Virus record (IMG/VR): IMGVR_UViG_3300033067_001659 | Span: 1 to 39,230 of that record | DNA: 39,230 nt | Source: a virus | Lineage: Duplodnaviria; Caudoviricetes | Reading direction: 5' to 3' (one strand) | Shown here: positions 1 to 39,230 of the stretch, piece by piece | Layout: each line of letters opens with the position of its first letter | Position numbering within the stretch: position 1 is the stretch's first letter | The notes under the pieces: model-generated | Database searches by the model: none | Told to the model about the DNA's origin: nothing | Seen by the model: only the letters and a program-made list of their open reading frames with translations | Translations under genes and position numbers: made by a program

Positions 1-83
1 ATTAATAGACGTTTTAAACCTATTACAGGATGAGAATGTAATTCTATTTCTCCTAATTCTATAAATCTTTCTAATTGTGTCAT
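1..83 (-). CDS. Partial hypothetical protein (N-terminus MTQLERFIELGEIELHSHPVIGLKRLL, runs off the window)
   Basis: ATG at 83-81 just after the stop of the 85..1293 gene; frame open to the window edge. Confidence 0.6.
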   Translation of the reverse strand, partial: MTQLERFIELGEIELHSHPVIGLKRLL

Positions 84-84
84 T

Positions 85-1293
85 TTATGTTAAAGTAAAT
101 GTTTTAGTAACTCCTGAAATTCTCATTTTTAAATCTGTTCCATCAAACCAAATATCACCATCATTAGGTGTTGTAGGTGCTACACCACTTCTAAATCTTA
201 AAGAAGCATTACTTGTTGTTGAAGCTCCTATATCACAAAAAGATGTTGGTACAGTAGTACCACCTAAGAATGTTTTTTGAAGTACGTTAAAATTTCTAGT
301 TGAATTATTAACTGTAATACATAAATTATTAAAAGCAGAATCCCAAACATGAAAGCAATTAGTAGCATTAGCACCAGCACCTCCACGAGTAGAAGCGTTA
401 TTTGTAAATATAATATGTGTACTATCTCCAGTGCAATTTAAAGTAAGCACGCTTGATGGTGCTGCTATATTATAAAAACCAGGAACACCAGTTGCAGTAT
501 AATTAGTACCATTAAATTGTAAAACACTATTAGTTGTTAAACGACCGTTTGTGGTAGTGTAAGGTATTCTACTAGATGTTAAAGCACTATCATTTAAAGT
601 AATTTCTTTTCTGGAAATACCTGTATTAATAGTAAAATATAATTTATCACTTAAATTTTCAACAGCTCCAGAAACAGGAGTTGTTAATAATGCTGATGAA
701 TTCTGTAATGTTAAAGAAGCTAATGTTGTTGTACCACCACTGATATTAACACTAGGACTATATAATACATTAGAAGTATATTTAAAATTAGCATCTGTAT
801 TAACAGTATTTAAAGTTCCTGTACCAAAAGGTATTACACCTGTTGTAGTTGATACATTTCCTTTAATACTACCTAAATCTTCTAATTCTAATATATTATC
901 AACTGTTAAATTTGAATAGTCAACACCTTTAATTTTTAATATATATATTAAAGCAACTGGATAACTACTTGGAGTGCCAGTGAGAATATAATTCCCCAAC
1001 GCATTAAAACTGGTGACATCCACTGTAGTTCCACCACTTGTTTGTGGAAGAAATCCTGTAGGCTGTCCATTCGAGATTGTACTGACGTATGCATCAATTC
1101 CACCTTTGAATTGGTCAATAAGGATTGTGGCTCCTGTCGGTGTGGTAATTGTTCCACTTGTTGAGCTAATCGTTGTAAAATATGCGACTTTGTATTCATT
1201 GTTCTCTAAAATAGTTAAGCGTGAATTTAATGTAGGGTCAACACCAGAGTTATTTACAAAAATTCTTTTTGTATTTTTTATTAGTACACTCAT
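85..1293 (-). CDS. Putative virion fibre/spike-like structural protein
   Basis: 402 aa, very T/S/N/G-rich beta-type composition, C-terminal GVAPTTPNDGDIWFDG motif, in the structural module. Confidence 0.55.
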   Translation of the reverse strand: MSVLIKNTKRIFVNNSGVDPTLNSRLTILENNEYKVAYFTTISSTSGTITTPTGATILIDQFKGGIDAYVSTISNGQPTGFLPQTSGGTTVDVTSFNALGNYILTGTPSSYPVALIYILKIKGVDYSNLTVDNILELEDLGSIKGNVSTTTGVIPFGTGTLNTVNTDANFKYTSNVLYSPSVNISGGTTTLASLTLQNSSALLTTPVSGAVENLSDKLYFTINTGISRKEITLNDSALTSSRIPYTTTNGRLTTNSVLQFNGTNYTATGVPGFYNIAAPSSVLTLNCTGDSTHIIFTNNASTRGGAGANATNCFHVWDSAFNNLCITVNNSTRNFNVLQKTFLGGTTVPTSFCDIGASTTSNASLRFRSGVAPTTPNDGDIWFDGTDLKMRISGVTKTFTLT

Positions 1294-1309
1294 TACATTA
1301 AAAATTTAA

Positions 1310-1666
1310 TTATTTATAATATTGTATATGCAAGGTATGAGTACCTGATTGAGCTTGTATAGCTCTAAAATTTTTTAAATTTTGATAACCATGTGAATCG
1401 AAAGCATCTAAATTACTTCTACCAATACCATCAGTTGTTGAAACAGCATATGTTGCTGGACCTACTTCTAAATATCTAATTGCTATACCAATAGCAGTAG
1501 ATTCTAGTACTATTAGAGCATAATTAGCATCTGCTGGTACTGTTAAAGAAACACCACCTGCTGTATTATCAACTGTTAATTTTTGATAACCACAAGCTAT
1601 TAAGTTCTTTTTTGTTAATTTTACTAGTTCCTGTATGGCAAGTTTACCACTATCTGCGTATGTCAT
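1310..1666 (-). CDS. Hypothetical structural protein
   Basis: 118 aa ORF tightly packed in the late operon. Confidence 0.6.
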   Translation of the reverse strand: MTYADSGKLAIQELVKLTKKNLIACGYQKLTVDNTAGGVSLTVPADANYALIVLESTAIGIAIRYLEVGPATYAVSTTDGIGRSNLDAFDSHGYQNLKNFRAIQAQSGTHTLHIQYYK

Positions 1667-1684
1667 TTTATTAAGTTTTAATTA

Positions 1685-1966
1685 TTATTCACAATCACAT
1701 AATTTACATATGTTAATTGCTTTATCATATAAATTTTCAAAATCTGTTAAAGTTAAGCAATTAGTTGCTCCTTCAGTTAAATTATATTTTAGTAATAAAT
1801 TTATAATATCATTTAATATTGTAATATTATTAAATGAAGTTTTACATGATTTATCACCTAATGTTAGATTATCAACTAAAGAATCGGCTAAATTTGCTGA
1901 ACATATCTGTAACCTGTATATTTTGATTTTAAGCTCGTCTTGAGTCATTTGAATATGTATTACCAA
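1685..1966 (-). CDS. Small Cys-rich hypothetical (structural module)
   Basis: 93 aa, ends ICKLCDCE; operon-coupled. Confidence 0.6.
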   Translation of the reverse strand: MVIHIQMTQDELKIKIYRLQICSANLADSLVDNLTLGDKSCKTSFNNITILNDIINLLLKYNLTEGATNCLTLTDFENLYDKAINICKLCDCE

Positions 1967-2538
1967 GTACCACCTGAAACAGCAGGTAATGAGCCTAAAT
2001 AAGCTTTATAAGCTGTTGCTGTCATAAATGTATAACCATTATTACCACTATTTCTAACTAATACATCATAAGCACTAGTTGCTGTAGCAGCAATACCATT
2101 ACCATCTCTGGTTTCATAAATAAAACCATTTACACCTTTAATACCACCAGGACTAATTTTAGAACCTGGTATAAAAGTTGTAGAATTACCAGTATATAGT
2201 AAATCTAATACCTGTACATCTAAAGGAGAAGATATTACTACAACTTGAAAGTAACCTGAATTTTCTATATATAATACTTGACCTACACCCATCCAAGAAG
2301 TATCAACTACATTCCATAAGTAAAGATTACTACCTAAAGAAGTTGAACCATTAAATGTTGTATAAGCATTTGAACCAGCAGGACCAGCAGAGCCTGTTGC
2401 TCCAGTAGCTCCAGTAGCCCCTGTTGAACCTGTAGCCCCAGTTGGACCAGTTGGTCCTGTCGCACCAGTATCACCTTTTGGACCTTGTGGACCAGAAGCA
2501 ATAGATATGCTATTTATATTATCATCACAATTACACAT
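1960..2538 (-). CDS. Collagen-like (Gly-X-Y) fibre protein
   Basis: 14 consecutive G-X-Y triplets GPQGPKGDTGAT...GPAGSN after an N-terminal MCNC. Confidence 0.8.
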   Translation of the reverse strand: MCNCDDNINSISIASGPQGPKGDTGATGPTGPTGATGSTGATGATGATGSAGPAGSNAYTTFNGSTSLGSNLYLWNVVDTSWMGVGQVLYIENSGYFQVVVISSPLDVQVLDLLYTGNSTTFIPGSKISPGGIKGVNGFIYETRDGNGIAATATSAYDVLVRNSGNNGYTFMTATAYKAYLGSLPAVSGGTW

Positions 2539-3125
2539 TAATTACAAGTTTTACAGTTAGTATTTTTACAAATTTTACTAATAAGAGATTTAATATTATC
2601 AAATGCTGATGTATTAAAACATCTACCAGCATTTTTTAAAGATTCTAATAATATTCTAGCCTTATTATAATTTTTTATTTTATCATTATTTATTTTATCA
2701 GAACATGAAGCTTCTATATCAATAGAAGTTAATAATTTACTAACACAACATTCGGAATTACAGTAAAAATAATATGATGTTGTAGTACTATAAACAGTAT
2801 CGGTATCATCATCTAGTACTGTATAAATAAATTGCCAATAACCATCTTCAATAGAAGTTTTATCAATATCTTCTAAATTAATAGTATAGGTAAAATCTGT
2901 GTTAGTAGTTGGAAAATCACCAGTAATATACATATCTATGGTATAGCTGTTATCACTAGGGTCAATTACAGTTAAGGTGGCTTGAACAATATCTATAATA
3001 TCGCTATTAGGTGCACCATAACCACCTGTATTTGTTGTAGCATTATAAGCACCTGTTAATTCGCTGAATGTTAACGTTGAACAATCAGATGCTAAACACA
3101 TTTTTATTTTAGGTATTAATGCCAT
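2538..3125 (-). CDS. Conserved virion protein (possible fibre-docking/hub protein)
   Basis: 195 aa, beta-rich N-part with DGYW motif, Cys-rich helical C-terminus; position in crAss-like structural block. Confidence 0.5.
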   Translation of the reverse strand: MALIPKIKMCLASDCSTLTFSELTGAYNATTNTGGYGAPNSDIIDIVQATLTVIDPSDNSYTIDMYITGDFPTTNTDFTYTINLEDIDKTSIEDGYWQFIYTVLDDDTDTVYSTTTSYYFYCNSECCVSKLLTSIDIEASCSDKINNDKIKNYNKARILLESLKNAGRCFNTSAFDNIKSLISKICKNTNCKTCN

Positions 3126-3145
3126 TTTTAAGTTGATTTAAAAAA

Positions 3146-3185
3146 TCCCCAGTTAAAATATACGAATATACTTTAACCAGGGATA
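3146..3185 (-). terminator. Imperfect hairpin downstream of the 3205..4473 gene
   Basis: atcccc-agttaaa ... tttaacc-agggat inverted repeat followed on the minus strand by a T run. Confidence 0.4.
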
Positions 3186-3204
3186 TAACAAAAGGATAAA
3201 AGTA

Positions 3205-4473
3205 TTAAATTGAAATATTTGCAAAAGCTCTTGGTGTACTAGCCATCCAAGTATTTAATACAGCTTGCAAATCTGTTCCTGCGCTAGATAAAGTTGTATA
3301 AGCTCCACCAGCATCAATAGATGGTACTGCAATTACAATTGATTTATTAGCTACAGCAACAACTCCTGTAGGAGTAGTAATAGCATCGTTAAATTCGATA
3401 GTTACTAAGTCATATTTAAATCTTACTTTAGCAGCAGCAGCAGATAAACCAGCAGTTAATACTGAGGTTAATACAGCAACTGTAGTACTAATGAAATATT
3501 TAATTTCGTAGTTAACACCACCTAATTCAACTTTTTCACCAGCTCTAAGCATGGCAGCTACAGTAGCACTAAAAGTTACTTTATCTTCACTTATAGTACC
3601 AGTAACAGTTGGAACAATTGCAGAACTTAGAATATAACTAGATGAACTAGAATAATCTAATACTGGAATTGGCCATAATCTACGATTTAAAACTCCTTCA
3701 TAACCTAAAGCTTTATTCTCAGCAACATAAACTTGGTCATAAGTACCTGAACCATAAGTCATAGCTTGAATTTGTGTACAAGTTGTAGTAGTACCAAAAC
3801 CACTAGAATCATCTACATGAGCTGAAAAATATACTTTATTAGGAGTATAAGTAGTAGCAAAATATTGGTCAATGTCTTTAGATGTAATTTCTACACCATA
3901 ATTAGAAGCACTAGTTAAACCATATACTCCAGTACCATCACCAACAACAATAGCTGTTACAATAGCTTTATAAGAACTAGCATTAATTATGCCAGCTATT
4001 TGAGTAGCAATACTCAATTGAGTTGCACTAGTAGATGATTGGAAATGTGGATTTAACACTTCAGGACGTTCTGAATATAAAGTTTTATCGTTTTTAAAAC
4101 GAAGAGTAAAGTGATAATCAGAATCGTTATTCACTTCAATAGTTCCAGTAGCAGTTTTACGATTATAACCAATAGCCCATACTTCTCTTTGAGAAGGTTT
4201 GTAAGACTCAGCGTTATAATTTAAAACTGAAGTACCATCAATTTTACTTGATTTTTTAAGATAGGTTACTCCTGAACTATCAGTTTTAGATTCAACAATA
4301 AAAATTGCTGGTTGAGTGCTAATAGTATCAGCACCTGAAGGGTCTAAAGCTGTCCAATCGGAACCAAATACACCAATCTTACCTGATGTTACTGCACTAG
4401 TTGCTGCGTTATTAGCGGGTAGTGCAGTCCCGTCACTAATAAAAATGTTTTGTACTCTGTGTAAATTATTCAT
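3205..4473 (-). CDS. Abundant structural protein (crAss-like auxiliary capsid/tail-associated protein candidate)
   Basis: 422 aa, highly expressed-type codon usage, four genes downstream of the MCP, followed by a hairpin. Confidence 0.55.
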   Translation of the reverse strand: MNNLHRVQNIFISDGTALPANNAATSAVTSGKIGVFGSDWTALDPSGADTISTQPAIFIVESKTDSSGVTYLKKSSKIDGTSVLNYNAESYKPSQREVWAIGYNRKTATGTIEVNNDSDYHFTLRFKNDKTLYSERPEVLNPHFQSSTSATQLSIATQIAGIINASSYKAIVTAIVVGDGTGVYGLTSASNYGVEITSKDIDQYFATTYTPNKVYFSAHVDDSSGFGTTTTCTQIQAMTYGSGTYDQVYVAENKALGYEGVLNRRLWPIPVLDYSSSSSYILSSAIVPTVTGTISEDKVTFSATVAAMLRAGEKVELGGVNYEIKYFISTTVAVLTSVLTAGLSAAAAKVRFKYDLVTIEFNDAITTPTGVVAVANKSIVIAVPSIDAGGAYTTLSSAGTDLQAVLNTWMASTPRAFANISI

Positions 4474-4518
4474 TTTATTTTTAAGTTTATAATTTCTATT
4501 TTATTTATTTATTTTTAA

Positions 4519-4980
4519 TTAAGATAATACTGTAAAAGATATTTTTAAAGTACCTGATAAAGCATTTGTTGCATGTGCATTAAGCAAATTTACAACAAAA
4601 CTACCTGAACCAGGGGTTACGTTTAACAATAATGGAAGACCATTAGTTGAAAGCGTTCCTGAATAACCTGTAATAGTTGCTACAATTGCTGTAGCAGAAG
4701 ATGTAACATAACTATTAGTTACTGTAAAACTAGTTGATGAACCACCAGCTAAAGTTGAACTAACAGTAGTAATTACACCACTAGGTTTATTTAATGTTAC
4801 ACCAGTAGTAATTGATGTTGCTTGAGTAACTGCTCCAGTACTTGGAGTTAGTTTACCTTCAAGATTTGTTATTGCGTTTAATCTTGTTATAATTTCATCT
4901 ACTTTAGATGATTTAACCTTTGTATTAGGTATTTGTGTACCTAAAAAAGGTTTAGGACTTGTTTTTGATATTCCTGCCAT
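4519..4980 (-). CDS. Small structural protein (head fibre/decoration-like)
   Basis: 153 aa; VTQATSITTGVTLNKPSGVIT...FTVTNS beta-rich domain seen in phage structural modules. Confidence 0.5.
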   Translation of the reverse strand: MAGISKTSPKPFLGTQIPNTKVKSSKVDEIITRLNAITNLEGKLTPSTGAVTQATSITTGVTLNKPSGVITTVSSTLAGGSSTSFTVTNSYVTSSATAIVATITGYSGTLSTNGLPLLLNVTPGSGSFVVNLLNAHATNALSGTLKISFTVLS

Positions 4981-4997
4981 TTATTTAATATTTTAAT

Positions 4998-5729
4998 TTA
5001 TTCATTAGTATTTATAATTTTATTATAAGATTGTAGTCTTTTAGCCTCAATATTTTCAAGAGCTATATCAACCATCATATCAACTATTTCATCATGTGTA
5101 TGTTCAGATAATTCAAAAGTTTGATTACTTGCTAAACTAAAATCTAATGGTTTTCTGATATATCTTAAATTATAATATGGTAAAGTACAATTATTAGGAA
5201 GAAGTAATTCTGCATAATTTTTATACATTAACCTTAATATTTTAGTATTATCAGGACCTTTAAAAGGGTCTGAATAAGTTACATCAAAATCAACATGTTG
5301 TAATGGTTTAACTAGTACACTAATACCTTGTATTACTTCTGTAGTAGGATTTTCTCCTAAAGGATTAGTAACAACAGTTATATTTTCATTACAAGAAGGA
5401 CAATTAATTATTGCTCTTTCATGAATAGTGAACCAATGATTATTTGGTAGTTGAACAAATACAGAGTTGTAATCTATATTTTCATTATTCTTAACTAAGT
5501 TTGATAAGACAACATTTTCAAGTATAGCTTTTAAATCTTCAGTTCTTTTTTGAGTTTCTTCAAAAGAAGTTCTTTTAGTATTAGTTATACCATACCTTTG
5601 TTTAATATATCTTACTTGAGCCTGAGTAGCTAATAAATCTATTTCTTCAGGTTCAATATTAGGATAATTTAAAGCATCTGCTTTATCTAACCTAAATTTA
5701 AAATTTATATGTACATCTGAAGCTGTCAA
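4998..5729 (-). CDS. crAss-like head-tail ring/adaptor protein candidate
   Basis: 243 aa; EIDLL..QAQ, FEETQKRTEDL, Y.LRYIRKP, ELSEHTHDEIV motifs resembling crAss-like ring proteins downstream of the MCP. Confidence 0.65.
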   Translation of the reverse strand: MTASDVHINFKFRLDKADALNYPNIEPEEIDLLATQAQVRYIKQRYGITNTKRTSFEETQKRTEDLKAILENVVLSNLVKNNENIDYNSVFVQLPNNHWFTIHERAIINCPSCNENITVVTNPLGENPTTEVIQGISVLVKPLQHVDFDVTYSDPFKGPDNTKILRLMYKNYAELLLPNNCTLPYYNLRYIRKPLDFSLASNQTFELSEHTHDEIVDMMVDIALENIEAKRLQSYNKIINTNE

Positions 5730-6532
5730 AGTTTATTATTTTTTAGTTTTTTAAGTTTAGATTCAAGAGTCAATCTTTCTGTTTGATTTTTAATATCATT
5801 AAAATATTCAACACATTCATTAATACTTGAAGCTATTGTATCATCACCATATTTAATAGAATTTGCTTTACGTGTTAAAAGTTTACGCTCTAACAATTCA
5901 TATATAAATATTTTAGTTCTAAGTTCTTTATCTGTAATAACATTAAAAAAGTTTTTAGGGTCTTTTTTCATTTCTTGCATTAACTGTAATTGAGCAGAAT
6001 CAGCACTCATTAAATCTGTACCATTCTTACCAAACAATCTTAAAGAACCTTTTACTTCTTCTGGAGTTAATCCTAAGATTAATTTCATTCCTTCAAGTTC
6101 AAAATTTAGAGTTTGTAATTCTACTTTAGCTCTAGCTTCTTCATCATGAATATAAAAAGTTACTCCTGGTTTGTTTTTTTCAATTTCTGAATTAGCAACA
6201 TCTGAATGTGCTAACAAGATTTTGTATTTAATCTGATTGATTGGATTATCCAAAACAATCTCTGTTGTTTTATTATTAAATAGTCTTATTGAGTTTTCGT
6301 CATTAAACTTTTCCCAAAAAGCTTTACTATTTTTATTTAATTCTTGTGGTTTAAGATTTAATTCGTTTTCATAAAATCTTTCTTCTTCAGGAGTTAAACC
6401 TGTATTATAACCACCTTTTGAATTAATTTGACAGCTTAAAACTGTTACTGATTTAGGATATGCTGAAATACCAAAATAACCTGGTTTTGCACACCTTTTA
6501 ATTTTTACCACTTCTGGCCCATTAAATTCCAT
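5726..6532 (-). CDS. Conserved crAss-like protein downstream of major capsid gene
   Basis: 268 aa; TGLTPEEERFYE motif; ATGA overlap with next gene. Confidence 0.6.
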   Translation of the reverse strand: MEFNGPEVVKIKRCAKPGYFGISAYPKSVTVLSCQINSKGGYNTGLTPEEERFYENELNLKPQELNKNSKAFWEKFNDENSIRLFNNKTTEIVLDNPINQIKYKILLAHSDVANSEIEKNKPGVTFYIHDEEARAKVELQTLNFELEGMKLILGLTPEEVKGSLRLFGKNGTDLMSADSAQLQLMQEMKKDPKNFFNVITDKELRTKIFIYELLERKLLTRKANSIKYGDDTIASSINECVEYFNDIKNQTERLTLESKLKKLKNNKL

Positions 6533-6570
6533 ACTTTTATTTTTTGTTTACTTTTATTTTTTGTTTATTT

Positions 6571-6608
6571 AATCTACACAAGGTTAAATTAATAACCCTG
6601 TGTAGATT
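6571..6608 (-). terminator. Intrinsic terminator/stabilising hairpin after MCP
   Basis: aatctacaca-aggtta ... taaccc-tgtgtagatt inverted repeat about 15 nt after the MCP stop. Confidence 0.65.
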
Positions 6609-6623
6609 TCTATTTAATTAATG

Positions 6624-8084
6624 TTAAGCGAGGTTTTCAATATCAAGTACAAATTGTCCTGCATCTGTAGGGTCTTTTAACATGATACCACATTCAGCCA
6701 TTGCGTGGAATTCATATCCATCAACAGGAGAAGCTGAAGTACCATTTTTCTTCATACCAAATGGAGAACACAATCCTTCAATATAAGTAGTTGACATCTC
6801 ACGACCATTGTGATAAACTTTCATAACGTTAGATTCACCATTAGAATTCATCTTAAAGTTAAGGAAAGTAGCTTTATAAGATTCTGCTGGTTTACCAGTT
6901 TGTGGATGCAATTGTCTATTACGAACAACTGAGTTATACAAAGGACATTCTTTTAATGTAATTCTATCACCATTCAAACCAACATAAGTTTTAAATTGAC
7001 CACCTAGAGCAAGTTCTTGACCTGAACCAGTGATAAATTTAGTATCAATTAAGTTGTAGTTTGAAGCTGAACGTTTCATAGCTTGGTCAAACAAGTTCAT
7101 AAATTGACGACCACAAAGAGCTACATACTCTCTAGGACCATCTTCAGTACCATTGTAAGACAAATCATCTATGAAATCACGAATTGTTTGTTCACTAAGA
7201 GTAGTGTATTTACGTTTGTTTGCTGGAGCAATTTGTTCTTCTAAACCTGCACCACTATAAATTGGATTACCAGAAACACCTTTCATAGAAGTAGTACCAT
7301 TTTTTGCAACGTTACCCTTACCATAAATATAAGCAATTTCCATTTCATCCATCCATTGTGCCCAAAATTCCCACTCAGCATATTTTACCCAAGTATAAGA
7401 AATTTCTTTACCTTCAGGACCTAAGATACCAATTTTAAGAACTTTAGCTTGAGCAGCACCAGATACACTATACATTTTACGGAAAGTAGTCATGTAATTC
7501 TCCATCATAAACGGAGTAGCATAATTAGTGTCTCCACTAGTACGTGAATGGTCGTGTTCTACAATGTTGTAGTCTTTAGACAATTCTTTACCAGTAGCTA
7601 ACAATGATTGAGGTACATACAAAGTTGGGTCTTTTGTAACCAACTGTAATACATAAACATAATCATTACCATCTAAATAAGGTTCATCCATTACACGTAA
7701 AGAATACTGATTATCATCAGGTACTAATACGTCACCAAGAGCAAACCATTTTTCAGCTAAACCTACTCTAAAAGTAGTATTTTGAATTCCTGGAGTAGAA
7801 CCACCATCATTATAAGTTGATTGTGCTACTGAAATAGGTACAGCTTTTTGGCTATCACCCATTAAAGGCCAGCGATAAACAATGTTATCCAATCCTTTAC
7901 TTCTACCTGTACCACCTGTTAAAAATGAAAGTGCGTTTTTATAACCATTCATTTTGTTATATACACGTACAATCACTTCCGAAGCCATTGCTGGTTCAGT
8001 TAGAAAGAAGTTTGATAAGTGTGTTGCTTGGGTAAGACCTGTATGCCAATTCCCTTGACTTATCTGTAAATCATTTAATTGCAT
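6624..8084 (-). CDS. Major capsid protein (crAss-like, HK97 fold)
   Basis: 486 aa, strongly biased codons, SGAGLEEQI and SASPVDGYEFH motifs, canonical terminase-portal-scaffold-MCP order. Confidence 0.9.
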   Translation of the reverse strand: MQLNDLQISQGNWHTGLTQATHLSNFFLTEPAMASEVIVRVYNKMNGYKNALSFLTGGTGRSKGLDNIVYRWPLMGDSQKAVPISVAQSTYNDGGSTPGIQNTTFRVGLAEKWFALGDVLVPDDNQYSLRVMDEPYLDGNDYVYVLQLVTKDPTLYVPQSLLATGKELSKDYNIVEHDHSRTSGDTNYATPFMMENYMTTFRKMYSVSGAAQAKVLKIGILGPEGKEISYTWVKYAEWEFWAQWMDEMEIAYIYGKGNVAKNGTTSMKGVSGNPIYSGAGLEEQIAPANKRKYTTLSEQTIRDFIDDLSYNGTEDGPREYVALCGRQFMNLFDQAMKRSASNYNLIDTKFITGSGQELALGGQFKTYVGLNGDRITLKECPLYNSVVRNRQLHPQTGKPAESYKATFLNFKMNSNGESNVMKVYHNGREMSTTYIEGLCSPFGMKKNGTSASPVDGYEFHAMAECGIMLKDPTDAGQFVLDIENLA

Positions 8085-8116
8085 TTGTTAAGTTTTTATT
8101 TTTTAAGTTAATAATT

Positions 8117-9223
8117 TTATATTAGTTTTTTGAATCCTGCAAATGGATTATCTCCACTGAAGTCTTCTGATTGACCAGAAGATATTTTTTCCTTAGTTGT
8201 CTTTTGATGATTTCTAAGTAAATCTCCTAGTTTTCTACTAGCTTTTGTTTCTGCTTGCTTCTCTAATTTTGACATATCAAAACCCATAGAAGATTGTAAA
8301 GCAAATAATAAACTAGCATCTTTATCTTTTTCTAAAGCTTCTTGATAAGCTGTTTTACCAGTTTTCTTATCAACTACTGTTAGATGGTCCCAAATCTTTT
8401 CCTTAATTTTAGGAGTTAATTTAAAACCTTTTATTTCTTCTTTAGAAAACAAGTCTTTTTTAAAATCTTCAAATTCTTGTTTTTCTTTTAATTTTTGTTG
8501 TTCAGCTTTAGTTTTTTGTGAAATAACTAATTCTTCTTTTTGCTGAGTTTCATACTTCTGTAATTTAGTAATAGCTGATTTAGCTCTTTTTTCTAAAGTA
8601 CCATTATCTTTCCATTCAGTAATAATATCAGTAATATCTTCTTCAGTTTCACCAGCCAATCTTAATGACTCAGCTACTGCTAATTCTTGTTTACTTTCAT
8701 TATCAGGATTAAAGTTTTCCCATGAATGATTACCATAATAAATATTTAAGAAGTCTTTAGGATTACCACCATTTTGTGTAAATTCTAAAAGCTTTTGAAA
8801 TTCATCAGGTAAAGCTTCTACCCATTTATTAATTCTATTTTGAGTAGTTTTAGTAACTAATTTTTCAAGACCTTCTTCTGATTCTTCAAATTCTTCATCT
8901 GTATCATCAAAATCAATAACTCCTTTTTCATGTAACTTTTTAGTAAACACTCTTAATACAGAAGTTTCATTTTCTTCAGTTTCTTCTAAATCTTCAGTTT
9001 CTTCTACTTCTTCACCTTTAAGTTTTTTTGCTATTTTTTCAGCTTGTGCAGCTAATGCTTTATCAGCAGCAATCATTCTTTCTTGTTCTTCAGCAGTTAA
9101 TTCTTTTTCTTCATCCTCAATTACAGTTTCATCTTTATCCTCAATGTCTGTAGGTGGAACAAATTCATTTTTAATTATTTTAAATCCTCCAAAAGGATTT
9201 ACTTCTTCTTTACTTTTACTCAT
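8117..9223 (-). CDS. Capsid scaffolding protein (putative)
   Basis: 368 aa, very E/K-rich coiled coil, immediately upstream of MCP; NPF(G/A)GFKK motif at both ends. Confidence 0.7.
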   Translation of the reverse strand: MSKSKEEVNPFGGFKIIKNEFVPPTDIEDKDETVIEDEEKELTAEEQERMIAADKALAAQAEKIAKKLKGEEVEETEDLEETEENETSVLRVFTKKLHEKGVIDFDDTDEEFEESEEGLEKLVTKTTQNRINKWVEALPDEFQKLLEFTQNGGNPKDFLNIYYGNHSWENFNPDNESKQELAVAESLRLAGETEEDITDIITEWKDNGTLEKRAKSAITKLQKYETQQKEELVISQKTKAEQQKLKEKQEFEDFKKDLFSKEEIKGFKLTPKIKEKIWDHLTVVDKKTGKTAYQEALEKDKDASLLFALQSSMGFDMSKLEKQAETKASRKLGDLLRNHQKTTKEKISSGQSEDFSGDNPFAGFKKLI

Positions 9224-9231
9224 GTTGTTAT

Positions 9232-9243
9232 ACTATTAATATA
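9232..9243 (-). promoter_or_regulatory. Candidate phage late promoter TATATTAATAGT
   Basis: Same or near-identical 12-mer upstream of genes at 17265-17276(-), 18101-18112(-) and 38136-38147(+). Confidence 0.55.
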
Positions 9244-9327
9244 ATGTTTATTTACGATTATGCAAATTTATTTATCTTGTTTTATGTTTAATGAATTATG
9301 CTCTTATAGCTAATAATTATAATCTGG

Positions 9328-9735
9328 TTATTTTAAAAACTTTAATTTATAGATGGTTTGATAACATAATTTACTAATTTCATCAAGTTCATTTTGAATC
9401 CATGTTTCTTTAAACATTGAATAAACTCTTCCACCATCTATTAATCTAGTTAATTCTAATATTGTTTCAACAGCATCTATATTACTATTAGAGCTTGATA
9501 TACTAATATTTAATAAGCCATATTTACCTTGATAAGATTCTGCTAAACCATCTATTAAATCTAATAATTCATCATAAAAATCATTCAATGCTTTATGTTC
9601 AGCATATGAACCTAATTGACCTGGATTAGTAGGTCGTAAATGACGCAAATGTATTGTATCTCTTAGTTGGAAAAGCTTACCAAAGAAATCAGCAGGACTA
9701 CTTGTTACTATTGGTTTGTTTATATCTAAAGCCAT
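9328..9735 (-). CDS. Dps/ferritin-like protein (DUF5856-type)
   Basis: HLRH...SYAEHKALNDFYDELLDLIDGLAESYQGKYG four-helix ferritin-like signature. Confidence 0.75.
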   Translation of the reverse strand: MALDINKPIVTSSPADFFGKLFQLRDTIHLRHLRPTNPGQLGSYAEHKALNDFYDELLDLIDGLAESYQGKYGLLNISISSSNSNIDAVETILELTRLIDGGRVYSMFKETWIQNELDEISKLCYQTIYKLKFLK

Positions 9736-12278
9736 TATTTACTTTTTTTAGGTTTTGCAGCAGCTTTTGACCTAGCTATTGCTAATTTAACTCTTTCTAT
9801 TTTTTCTTTAGCAGCAAGTTCTTTTTCTTTCATTTTAAGCTCTTTTTCTTGCATACGTTCTTGCGAAGCATTTTGCGTTTTAATAGCTTCAATCTTTTTA
9901 TTTTCTAACTCTTGCTTCATTCTTAATTCTTTATCTTTTAATGATAATTCATTTGAATGTTTAGTTTTATCATGTTCAAGTTTATATTTTTCTAATAAAG
10001 CGTTTTGAGCAACTTCTTGTTGGTCTAAAGCTAATTTACCTATTTCTAATGGGTCAGGTATTCCATTAGCATTACTATCAGTATCAGCAGCTTTAAAGTA
10101 ATTAGCTATTTCTTGAACTTGAATCTTAGTAGCATTATTTTGGTCAATCTCATATTGCTTCAAATCTCTGTCTTTTTGCTTCTCTTCAAGTTGCATTTGA
10201 ACTTGTTTTTCTTGTGAAGCTAATTGACCTTCTTGCATAGCCTTTTCACGTTCATATTTAGCAGCTTCACCTCTTTGGAGTATTCTAACTATGTCGGCAG
10301 GATTATCGTTGATTATAGTGTCTATAATTGCGCTTAAATCAGCTTTATCACTATTCAATGCTGCTTGAGATAATTGTTTTAAAGTTTCTACTACTTGCAA
10401 ATCTTTTGAACTATTAGATACAAAAACATTAAATTCAGAGTTATCTAATTCTAATTCTTCAACATCTAACATTTCAATACTCATATCATCTAATACATAT
10501 TGAACTTTCTTACCATCTCTAAAAGCTATTTTAGCACATTCTATTAGAGCAGTATAAACTCTACGTTTAACTTCATCATGTGAATCAAATAGATATTCAG
10601 TAATTAAAGCTGATTGTTGAACACTTCTTTCAACATTACCAACTAATTCCTGATTATTAATAACACCTAATCTTTGAGGACTAACCCCACTAATAAATAC
10701 TATTTGTGTTTTAATATATTCAAGAGTATTAATATATTGTTGAATAGTATTTGATAAACTTAAATCTACAGATTGAAATTGATTAAACTGTGAATTTTTA
10801 CCAATAGATGAACCTTTACGACTTTCCTCAAAACTATTAACAAAAGCTATTTTCATAGCTCTTAAATAGTACATCCATTTTTCAATGTCCATACCCTCAC
10901 TTCTAGGAATTTGTGCCAAGTCCATTAAAAATACTTTACCAATATCACTAGCAAAAGCTAATTCTAATCTATAAGATATAATATTATATAGATATTGATA
11001 AGGTTTTAATCTATCCATTAAAGATACACTAACACTATTAGTTGCATTATAGATTAAACCAGTATAACCTAATTTACAATAATATGGATTATCCATACGT
11101 CTGCGTTGATTAGTTTTAGGTTGACAATTTATAAATATATTTTCACCTATTTTAATACCTTCCCAAGCTTCATTAATCCAAAATTCTTCAATTACAGCAT
11201 CTGGAAATGATAATTTAAATATTTGAATATTAAATGATTCATCAACTATTTGTTCAACAGGTAAATCATTTTCATCTGTATAATTTAAATGATACAATTT
11301 TTTAAGTGATTTCCATTCAACTCTAACAACTCTAATTAGTTCAGAATTAAATGAACCAGCAGTAGAGTTAATGCTTGAGAAATTAGAAATACCTGTATCA
11401 ACTACACCACCTTTTTTATCAATTGTAAATGTAGGATTATTATTAATTAGGTTATAAGCTGAAGTAAATCTTTTAGATATTGCTTCAATCTCACCAACTT
11501 GTGTAGGAGTTAAGTCTGAACCAAATTCATCTATAATAGATGATGGAGATAACATTCTAACTTCTACAACAGCTATTGCATCATCAATATAATCTGTATC
11601 ACCATCTAATATTACAGTAGTGTTTAGAGGATTACATCTTCTAAAAAATACTTCATTATTAGCAACACCGCACCAATATATTTCTTCACCTGCTATTAAA
11701 GCATCTTTCCAACCTCTTTTAAATACTTCTTTAGTATTTAATTCTTTCTTTAAATGCTTTAATATTTTATTAGCCTGTGATTCGATTAAATCTGAAACAT
11801 TGTGTTTCTCATATTTAAGTATTTCTTCAGGTGTAGGTAATGGTTGATTAGGGTCAACAGTCGAAGGGTCTATTTCAGCTTGTAATTTTTGCTGTAATAG
11901 AGTTACAATTTTTTGTTTAAGATTCTTTTGTTTCCTATTAATATCATTAGTACTAGAAGATATAACAATACAATTATCATTTCTTTTAGTTTCTTCACCC
12001 ATTAATAAATTTAATGGTGGACTAACAACATCATAATGTTGTAATGTAGCTGGAAAATCATTTTCACCTTCTTTTAGACCTAAAGGATTGCAAACGTATT
12101 CTAAGTCAGCTTTATTAAATCTACCATTAAGAAGGTCATAATTAATCTTTTTATTATAGTTAGTAGTTCTATTAGAAGCTACTGAACTGTATGATAATCT
12201 TTCGTAAAAGTTTATAACATCTTTTTTCCAAGTGTCATTCTTTTTACTAAAGGGTAATCGTTGAACTGGTAAAGCCAA
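9735..12278 (-). CDS. Portal protein (crAss-like)
   Basis: 847 aa between terminase and scaffold; WINEAWEGIKIG, SLMDRLKPYQYLYNI, SGVSPQRLG motifs, coiled-coil C-terminus. Confidence 0.9.
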   Translation of the reverse strand: MALPVQRLPFSKKNDTWKKDVINFYERLSYSSVASNRTTNYNKKINYDLLNGRFNKADLEYVCNPLGLKEGENDFPATLQHYDVVSPPLNLLMGEETKRNDNCIVISSSTNDINRKQKNLKQKIVTLLQQKLQAEIDPSTVDPNQPLPTPEEILKYEKHNVSDLIESQANKILKHLKKELNTKEVFKRGWKDALIAGEEIYWCGVANNEVFFRRCNPLNTTVILDGDTDYIDDAIAVVEVRMLSPSSIIDEFGSDLTPTQVGEIEAISKRFTSAYNLINNNPTFTIDKKGGVVDTGISNFSSINSTAGSFNSELIRVVRVEWKSLKKLYHLNYTDENDLPVEQIVDESFNIQIFKLSFPDAVIEEFWINEAWEGIKIGENIFINCQPKTNQRRRMDNPYYCKLGYTGLIYNATNSVSVSLMDRLKPYQYLYNIISYRLELAFASDIGKVFLMDLAQIPRSEGMDIEKWMYYLRAMKIAFVNSFEESRKGSSIGKNSQFNQFQSVDLSLSNTIQQYINTLEYIKTQIVFISGVSPQRLGVINNQELVGNVERSVQQSALITEYLFDSHDEVKRRVYTALIECAKIAFRDGKKVQYVLDDMSIEMLDVEELELDNSEFNVFVSNSSKDLQVVETLKQLSQAALNSDKADLSAIIDTIINDNPADIVRILQRGEAAKYEREKAMQEGQLASQEKQVQMQLEEKQKDRDLKQYEIDQNNATKIQVQEIANYFKAADTDSNANGIPDPLEIGKLALDQQEVAQNALLEKYKLEHDKTKHSNELSLKDKELRMKQELENKKIEAIKTQNASQERMQEKELKMKEKELAAKEKIERVKLAIARSKAAAKPKKSK

Positions 12279-12296
12279 TTTATATATTTTTAATTG

Positions 12297-14354
12297 TTAG
12301 TATTTTATTTTATTATATATGTTCTTTTGGAACAATCTTTTAGAAAAGAAAGCATCCATTTCTAAAATAGTTTTAGGTTGCATCTCTTGTAGTTGTATAT
12401 TATGCATCTCTTTAGATTGTAATATACATAACATAAATGCTACAACTCTATCTGTATTAACTTCTCTATCATAAGCTATAAGCTCTTTTAGTAAAGGAAT
12501 AGACTTGATAGTATGCAGGTTTAATATCTTAGTATCATCTGGACCAGTTCTTTCTTCATATAACCATTGTTTTAAGTAAAGCTCACATTGGTCTTTAATA
12601 CCTGTTGCGCTACCTGCTCCACGATTCATATGAATACCATATCCTCTTGATACTTTAGAATTCTTAACCATATCTTTAATTATCTGAGGTTGTTCACATA
12701 AATAATGTAAACTATTTTTCATTTCAAAATATGCTTTTAAACCTTTAAGTTGATTTTCATATAATGCTTTACCATTGTAATAAATACAAAGCTTTCTGCA
12801 TATTTCATAAAAATCATCTGCTCGTTCAGGTCTGCCAGTATATTCAGCAACTAAATGGTCATAAGATGTACCATTATGGTAAAATCTTTTATACACTAAA
12901 CAAGAACCTAACGAATCACTTGATTCAGCTTTATCTTGGTCAAAAGGGTCAATTCCCAATATGTATAAACCATATGGTGGGTCTTCAATAGGGTCTTCAT
13001 ATATTACTACACATCCTGTTTTAGAATCTTCTTTATTTAAAGGATAATTTACAATATCGTTTAAATCAGGATTTAATTTAGCTTTTATTCTATTATCAGT
13101 ATCAAAGTATAATTCAACTTTCTTTTTATCATTTCTTAATGATGGAGTAGTTTCTAATTTACTTAACCACTCTAACATTTCAATAGATGCAAATACAGCA
13201 GACTTATCTCTTAAAAAACCTTCTCTCCAAGTTAAAGGAAACTGTGTAATAACACCATGATGTGCTTTAGCATCTAATCCACCTTTAGCTTTCTCTCTTA
13301 AATACATAATATCATCATAAGCAGCAGCTTGATTTGAATTACCATCAGCATCAACCATAGGATGTCTAAACCATGATGATTTAGGATTCATACAATAACC
13401 TTCTCTACCTTTTAAGGCTGAACTGAAATAACCAACTTTTAATTTAGTATTTTCATTATCATCAAATTCAAGCATATTATATTTGCCTGGATTTGTAAAT
13501 ATTTCATAAAAATACTTACTACCACTATCCATATCTGATGAACTACCAAACATGATTGTTACACCTGAATAATTAGAACCAGCTTTAATAAGAGGTTCAG
13601 TGAATGAGTAAGTATCTGTTATATTAGGGAATACACCAGCTTCATCAAGAATCAATTTAGAAGCACTTTTACCTACAGCAGCAGTTGGATTATCTTTAAA
13701 GCTTATTGCTCTAACAGAGCTTTTATAACCTTTCCATACTTTAATACCACCTGCATCATATTGATACCTTGCTATAATATTATCTTTTAAATCTGGATTC
13801 CTTTGTTTCCTAAATTCAGTATTAGTATTTAACCAATTTAAATTCTCAATAGTCATTCTCATTGTTTCTAAACCAAATGATGATAAGAATGTACCTATAA
13901 TTGAATTAGAACCTGGAAAGAATGAAAACTCCCAAGCACATATTGCTGCTGCTTTATAAGACCAACCTTGACGACGACCTTTAAGAGCAACTAAGCATTT
14001 TTGATTCTTTTCACAATACTCAACCATGTGAAAATACTCATAATCTAAATCTATAAAATTAGGAAATCCTTCTATCTTTTTCCCTGTAACATCATCATAT
14101 TTAGATATTCTACAAAAATTTAAATAAAAGAAATGATGCCCTGTAATTCTTATACCAGAACTATTGGTAAAACCAATAAGACATTTATTTCTAACATCTT
14201 TCCAAAAATCAGCATATTCTTTCGTACCCTCTTGTAGATGAGTATAAAATCCTGTGTCATTAAATATCTCAGCAAGATAACTAAACTCTTTAGAATTAGT
14301 AAACTTTTCTACATAAGGAACATAAGGATTAATTACGTTTATATTTTCTTCCAT
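12297..14354 (-). CDS. terL: Terminase large subunit
   Basis: Walker A-like LKGRRQGWSY, Walker B LILDEAG, nuclease YILGIDPF and DRV motifs. Confidence 0.93.
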   Translation of the reverse strand: MEENINVINPYVPYVEKFTNSKEFSYLAEIFNDTGFYTHLQEGTKEYADFWKDVRNKCLIGFTNSSGIRITGHHFFYLNFCRISKYDDVTGKKIEGFPNFIDLDYEYFHMVEYCEKNQKCLVALKGRRQGWSYKAAAICAWEFSFFPGSNSIIGTFLSSFGLETMRMTIENLNWLNTNTEFRKQRNPDLKDNIIARYQYDAGGIKVWKGYKSSVRAISFKDNPTAAVGKSASKLILDEAGVFPNITDTYSFTEPLIKAGSNYSGVTIMFGSSSDMDSGSKYFYEIFTNPGKYNMLEFDDNENTKLKVGYFSSALKGREGYCMNPKSSWFRHPMVDADGNSNQAAAYDDIMYLREKAKGGLDAKAHHGVITQFPLTWREGFLRDKSAVFASIEMLEWLSKLETTPSLRNDKKKVELYFDTDNRIKAKLNPDLNDIVNYPLNKEDSKTGCVVIYEDPIEDPPYGLYILGIDPFDQDKAESSDSLGSCLVYKRFYHNGTSYDHLVAEYTGRPERADDFYEICRKLCIYYNGKALYENQLKGLKAYFEMKNSLHYLCEQPQIIKDMVKNSKVSRGYGIHMNRGAGSATGIKDQCELYLKQWLYEERTGPDDTKILNLHTIKSIPLLKELIAYDREVNTDRVVAFMLCILQSKEMHNIQLQEMQPKTILEMDAFFSKRLFQKNIYNKIKY

Positions 14355-14644
14355 TAGTCTTTATCTTCAAATAATCCTACTTTAACATTACCTCTAGCTT
14401 TACCTTTTAAATCTTCTTCTGATTGAACTTTTTTTTCTAAAATAGCTAATGTTTCAAAAGCTTTACCTAATCTCTCAATAGTATTTAATATACTATCAGA
14501 TTTCTTTTTAGCTTCTGTAATATCTTCACCATCTTCAAATTCAATATTATCTAAATGGTCTTTTAATTTAAACAATGATAATCTACAAGAGTCTAACATT
14601 GCTTCTGATATACTTTTATTTGTTTCCTTTTGATTTTTTTTCAT
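14354..14644 (-). CDS. Helical protein directly upstream of TerL (terminase small subunit candidate)
   Basis: 96 aa coiled coil, 1-nt overlap with terL; function inferred from position only. Confidence 0.4.
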   Translation of the reverse strand: MKKNQKETNKSISEAMLDSCRLSLFKLKDHLDNIEFEDGEDITEAKKKSDSILNTIERLGKAFETLAILEKKVQSEEDLKGKARGNVKVGLFEDKD

Positions 14645-14646
14645 AA

Positions 14647-14907
14647 TTAAAGTATTAATTTAGCACTCGTATTATCTTCAGTTTCATTATATAAATGCTC
14701 GGGAACTAATATATTAGGTCTTTGAGTTTTATTATACCATTCTGAAAAGAATTGCATTGCTTCTTCTAAAGCTTGTATTCTAATCTCTTGTTTCTTAATA
14801 ATATCTTCTTGATATAATAACAATGAACCAATTTTAAGTTGACCTTCAACTGTAAATCTTTCAATTATATTCTTTTGGTCTAAAGGTTTTGAATTATCTA
14901 TTTTCAT
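14647..14907 (-). CDS. Hypothetical protein
   Basis: 86 aa, coupled in operon. Confidence 0.6.
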   Translation of the reverse strand: MKIDNSKPLDQKNIIERFTVEGQLKIGSLLLYQEDIIKKQEIRIQALEEAMQFFSEWYNKTQRPNILVPEHLYNETEDNTSAKLIL

Positions 14908-15164
14908 TATTCTACTATATAAACTTCTTCTTCTCTAACAGAGAGATATTTAACTTCATCTAATACTATCTCAATACCTACATGTTTATTAAAATGTACA
15001 ATATCTTTAATTTTAATTTCTTTAACTTCATTACCAATTGATACCACTTTACCTTTACTTGGTTTATCTCCTTTAATTGAAGAATCAGGAATTATGATAC
15101 CTGATTTAGTAGTTGTTTCTATTGGTGTTGGGTCTATTAATATTCTTTTACCTATTGATTTCAT
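14907..15164 (-). CDS. groES: Co-chaperonin GroES (Cpn10)
   Basis: RILIDP..ETTTKSGIIIPDS, GKVVSIG, GIEIVLDEVKYLSVREEEV. Confidence 0.9.
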   Translation of the reverse strand: MKSIGKRILIDPTPIETTTKSGIIIPDSSIKGDKPSKGKVVSIGNEVKEIKIKDIVHFNKHVGIEIVLDEVKYLSVREEEVYIVE

Positions 15165-15454
15165 TATTCACTTGTTTTTATAACCTGATATAAAGCATTA
15201 CTAAAAGAATCTACAAATTTCTCATCTTGTGATAATTCTATATAACCTAAAGATTCTAATATTGCATGAGTAGTTTCATGTAAGAAAGTATGCTCTTTTA
15301 ATTCTTTTTTTAAATTCTTTCTAAGTTCTAATATTCCTAAATCTGACTTACATTGTCCTAAAACACTTTCACCATTATTAATTACTTTAGGTAATTGTAC
15401 TACTTTGTAAGTTCTGGATATTAAATTAAATTGTTTAGGTACTGTAAATTCCAT
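15164..15454 (-). CDS. Small zincin-like metallopeptidase
   Basis: TFLHETTHAI (HExxH) followed by E.FVD. Confidence 0.75.
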   Translation of the reverse strand: MEFTVPKQFNLISRTYKVVQLPKVINNGESVLGQCKSDLGILELRKNLKKELKEHTFLHETTHAILESLGYIELSQDEKFVDSFSNALYQVIKTSE

Positions 15455-15747
15455 TATTTATATCTTTTAGACTTATAAGCAAATCCTAGTATTGGTATAG
15501 ACCTATTCTGAATAATACTTTTAAGTTCTTCATAAGGTTTATCTATTTTAAAATAAGTACCATTAGATAACACTTGTGAATATTTTTTAATATGTTTGCC
15601 ATTTTTAGAATCTATAAATTCTTCGAGTTCAATAGTATCTAAATCAAATAGTTTTTTAATCTTATCATTCTTAACTAATACTTTCTTTGTAGAACTAGTA
15701 ATATCTGATAACACTATTAATTCATAATTTCTCATACTACATAACAA
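15454..15747 (-). CDS. Hypothetical protein
   Basis: 97 aa, coupled in operon; start may be the second Met (15735). Confidence 0.6.
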   Translation of the reverse strand: MLCSMRNYELIVLSDITSSTKKVLVKNDKIKKLFDLDTIELEEFIDSKNGKHIKKYSQVLSNGTYFKIDKPYEELKSIIQNRSIPILGFAYKSKRYK

Positions 15748-16241
15748 TTAAAACTTAATCCTTTATGTGTTTTTCTAATTCCTTTTAATATTTTATAAAC
15801 AGATGATTTATCAATATTAAATTTTTCTTTTATACTATTTATATTACCTGTATGAATAATTTTATTATTTTTAATAACATTTATAATTTTATTATATTTA
15901 CAATTTAGTCTGTCTTGTCTAATTTTTTCTTTATATTCAGCAGTCATAATTGTTCTATCTGGTAAAAAAGAATTAAATCCTTTTTCTAAAGAATTATATT
16001 TAATCATATTTTTCTTTTCTAAATTTAAAAGTTCTGATTCTTCACATTTTTCAATTATTTCAAATCTAATAGTTTTTAATGTATATTTATTTACAAATCT
16101 TTGTAAATGAATTGAATGATGTTTATTTAATTCTAAATCTCTTTTGTGTTTCCAAAGTCTTCCTTCAATATCTTTAGAACTACCTATATAAACTCTATCA
16201 TCTAAAATATTATATATTTTATATATACCACATATTTTCAT
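15732..16241 (-). CDS. GIY-YIG homing endonuclease with C-terminal NUMOD/HTH-like DNA-binding part
   Basis: CGIYKIYN...VYIGSS..I..R...H and E; start re-called to MKICG (TAATG overlap with upstream stop). Confidence 0.88.
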   Translation of the reverse strand: MKICGIYKIYNILDDRVYIGSSKDIEGRLWKHKRDLELNKHHSIHLQRFVNKYTLKTIRFEIIEKCEESELLNLEKKNMIKYNSLEKGFNSFLPDRTIMTAEYKEKIRQDRLNCKYNKIINVIKNNKIIHTGNINSIKEKFNIDKSSVYKILKGIRKTHKGLSFNCYVV

Positions 16242-16555
16242 TACCAGTTTCCTAATGGACATTGACTATCAGATTTAAGTTTTGCTGGTAAAAAACAACC
16301 ACATCCTGGATATTCTTTTCCTTCAAATCTTAATTCTTCATTATATTGGAAATCTTTAACAGCTTTACCATTGACTCTTTTAGAACAATAATTGTTTACG
16401 TTAAGAGGACATGATGCGCAAACATTAGCTTTAATATTGGCAGACTCTTTAACTGAGTCATTATCAAACCAATAATTACCAAAGCCTTTTATAATATCAT
16501 TTAGTTTTTTAAAATTCATACTCATCGTTAAATCTTTTTTGACTTTTTTGACCAT
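16241..16555 (-). CDS. Small Zn-finger-like protein
   Basis: CxxCP...C...CGC.L.AK...CP.G.W pattern; true start probably downstream (MSMNF). Confidence 0.65.
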   Translation of the reverse strand: MVKKVKKDLTMSMNFKKLNDIIKGFGNYWFDNDSVKESANIKANVCASCPLNVNNYCSKRVNGKAVKDFQYNEELRFEGKEYPGCGCFLPAKLKSDSQCPLGNW

Positions 16556-16769
16556 TTTTAAATGTAACTCTACCTTGCTCTAAAGCTATTAGGAATGTTG
16601 TCGGTTTAAATTTACCTAAACCTTTAATATGAACTTCCCGCAAATCTCTCTTATAGATATGTTCAGCTAATAGTTTATATTGTGAATCAACTATCTTTTC
16701 TAATTCAAACTTACTAATTCCATGTTCAGCTTTCATTTCACTTAATATTTCATCAATTAACTGACTCAT
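16509..16769 (-). CDS. HU/IHF-like DNA-binding protein
   Basis: Helical N-part then EVHIKGLGKFK (HU/IHF GxG.F strand); IHF homologues are typical of crAss-like phages. Confidence 0.7.
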   Translation of the reverse strand: MSQLIDEILSEMKAEHGISKFELEKIVDSQYKLLAEHIYKRDLREVHIKGLGKFKPTTFLIALEQGRVTFKNGQKSQKRFNDEYEF

Positions 16770-16935
16770 TCAATTTTAATATTTTAAGTTCAATATTGTT
16801 TTTACTATATGTTAATCTGAATTTAAAATCCTTATTTTTCTTTTCATAATACGATAAACCATGAAATAACTTATTTATAAATTCCTCATAATTATCAATA
16901 TCATTTATTCTATAATTAGTTGTTACTATTATCAT
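16753..16935 (-). CDS. Hypothetical protein
   Basis: 60 aa overlapping both neighbours in operon fashion. Confidence 0.5.
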   Translation of the reverse strand: MIIVTTNYRINDIDNYEEFINKLFHGLSYYEKKNKDFKFRLTYSKNNIELKILKLNESVN

Positions 16936-17251
16936 AAGAATACTGGTATGTTAATTTACCCTCTTGTAGTACTTGTAATATTAGAGGATTAAATAAGTAA
17001 ACCATATTATAACCTTCTTTATTAACAAATATTCCTTTAGTTCTTAATCTTTTAATATAATTATTAGTAACAGCTTTATTCTTATTTAAAACCTTTCTAA
17101 TATGCTCTCTAGTGTCAGTATTAACTTCCAATCTATTAGATTCAAGCATTGTTAGAAGTATATCTAATTCAAAAGAACTAAGGTCTAATAACTTATTTAA
17201 AACTTCACTATAATATTCTTTTTTATCTTTAAGTACTTTTACTAGTATCAT
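16916..17251 (-). CDS. Winged-HTH DNA-binding protein
   Basis: LSSFELDILL...IRKVLN....TNNYIKRLRTKGIF...YLFNP wHTH pattern. Confidence 0.7.
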   Translation of the reverse strand: MILVKVLKDKKEYYSEVLNKLLDLSSFELDILLTMLESNRLEVNTDTREHIRKVLNKNKAVTNNYIKRLRTKGIFVNKEGYNMVYLFNPLILQVLQEGKLTYQYSYDNSNN

Positions 17252-17264
17252 CTTTTGTTTTTAT

Positions 17265-17276
17265 ATTATTAATATA
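17265..17276 (-). promoter_or_regulatory. Candidate late promoter TATATTAATAAT
   Basis: 11/12 match to the motif at 9232-9243, in a short intergenic gap. Confidence 0.45.
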
Positions 17277-17287
17277 ACATTTTTTAG

Positions 17288-17746
17288 TTATCTATCCAAA
17301 TTTAAATGATAATAATCAGATGTTATCTTTTCTATTAATTTCTTAAATTCTTTCTTATCAAGTTTAATAGCATCTGTATTAAGTAATCTATAAGTCATTA
17401 TATTCTTACTATAAACAGCCAAATCCCTTGTTTTATCATGTTCTAATTGCTCAGGGTTATCTTTATGATGTTTACCATCTAATTCAATACAAGCGTCTTG
17501 CTCTGGTAGATAAAAATCAAGTATATAGAACTGGTATCTATTAATAAATAGTATATGCTGGAACTTGTAAGTTATTTTCATATCATCTAATAAAGACATA
17601 ATATGTTTCTCGTAGATTGTAATATTGTTAATTAACTCTTTACGACGAGAATTGGCGAGTCTTTTAGGATGAACAAATTCATTACGAGCTTTCCTTTCAG
17701 TAGCTTTAATAAAGTTAAGTTCCCTAGGTTTTTCTTTTTTAGCCAT
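17288..17746 (-). CDS. DUF559 / Vsr-like PD-(D/E)XK endonuclease
   Basis: T..E, FQH, YILDFY, IELDGKHH, D..RD motifs. Confidence 0.85.
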   Translation of the reverse strand: MAKKEKPRELNFIKATERKARNEFVHPKRLANSRRKELINNITIYEKHIMSLLDDMKITYKFQHILFINRYQFYILDFYLPEQDACIELDGKHHKDNPEQLEHDKTRDLAVYSKNIMTYRLLNTDAIKLDKKEFKKLIEKITSDYYHLNLDR

Positions 17747-17754
17747 AATATATA

Positions 17755-18100
17755 CCTTATCTCTATTAGAGACATAATAATTTAAAATTAATCAATAAGA
17801 GTTCCTTGCAAATCAAGCTTTTTGATTTACTTAACCCATATAGGGTTATTTTGATTTTAAGGCTTATTAAGACCGTTTAACTTTACCAAAGCATATTTAC
17901 TATGCAGTAGGGATTACTTTCAACCTGGTTTATTCCAGAGCCATTCTACGCTATTGTACCCCTTGAATTAACTTACCTATATTTAAAATCATTTTGAGAA
18001 GAGGGTTAATCTCAGAACTATGGAACTCTAAAGTTGCTCCTACAAAACCCTGTTCACTAAAAGTTCCTTTCTCAAGGGATTATTTCAGCTATGACTCTCT
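17755..18100 (-). ncRNA. Unassigned ~350-nt structured RNA / leader upstream of DUF559 nuclease
   Basis: No ORF; nested long-range pairs 17798-17805/18022-18029 and 17852-17860/17983-17991 plus local hairpins; promoter-like motif at 18101-18112. Confidence 0.55.
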
Positions 18101-18112
18101 ACTATCAATATA
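18101..18112 (-). promoter_or_regulatory. Candidate late promoter TATATTGATAGT
   Basis: 11/12 match to recurring motif. Confidence 0.5.
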
Positions 18113-18153
18113 ACACTTTTATTTCAATTATCCTAATTTTTTAGCAATTATTT

Positions 18154-18573
18154 TTAAATAATATTTAATTGTTGCATTAATTTCTTTAATTCTGACTTAT
18201 TTTTAATATTTAACCAAATTTCATTATTATAAGTACCTTTACTAAGGTCTAATGATGTATAAATTCTAATTTGATTATTATAATGCTGTAAATAATAATC
18301 AGATAATTTATAATTTATCTTTTTATTATCTAGAATCCACCCTAAACTTTCAATATCTTTTTGGTCTAAGTATTTAACTCTAATTTCTTCTTTTTTAATA
18401 TGTATTTTAAATTGTATTTGTTTCATATTCCAATCAATATAATCACAAGGATGTTTAACTTCTTCAAACATTCCTGTATTATAATTTAATCTTTCATATT
18501 CAAAACCTACATATAATTCTTCAATTGAAGGAGTATAATATTTATTATCTTCATTATTCATTGGTAAAATCAT
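18154..18573 (-). CDS. Hypothetical phage protein
   Basis: KYYTPSIEELYVGFEYE...IRVKYLDQKDIESLGW...IKNKSELKKLM. Confidence 0.7.
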   Translation of the reverse strand: MILPMNNEDNKYYTPSIEELYVGFEYERLNYNTGMFEEVKHPCDYIDWNMKQIQFKIHIKKEEIRVKYLDQKDIESLGWILDNKKINYKLSDYYLQHYNNQIRIYTSLDLSKGTYNNEIWLNIKNKSELKKLMQQLNII

Positions 18574-18781
18574 CTTGCCCCATTATTTCTTTTCTAAATT
18601 CTTCGGCTTTTTCATAGTTAATCATCTCTTGGTTGAGTTGTTTAAAATGGTCGCCATCCCCCAAATCATCATAATAATGTTTTCTTTTAACACCTGTTTT
18701 AAGATAAACTACTTTTTGCCCATCTATGTACATGATTCCTTTTAATTCTGAATCATTGAAATTTTTACTTTTTGTCCTCAT
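18554..18781 (-). CDS. Hypothetical protein
   Basis: 75 aa ORF. Confidence 0.55.
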   Translation of the reverse strand: MRTKSKNFNDSELKGIMYIDGQKVVYLKTGVKRKHYYDDLGDGDHFKQLNQEMINYEKAEEFRKEIMGQDDFTNE

Positions 18782-18924
18782 TATGCTTTTTTTAATATTA
18801 ATAATATTGATTGATTAAAACACTCGTTAAATAATTGCTCTAATTGAGTTACATTTGCTGTTACAGACCACCCATCCATTACTATAGTATAAGTGTGGTT
18901 TTCATTTTTTATTACTTGTTTCAT
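18781..18924 (-). CDS. Small hypothetical protein (47 aa, MKQVIKNENHTYTIVMDGW...)
   Basis: Below ORF-track cut-off; TAATG coupling to the next gene. Confidence 0.55.
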   Translation of the reverse strand: MKQVIKNENHTYTIVMDGWSVTANVTQLEQLFNECFNQSILLILKKA

Positions 18925-18943
18925 AGTGTAAAATTACACATTA

Positions 18944-18996
18944 TTTTTTAATTGTGCAAATTTTTTTTAATTTTTTTTAATTTTTTAAATTTTTTG
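18944..18996. repeat. Phased T-tract repeats at the transcription divergence point
   Basis: ttttttttaa ttttttttaa ttttttaaat ttttt, ~10-bp period. Confidence 0.6.
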
Positions 18997-19092
18997 TAGG
19001 TATTTTGATTTGATGCACCCCAAACAAACCTACCCCTACTTAACTTCGACGAAAAGTCAAATATATTAAACTAAACATTAAAAACTACAATC

Positions 19093-19371
19093 ATGAGCAA
19101 TTCAAATTCAAATCTCGGAGTTCCAGCAGGTAAATTAACAGATTACCTTAAATCACAAGGTGCTGTTACTGCATCACTTGTTAATGGTCCAAATGGTGAC
19201 TTTGTGTCAGCCAAGAAAGCTGATAGCACAACCTTTACTCTACCTGTTGGTAAGAAGTCACAAGGTGGTAGACTTACTGAAATGAACGTTTTATTAGTGC
19301 CAACTGAAAGTGGTGAAGTGGCTGTTGCTACTATGAACAACTATTCAACTGTTGACACTATTGAATTATAA
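19093..19371 (+). CDS. Highly expressed small early protein
   Basis: 92 aa, strong codon bias, A-rich Bacteroidetes-type leader; first plus-strand gene. Confidence 0.8.
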   Translation: MSNSNSNLGVPAGKLTDYLKSQGAVTASLVNGPNGDFVSAKKADSTTFTLPVGKKSQGGRLTEMNVLLVPTESGEVAVATMNNYSTVDTIEL

Positions 19372-19389
19372 CTGGCGGTTGGGTTGGTT

Positions 19390-20140
19390 ACAAATAGTTT
19401 GGTTACATGAAGCGTTAGCTGAAATGTAGCCTTACTATTTGTTATATATTAATCAATTATTAATCATTAAACAAGTTATTATGAATCAATTAGGATATAA
19501 TAGTAATTCACAATATGCTATATTTTGGGTTGAGGTAAAAGCATGTTATGATGATTTGTGCCAGGTATGCACATATAATTTGGCATTACAAGCTCAATTT
19601 AGAGCTGTTACAAGTAATTAAATATATTGTAAGTTTATATATTAAACAAGGATAAATGGTAGAATTTTAACTCGTTTACTACCAGACTGTTGTACTTACA
19701 TAATATTCAATTGGCTTCTAGTGCATTAGGAGCATAGTTTGCTAGAATGGTTGTCTAATTAGCAACGCATTTATATGTTTAACTTAAACAATTGATAAGA
19801 GTGATTCAAACCAATGAATTTGCTCTTTTAGAATGAGTGAATGGTGGATAATAAAGTCAATAAAAGTCCACCATTCCTCATTTATTTACACTACAAGACT
19901 CAAGATAATTTCAATTAATTATCTTTAAATTATAATATATAACTAATTCTAATCAATTACTGCGCATAAATGCTTGTAATTAATAAGAATTAGTAATCAA
20001 ATAATCATTATATAATAATATATTATCCTTGAATGGTTTAATATGTTGTATTATGGTGATTATTTGATTAATTATTTGGATTTGTTAGTGGATTTGATGA
20101 TTTATTTGCAGTCCACATCTAACCAATTATCATCCAACAC
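19390..20140. other. Array of long imperfect hairpins
   Basis: Stems 19390-19398/19434-19442, 19839-19848/19867-19876, 19994-20007/20057-20070 (14 bp perfect) and others. Confidence 0.6.
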
Positions 20141-20198
20141 TCTCAACATAACATCTAATTATTACCCTCTCTAAATAATTTATAGCTTAAAATTAAAG

Positions 20199-20252
20199 TG
20201 CGACTGATGATTGCTGAAATGCATGAATCATCTATTCTTTAGATGAATCGCA
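20199..20252 (+). ncRNA. Type I hammerhead ribozyme candidate (U15.1-A16.1 variant)
   Basis: tgcga-CTGATGA-ttgc/gcat-GAAT-catcta/tagatg-AA-tcgca; all three stems in correct order, stem II weak. Confidence 0.55.
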
Positions 20253-20634
20253 GGTTGAGGGTCTGTTAAGTATGCCCAAGATACCCATGAGTTTTAATAG
20301 TTGTTGATGCTTAACATAAAAACTATTTTAAAATAATCGTATGAATATCTCATACTATATAATCTAAAGATATACCTTAGATTACGAATCTAACAATCTC
20401 TGTAAACAGAGTTTAACCTTTAGCAAGTTATGAATATAGTATATTATAAAAGTATTGCAGTGGCTTGACAACCACAATATAAAGTGTGTCATTATGATAA
20501 TTAAAAGAATGCTATATTGTGACTAATATAGGGCGTAAGCTGAAGTCTGGGGAGTCCTAATCCTCATTAGTGGGCACATTAGTAATAATGTTGCCCTAAA
20601 TACATTGGATTTATTAACCTTTAAAACAAATCTT

Positions 20635-20796
20635 ATGCTTTTAAAAACAATATTATTACTATTGTGGATGATATTAACCTTAATACTAGTATTTAGTTTA
20701 ATAGGTTTTGCATTATTAATAAGTTCTAATAATTATCAAAAAACAACTTGGATGGAAATTGGTACAAGTTTAGTTGATAGTATTATTGAACCATAA
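20635..20796 (+). CDS. Small membrane protein
   Basis: MLLKTILLLLWMILTLILVFSLIGFALLI hydrophobic helix; start re-called to ATG 20635. Confidence 0.6.
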   Translation: MLLKTILLLLWMILTLILVFSLIGFALLISSNNYQKTTWMEIGTSLVDSIIEP

Positions 20797-20913
20797 AACA
20801 CTGCTTTCATACTTTACATAGAAAGTATTAAAATTAAGCTTATTATGCTATTAATTGTAAAACCGAAAACTGAAGATATACAGTTCATTAGTACACGTAA
20901 TAAGCTTATTTTT

Positions 20914-20986
20914 GCTCCTTTCGTCTAAAGGTTCAGGACACTAGGTTTTCAATCTAGGAATAAGAGTTCGAGTCTCTTAGGGAGTA
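20914..20986 (+). tRNA. tRNA-Glu(TTC)
   Basis: gctcctt/agggagt acceptor, ctagg-ttTTCaa-tctag anticodon arm, aagag-ttcgagt-ctctt T arm. Confidence 0.85.
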
Positions 20987-20988
20987 CT

Positions 20989-21129
20989 AATTGAACAATG
21001 GCGTAGATAAGGGTTACTTCGACTGTTTAATCGTGTGGTCGGTGGTTCGAATCCATCCTAATAGTAATATTAGTAGCTCAGTTGGTTAGAGCACAAAAAT
21101 TTCTCTTATCGTCTTTTCCTTGTTCAATT
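20989..21129 (+). ncRNA. YrlA-type Y RNA (circularly permuted tRNA mimic)
   Basis: T arm (21041-21057) precedes an acceptor stem closed by a GTAA loop, then D arm (21076-21092); enclosed by terminal stems 20989-20998/21120-21129 and 21006-21013/21103-21110. Confidence 0.8.
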
Positions 21130-21140
21130 TCTTATTAAAA

Positions 21141-21301
21141 TTACTTGCTTGAAGATACATAATAATGGTTGCCAAGCATAAGTTATAAAATGTACTAGCA
21201 TTTGTATGTATTGTAAAGATGTTTAAGCAGGTTTCACTGTTTATACTATTCATAGTAGTCGTGAGTTTAAAGACAACATTCCACTAGAATTGGACAAGTA
21301 A
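21141..21301 (+). ncRNA. Unassigned ~160-nt structured RNA
   Basis: ttacttg/caagtaa closing stem with internal gcttgaa/tttaagc, atacata/tatgtat, aaatg/cattt stems; no ORF. Confidence 0.4.
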
Positions 21302-21336
21302 TTTTATCTAAAATTAACTAATTAAAAATATAAAAT

Positions 21337-21774
21337 ATGGAAAAAACAGTTTTTCAAATAAACGATAATGTTTATTTTATCTTAAATCAAAAAATTAAAA
21401 ATGGTAAAATTATTGATATTAAACAATCTAAAAGCGTATACCCAATACTAGTAGAAACAAAAGATGATGGGTATTTTTCGTTTACTAATGATGGTAAATT
21501 TTTAGAAGGTGATAAAAAACCAAAATTATCATTTACTCCTTATGAAATTAAATATGAAGGATTTAGCCAAGAAAGACCATTACCAGATATTAAAGAAAAT
21601 ACTTTAATATATGTTAGACTATTTAATGGAGGACCTTGGGAAATGAGATATTTTTCACATTTTGATAAAAAAGGAAATTGTTATGTTTTTTTAAATCAAA
21701 TGAAACGATTATTAAATTCATTATATGATACAATTTCTGTTTCAGAATATTCATTAACAAATCCATTATTATGA
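21337..21774 (+). CDS. Hypothetical phage protein
   Basis: 145 aa; FT.DG...KLSFTPY...GFSQERP. Confidence 0.75.
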   Translation: MEKTVFQINDNVYFILNQKIKNGKIIDIKQSKSVYPILVETKDDGYFSFTNDGKFLEGDKKPKLSFTPYEIKYEGFSQERPLPDIKENTLIYVRLFNGGPWEMRYFSHFDKKGNCYVFLNQMKRLLNSLYDTISVSEYSLTNPLL

Positions 21775-21836
21775 TAACAATAATATTTATAGTTTTAGGA
21801 ACAGGTTTATTGTATTATCTAAATAAGAAACAATAA
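21771..21836 (+). CDS. 21-aa membrane micro-peptide MITIIFIVLGTGLLYYLNKKQ
   Basis: ATGA overlap with upstream gene; first 21 nt identical to the start of the 21853 gene. Confidence 0.4.
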   Translation: MITIIFIVLGTGLLYYLNKKQ

Positions 21837-21852
21837 TTTAAAACGATTTAAA

Positions 21853-22068
21853 ATGATAACAATAATATTTATAAGTTTTTTATTAATTTATATTGGTATA
21901 GTAATAGGTTTTATTAAAGATTGCTATGATTATATAAATGAAAAAAACAATTGTAAAATTATCTCAAAGATAATTGCATTTATTATAATTTGTTTAATAA
22001 TGACTGTATTAAGTTTAATTTTAATAGGCTTTAGAATAAGTTATAAATATATACTTAACAATAAATAA
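21853..22068 (+). CDS. Small two-TM membrane protein
   Basis: Two hydrophobic helices, 71 aa. Confidence 0.65.
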   Translation: MITIIFISFLLIYIGIVIGFIKDCYDYINEKNNCKIISKIIAFIIICLIMTVLSLILIGFRISYKYILNNK

Positions 22069-22084
22069 TAATTTATAACCAAAC

Positions 22085-22525
22085 ATAGCTGGTTGTTTTT
22101 GATTATATTCATAGAAAAGTTTAACTTGAAGATAAAAGTAAAGTTGAAATACCTTAACACTTAGGTAATTTGGATATAAGTGATAATCAAAAGATTTTAG
22201 GAGATAGTTCATACCTTAGAGTCGTTTACGTCTTGATGGTAGAGAATTGTAAAGCATACTTGAAAATACTAATATTAGACATAGCACTACTTACGAGGGC
22301 CAATGTACATTTAGCTGTACATCGTAGTAACAGTAGGAACATTAGTATATAATCTAAGTAAAGTATGTAGTGGCAGCTAAGTGTTAAACTATAGGAGTAA
22401 TTACCTATGTATGCGGGAACTTAGCCTCAACAGTAGTAATAGTGTTGAGTAGTTGTTAAACTTGTTTGAATTAACATTCCTAAAGTAAATAACAACATTG
22501 TGCAACTGGAGTGATTACCAGTAAC
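22085..22525 (+). ncRNA. Unassigned large (~440 nt) structured RNA
   Basis: Long-range helices 22154-22164/22377-22387 (11 bp), 22254-22261/22361-22368, 22266-22273/22341-22348, 22098-22106/22183-22191, twin GGAGTRATTACC hairpins. Confidence 0.65.
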
Positions 22526-22546
22526 AAATAATTAAAATTAAATAAT

Positions 22547-22732
22547 ATGACTATAACAATTTTATACATTATAGCAACAATTAGTTTTTCAATTGCTTAT
22601 ATAATTAGTTTTAATAATTAAAGTAAAAGAAATATAAGTTCAATAATTTTAATTATTTTATTTATGTTTTTCTGTTTATTTTAGCCAGTATTTTTAGTAA
22701 GTGATATTGTTAAGAAACTTAATAATAAATAA
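22547..22732 (+). pseudogene. Two-TM membrane protein with two in-frame stops
   Basis: MTITILYIIATISFSIAYIISFNN*SKRNISSIILIILFMFFCLF*PVFLVSDIVKKLNNK*; TAA and TAG interrupt a coherent frame. Confidence 0.55.
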
Positions 22733-22877
22733 ATTAAAAATACCATAATCAGAGCATTATTCATATAAATATAATGTGGATACTGATTAACTCTCAATAT
22801 GAGAGAGTTCTTACCTTAACTTGATTGTATAAGGTATAATTATTCTAACGGTGGTCGCCTGAATAATTAAATTAATT

Positions 22878-22951
22878 GCTCCTATAGCTCAATTGGTTAG
22901 AGAGTCAGACTCATAATCTGAAAGTTATAGGTTCGAGACCTATCGAGAGCA
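22878..22951 (+). tRNA. tRNA-Met/Ile2(CAT), partly degenerate
   Basis: tcaga-ctCATaa-tctga anticodon arm, atagg-ttcgaga-cctat T arm; two acceptor mismatches and one D-stem mismatch. Confidence 0.7.
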
Positions 22952-23056
22952 CATTAAAATGATTGTATTACTTAATTTTTTGTGTGTGTATTAAGGACAA
23001 TTATTTAATACCCTAATTATAGGTTTAATTAGGGTTTAATTTATTTTATAATAAAA

Positions 23057-23188
23057 ATGAAAACAAAATACATTAGATACACAAGAATTTTAAAACATAC
23101 AATACAATATTTTATAACATGGAATGTAATCTATTGGTATGAAGTTCAACATTATTATTATATGAAAAAATTTAGTGATATAAATTAA
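23057..23188 (+). CDS. Small hypothetical protein (43 aa, Tyr/Trp-rich)
   Basis: A-rich leader, MKTKYIRYTRILKH... Confidence 0.4.
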   Translation: MKTKYIRYTRILKHTIQYFITWNVIYWYEVQHYYYMKKFSDIN

Positions 23189-23210
23189 TAAAATTTATAT
23201 TATTTAAAAT

Positions 23211-23298
23211 GCCTCAATGGTGGAATTGGCTATACACGCAGGACTTAAAATCCTGTTACTCTTAATTGGGTTTGTAAGTTCGAGTCTTACTTGAGGTA
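23211..23298 (+). tRNA. tRNA-Leu(TAA)
   Basis: gcctcaa/ttgaggt acceptor, cagga-ctTAAaa-tcctg, long variable arm, gtaag-ttcgagt-cttac. Confidence 0.88.
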
Positions 23299-23407
23299 CT
23301 TAATTTTTAAAGTTATGAATTATAAACAAATCAAAACTCCTTGAGGTGGTTAGTAGAAATACTATTTAGGTCAACCTTTTTCTAATAATAATTAAAAACA
23401 AATAATC

Positions 23408-23809
23408 ATGAAAACATTAATTTTAACAATTCTATTAATAATCACTATTTCTTGTAAAAAAAAAGAAATTAAAGTGGAAGAACCACCAGTAATTACATTA
23501 AAAGATAGTACTTATGTAAATATTAAAACCAAACAATTATGTAATAATATTTATTATGATACTCCAGGTACAATTAAAGTCTATGAGAGCTATCCAAATG
23601 CTATTATTGGTACTTATACTACACAAGTATTAAAAGATGGCTCTATTGGTCTAAAAACACTTAAATTAGACTATAAATACAATAAGTATTATTATGTTAC
23701 ATTAACAGGTAATCTTAATTGTAATTCAATAGTAATTAATAAGACTGTTATAGATAGTTTCCTTAATAAACAAAATGATACTACTAATTTAACAATAATA
23801 TTAAAATAA
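23408..23809 (+). CDS. Lipoprotein
   Basis: MKTLILTILLIITIS-C-KKK signal peptidase II type signal. Confidence 0.75.
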   Translation: MKTLILTILLIITISCKKKEIKVEEPPVITLKDSTYVNIKTKQLCNNIYYDTPGTIKVYESYPNAIIGTYTTQVLKDGSIGLKTLKLDYKYNKYYYVTLTGNLNCNSIVINKTVIDSFLNKQNDTTNLTIILK

Positions 23810-23810
23810 C

Positions 23811-24176
23811 ATGAAAAAACAAGAAGTACCTTTAAGGGCATTTTTAGAAAGTGCACCTTATGAAGTCCTGAGAGCTTCAATGCAAGAAAATCTCAACCAC
23901 AATAATATTATGTTTAACAGAGGTTTAAAACAAGGCGAGAATTACGCTAAAGTTTATTCAAATCTTATTAATCATAATAATATGAAGAAAGAATTTACTC
24001 ATACACCACAAGAAGTTAAAGCTTTACGTGAATTTAAAGCTATGTTTAAAAGCAAAGCATTTAATGTTAAGCATAAGATTCAACAAGCCCGTGAAGAACT
24101 TAAAAAACAAATTCTTGGTTATGCTCAGGATAAAAATTTTAATCCACAAATGAACATAATTTTTAAAATAATTTAA
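23811..24176 (+). CDS. Hypothetical protein
   Basis: 121 aa, biased codons. Confidence 0.7.
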   Translation: MKKQEVPLRAFLESAPYEVLRASMQENLNHNNIMFNRGLKQGENYAKVYSNLINHNNMKKEFTHTPQEVKALREFKAMFKSKAFNVKHKIQQAREELKKQILGYAQDKNFNPQMNIIFKII

Positions 24177-24245
24177 ATATGGGAGGAATAATATATATTA
24201 TAATTGTAGTAGGTATTATTGCTTTTATAATAAAAACAATAAGAA

Positions 24246-24584
24246 ATGAAGAAGATAATAATGATGATTTGGGTAATAATATTATCTAATCAAAAAATAA
24301 TAGCTCAGGATAAAACTAAAGATGATATTAAAATATCATTCAATGTATATTTAGATAATAAAAAAGTTGAAACAGATTCTATTCAAGTAGGATTTGTTTC
24401 AACTCATAATAAAACTTTATATACACATCATGCTTATATTAGTAATAGCTTTGTAACATTTTTTAAACCTAATAGAGTTTATAATATGTTTATTAGCCAT
24501 CCTAATTATAAAAAACAAATTATTAAAATTAATACGTTTAAGATTAAATCTGATAGTATTAATGTGTATTTAAATAAAACTTAA
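24246..24584 (+). CDS. Secreted small beta-sandwich-like protein
   Basis: Signal-like MKKIIMMIWVII...IIAQ, C-terminal ISHPNY....I motif. Confidence 0.55.
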   Translation: MKKIIMMIWVIILSNQKIIAQDKTKDDIKISFNVYLDNKKVETDSIQVGFVSTHNKTLYTHHAYISNSFVTFFKPNRVYNMFISHPNYKKQIIKINTFKIKSDSINVYLNKT

Positions 24585-24732
24585 AAACATTAATTAAATA
24601 AATTAATATAATAAATCACTAAAATATCATTAAACTTTAAATTATACAATTAAGTATTAGTGCAATGTTATTAATATTAATTTATTTAATTATAATAAAC
24701 AAACAAATAAATAAACAATTAAAAAATCAATT

Positions 24733-25236
24733 ATGAAAACAGCAGTAATTATTACAGCAAATCCTAACACAAATGAAGTGTTTAACATTAACAAAAATGC
24801 AGATGGAACTACCAAATTAGGAAAAGATGGTGAAGTTTGGGGTACTATTCGTGTTCAACAAACACAATTGGTAAAAAATGGTAACATTTTACAACCAAAA
24901 GTGATTTCGGCACTTATTCCAATTTCACAAAAAAGCTATGATGTAGCTAAAACTCTTTTAAAAGAGGGTTCTGAATTTGGTGGTCAAATCGTGCGTAAAG
25001 AAACTACAGAAACCAATGCTGATGGAAGTCCATTATTAGGTTATCGTGAAAAACGTGCAGGTTCTGAAGAAAACGCTCCATTATGTACTGTTGGTGGTAA
25101 AACTATTTACCAAACAACTTTCCATACAGAAGATATGAGTGTGAGTAACGAACTTGTAGCTCATGATAATGTTACCGAATTAAAAGCTTTCAGAGCAGCA
25201 CAAGTTTCAGCTCCTTTAAATGTTGCAGGTAACTAA
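24733..25236 (+). CDS. Highly expressed conserved phage protein (possible ssDNA-binding protein)
   Basis: 167 aa beta-rich, strong codon bias, own terminator; function is inference. Confidence 0.7.
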   Translation: MKTAVIITANPNTNEVFNINKNADGTTKLGKDGEVWGTIRVQQTQLVKNGNILQPKVISALIPISQKSYDVAKTLLKEGSEFGGQIVRKETTETNADGSPLLGYREKRAGSEENAPLCTVGGKTIYQTTFHTEDMSVSNELVAHDNVTELKAFRAAQVSAPLNVAGN

Positions 25237-25255
25237 AATTTATTAACCTGGAAAT

Positions 25256-25286
25256 AAAGCCTATTATTAATTTAATAGGCTTTTTT
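25256..25286 (+). terminator. Intrinsic terminator
   Basis: aaagcctatta-ttaatt-taataggcttt followed by T run. Confidence 0.8.
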
Positions 25287-25306
25287 ATGTTCTTTAATAT
25301 ATAAAA

Positions 25307-25377
25307 GTGTATTATTGTGTAAAGGTAGCACTAATGCAAAATAAGCATTTGTATGAGTTCGATTCTCATTGATACAC
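25307..25377 (+). tRNA. Atypical tRNA-like gene, 8-bp acceptor, anticodon loop aaAATaa
   Basis: gtgtatta/tgatacac, D stem gtgt/gcac, aatgc/gcatt, atgag-ttcgatt-ctcat; no Y32/U33. Confidence 0.65.
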
Positions 25378-25382
25378 CTAAA

Positions 25383-25453
25383 GATAACTTGGTCTAGTGG
25401 TAGGACTCTCGGTAGCGGACCGAGAAACATCAGTTCGAATCTGGTAGTTATCC
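25383..25453 (+). tRNA. Atypical tRNA-like gene, anticodon loop taGCGga (nominal Arg-GCG)
   Basis: gataact/agttatc acceptor, ctcgg/ccgag, atcag-ttcgaat-ctggt; A at position 33. Confidence 0.65.
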
Positions 25454-25457
25454 TAAA

Positions 25458-25532
25458 GTAATTAGTAGCTCAGTTGGTTAGAGCGTCACTTTCGTAGAGT
25501 GAAGGTCGTGTGTTCAATTCACACCTAATTAC
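25458..25532 (+). tRNA. tRNA with CGT anticodon (nominal Thr) and 8-bp G-1:C73 acceptor
   Basis: gtaattag/ctaattac, gctc/gagc D stem, tcact-ttCGTag-agtga, gtgtg-ttcaatt-cacac. Confidence 0.7.
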
Positions 25533-25539
25533 CTAATTT

Positions 25540-25611
25540 AGTTCTATAGCTCAAAGGATAGAGCCTTGGTTTTCTAAACCAATTATCTAGGTTCGATTCC
25601 TAGTAGGACTA
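25540..25611 (+). tRNA. tRNA-Arg(TCT)
   Basis: agttcta/taggact, ttggt-ttTCTaa-accaa, ctagg-ttcgatt-cctag. Confidence 0.88.
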
Positions 25612-25638
25612 CTTATTAACAAATTAAAATTAAATAAA

Positions 25639-26226
25639 ATGAATAAAAAAGATTTAAAACCAGGAGATATTATCGTTAAAAATGATATGTTTATAAATAA
25701 AATTGTTAGTATTGATGCTGATAATCTATATAATACAATTAGTTATTATATAGATTTATTACGGTCAAGCTTTATTAATTGTAGTTTTAATAATCAAACA
25801 GTAAAGATTGGTGATAAATTAAGATTAGCAACAGAAGAAGAAAAACATTGGCTTAATGAATGTATTAAAGCTAGTAAATTTATTAGTAAAGATGAAGCAT
25901 TAAAAAATTTCATACCTGAAAAATTTGCTGTTAAAAATGTTAATCGTTGTTTAGCAGGATTATTATCAGATTATAAACTTCATGGTAATACACCAGATTA
26001 TTATTATCATTTTGATGAAATTGGAAAATTTGTTAGTTATACCTTATTGCAAGGTTATACAGAAATATCGTTTGAACAATTTAAAAAATATATACTTAAA
26101 TTAGATACTGATGAAGAAATTATTGATAAAACAATAAGCATTAAAAGTATTCAAAATGAATTATTAAAACATTATGAAAAAGATGATGTTAATGAAATTA
26201 TTAATATTATAAATAAAATAAAATGA
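25639..26226 (+). CDS. Modular hypothetical phage protein
   Basis: RLATEEEKHWL and GYTEISFEQFKKYILK modules. Confidence 0.75.
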   Translation: MNKKDLKPGDIIVKNDMFINKIVSIDADNLYNTISYYIDLLRSSFINCSFNNQTVKIGDKLRLATEEEKHWLNECIKASKFISKDEALKNFIPEKFAVKNVNRCLAGLLSDYKLHGNTPDYYYHFDEIGKFVSYTLLQGYTEISFEQFKKYILKLDTDEEIIDKTISIKSIQNELLKHYEKDDVNEIINIINKIK

Positions 26227-27377
26227 GAAAATTTAGACATAAAATAACAGGAGATATAGCATTTGAATTAAATTCAACTGATTATTACTCACTAGAAAGC
26301 GATATTACAAAAATACCTTCTAAATTAGTAGAAAATTCTAATGATTGGGAAGAAATAGTTGAATATCCATTATCAATTACTGATTTAAAAACTGGTACGT
26401 TTTATACAACTGAATATGAAAATCAAGGTAAATACACTTTTAGACAAGGTTGTGATATTTATTATTCACATCAACATAATTCATTGTATAATTTAAATGG
26501 TGATTTTACTAATTCAAATGGCTTTTATAATTTTAGAGAAGCTACTAATGAAGAAATTATAAAATTAATTCCTGAATATATTAAAATAACAAGAGAATTT
26601 AATAGAACTTTAAGATGGTGGAAGGTTGGTCATATTTATAATGTTCAATATCTTAAAAATAATAATTTAAAAGTTTATCATAAAGAATTATTGGATAATT
26701 CTACATCTATTAATAATATTTTTTATGTACCAGCAACTAAAGAAGAATATGATGCTCAATTTGTTAAAAAAGATTATGAAATATTAAGTTTTAAAAGTAA
26801 ATTTGGAAATGAAATTTATACTAAAAATGAAGACAGTTTATTTACAAATGGTAATATAAAACCTAGTACTATAGAAGAAATGTTAGATATTAATAAAACT
26901 AATATTATTTATTCAGTTAAACGTTTATATGATGGTGAAATATTTACTATTGGTGATAAAGTAATGTATGAAAATAGTGGTGATATTTTTATTATAAATT
27001 ATTTTACATTTTATGATAAAAAACAAACTAAAATAGTAGCAGGTAATTCAATTGCTACAGACCCGGATAATTCTGATTGGAGTATTATTAATACTCTTAT
27101 CAAATATAAGAAACAACCATTATTCAAAACAGAAGATGGTGTAGATATTTATGAAAATGATGAATATTATTGTACAAATCATCAGTATAATTTATATGGT
27201 CCATTTAAAGGAGTACTTAAATTTAATGTTTCTAAAACTTTTTCAACAAAAAAAGGTGCTGAAGCATATATTATTATGAATAAACCATGTTTATCATATA
27301 AAGAGTTAACTGAAAGAGATTTTATTAAACCTTGTAATCGTAACACATTACTTGAATGGATTAAAGCTAAATTATAA
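26223..27377 (+). CDS. Modular hypothetical phage protein
   Basis: REATNEEI, VPATKEEY, YSVKRLYDGEIFTIGD, PLFKTEDGVDIY modules; ATGA overlap. Confidence 0.8.
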   Translation: MRKFRHKITGDIAFELNSTDYYSLESDITKIPSKLVENSNDWEEIVEYPLSITDLKTGTFYTTEYENQGKYTFRQGCDIYYSHQHNSLYNLNGDFTNSNGFYNFREATNEEIIKLIPEYIKITREFNRTLRWWKVGHIYNVQYLKNNNLKVYHKELLDNSTSINNIFYVPATKEEYDAQFVKKDYEILSFKSKFGNEIYTKNEDSLFTNGNIKPSTIEEMLDINKTNIIYSVKRLYDGEIFTIGDKVMYENSGDIFIINYFTFYDKKQTKIVAGNSIATDPDNSDWSIINTLIKYKKQPLFKTEDGVDIYENDEYYCTNHQYNLYGPFKGVLKFNVSKTFSTKKGAEAYIIMNKPCLSYKELTERDFIKPCNRNTLLEWIKAKL

Positions 27378-27383
27378 AATATA

Positions 27384-27448
27384 TGGGAGTTAATATAGAA
27401 TTAAGGTCGCGGGATAGTCTATATTGGTTAAAAGCCAAAACTCCCACA
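27384..27448 (+). ncRNA. Small D-armless tRNA-like RNA directly upstream of tmRNA
   Basis: gggagtt/aactccc-A acceptor-like stem, tataga/tctata stem, ttgg-ttaaaag-ccaa T-like arm. Confidence 0.45.
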
Positions 27449-27454
27449 TTATTT

Positions 27455-27846
27455 GGGCCAGCCAGGTATTGCCTTATAACAACAATTAAAATAAGTAAGT
27501 AGTGAGATGTTTACTATCACTTAAATCTATGTTTACAGCCTTTTATCAGGCAATGTGGTAATCACTAACGAATTAGGTTCAAAAGCAGATTTGGCCTTTT
27601 TAGTTAAAAAACAAAATGCTTCTGCAAAAGTTATTAAATTAACAACTGCTGTTGAAGCAGAACTAGAGTTAGCTGCCTAGATTCAACAAAGTGTGGTCAA
27701 TTATAGTTTTATATATTAATTATAAAAGAAGCATTAAAAGCATTTAAAAATATAATAGTCTGTATTAGACGATAAACTTATACTAAACTTATAGAAAGTT
27801 TTAAGAATTGTTATGAGAAACGAGTGTTCGATTCACTCCTGGTCCA
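27455..27846 (+). ncRNA. ssrA: tmRNA
   Basis: gggccag/ctggtcc-A acceptor with G3-U70, T arm gagtg-ttcgatt-cactc, helix 2 cttataacaa/ttgttatgag, ATG-less frame ending ELAA-stop (27680). Confidence 0.92.
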
Positions 27847-27920
27847 CGGCGGCAGTGGTTTAAAAGTAACGCCTTAATGATAACTAGTTTATCAGAGTTC
27901 GAAGTGAATGCTGCGCTAAT

Positions 27921-27992
27921 AGTAATTTAGTTTAAAGGCTAAAACATAACCCTGATGTGGTTAAGAAGTTGGTTCGATTCCTTCAATTACTA
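27921..27992 (+). tRNA. tRNA-Ile(GAT), degenerate
   Basis: agtaatt/aattact acceptor, taacc-ctGATgt-ggtta; two T-stem mismatches and G37. Confidence 0.6.
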
Positions 27993-28081
27993 CGAGTGAG
28001 ATGATTATATATTTAAGTCCTATTATAAACTGCAATTTATATTAAATTATATGACATCTCCTTTCTTATTATTAACCAAAT

Positions 28082-28115
28082 AAAAACCAGTTAGGCGTGT
28101 GCAAACCTGGTTTTT
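28082..28115 (+). terminator. Intrinsic terminator
   Basis: aaaaaccag ... ctggttttt inverted repeat. Confidence 0.6.
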
Positions 28116-28132
28116 ATTTAAAAATTATTATT

Positions 28133-28345
28133 ATGATAAATTTATACTTAATTGAATCTAAACAAACTCAAAAATTTATTTTATGTAAAAATAGTACTCG
28201 TGCTGAAAAAATATTTATGAATTTAGTAAAATTAAATTACTATAAGCTATTAGATTATGATAATTTGAGTAATAGGGCTAAAGATAAATTAAATAAATTT
28301 ATAAAAAATAAATGTGTTGTAATTAGAATAACTAAATTAAATTAA
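28133..28345 (+). CDS. Hypothetical protein
   Basis: Start re-called to ATG 28133 because the GTG at 28097 lies in the terminator. Confidence 0.55.
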   Translation: MINLYLIESKQTQKFILCKNSTRAEKIFMNLVKLNYYKLLDYDNLSNRAKDKLNKFIKNKCVVIRITKLN

Positions 28346-28348
28346 ATT

Positions 28349-28681
28349 ATGAAATCAATTAAATTAACAGAAGAACATAAAGAGAAATTACTTGAAATGT
28401 GTAAAGTATTATTTCCTAAATACACATTTATAGAATGGAATTTGTTAGGTAAAAAAGCTTGGGATGCTGGGTATTTAAAATATTATAAAGATTCAGACAA
28501 ATATGCAAGTTTTATTCATTGGTTTGAATTTTGTTCAATACATTTATGTGAAAAAATATTAAAACCAAATATTAATAAAATGGAATTTTTTTGGGAAACT
28601 AATTTTTATGCTACTTTAAGTAAAGAACACAAACATCCAATAGATTATCTTTATGAAGAATTTAAAAAATTAAAAAAATGA
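28349..28681 (+). CDS. Hypothetical phage protein
   Basis: KLLEMCKVLFP...IHWFEFC...HPIDYLYEEF. Confidence 0.75.
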   Translation: MKSIKLTEEHKEKLLEMCKVLFPKYTFIEWNLLGKKAWDAGYLKYYKDSDKYASFIHWFEFCSIHLCEKILKPNINKMEFFWETNFYATLSKEHKHPIDYLYEEFKKLKK

Positions 28682-28920
28682 AAATTATAAAAAAAATATT
28701 ATGGTTTATAACACATAATTATAATAATACTTATTATATAGATAAAATCTATTACGAAAGTCTTAAATATTATGAATATACTGTATATAAGAAATATATT
28801 ATTTGTTGTTTAATACCTGTATGGATTAAACATGATAATTATACTTCTTTAAATCCTTCTAAAATAAGTTACACAATGACTTATACTAACTGTACTGAAA
28901 AATTAACAATTAAAAATTAA
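28678..28920 (+). CDS. Hypothetical protein
   Basis: 80 aa, ATGA overlap. Confidence 0.6.
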   Translation: MKIIKKILWFITHNYNNTYYIDKIYYESLKYYEYTVYKKYIICCLIPVWIKHDNYTSLNPSKISYTMTYTNCTEKLTIKN

Positions 28921-28924
28921 TCAA

Positions 28925-29863
28925 ATGTTTGGATTATTTAAAAATAAAAAAAAAGAAAATGATGTTGCTATAATAGGAGCAAGTTCTTCAGAAACTACTA
29001 TATTTAATTTAACTGAGAATTACGTAAAAAAATATCCTAATGAAGTAATAATAATTCATAATGAATTTGAAAATGCTGCTGATAAGTTATTAATTGAAGC
29101 TAATAATATTATTAAAGAAGCTGAATCTAAAGATATTAATAAAGTTAAACGTCTTGAATCTTTAGGATTTACAAAAACTAGTCAAGTTGTTGAAATTCAA
29201 CCGTTAATGCAAAAAGCTGAATTAAGTAAAGAACAAGTTGAACTTTTAAATTATTATAAAAGAGAATATCCTTTGAATAAATTTATTACTGAAGAACAAG
29301 TCCAAGCTATATGTTATAAATATAATTTAGTTTGTGGTGATGTTAATAGATTTAAAGGATTTGTACCTGAGAAGAATTTAAAAGAGATTGAAAGTTTTAA
29401 AGTAAAAGATAATGAAAAATCATTAACTTTTATCGAAGTTTTTACTTATAATGATACATACGTTGGTTTATTTTGTGGGAAAGATTTAGAAATTAGATGC
29501 CTTGCTGGTTATTATCATATTTATTCAAAAAGTGAAACAAAAAATTACGATTATTCTTTTCAGCAAAATAGTAAAATTTTAGCAGAAAAAGGTGAATTTT
29601 ATGGAGTAGACTATAAAAATCTTTTCGGTTTAAAAGATAAAGGTTCTTTTAATATTAAAATTCAAAATAAAAATTTACAAATTTGTGCTCCTGTTAAAGA
29701 TATGGACATTTCAGGTTTAGAGCTTGTAGAAGGTTATAAATTAAAAGAAATACATATTCCAGACCCAGTAGTATTACAACCCGTTAAAGGTGGTTATTTA
29801 ATATTAACTAAATGGGGGGATGAAGCATCAGACCCTATATTACAAAATGAAATAAATAATTAA
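28925..29863 (+). CDS. Conserved Bacteroidetes-phage hypothetical protein
   Basis: FITEEQV..IC.KYNLV.G...F.G.VP and C-terminal PDPVVLQPVKGGYLILTKWGDE. Confidence 0.8.
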   Translation: MFGLFKNKKKENDVAIIGASSSETTIFNLTENYVKKYPNEVIIIHNEFENAADKLLIEANNIIKEAESKDINKVKRLESLGFTKTSQVVEIQPLMQKAELSKEQVELLNYYKREYPLNKFITEEQVQAICYKYNLVCGDVNRFKGFVPEKNLKEIESFKVKDNEKSLTFIEVFTYNDTYVGLFCGKDLEIRCLAGYYHIYSKSETKNYDYSFQQNSKILAEKGEFYGVDYKNLFGLKDKGSFNIKIQNKNLQICAPVKDMDISGLELVEGYKLKEIHIPDPVVLQPVKGGYLILTKWGDEASDPILQNEINN

Positions 29864-29874
29864 AAAAGAGATTT

Positions 29875-31059
29875 ATGGAAAAAATTAAAAGTGAAATTGA
29901 TAAATTGACAGAAAAACAAGCAAGCAAATATACTAAAATAAATAATGAAAAAATATTATTATTAGGTTCTTCTGAACAAGAAAATAAATTTTATGACCTT
30001 AAAAAAGCTTTAAGATGGGATGATTATGATAAAAAAATTAAAGAAGAAGATAATAAAGGTTTAGAAATTGATTTGGCTTCTAAAGAAAATAATTGTAAAG
30101 TTTTAAGTGAAGAAACTATACTTGAATATTGTATTAAAAACAATTATGTATTATGTAATTTAGATGAATATAAAGGTAAAATTTCTATTGAAATGTTAGA
30201 AGTATTAAATACATACTTGAAAAACAATGATATGAATATTGCTTCAGAAGCTAATTTAAATTCTTTATATATTTTATGTAGATTTAAAGATATTAATAAT
30301 AACAACGTTGAAAAACGTTATAAAGGTAAAATACTACCTAAAATATTATTATTACATAAAATAGATAAAGGTAATAAATATAAAAATAATAATTACAGAG
30401 TAATAGATGAACAGGGAGAATTAAAAACTATTAGTAATTTTATTAGAAGTTTATATACAACTTTTACTAAAACAACTAATTTCTTTAGAGCTTTTATTAC
30501 TTTTTTTATTATTAAATTATTATTCATATTACTTGGTTTTATTGTTATATTTAATAGTAATGATTTAGGAATTTTTCAAAATGGTATACTTAATAAATCA
30601 AGTTTGACTTTTTTGTATTTTTACATACCATTAATAGTTTTGATTTTTAAAACTATATTTCCTATAATGTTTGGTAAAGGTGATGAGTTTAATACATTTA
30701 ATATACATAATGATAAAAATTATGAAAAATTAGAATATTCTTCAAAATATTTATTATGTTATTTACAAAGAAGATATATGAATGTTAAAAAATTTATACC
30801 TATAGTAAAATTAAAAAATCAAATATTTTATTGGTCTTTAATAATATTATTTATTTTATCATTTTTATTTTTAAACAGAATTCAAAAATTAATAATTTTA
30901 GATAAATATAAAAAAATTGAAATATTACAAAAAGAAGAACCTATAAAACCTGAAAAACCAAAATATTATACTAAAAAAATGTATATTGATGTATATAAAC
31001 AACAAACAAAATTAACTTACACAAAAGAACAAATAACAAAATTAGGATATTTAAAATAA
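29875..31059 (+). CDS. Membrane protein (3 TM) with N-terminal domain resembling the upstream gene
   Basis: LSEETILEYCIKNNYVLCNLDEYKGKI parallels ITEEQVQAICYKYNLVCGDVNRFKGFV; three hydrophobic segments. Confidence 0.7.
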   Translation: MEKIKSEIDKLTEKQASKYTKINNEKILLLGSSEQENKFYDLKKALRWDDYDKKIKEEDNKGLEIDLASKENNCKVLSEETILEYCIKNNYVLCNLDEYKGKISIEMLEVLNTYLKNNDMNIASEANLNSLYILCRFKDINNNNVEKRYKGKILPKILLLHKIDKGNKYKNNNYRVIDEQGELKTISNFIRSLYTTFTKTTNFFRAFITFFIIKLLFILLGFIVIFNSNDLGIFQNGILNKSSLTFLYFYIPLIVLIFKTIFPIMFGKGDEFNTFNIHNDKNYEKLEYSSKYLLCYLQRRYMNVKKFIPIVKLKNQIFYWSLIILFILSFLFLNRIQKLIILDKYKKIEILQKEEPIKPEKPKYYTKKMYIDVYKQQTKLTYTKEQITKLGYLK

Positions 31060-31068
31060 AAACAAATT

Positions 31069-31187
31069 ATGAAAAAAATAATAAACTAAAAAAGATTGAA
31101 AAAGGTACTTATCATAAAATTTCAATACGTGCTTTATTTATTTGGATTATTTATTATTTATCAATATTAATTTACTTTAAAATTTAA
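31069..31187 (+). pseudogene. Small membrane ORF frameshifted at an A7 run
   Basis: ATG-AAAAAAA-TA stops early; -1 frame gives NNKLKKIEKGTYHKISIRALFIWIIYYLSILIYFKI*. Confidence 0.35.
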
Positions 31188-31190
31188 AAC

Positions 31191-31484
31191 ATGCAAAACA
31201 TAACAAACAATCATCCTTTATTTTTCTATTCAGAAATTAAAAGTACTTGGAAAAATCAAAAAATTACTCGTAAAGTAGCCTTTGCTGGAGTTTACGATAA
31301 TAATACACTTAAAATTGGACAATCAATTTGCTCAGAAAAAGATATATTTGATAAAAAGAAAGGTAGATTAATAGCTCAAGGACGTGCTAATAAAAAACCT
31401 TTAGTCACTATTGACTTAAATATCCATAAGGATAAAAAAATATCAGATGTCTTTGTTGCTAATTGTAAAGAACTTTTAAAATAA
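31191..31484 (+). CDS. Conserved small phage protein (C.xxD.F.K..G..IA..RA motif)
   Basis: IGQSICSEKDIFDKKKGRLIAQGRA. Confidence 0.75.
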   Translation: MQNITNNHPLFFYSEIKSTWKNQKITRKVAFAGVYDNNTLKIGQSICSEKDIFDKKKGRLIAQGRANKKPLVTIDLNIHKDKKISDVFVANCKELLK

Positions 31485-31497
31485 CAAATAATTATAA

Positions 31498-31514
31498 TGC
31501 GGGGTAGAGCAGTA
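31498..31514 (+). pseudogene. 5' remnant of an initiator-type tRNA-Met gene
   Basis: tgcggggtagagcagta matches positions 1-17 of bacterial tRNA-fMet; GC-rich island in AT-rich DNA; rest absent. Confidence 0.55.
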
Positions 31515-31517
31515 ATT

Positions 31518-31919
31518 TTAATTAATTTTATAATTATACGCCCAATTTATAGTACTAATAAAATAAGATGTTTTAGGAGCTTCTACGCGAAGATGCATAT
31601 TTCCTCCTGTAGGAGCTTCTGAAACATGTATTTTATAAATAGAATTTAATTCTGGACAATATACAATAAAAAAATCTATATCATTAATATAATTAGTTTT
31701 TTTACCTGTAAAACCATTAGTACTGGTAGTTTTAAAAACAACACAACCATTTACTAATCTTCCTGTTTTACATTGTATTTTAGATAATGTTTTACCATTA
31801 TCTAATATCATATCATATCTACTATTATTTCCAAACGGAATTGATACAGAATGACCAGATTTTAATAAAAAAGCAAGTATTATTGCTTCAGAAATGTTAC
31901 CTTTTGTTTTACTATTCAT
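31518..31919 (-). CDS. Group I intron-associated PD-(D/E)XK homing endonuclease (I-Ssp6803I / PDDEXK_5 family), free-standing
   Basis: KGNISE....FL..G.SVSIPFG.NSRYD.I.D.G..L.KIQCKT...Y...IDFF.VY.P; antisense to neighbours; start re-called to MNSKTKG. Confidence 0.85.
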   Translation of the reverse strand: MNSKTKGNISEAIILAFLLKSGHSVSIPFGNNSRYDMILDNGKTLSKIQCKTGRLVNGCVVFKTTSTNGFTGKKTNYINDIDFFIVYCPELNSIYKIHVSEAPTGGNMHLRVEAPKTSYFISTINWAYNYKIN

Positions 31920-31922
31920 AAT

Positions 31923-31931
31923 ACAAAGGTA
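31923..31931 (-). promoter_or_regulatory. Bacteroidetes housekeeping -7 element TACCTTTG
   Basis: TAnnTTTG a few nt before the endonuclease ATG; no properly spaced -33 TTTG seen. Confidence 0.4.
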
Positions 31932-31985
31932 AATAAAAAATATCAAAATAAAAAATTTATTTTTATAAATTTTAAATTAGCTAAT

Positions 31986-32261
31986 ATGGAACAAAAAATA
32001 AGAAAAAAAAATTACATTAAAACTATGACATATATTCAACGTGTATATGATGAAAAATATGCAGAATATGATAAAATGTCATTAGATGAATTAAAAGCAT
32101 TTTTTGAAGAGTCTAAAAAATCTAAATTAACACGTATTGGTGGTACTTATAAAAAAGCATTTTTAGATGTAGTATCTAAAAAATTACAAAATAAAGCTAT
32201 TAAAGAAACAATAACTGTTAAAAATGAAGAAAATAAACAAGAAGAAACCATTGGTAGTTAA
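31986..32261 (+). CDS. Hypothetical protein
   Basis: 91 aa. Confidence 0.7.
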   Translation: MEQKIRKKNYIKTMTYIQRVYDEKYAEYDKMSLDELKAFFEESKKSKLTRIGGTYKKAFLDVVSKKLQNKAIKETITVKNEENKQEETIGS

Positions 32262-32280
32262 TAAACTACTAATGGTTTTT
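32245..32280 (+). terminator. Intrinsic terminator
   Basis: aaaccattggtagtt-aata-aactactaatggttt(tt). Confidence 0.7.
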
Positions 32281-32297
32281 AATAAATACCGTAAAAT

Positions 32298-33110
32298 ATG
32301 TATGTTAAATTAATAAAAGATATTAAAATAGGTAGAATTAAATATTTTAAAGGATTAGTTTTAAATTTAATTAATTCTATGGATGGTGTACATTATCTTT
32401 ATTGTGGAGAAAAAATACCTAAAAGTTATACAAGTAGTTATCATATTAGTAGTGGATTAATAAGTATTAGTTATGTTTTTGAAAATTTACTTAGTGCTTT
32501 AGATTATTATAAAATTAAAAATATAAACCATTTATTAAATAATCCGTTATATTCTTTAAAAGACTCTTATAATACTTATCAGAATTCATTATTAATTAAA
32601 AATCTTAATAATTCTATAATAGAATATTATATGTTTGAAGAATTTAATTACCAGTATAAAGCACAAAGTTTTGATTCTATAATACAATCTAAAACAAATA
32701 GTATTTTTCTTCGTGTTTTAAATTTTTGTTTTGAAATGCTTGATAATAATAATAATACTATTATTGATTATATTAAAGAAGGTTATGATGGTGATGATTT
32801 AAATGATATTATTAATTATTTGGATAAAAAATCAGATTTAGATAACAATAATTTTAAAAAATATCTCAAAGAATTTGAATATCAAGAAAATATTGATTAT
32901 ATAATAGATTTAATTAACAAAAAATTAAAAGTAATTCAAGAAGATAAAAAGATTAAAGAACCTATTGATAAATTTGAAAAAGTTAGTGATAAACCTAAAA
33001 AAGAAATCTTAAAACAAAGAATAATTGCTAAAAAAAAATTAGATGATTCTGATTATTTAGGTTTTAAATTTATAGAACCTCTTACTAATAGACCACCTCT
33101 TGAATTTTAA
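32298..33110 (+). CDS. Hypothetical protein
   Basis: 270 aa, low complexity N/K/I/Y-rich. Confidence 0.7.
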   Translation: MYVKLIKDIKIGRIKYFKGLVLNLINSMDGVHYLYCGEKIPKSYTSSYHISSGLISISYVFENLLSALDYYKIKNINHLLNNPLYSLKDSYNTYQNSLLIKNLNNSIIEYYMFEEFNYQYKAQSFDSIIQSKTNSIFLRVLNFCFEMLDNNNNTIIDYIKEGYDGDDLNDIINYLDKKSDLDNNNFKKYLKEFEYQENIDYIIDLINKKLKVIQEDKKIKEPIDKFEKVSDKPKKEILKQRIIAKKKLDDSDYLGFKFIEPLTNRPPLEF

Positions 33111-33112
33111 AA

Positions 33113-35005
33113 ATGGTAGTAATATATGATATAGAAACTTTAGCATCATGTTTCACTTATACAGATTACTGTATTGAAACAAAGAATATTTATCAAGCAG
33201 TATTACATAAAGATAGATTTGAATTATCATCATTTTATAATCATTTAAAAAAAATTAAAGGTCAAATAGGATTTAATAATTTAGAATTTGATTATCCTAT
33301 TATTCATTATATATTAAAATGCTATAATGAATGGATATGTGAAAGAAGTTCTAATGAAATAATAATAGAAGATATTTATAATGAAGCACAAAGATTAATC
33401 AAATCTCAAAACAGTCCTGTTAAAGTTTATAATGCTATTAGAGCAAAAGATGTTATTATACAACAATTAGATTTATTTAAAATATGGCATTACAACAATA
33501 AAGCTCGTATGACTAGTTTAAAATCGTTAGAGATTAGTATGAATTATCCTAATGTAATGGATATGCCTATACATCATAATGATATTAATATTAGTTTAGA
33601 ACAAGTTGATGGTATATTAGAGTATAATTTAAACGATGTAATGGCTACTTATGAGTTTTATAATAAATCTTTGGCCAAAATACAATTAAGAAAATCACTT
33701 AAAAAACAGTATAATATTGATTGTTTAAACTGGTCTGATAGTAAAATAGGAGAAGAATTGATTTTAAAGCTTTATTCTAAAGAAAATGATATTACACCTT
33801 ATGAACTTAAAAATCTACGCTCAGAAAGGCTAAAAATAGCCTTAAAAGACATTATTTTAGATTATATTTCATTTAATTCATCTGAATTTACTAATTTGTT
33901 AAATTATTTTAAAAATAAGGAAATAACTGAAACTAAAGGTTCTATTGAATGCTCAGTAATTTATAAAGGTTTTAAGTATGATTATGGTACTGGTGGAATT
34001 CATGGTTCTGTTAAATCTGGAATATATGAATCAGATAATAAATATATGATTATTGATGCTGATGTGTCTAGTCTTTATCCAAGTTTAGCTATTACTAATG
34101 GATTTTATCCTGAACATTTAGGTTTATCTTTTGTAGAAATCTATAAATCTATTATTACTTTAAGATTACAGGCTAAAAAAGAAGGTAATATGGTATTATC
34201 TGATGGATTTAAACTTGCTGCAAATAGTGTTTATGGTAAATCTAATGATAAACATAGTTTTTTATATGACCCTAAATTTACAATGGCTATTACAGTTAAT
34301 GGCCAACTATTACTTACTAAATTAGCTGAATATTTAACTAATATACCTGAATCAATGGTAATTCAAATTAATACGGATGGTATTACAATGAAAATACCAA
34401 GAAATCATGAGCAAGTATATTATGATATTTGTAAAGAATGGGAAAAAGAAACTAAATTACAGTTAGAATATGTAGAATATTCTAAAATGGTTATTGGTGA
34501 TGTAAATAATTATTTAGCAGTAACTACTAAAGGTAAAATTAAAAACAAGGGTAGATTTGAAGTGGATAAAGTAGTTGGTAGTGAACCAGCTTACCATAAA
34601 GATAATTCTTTTAGAATTATACCATTAGCTTTACAAGAATATTTTGTAAAAGGTACTCCTATTGAAGATACTGTTAAAAATCATACTAATATATATGATT
34701 TTTGTGGTCGTCAAAAGTTTAAAGGTGAAGATTGTGGTTTTATAAGATTCATTAATGATGATAAAATTACAGAAGAAATACAACAAAAAAATGTTAGATA
34801 TTATATATCTAATAGAGGTGCTAGTTTTATAAAAAACTATGCAAAAGGAAGCCAAGAAATAATAAATAAAGGTTATTTGGTTACTATATTTAATAAATAT
34901 ATTGAAAAAAATATTAATAATTACAATTTAAATTATGAATTTTATATAAAAGAAATAAATAAAGAAATAAATAACATAATAAATAAACAATTAAGTTTGT
35001 TTTAA
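33113..35005 (+). CDS. DNA polymerase family B with 3'-5' exonuclease
   Basis: ExoI YDIET, ExoII GFNN..FD, ExoIII YN.ND, motif A DADVSSLYPS, motif B KLAANSVYGK, motif C INTDG. Confidence 0.93.
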   Translation: MVVIYDIETLASCFTYTDYCIETKNIYQAVLHKDRFELSSFYNHLKKIKGQIGFNNLEFDYPIIHYILKCYNEWICERSSNEIIIEDIYNEAQRLIKSQNSPVKVYNAIRAKDVIIQQLDLFKIWHYNNKARMTSLKSLEISMNYPNVMDMPIHHNDINISLEQVDGILEYNLNDVMATYEFYNKSLAKIQLRKSLKKQYNIDCLNWSDSKIGEELILKLYSKENDITPYELKNLRSERLKIALKDIILDYISFNSSEFTNLLNYFKNKEITETKGSIECSVIYKGFKYDYGTGGIHGSVKSGIYESDNKYMIIDADVSSLYPSLAITNGFYPEHLGLSFVEIYKSIITLRLQAKKEGNMVLSDGFKLAANSVYGKSNDKHSFLYDPKFTMAITVNGQLLLTKLAEYLTNIPESMVIQINTDGITMKIPRNHEQVYYDICKEWEKETKLQLEYVEYSKMVIGDVNNYLAVTTKGKIKNKGRFEVDKVVGSEPAYHKDNSFRIIPLALQEYFVKGTPIEDTVKNHTNIYDFCGRQKFKGEDCGFIRFINDDKITEEIQQKNVRYYISNRGASFIKNYAKGSQEIINKGYLVTIFNKYIEKNINNYNLNYEFYIKEINKEINNIINKQLSLF

Positions 35006-35008
35006 AAA

Positions 35009-35809
35009 ATGAAAAGTATATATAATACTCAAAAGTGGAAAGATTTAATTAATAATGACGATTTGAAACTTTATGAAGTTTTAAACGATGATTTTTATGA
35101 AATAGGAAATGCTACAAATAAACAAGATAATATTTACTGTTTTTCAAAAACATCATTAAATAATGATAATAAACAATATTATTATATTGATAATCTTGGA
35201 AATGTTAGAAATATTAAAACAATTAAAAAATTTAAAAATTTTAAACTTATAAATAAACCATATTTTGATAAAAACGTAATATCTTGTTTTATTAAAGTTA
35301 AAATTATTAATTACGAAAAATCATCAGAATTATTTGGTTATAAACCAACTAAGAAAGCAATGTTTGAGTCTAAAATATCAGATAATAATAAAAATAACAA
35401 TTTTTTATATGATATTGAAGAAATTTGTGAAAATTTTGTATCTAAAAAAGATGGAAAAACCTATAATGTAGTAGTTTTAAAATTAAAAAATGAAAACAAT
35501 GAAATTATTAAAAAATTAAAATTTGTAGAAGAAGATTTAGAATTTATTTATCCTGATTTATATAAATTCTTTAAATCTATTACTGTTCCTAAAGATAGGA
35601 ATATTAAAAATGGTTCTATTTGTAAAATTATTGATGATAGAAAAATACCTATTTCAAGAAATAGTGTAGTTAAAGTTATTAATATATCATCTTTTAATAC
35701 GAAAACAAAATTACTTAATGGTAAATTAACAAAAACAAAATCTTATGCTCATGTATTATTTGATAATAAAGAATACACAATTAATAGTAACAAATTAAAA
35801 GTAATATAA
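35009..35809 (+). CDS. Hypothetical protein
   Basis: 266 aa, K/N-rich. Confidence 0.7.
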   Translation: MKSIYNTQKWKDLINNDDLKLYEVLNDDFYEIGNATNKQDNIYCFSKTSLNNDNKQYYYIDNLGNVRNIKTIKKFKNFKLINKPYFDKNVISCFIKVKIINYEKSSELFGYKPTKKAMFESKISDNNKNNNFLYDIEEICENFVSKKDGKTYNVVVLKLKNENNEIIKKLKFVEEDLEFIYPDLYKFFKSITVPKDRNIKNGSICKIIDDRKIPISRNSVVKVINISSFNTKTKLLNGKLTKTKSYAHVLFDNKEYTINSNKLKVI

Positions 35810-35810
35810 A

Positions 35811-36704
35811 ATGATTAAATTAAAAAAAAAATTAACTAAAAAAGTTAGTACTTTAACTTCTTTCAGACCAATGATTAGAAGCAGACATCCTTCACATGAT
35901 GTTTTAAGAAAAAATCTACCATTATTACCTTTTAGAAGTGTAGTAAGATTAGGTAGCACAACTACAATAACTGATGGAAAACAGCGTGTAGAATGTAATA
36001 CTGTACAATCAGTTAAAAATAGTGCTAGTAAATTATTAATGAAACAATGTTTTACTAGAGTTGGTGTTAAAACTGCTGATTGGTGGACATATCCAAATAC
36101 ACATAATGTTTTTACAGCACATGTATATGAAAATGGTGGTAGAGGTTATTTTACAGGAGCTACTGATATTATTAATTTACCATATCCAATTATTTGTAAA
36201 TCACTACATGGTTCAAGGGGTGAAGGTAATTCGTTGGTTAAAAATCAACAAGAATTAGAAACATTTATACAAAATAAAACTCTTAGTAATTATATATTTG
36301 AAAAATATTATACTTATTCAAGAGAATATCGTATTCATGTTACAAATGAAGGATGTTTTTATACTTGTCGTAAAATGTTAAAAAATGGTACTCCTGAGAA
36401 TTTAAAATTTCAAAGACATGATGATAATTGTGTGTGGATTTTAGAAACTAATCCTTCATTTAATAAACCTGTTAATTGGAATGAAATAGTTGATGATTGT
36501 GTTAAAGCTCTTAATTCATTAGGTTTAGATATTGGTGCTTTTGATGTTAAAGTTCAAAGTGCTAAAGACCAAAAAGGAAGAAATAGAACTAAATGTGAAT
36601 ATATTATTATTGAATCTTGTAGTGCACCAAGTTTTGGTGATATTACTGCTCAAAAATATATTGAACAAATACCTAAAATACTTAAAAGAAAATATGGACG
36701 ATAG
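35811..36704 (+). CDS. ATP-grasp (RimK-like) peptide ligase
   Basis: SASKLLMK, YPIICKSLHGSRGEG, FEKY..YSREYRIHV, ALNSLGLDIGAFDV, IIESCSAPS. Confidence 0.88.
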   Translation: MIKLKKKLTKKVSTLTSFRPMIRSRHPSHDVLRKNLPLLPFRSVVRLGSTTTITDGKQRVECNTVQSVKNSASKLLMKQCFTRVGVKTADWWTYPNTHNVFTAHVYENGGRGYFTGATDIINLPYPIICKSLHGSRGEGNSLVKNQQELETFIQNKTLSNYIFEKYYTYSREYRIHVTNEGCFYTCRKMLKNGTPENLKFQRHDDNCVWILETNPSFNKPVNWNEIVDDCVKALNSLGLDIGAFDVKVQSAKDQKGRNRTKCEYIIIESCSAPSFGDITAQKYIEQIPKILKRKYGR

Positions 36705-37245
36705 TAAATTTAGAATTCTTGAAAATAGATGTTTAAGTTATCAAACTTCATTATTTACAAGTAATTCTGCAAATTTTAAAATATTAAACGATTATATTAA
36801 TGAATTTTTAAAAAGAAATAAAAAGTCAAAAAATGAGTATGCTGTAAATGTTGTTTTAAATAGAACATATGCCGGTAATAATTATTGTGATTTTGTTATA
36901 AATTTTAATGAATATCGTTCAGAAGAATATATTAATAATTATACAGCACATGATAATTGTAAAATAATTCTTAGTGAATTATTTGGTAATTGTTCTACGG
37001 TTTGTTTACATAATATTTTTGCTAATAATAGTGACCAAATTCATGATATAATGATTACTGCTGAAAAAATAATAAATTTATTAGGTTATAGTACAGCATT
37101 ATATACAGTTTCTAATGGTGTTAGAGTTAATAATAATTTAGAATCTGAATATTTAATTAAATTTAATTGGGAAGTGATTGATGAATATATTAATAAAAGA
37201 AATGATAATAATATTAAAATATATAGAAAAAAATTAAAAGGATAA
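36694..37245 (+). CDS. Putative GNAT-like acyltransferase
   Basis: Start re-called to MDDSK; C-terminal AEKIINLLGYSTALYTV...YLIKFNWEVIDEYINKR.....IYRKKL resembles the GNAT C-terminal half. Confidence 0.5.
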   Translation: MDDSKFRILENRCLSYQTSLFTSNSANFKILNDYINEFLKRNKKSKNEYAVNVVLNRTYAGNNYCDFVINFNEYRSEEYINNYTAHDNCKIILSELFGNCSTVCLHNIFANNSDQIHDIMITAEKIINLLGYSTALYTVSNGVRVNNNLESEYLIKFNWEVIDEYINKRNDNNIKIYRKKLKG

Positions 37246-37248
37246 AAT

Positions 37249-38064
37249 ATGAAAAAAGAATTAATTAAAAATTTTACATTAGGAAGCGACCCTGAAATGT
37301 TTTTATATTCGGAAAAACTTTCAAAATTTGTACCTGTTTGTGGGTTAGTTGGTGGAAATAAAGATTTAGGAATTCCTATTAATGAACACGAACCTCAATT
37401 TACAATTTTAGAAGATAATGTAGCATTAGAAGCTACAATGCCTCCAGCAATTTCTAAAGAAAAATGGCTTACAAATTTTAAATTTGTAAAAGATTATTGT
37501 TTTGAAACTATATTAAAGCCTTTAGATTTAATTCCTATGTATGTTGGAGCAGCAAGATTTGAACTTGCAGATTTAGATAGTCCTGAAGCTCAATATATGG
37601 GTTGTAGTACTTCTTATTCAGCATGGAATAATGAATCTCATATTGTAAATAGAGATGATTTAACATTAAGAACTGCTGGTATGCATGTGCATGTAGGTTA
37701 TGATAATAACAGTCCTGAAGTAAGTATTCAACTTATTAAAGCTATGGATTTATTTTTAGGCGTTCCTAGTGTATTATTAGACCCTGATACTGAAAGAAGG
37801 ATTATGTATGGTAAAGCTGGTGACCATCGTTTAAAACCTAAATATGGTGTAGAATATCGTGTTTTAAGCTCATATTTTATGTCAACTGATGAGTTATTAG
37901 GTTGGGTTTATGATAATGCTGTAAAAGCCATAGAATTTGTTAATTATGGTGGTATTATTACTAATCCTGAAGAAATTATTAAGTGTATTAACACTTGTGA
38001 TAAAAAAATGGCTAAAGAAATTATTGAAGATTATAAAATTAATGTATTAGAATATGCTAATTAA
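37249..38064 (+). CDS. phiEco32-like COOH-NH2 ligase type 2
   Basis: TLGSDPEMF, LEDNVALE, MGC, LRTAGMHVHVG, RR.MYGKAG, YGVEYRVLS. Confidence 0.9.
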   Translation: MKKELIKNFTLGSDPEMFLYSEKLSKFVPVCGLVGGNKDLGIPINEHEPQFTILEDNVALEATMPPAISKEKWLTNFKFVKDYCFETILKPLDLIPMYVGAARFELADLDSPEAQYMGCSTSYSAWNNESHIVNRDDLTLRTAGMHVHVGYDNNSPEVSIQLIKAMDLFLGVPSVLLDPDTERRIMYGKAGDHRLKPKYGVEYRVLSSYFMSTDELLGWVYDNAVKAIEFVNYGGIITNPEEIIKCINTCDKKMAKEIIEDYKINVLEYAN

Positions 38065-38101
38065 ATATAAAAAATATAACAATTAAATATTATGTAATAA
38101 T

Positions 38102-38128
38102 ATGTGTGGAATTTTGATGATTCGCTAA
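38102..38128 (+). pseudogene. Stub MCGILMIR* resembling a GATase-II N-terminus
   Basis: atg tgt gga att = MCGI, canonical Ntn-amidotransferase start, placed where the GATase gene would be expected to begin. Confidence 0.5.
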
Positions 38129-38135
38129 AAATGTG

Positions 38136-38147
38136 TATATTAATAGT
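38136..38147 (+). promoter_or_regulatory. Candidate late promoter TATATTAATAGT
   Basis: Exact match to motif at 9232-9243(-); abuts ATG 38148. Confidence 0.55.
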
Positions 38148-38705
38148 ATGGAAAATACTACAAAATTATGCAGAAAATGCAATCAACAAAAACAATTAAC
38201 AGAATTTCACAAATGTAAAATTCATAAAGATGGATTATATAATCATTGTAAATCTTGTAAAAAAGAATACGATTTATTATATAGACAAGGTGAAAAAGTT
38301 CAAAAAGCTCAAAAATCTAAAGAATATAGAAATAGGAAAAGAGAGTACGTAAAGTATATATCTACTACAGACCCTAGAAAAATATTATATGCTTCGGCAA
38401 AACAAAGAGCAAAAAAGAATAATTTACCTTTTAATATAGAATTATCTGATATTATAATACCTGAATACTGTCCTATTTTAGACATTAAACTTGAAAGAAA
38501 AGAATATGGAAAAGGTGGAAGTTTTCAACCTAATTCACCAAGTCTTGATAAGATAATTCCCGAGAAAGGCTATGTTAAAGGAAATATAATGGTTATATCC
38601 ATGAAAGCAAATATAATAAAAGGAAACGCAACAATTAATGAATTATTAAAATTTTCGGAAAGTATGATAAATTTAATTAAAAATAAAGGATATGGTAGTA
38701 GTTAA
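38148..38705 (+). CDS. HNH-like homing endonuclease with N-terminal Zn finger
   Basis: CRKC...CKSC; DIIIPEYCPILD, SPSLDKIIPEKGYVKGNIMVISMKAN. Confidence 0.85.
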   Translation: MENTTKLCRKCNQQKQLTEFHKCKIHKDGLYNHCKSCKKEYDLLYRQGEKVQKAQKSKEYRNRKREYVKYISTTDPRKILYASAKQRAKKNNLPFNIELSDIIIPEYCPILDIKLERKEYGKGGSFQPNSPSLDKIIPEKGYVKGNIMVISMKANIIKGNATINELLKFSESMINLIKNKGYGSS

Positions 38706-39230
38706 CATATTTTTAGGAATAATCCTATGGAACTTGATTGTATCAAGTTTAAGCTACAAATTTAAATTAAAAAAAGATAAACTATACTGTGGTATGGTTG
38801 GATTTAGTGGTAAAAATAATTTTGACCTTGATAAAATAAAAACACTTATCTATATAAATAGTATAGAAAGAGGTGAGGATTCTACAGGATTCTATAGTCC
38901 AAATAATGGACTTAAAAAGTGTTTAGATAAAGGTTGGGATTTTGTTACTTCTGATAAAAATAAAATAGAATTAGATACTGTTTTTATGGCACATGTTAGA
39001 AGTGCTACTGTAGGATTTAAAACAGATGTTGCAAATGCTCATCCTTTTAAAAGAGGTGAGTGGATTTTACAACATAACGGTACTTTAAAAAACCATTATC
39101 CATTACTTAGAAAATACAAATTAAAATTTGCAGATTATAATGTTGATAGTGATGTTATTGCAGGAATGTTAGAAGCTGCTGGTGATTTTAGACCTTTATC
39201 TGAAATAAATGGTAGCGCAGCTTTAATTAT
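38692..39230 (+). CDS. Class II (Ntn) glutamine amidotransferase, partial, with 32-aa hydrophobic leader
   Basis: Missing from ORF track (no stop in window). CGMVG at 38788, ERGEDSTG, MAHVRSATVG, NAHPF, QHNGTL, VDSDVI. Confidence 0.88.
   Translation, partial: MVVVNIFLGIILWNLIVSSLSYKFKLKKDKLYCGMVGFSGKNNFDLDKIKTLIYINSIERGEDSTGFYSPNNGLKKCLDKGWDFVTSDKNKIELDTVFMAHVRSATVGFKTDVANAHPFKRGEWILQHNGTLKNHYPLLRKYKLKFADYNVDSDVIAGMLEAAGDFRPLSEINGSAALI

Follow-up and report, generated by a model that had tools for sequence, protein, structure and literature searches.

HEARO/omega RNAs are noncoding RNAs of ~300 nt encoded immediately ahead of the gene for a compact nuclease, IscB, and in such OMEGA systems the pairing of RNA and nuclease is obligate and the RNA carries a terminal guide. 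According to passages of PMC2988022, free-standing endonucleases of phage T4 cut hundreds to thousands of bases away from their own genes and co-convert the flanks. SegB, whose recognition site is a conserved stem-loop motif of tRNAs, drives inheritance of the tRNA region, and since SegB sites exist in T4 itself, immunity by sequence change is not a rule (sections of PMC2330249). For the Vsr/EDxHD enzymes, excerpts of PMC3239194 describe the active-site residues, dimers and a pseudopalindromic site. Large covarying, pseudoknotted RNAs are represented in tRNA-rich phages by ROOL and GOLLD (PMC12286853, in part), and phage phi14:2 makes abundant long noncoding RNAs of unknown function and relies on the host polymerase for its late genes (parts of bioRxiv 2020.03.07.982082).

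Here, we analyzed a DNA stretch of 39,230 nt (the window; IMG/VR record IMGVR_UViG_3300033067_001659), recorded as a linear virus genome with 43% completeness. The window belongs to a crAss-like phage: it encodes the Crassvirus major capsid protein, tail ring protein, portal and large terminase, the last sharing 31 to 36% identity with Crassvirales records in the best 40 of 150 matches listed. An initial annotation had proposed a structured RNA of ~350 nt with its own promoter motif directly upstream of a Vsr-like nuclease and had read the pair as a candidate mobile unit or, alternatively, as a regulatory leader of the late operon. Our analysis points to a conserved RNA gene that persists with or without the nuclease, while the nuclease likely cuts the DNA of one RNA hairpin, Ha, in nuclease-free rivals and repair likely copies the RNA allele together with the nuclease; we assign this reading a probability of roughly 0.55. 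In our view, the locus holds a real new RNA family with a probable homing passenger.

The locus resembles those of SegB, SegF and SegG of T4 ("intronless homing") in that an intergenic, patchily distributed nuclease lies next to a conserved gene and the flanking allele co-travels (PMC2988022, in part). The site of SegB is a stem-loop motif conserved in RNA genes (sections of PMC2330249), and comparison of relatives suggests Ha DNA as the putative site of the present nuclease. However, the T4 Seg enzymes are of the GIY-YIG or HNH type, whereas our nuclease has a Vsr/DUF559 fold, and the predicted target is a large novel RNA gene instead of a tRNA. Among EDxHD enzymes and Vsr, I-Bth0305I (PDB 3R3P) provides the best fold match, with acidic and histidine residues that are invariant here, but I-Bth0305I has a group I intron host and an N-terminal NUMOD region, whereas the nuclease of the window has 152 aa, a basic arm only and no intron. 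In nuclease carriers, the likeness to HEARO/omega RNA is limited to the ~300-nt RNA directly upstream of a compact nuclease, as we found no Rfam HEARO match, no RuvC/HNH or IscB/IsrB/TnpB protein and, in 132 kb of phage DNA, no guide segment. Moreover, in contrast to the obligate OMEGA pairing, the nuclease accompanies 5 of 32 RNAs and is absent from five of five near-complete genomes. ROOL and GOLLD come closest in kind yet represent another family: they measure 650 to 800 nt or more and reside inside a tRNA island, whereas our ~300-nt RNA has no Rfam match to either, falls short of the length above 550 nt expected of them and is located at the head of the late module. Finally, in contrast to group I introns and RNase P RNA, no P7 guanosine site, P3-P7 pseudoknot or flanking exons were recognized here, and neither a match to the Rfam RNase P models nor a P4 pseudoknot was found.

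The RNA lies between two promoter-like motifs, with or without the nuclease

Within the minus-strand late module, the element lies not far from the head, and a GC-skew switch is nearby at ~19000 (Table 1); the other arm of the window carries tRNAs and a tmRNA. P1 comprises two blocks resembling the Bacteroidetes −33/−7 consensus, and we take it to be a putative promoter. Its 12-mer, pointed out in the initial annotation, is present at 18112-18101 (−) as the one exact copy in the window. The motif alone is not above chance (30 near-matches observed versus 23.3 ± 5.1 expected), and what lends it weight is that it recurs at 17276 and 9243 in the same context, as well as ahead of the RNA in 8/8 related loci displayed. 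With the same spacing, the P1 motif also precedes two other late genes of the window. No ORF of at least 60 aa was found between the 12-mer and the 152-aa ORF.

Table 1. Coordinates of the RNA-nuclease element and its neighbors in the window
Feature	Position	Strand	Basis or remark
P1, promoter-like element ahead of the RNA	18101..18136	−	Motif and spacing recur before the RNA in 8/8 related loci displayed
Structured noncoding RNA gene, subtype A	17798..18100	−	nhmmer matches to relatives, covariation, covariance-model match
5′ hairpin H1	18056..18089	−	7-bp stem, 3 compensatory pairs among A rows
Hairpin H2	18003..18050	−	Tip variable; asymmetric internal loop conserved
Long irregular stem around core domain	17852..17991	−	Encloses three-way junction and tetraloop hairpin 17905-17891
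Hairpin Ha	17939..17952	−	In three-way junction; best-conserved 14 columns of nuclease-free B copies
Hairpin Hb	17925..17938	−	Adjoins Ha in three-way junction
DUF559/Vsr-like nuclease, 152 aa	17288..17746	−	DUF559 above Pfam cut-off; fold match; invariant residues
P2, second promoter-like element	17265..17300	−	Overlaps last nuclease codons; right-hand border of exchanged block
Winged-helix-like gene, 111 aa	16916..17251	−	First gene behind P2 in late module; synteny anchor

Searches with the nuclease led to five loci (L008 to L012), each with an RNA homologue directly upstream (nhmmer, single query, E values of 1e-23 to 1e-26), here referred to as subtype A. Loci collected via two neighboring genes mostly lacked the nuclease and carried another conserved sequence of ~300 nt behind the same promoter-like motif, subtype B, which comprises the forms B1 and B2. 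Among 23 loci collected via a neighboring gene, 22 contained the RNA family ahead of the late operon (21 of subtype B and one of subtype A), L247 being the sole syntenic locus without it. The nuclease was located within 800 nt of the RNA in 5 of 32 distinct copies, and in genomes of 93 to 100% completeness the RNA was present in 5/5 and the nuclease nowhere, with a positive control (G010). The two subtype-A loci L033 and L087 lack the nuclease as well; there, the RNA, which in L033 is 93% identical to that of L012 over the model columns, runs straight into the second promoter, and no clear nuclease remnant was seen apart from a weak AT-rich likeness. This is the outcome that the initial annotation had named as refuting its reading: 27 of 32 distinct copies stand without the nuclease, and even subtype A persists in related phages that lack it.

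Searches beyond the collected loci added little. The covariance model described below (R1) found no family member upstream of bacterial DUF559 genes (0/80 loci, 80 of 210 searched; control L264 found), and the DUF559 homologue of cr106_1 is without the RNA family. At an E value of 0.01, R1 matched none of cr106_1, ProJPt-Bp1, Fpv20, cr52_1, cr114_1, phi14:2, crAss001 and L247, a search of eight sequences that had no positive control and may miss the family; its one trace was a 36-nt piece with an E value of 0.07. Blastn of the subtype-A and B1 regions against 50,697 phage records returned nothing meaningful. A pattern scan for subtype A yielded three real loci of 68 (L033, L046 and L087), and a further scan gave no new contig among the matches listed. 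Two of 28 pattern-scan loci (L109 and L116) were dropped as chance matches in coding DNA, and L002 to L006 proved to be 18-residue chance matches. Among four sequencing runs compared as assembled contigs, the one recorded as RNA contributed a single 193-nt contig over the nuclease at a depth of 2.9, a signal uninformative as to expression.

Rfam searches of the window and relatives in both gathering and E-value modes returned tRNAs and a sub-threshold YrlA match only. Titles and abstract openings of the literature contained no report of this RNA. PMC10690425 lists 8,495 candidates of 29 to 151 nt, so that its supplements could hold pieces of the RNA; six sample ids are absent from six of its supplementary files.

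Several neighboring sequences merit mention. In L247, an unrelated noncoding stretch of ~240 nt (L247:1520-1760) without Rfam or R1 match lies between the same two promoter-like motifs. Directly upstream of the cr106_1 DUF559 homologue (NC_055871.1), at the head of the late module, ~340 nt without annotated gene or R1 match (L007:4560-4925) show a promoter-like motif ahead and complementary-looking ends, and may represent another RNA family arranged in the same way. A 221-aa ORF a short distance upstream of the nuclease-free A RNAs (L033:567-1232, L087:1784-2449) shows an HNH-like C-terminal motif by eye and no Pfam match; it might be another mobile nuclease acting on the region. Inverted repeats surround P2 (window 17265-17330, same place in relatives) upstream of the winged-helix gene and form a possible autoregulation operator. 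The 111-aa product is provisionally labeled "RepL-like"; an Atlas look-up gave HTH look-alikes only.

The RNA is a covarying family of ~300 nt

The single-sequence fold of the window RNA is only marginally better than shuffles (z of −1.6, 5 of 100 shuffles as good, opposite strand z of −1.7), and therefore the case for structure rests on the relatives. RNAalifold on eight subtype-B2 rows revealed compensatory change at 33 of 63 pairs. In this structure, 96% of the cells pair, while partners slid by one to three columns keep 2 to 7 compensatory pairs, a control that favors the structure as it was derived from the same rows. The model R1 was built from B2 rows alone, with no A or B1 row, and scored B1 rows at 82 to 126 bits. 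It also matched five of the five other A rows at full length (46 to 49 bits), and its best match in the window was 18084-17790 (19.9 bits, E value of 1.5e-4). When 26 of the 32 distinct RNAs were fitted to the model, leaving out five with a long insertion and one near-duplicate, compensatory change was found at 51 of 63 pairs, a count in which the fitting leans to the model. By these comparisons, the RNA is a covarying family of ~300 nt, and the covariation of the upstream RNA among relatives that the initial annotation had asked about is borne out.

Furthermore, the H1 loop can pair with the strand after H2 (window 17999-17995). The own-pair duplex reaches −3.6 kcal/mol versus −2.0 kcal/mol for cross-subtype pairs, and values below −2 kcal/mol were obtained in 23 of 26 rows with different letters in each subtype. 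The two segments likely form a pseudoknot, and the alignments suggest that the family as a whole is probably pseudoknotted. Within subtype A, a 5-bp stem joining both RNA ends keeps 5/5 pairs in 5/5 relatives, and the hairpin 17938-17925 is kept 4/4 in all six rows. In the family as a whole, the 3′ part comprises 3′ hairpins and a conserved purine run. In five otherwise B1 RNAs (L018, L019, L021, L107 and L122), the H2 tip is ~45 nt longer and unrelated, and this tip is an exchangeable module.

The ORF-free structured RNA behind a promoter-like motif was thus recognized correctly from the window, with the correction that its conserved length is ~300 nt (18100-17798) and not 350 nt. The six stems originally quoted all pair fully in the window but are not all conserved in relatives. 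The 8-bp long-range stem (18029-18022 with 17805-17798) failed this comparison, as four of its eight positions pair in 5/5 subtype-A relatives. The other small hairpins and the 9-bp stem keep one to five pairs in the MAFFT columns, although the model assigns corresponding helices to these places.

A likely free-standing homing endonuclease of the Vsr/EDxHD type

Nine close homologues were identified with 44 to 56% identity over 47 to 82% of the length of the nuclease, and in all five carrier loci the nuclease constitutes a stand-alone ORF of 145 to 184 aa. The AlphaFold model (mean pLDDT of 85.9, residues 1-19 unresolved) shows one catalytic domain, preceded by an N-terminal arm that is basic and poorly ordered. 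The top fold match was the catalytic domain of I-Bth0305I (3R3P; E value of 2e-4, TM of 0.77 by target), followed by mitoribosomal proteins and then Vsr, while the sequence profile matched 3R3P weakly (E value of 0.01). Residues E46, D77, E88, D90, H94 and D104 are invariant in 16 rows and agree with the Vsr/EDxHD residues given in the available part of PMC3239194; the conserved E, D, H and D of a Vsr-like catalytic domain, the EDxHD hallmark, are therefore present. Pfam detected no NUMOD repeats, and there is no intron host. DUF559 look-alikes in the Atlas fall into several viral clusters. Fold and residues agree with the initial description of a 152-aa Vsr-like enzyme with a basic arm, and together they suggest that the nuclease is likely a free-standing homing endonuclease of the Vsr/EDxHD type.

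RNA allele and nuclease were exchanged as a block

On the left, as far as the end of P1, the loci L012 and L020 share 95% identity, and on the right, starting at the nuclease stop, 93%. Between these flanks, L012 has 884 nt (subtype A plus nuclease) and L020 has 316 nt (B1). Likewise, L033 and L103 share 93 to 94% identity on either side of the RNA. In a host tree of 30 loci based on two neighboring proteins, subtype A occupies four places, three of them with the nuclease, and a single clade of A carriers was rejected (p-AU of 8e-84 with the window, 1e-36 without it). A B2 RNA also occurs in a host clade that is otherwise B1 (L115). On this comparative evidence, RNA allele plus nuclease have been transferred between phages jointly, as a block.

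The nuclease itself is intergenic, optional among close relatives and outside any intron or intein. It has spread across host lineages together with flanking sequence. The proposed RNA-nuclease mobile unit stands insofar as allele and nuclease were exchanged together, but an obligate unit is not supported, given the many RNAs that occur alone. A target-site duplication flanking the nuclease was considered and dropped, as relatives show block exchange between promoters. In other loci, the slot between the RNA and P2 holds different genes without a Pfam family (L242:1471-1749, L258:503-832 and L024:4757-5075), and a relative of the L258 gene is located behind the promoter in L033.

Hairpin Ha is altered in every nuclease carrier

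Columns 198-211, which correspond to Ha, are the most conserved 14-column window in the 19 nuclease-free B rows (0.974). As 6 of these 19 rows had been found by a pattern demanding the Ha motif, nuclease-free B RNAs found via proteins alone were counted separately, and the standard Ha was present in 18/18. In the nuclease carriers, Ha was altered in 5/5 and standard in 0/5. The B2 RNA of L248 is accompanied by the nuclease and shares 78 to 81% identity with nuclease-free B2 rows. Of the 65 columns that are invariant in the 19 nuclease-free B rows, it departs from them in three, all of which lie in Ha: one G-C pair is flipped to C-G and the adjoining bulged base is changed, with pairing preserved. 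By leave-one-out, 0/19 B rows differed at the Ha columns. The same three changes occur in every A row, including the window, whose Ha differs from the B form at 9 of 14 columns and is also unlike that of L248. Ha lies 169 to 205 bp upstream of the nuclease start.

An altered Ha was also found in the nuclease-free A rows L033 and L087. The resulting table (5/5 carriers versus 2/21 nuclease-free RNAs, Fisher p of 3e-4) is not independent evidence, because the Ha change may have arisen only once. In an RNA tree without the hairpin columns, L248 did not join subtype A, but such joining was not rejected (p-AU of 0.35).

We infer from these patterns that Ha DNA is the putative target of the nuclease and that the Ha of the window is a putative immune form. 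In a mixed infection, the nuclease, probably acting as a dimer like I-Bth0305I, would make a double-strand break ~170 to 205 bp upstream of its own insertion point. Carriers would be immune owing to one flipped base pair and one changed bulged base, with the RNA fold kept. Resection would reach the nearest shared sequence, the two promoters, so that the whole RNA allele would be co-converted while repair copied the carrier's allele and nuclease into the rival. The target would thus be the most constrained stretch of the RNA gene, with a compensatory flip as the cheapest escape, and nuclease-free subtype-A copies would have arisen later, by loss of the nuclease or by conversion without it.

Several observations count against homing. 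RNA alleles also move without the nuclease (L115; L033/L087), other cargo genes can occupy the slot that follows the RNA (L242, L258), and the nuclease is without the NUMOD DNA-binding repeats of I-Bth0305I that could read a long site. Furthermore, the window contig itself holds two copies of the B-form 14-mer with two mismatches (33536-33549 (+) and ~22202-22215 (−)). The first two of these observations would also be expected if the nuclease were a passive or host-directed cargo of a variable slot, having entered once on a variant haplotype and moving with it by ordinary recombination between promoters. Such a course would agree with the single origin of the hairpin variant that the tree did not reject, and breakpoints at the promoters would follow from homology alone. 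We nevertheless consider passive carriage rather unlikely, since the L248 change strikes exactly the best-conserved 14 columns and nothing else invariant, nucleases only 40 to 50% identical occupy the same point in three lineages, and subtype A has spread to four places of the host tree, three with the nuclease.

In a further explanation, RNA and nuclease would form a ribonucleoprotein in carriers, with the altered hairpin as binding site and the RNA regulating, activating or guiding the enzyme. The hairpin form shared by L248 and the distant L008 group would fit this, as would the basic N-terminal arm, the fold matches to mitoribosomal proteins, the match to an Atlas cluster with the RNA-binding RAP family in 17% of its members, and the likely co-transcription from P1. 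However, the enzyme is missing beside 27 of 32 RNAs, and the hairpin of the window departs from both the B form and that of L248. A HEARO/omega-like guide, cited as a precedent in the initial annotation, found no backing either: between carrier RNAs and other phage DNA (132 kb), the longest matches were 13 to 15 nt versus 13 to 16 nt in shuffles, and no stretch longer than 11 nt is common to A RNAs and B genes. Nor was a variable terminal segment seen, the ends of the five non-window A RNAs being nearly invariant and not hypervariable. A ribonucleoprotein thus appears improbable to us.

Equally improbable is a combination of the two, in which a minimal Vsr/RAP-fold nuclease would home into the RNA gene and also bind its own re-coded hairpin, the RNA being a new large pseudoknotted class that is near-core in a single crAss-like clade and might be catalytic or serve as a polymerase-modifying antiterminator. 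If true, it would present a protein-only homing endonuclease becoming an RNA-partnered nuclease outside the IscB/TnpB lineages.

Even under the homing reading, two aspects are new. One is the ~300-nt RNA family itself, which covaries strongly, comprises three exchangeable subtypes and is unmatched in Rfam. The other is a target predicted for a DUF559 protein from comparative data, in which three structure-preserving hairpin changes mark every carrier. The predicted Ha target makes it possible to ask if DUF559 proteins that stand alone in phages are homing endonucleases directed against RNA genes, and it serves as a warning that a large RNA beside a compact nuclease may be a target and not a guide.

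What the RNA may do

By analogy with what is proposed for ROOL and GOLLD, our tentative preference is a stand-alone late RNA made by the host RNA polymerase, which would adopt a compact tertiary fold and act as a trans scaffold or decoy. The regulatory leader of the late operon initially considered survives in part, as a cis-acting large processive antiterminator or stabilizing leader of the late transcript from P1. Such a cis RNA, which would be compatible with a homing nuclease, is possible but clearly less probable. It would fit that the RNA is always first behind P1, in sense with the late module, that no terminator-like site was found on the minus strand from 19100 to 16800, and that late genes of phi14:2 are made by the host polymerase (parts of bioRxiv 2020.03.07.982082). 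Against it, the downstream genes have a promoter-like motif of their own, the second one, in the loci displayed, the sequence after the RNA varies freely, and L247 has unrelated sequence at the same place. A translational leader is unlikely, because in most loci the RNA is followed by this second motif and not by a start codon.

The order of the core, with a long stem, a helix with an A-rich three-way junction, a tetraloop hairpin and a conserved single strand, resembles P3-P4-P5-P6-P7 of group I introns. The RNA might accordingly descend, as a ribozyme, from a group I intron or RNase P that lost its exons or changed its substrate, perhaps processing phage tRNAs, and nine ARAGORN tRNA/tmRNA calls on the window contig would suit such a role. 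However, regions of three subtypes gave no Rfam intron or RNase P match at E values up to 10, nor did a further search at E values up to 1. Exons are absent, with the RNA starting directly after the promoter motif, no P7-like partner recurs in every subtype, and the enclosing stem runs on continuously instead of forming a P8 hairpin. We therefore give a ribozyme very little credence, and the results of Rfam and of the search for P7-like pairing agree with the initial annotation, in which no group I core was recognized.

Other features of the window

The YrlA (Y RNA-like) match lies at 21034-21095 (+) just behind tRNA-Glu and scores 38.6 bits, below the gathering score of 69; the tmRNA is located at 27455-27847. 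At the GC-skew switch, an ORF-poor region of ~1.5 kb (19380-20900) contains a 49-nt imperfect inverted repeat (19977-20087) and is a candidate for an origin or further noncoding RNAs. In the same operon as the element, the window encodes a GIY-YIG endonuclease with a NUMOD-like tail (15732-16262 (−)), whose homologues were found only in L020 and L023 among 26 loci compared, making it a second optional nuclease. Finally, a gene cluster at 35811-39228 (+) with ATP-grasp-like, COOH-NH2 ligase and glutamine amidotransferase genes likely encodes a peptide or base modification pathway.

What the first reader, a model, noticed from the sequence alone, without database searches (positions are those of the whole stretch)
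22085..22525. Large (~440 nt) ornate non-coding RNA candidate inside the tRNA island
Seen: no credible ORF and higher GC than the flanks. Many nested helices occur: ttaacacttag/ctaagtgttaa (11 bp, ~220 nt apart), gcatactt/aagtatgt, atactaat/attagtat, tttgattat/ataatcaaa, atgtaca/tgtacat and ctcaaca/tgttgag. Two look-alike hairpins, ataGGAGTAATTACCtat (22391-22408) and actGGAGTGATTACCagt (22505-22522), show compensatory outer pairs. The 11-bp helix starts inside another stem's interior, suggesting a pseudoknot. Established: ROOL and GOLLD are large phage ncRNAs found next to tRNAs. Inference: a member of those classes or a new one; I cannot assign it by eye.
Basis: partly seen in the sequence, partly recalled or inferred. 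Interest (0 to 1): 0.75.

Follow-up and report, generated by a model that had tools for sequence, protein, structure and literature searches.

The report
New family of ornate phage RNAs
This gene-free stretch of a crAss-like phage carries a roughly 450-base folded element whose base pairs are kept by compensating changes across dozens of phage sequences and which matches no catalogued RNA family; it is likely a stand-alone RNA that may assemble with copies of itself, as the giant phage RNAs GOLLD and ROOL do.

Summary
The element is real, and it is neither ROOL nor GOLLD. Window 22077-22527 (+) has 42 homologous loci in viral and metagenome contigs and in one cultured phage. All share a fixed order of conserved blocks separated by variable stems. 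Helices P0-P8 are kept, with compensatory changes: six predicted pairs pass a tree-aware test at E<=0.05, and 28 of 50 pairs change on both sides.

A bulge at 22349-22355 covaries with the terminal hairpin loop at 22510-22517, a long-range kissing contact kept in 30 of 32 sequences. This is the supported pseudoknot.

Rfam finds nothing, although the same search mode detects real ROOL and GOLLD. The variable stems are swapped between phages: the window's P4 insert is 97% identical to one relative's and its P5 insert 95% to another's. Carriers include distant phage lineages, while the two near-complete terminase relatives of this phage lack it.

Transcription was not shown. Best guess: a stand-alone RNA cut from the tRNA-island transcript, forming an RNA-only scaffold like GOLLD/ROOL. 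The function is untested.

The parts
22077..22527 (+). Whole element, 451 nt: optional 5' modules plus conserved core
   Evidence: Homology limits; structure
22077..22094 (+). 5' hairpin H5, 5-bp stem and conserved 8-nt loop; optional
   Evidence: At this position in 9 entries including the window; the same loop sits inside P2 or P7 in 2 others
22096..22193 (+). P0 long stem (22096-22106/22183-22193) around a variable insert with a T-loop-like hairpin at 22143-22152; optional
   Evidence: Both arms found in 21 of 43 entries, in two sequence types with different but complementary arms; positions; T-loop-like motif
22204..22250 (+). P1 (22204-22210/22244-22250) and P2 (22212-22215/22238-22241) with a small asymmetric internal loop
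   Evidence: 95% of cells paired, 8 of 11 pairs with two-sided change in 16 sequences
22254..22368 (+). P3, 8 bp (22254-22261/22361-22368); predicted loop-E motif (22262-22265 with 22356-22360); P4 (22266-22273/22341-22348) with a variable insert
   Evidence: Three P3 pairs at E<=0.05; many sequence versions of P3; loop E is recognised by recalled consensus
22349..22355 (+). Conserved bulge, 5' partner of the long-range kissing contact (22350-22354 with 22513-22517)
   Evidence: Central three pairs kept in 30 of 32 sequences with compensation; U-A 8, C-G 6, U-G 1 at the middle pair
22369..22425 (+). Near-invariant linker (22370-22377) and P5 (22376-22382/22419-22425) with a variable insert holding the look-alike hairpin 22391-22408
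   Evidence: Two P5 pairs at E=0.025; insert 95% identical to L074
22428..22447 (+). P6 hairpin capped by a GNRA tetraloop (22436-22439)
   Evidence: Pair at E=0.025; a copy found without the search pattern has a changed loop that is still GNRA
22448..22503 (+). Linker, P7 (22452-22458/22490-22496) with a variable insert, and an invariant 7-mer at 22497-22503
   Evidence: the 5' strand of P7 was fixed by the search pattern, so its invariance is by construction
22505..22522 (+). Terminal hairpin P8; its loop (22510-22517) is the 3' partner of the kissing contact
   Evidence: A stem with varied sequence in all 32 entries tested
21136..21306 (+). Domain U: a second conserved structured element. 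It abuts the element in some relatives; in the window two ORFs separate them. Either a detachable 5' domain or a separate RNA
   Evidence: Found in 9 records among the held loci; closing stem and two hairpins with compensations; fold z -2.05
20914..20987 (+). tRNA-Glu, nearest upstream tRNA (context)
22878..22952 (+). tRNA-Met, nearest downstream tRNA (context)

Best explanation
The element is a conserved, base-paired, pseudoknotted sequence of a family absent from Rfam, and it is likely a stand-alone phage RNA that is cut out of the tRNA-island transcript and likely works as a protein-free scaffold that assembles with copies of itself, as GOLLD and ROOL do. Shown: the family, helices P0-P8, covariation of the bulge with the terminal loop, exchange of peripheral stems between phages, patchy presence across phage lineages, and no dedicated protein neighbour within 2 kb. 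Inferred: (1) transcription on the + strand with the tRNA genes; (2) release by tRNA-processing cuts; (3) a compact core locked by the kissing contact, loop E and GNRA docking; (4) use of some contacts between molecules, giving an oligomer that displays the variable stems, several with T-loop-like hairpins, to host translation or RNA-decay machinery. Odds: real structured non-coding RNA of a new family about 0.93; stand-alone and acting in trans about 0.75; homo-oligomer about 0.4.
For: 42 homologous loci besides the window. Six of the seven top-scoring column pairs at E<=0.05 are predicted pairs. 87% of cells paired and 28 of 50 pairs changed on both sides, 0 of 500 shuffles as high, every slid register far lower. 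Kissing triplet kept in 30 of 32; one exception is a truncated duplicate whose intact copy keeps it. G-U pairs and the GNRA loop fit the + strand. The downstream neighbour is a same-strand tRNA 5-9 nt away in 4 of 43 entries and an ORF of 40 aa or more within 45 nt in 13 of 43, from several unrelated families; the commonest neighbour family is in 8 of 43. T-loop-like motifs: 12 in 140 inserts against a shuffled mean of 3.2, maximum 10. Kissing loops, loop E, variable regions, a conserved 3' with a variable 5' part and tRNA islands are described for GOLLD/ROOL (PMC12286853, PMC12990946).
Against: No transcript shown: the one metatranscriptome holds only read-length contigs at depth 2-4, over the element and elsewhere. 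Covariation cannot tell a contact within one molecule from one between molecules. Only one such contact was found, against five or more per chain in ROOL and GOLLD (PMC12286853). The raiA RNA, also large and ornate, is a monomer (same paper). The core (329 nt here) is shorter than ROOL or GOLLD. Only 18 of 43 entries have a tRNA or tmRNA call in the held flanks. The kissing pair is not among the top 45 pairs, and much of its signal is one split between two sequence types; the permutation test ignores relatedness. The T-loop pattern was tuned on these sequences.
Confidence: 0.42

Rival explanations
1. A compact monomeric RNA that binds a host protein (nuclease, anti-phage sensor or translation factor) as a decoy or inhibitor, with the kissing contact inside one molecule.
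For: 56 of 167 core columns are at least 96% conserved in 29 sequences, about 20 of them fixed by the search pattern. Accessory, mobile distribution is typical of host-interaction genes. T-loop-like stems occur in the inserts.
Against: No partner protein identified; no neighbour family in more than 8 of 43 entries. The T-loop-like stems are optional and lie at different positions.
Confidence: 0.27
2. A new ribozyme, for example one that processes or repairs the neighbouring phage tRNAs.
For: An invariant single-stranded core around a multi-helix junction with freely variable peripheral stems is the pattern of RNase P and group I introns (established knowledge). tRNAs abut the 3' end in 4 of 43 entries.
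Against: No match to RNase P, group I or II intron or self-cleaving ribozyme models in the window region or 16 relatives. The flanks read are not split tRNA or gene halves. Most copies have no adjacent tRNA.
Confidence: 0.12
3. A cis-acting leader (riboswitch, translation enhancer or exonuclease block) for the downstream gene.
For: An ORF starts within 45 nt of P8 in 13 of 43 entries.
Against: Those ORFs belong to several unrelated families. A tRNA follows directly in 4 entries. No ORF of 40 aa or more starts within 200 nt in the window.
Confidence: 0.1
4. A loose string of independent small hairpin RNAs, or DNA-level recombination linkers, not one molecule.
For: Peripheral stems and 5' modules are exchanged between phages. 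Some copies keep only the 3' half (L079, L087, second copy in L149). Earlier scan notes read other crAss islands this way.
Against: Block order is the same in all 33 complete entries. Helices enclose the exchanged stems. The bulge covaries with a loop 160 nt downstream. G-U pairs and GNRA point to RNA.
Confidence: 0.06
5. Chance helices in AT-rich spacer, or a small protein-coding gene.
For: The single sequence folds no better than shuffles (z -1.46).
Against: Homologues with compensatory changes; indels in multiples of any length; no shared reading frame.
Confidence: 0.02

Closest known systems
GOLLD RNA (Rfam RF02032)
   Same: Phage RNA near tRNA genes; conserved 3' part with a variable 5' part; a helix flanked by a loop-E-like motif; a short terminal hairpin whose loop makes tertiary contacts; variable regions (PMC12286853; consensus seen).
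   Different: No sequence or model match in either direction. Different helix order. Core about 330 nt against a 416-position 3' domain and 700-830 nt overall. Oligomer not tested.
ROOL RNA (Rfam RF03087)
   Same: Phage or prophage RNA near tRNA islands with pseudoknots, loop E and variable linkers. A few short words near its loop E resemble the bulge region here.
   Different: No match. In ROOL those words are separated by helix strands, 5' and 3' ends pair, and the average length is 581 nt (PMC5737381). It occurs in bacterial chromosomes and plasmids (5 of 151 genomes), while this family had no real match in 151 genomes of the phylum of G002.
raiA motif RNA and OLE RNA
   Same: Large ornate RNAs of unknown biochemical function with a conserved tertiary core (PMC12286853).
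   Different: Chromosomal, with characteristic gene or protein partners; no Rfam match here.
RNase P RNA and group I introns
   Same: Invariant junction nucleotides, a GNRA hairpin and variable peripheral stems (recalled).
   Different: No Rfam match. The recalled catalytic consensus words were not seen by eye. No exons.
T4 tRNA-cluster RNAs C and D; theta ribozymes (both recalled, not read)
   Same: Small stable or catalytic RNAs inside phage tRNA clusters.
   Different: Much shorter; no HDV-like fold in this element (by eye; no Rfam match).

Membership tests
GOLLD | Match to the conserved 3' domain model RF02032 | tested here: not met
   No hit at E<=10 in window 17700-28200 or the own record, none at E<=5 in 16 relatives; control L191 scores 275 bits
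GOLLD | Similarity to the full-length RNA, including the 5' domain that Rfam omits | tested here: not met
   Core and domain-U profiles give best E 2.5 on seven ROOL/GOLLD loci, only one of them GOLLD; model R1 has no hit there
GOLLD | Length about 700-830 nt | tested here: inconclusive
   451 nt in the window; an estimated 650-750 nt where domain U abuts it (L096, L101; distances, both contigs end inside P7)
GOLLD | Phage-borne, often near tRNA genes | tested here: met
   crAss-like capsid, portal and terminase genes; tRNA or tmRNA in the flanks of 18 of 43 entries
GOLLD | Forms a homo-oligomeric cage | not testable with these tools
   Needs mass photometry or cryo-EM
ROOL | Match to model RF03087 | tested here: not met
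   No hit. E-value mode finds ROOL in L185 (130 bits) and L186 (240 bits); gathering mode missed L185, so only E-value-mode negatives are relied on
ROOL | Long 5'-3' closing stem, six junctions, three pseudoknots | tested here: not met
   The comparative structure has no end-to-end stem and one supported pseudoknot
ROOL | Forms a homo-oligomeric cage | not testable with these tools
   Needs biophysics
RNase P RNA | Match to bacterial or archaeal RNase P models | tested here: not met
Group I or II intron | Catalytic core model match and interruption of a host gene | tested here: not met
   No Rfam hit; flanks differ between copies and are not split exons
Riboswitch or cis-leader | Constant position 5' of a functionally related gene set | tested here: not met
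   Downstream neighbours are tRNAs or ORFs of several unrelated families
Any expressed non-coding RNA | Discrete transcript with defined ends | tested here: inconclusive
   Only read-length contigs in one metatranscriptome

The most novel reading that the evidence does not exclude
A third, unrelated class of giant phage RNA built like a plug-board. A conserved, self-assembling core has five sockets (P0, P2, P4, P5, P7) whose stems, some of them tRNA-elbow-like, and whole 5' domains are swapped between distant phages by recombination at the conserved blocks, diversifying what the RNA particle presents to the host. Or the core is a new ribozyme class.
Probability: 0.25. Interest if true: 0.88.

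Novelty: new variant of a known kind. Interest (0 to 1): 0.64.

Why it matters
ROOL and GOLLD are the two large RNA classes described from phage tRNA islands, and their function is an open question. A third, unrelated and smaller family allows a direct test of whether cage formation is a general property of such RNAs. It comes with a specific, testable kissing contact, natural compensatory variants, and a copy in a cultured phage (PP438436). The natural exchange of peripheral stems shows which positions tolerate cargo. If it proves monomeric or catalytic, it is still a new large RNA fold.

Tried and rejected
- Searching for the two look-alike hairpins together gave 4 loci, none homologous.
- The first gapped pattern gave 1 true locus of 3.
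- Most of the 123 loci were chance; members were kept when P6 paired and a flanking invariant block was present. In 185,579 prokaryote genomes only 2 of 28 matches were members, both on contigs of metagenome bins and probably phage.
- BLAST of three queries against cultured phages found only PP438436 (domain U none real); plasmids gave nothing.
- Model R1 had one weak hit in 151 genomes of the phylum of G002, a terminator-like hairpin that lacks the flanking blocks.
- The sigma-70 promoter scan was at chance level, 50 against 42.
- The minus strand folds slightly better than shuffles (z -2.36); rejected because G-U pairs and the GNRA loop fit the + strand.
- Resemblances to RNase P, group I intron, group II domain 5, T-box and lysine riboswitch were weighed from memory and dropped for lack of a model match or the right topology.
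- Earlier scan findings had no look-alike by sequence or place.

Full report
Setting. The window is a 39-kb virus record, 43% complete. Its capsid protein is 38-41% identical to those of its best-matching crAss-like phages, and PHROGs names capsid, portal, terminase and DNA polymerase. ARAGORN tRNAs and a tmRNA between 20914 and 27993. The finding lies between a 71-aa ORF ending at 22068 and tRNA-Met at 22878.

Observation. The stretch is richer in GC than its flanks (0.31 against 0.18 and 0.19) and has no credible ORF. Folded alone it is not exceptional (z -1.46). Perfect 9-bp inverted repeats are in excess (4 against 0.87), but the single 11-bp repeat is seen in 8% of shuffles.

Family. BLAST found collinear blocks in an unannotated gap of phage Lbo-JY46. 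Pattern scans of viral, metagenome and genome collections were filtered for pairing and flanking blocks. Of 48 kept entries 5 were duplicates, leaving 43 including the window. Some are close kin (L085/L111, L139/L148, L096/L101). Thirty-three have the full P3-P8 core; the rest are cut by contig ends or lack the 5' part. The last pattern fixed 20 bases around P6 and P7, so invariance there is by construction, but it did not demand pairing. The core spans roughly 250-520 nt in the 22 entries measured, 329 nt in the window (some 5' cuts are imprecise).

Structure. From 5' to 3': optional hairpin H5 and stem P0; P1/P2; P3, a predicted loop E, P4 and a 7-nt bulge; a near-invariant linker; P5; P6 with a GNRA loop; P7; an invariant 7-mer; P8. 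A G-test with average-product correction against a tree-based null used 29 of the 33 complete entries (L067, L118, L091, L062 dropped for atypical bulge register). Seven of 6,837 column pairs reached E<=0.05: six are predicted pairs in P3, P5 and P6, and one is a non-pairing neighbour in P3. On an independent MAFFT alignment of 16 sequences, 87% of cells pair and 28 of 50 pairs change on both sides; 0 of 500 shuffles reach this and slid registers fall to 30-59%. That alignment did not register P8 (39% paired), and L067 was mis-cut at its 5' end. Folded separately, P8 forms in all 32 entries tested.

Pseudoknot. The bulge and the P8 loop are complementary in their central three positions in 30 of 32 entries (5 atypical entries left out). 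The middle pair switches between U-A and C-G, and the next pair switches C-G to U-A in two entries on separate branches. Native pairings beat shuffled ones (1 of 20,000), but this ignores relatedness, and the pair was not among the top 45. One exception, in L149, is a truncated duplicate; the intact copy upstream keeps the contact and has a changed but still GNRA P6 loop, and it was found without the pattern.

Mosaicism. The window's P4 insert is 97% identical to that of L048, its P5 insert 95% to L074 and its short P2 insert 78% to L081, and each of these differs from the window at the other positions. The call lists 22 such discordant pairs, a few probably spurious among short AT-rich P2 inserts. 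The simplest reading is recombination at the conserved blocks (inference). The 5' side also varies. Eleven entries have a motif marking a different, pseudoknot-like module upstream. Nine records have domain U, which lies within about 100 nt of the element's 5' modules in L096, L101, L074 and L118 and 340-1,050 nt away in the window, L063, L048 and L126. Domain U was sought only in flanks of the core, so its independence is unknown.

Distribution. Five carriers were checked for the window's capsid protein: three match at 25-28% identity and two, including a complete 175-kb record and Lbo-JY46, do not. None of 15 terminase relatives carries the element; most are fragments, but two are 93% and 100% complete. 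It is therefore accessory and moves between lineages. No protein family accompanies it: the commonest neighbour is in 8 of 43 entries. The host is not established. crAss-like phages infect Bacteroidota (established knowledge), while the Lbo-JY46 record names Leptolyngbya.

Known families. Rfam 15 gives no hit over the element at E<=10 or over 16 relatives at E<=5. Controls matter: gathering mode missed a known ROOL, while E-value mode found it and GOLLD. Profiles and a covariance model of this family do not hit seven ROOL/GOLLD loci.

Expression. One metatranscriptome holds a 151-nt contig identical to 22267-22417 at depth 4, and similar fragments elsewhere at depth 2. This shows neither ends, strand nor enrichment.

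Mechanism. I commit to a stand-alone RNA released from the tRNA-island transcript that forms an RNA-only scaffold, probably oligomeric. The structure, contact and mobility are shown. Transcription, processing, tertiary docking and oligomer formation are inferred by analogy with GOLLD and ROOL. A monomeric protein-binding decoy is the main rival and a ribozyme the most exciting one.

Literature seen. PMC12286853: parts 1-3 of 9 of the text, word searches of 5 supplements and one part of the ROOL alignment (that file was cut, one file unreadable). PMC5737381: passages; supplement unreadable. PMC10690425: passages; 6 supplements searched without a hit, 3 not searched; its candidates are 29-151 nt, so a fragment of this family could be listed there unseen. 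PMC8040213 and PMC12990946: passages. Eight searches listed no description of this family, and none named Lbo-JY46. The library lacks most subscription papers, so 'unpublished' is not proven.

Verdict. A real, new family of large structured phage RNA of a known kind. Function untested. Interest 0.64.

Noticed in passing
window 21034-21095 (+): Weak match to YrlA (Y-RNA-like, RF02553), 38.6 bits against a cut-off of 69, E 1e-5. A tRNA T-arm is followed by a D-arm in permuted order, just after tRNA-Glu. It folds no better than shuffles.
   Followed up: partly
window 21136-21306 (+): Domain U, a second conserved structured element with a loop-E-like helix and two hairpin loops that share a 4-nt palindrome, candidates for kissing or self-kissing. 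No Rfam hit.
   Followed up: partly
window about 17985-18095 (-); upstream of the core in L064, L065, L073, L075, L093, L094, L106, L109, L113, L148: A recurrent pseudoknot-like module (hairpin loop complementary to a downstream strand). It directly follows tRNA-Leu in L065 and a tRNA-like 3' end in several others. No Rfam hit in those scanned. It could be a separate RNA or a tRNA-trailer ribozyme.
   Followed up: partly
window 27455-27847 (+): Phage tmRNA called by ARAGORN but not by Rfam at gathering or E<=10. L006 has a tmRNA with a similar tag end next to its copy of the element.
   Followed up: no
window 19370-20900: About 1.5 kb with few ORFs and several GC-richer patches, probably holding more structured RNAs; no Rfam hit.
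   Followed up: no
L149 1153-1315 and 2752-3226 (-): Two copies of the element in one contig, one intact and one 5'-truncated, each followed by tRNA-like sequence.
   Followed up: partly
L005 (PP438436.1): The record names Leptolyngbya boryana as host, yet genes near the element belong to the same families as in the other carriers. The host assignment is worth checking before using it as a test system.
   Followed up: no
window 25308-25378 (+): ARAGORN calls tRNA-Ile with anticodon AAT, unusual in bacteria; not found by Rfam on this strand.
   Followed up: no
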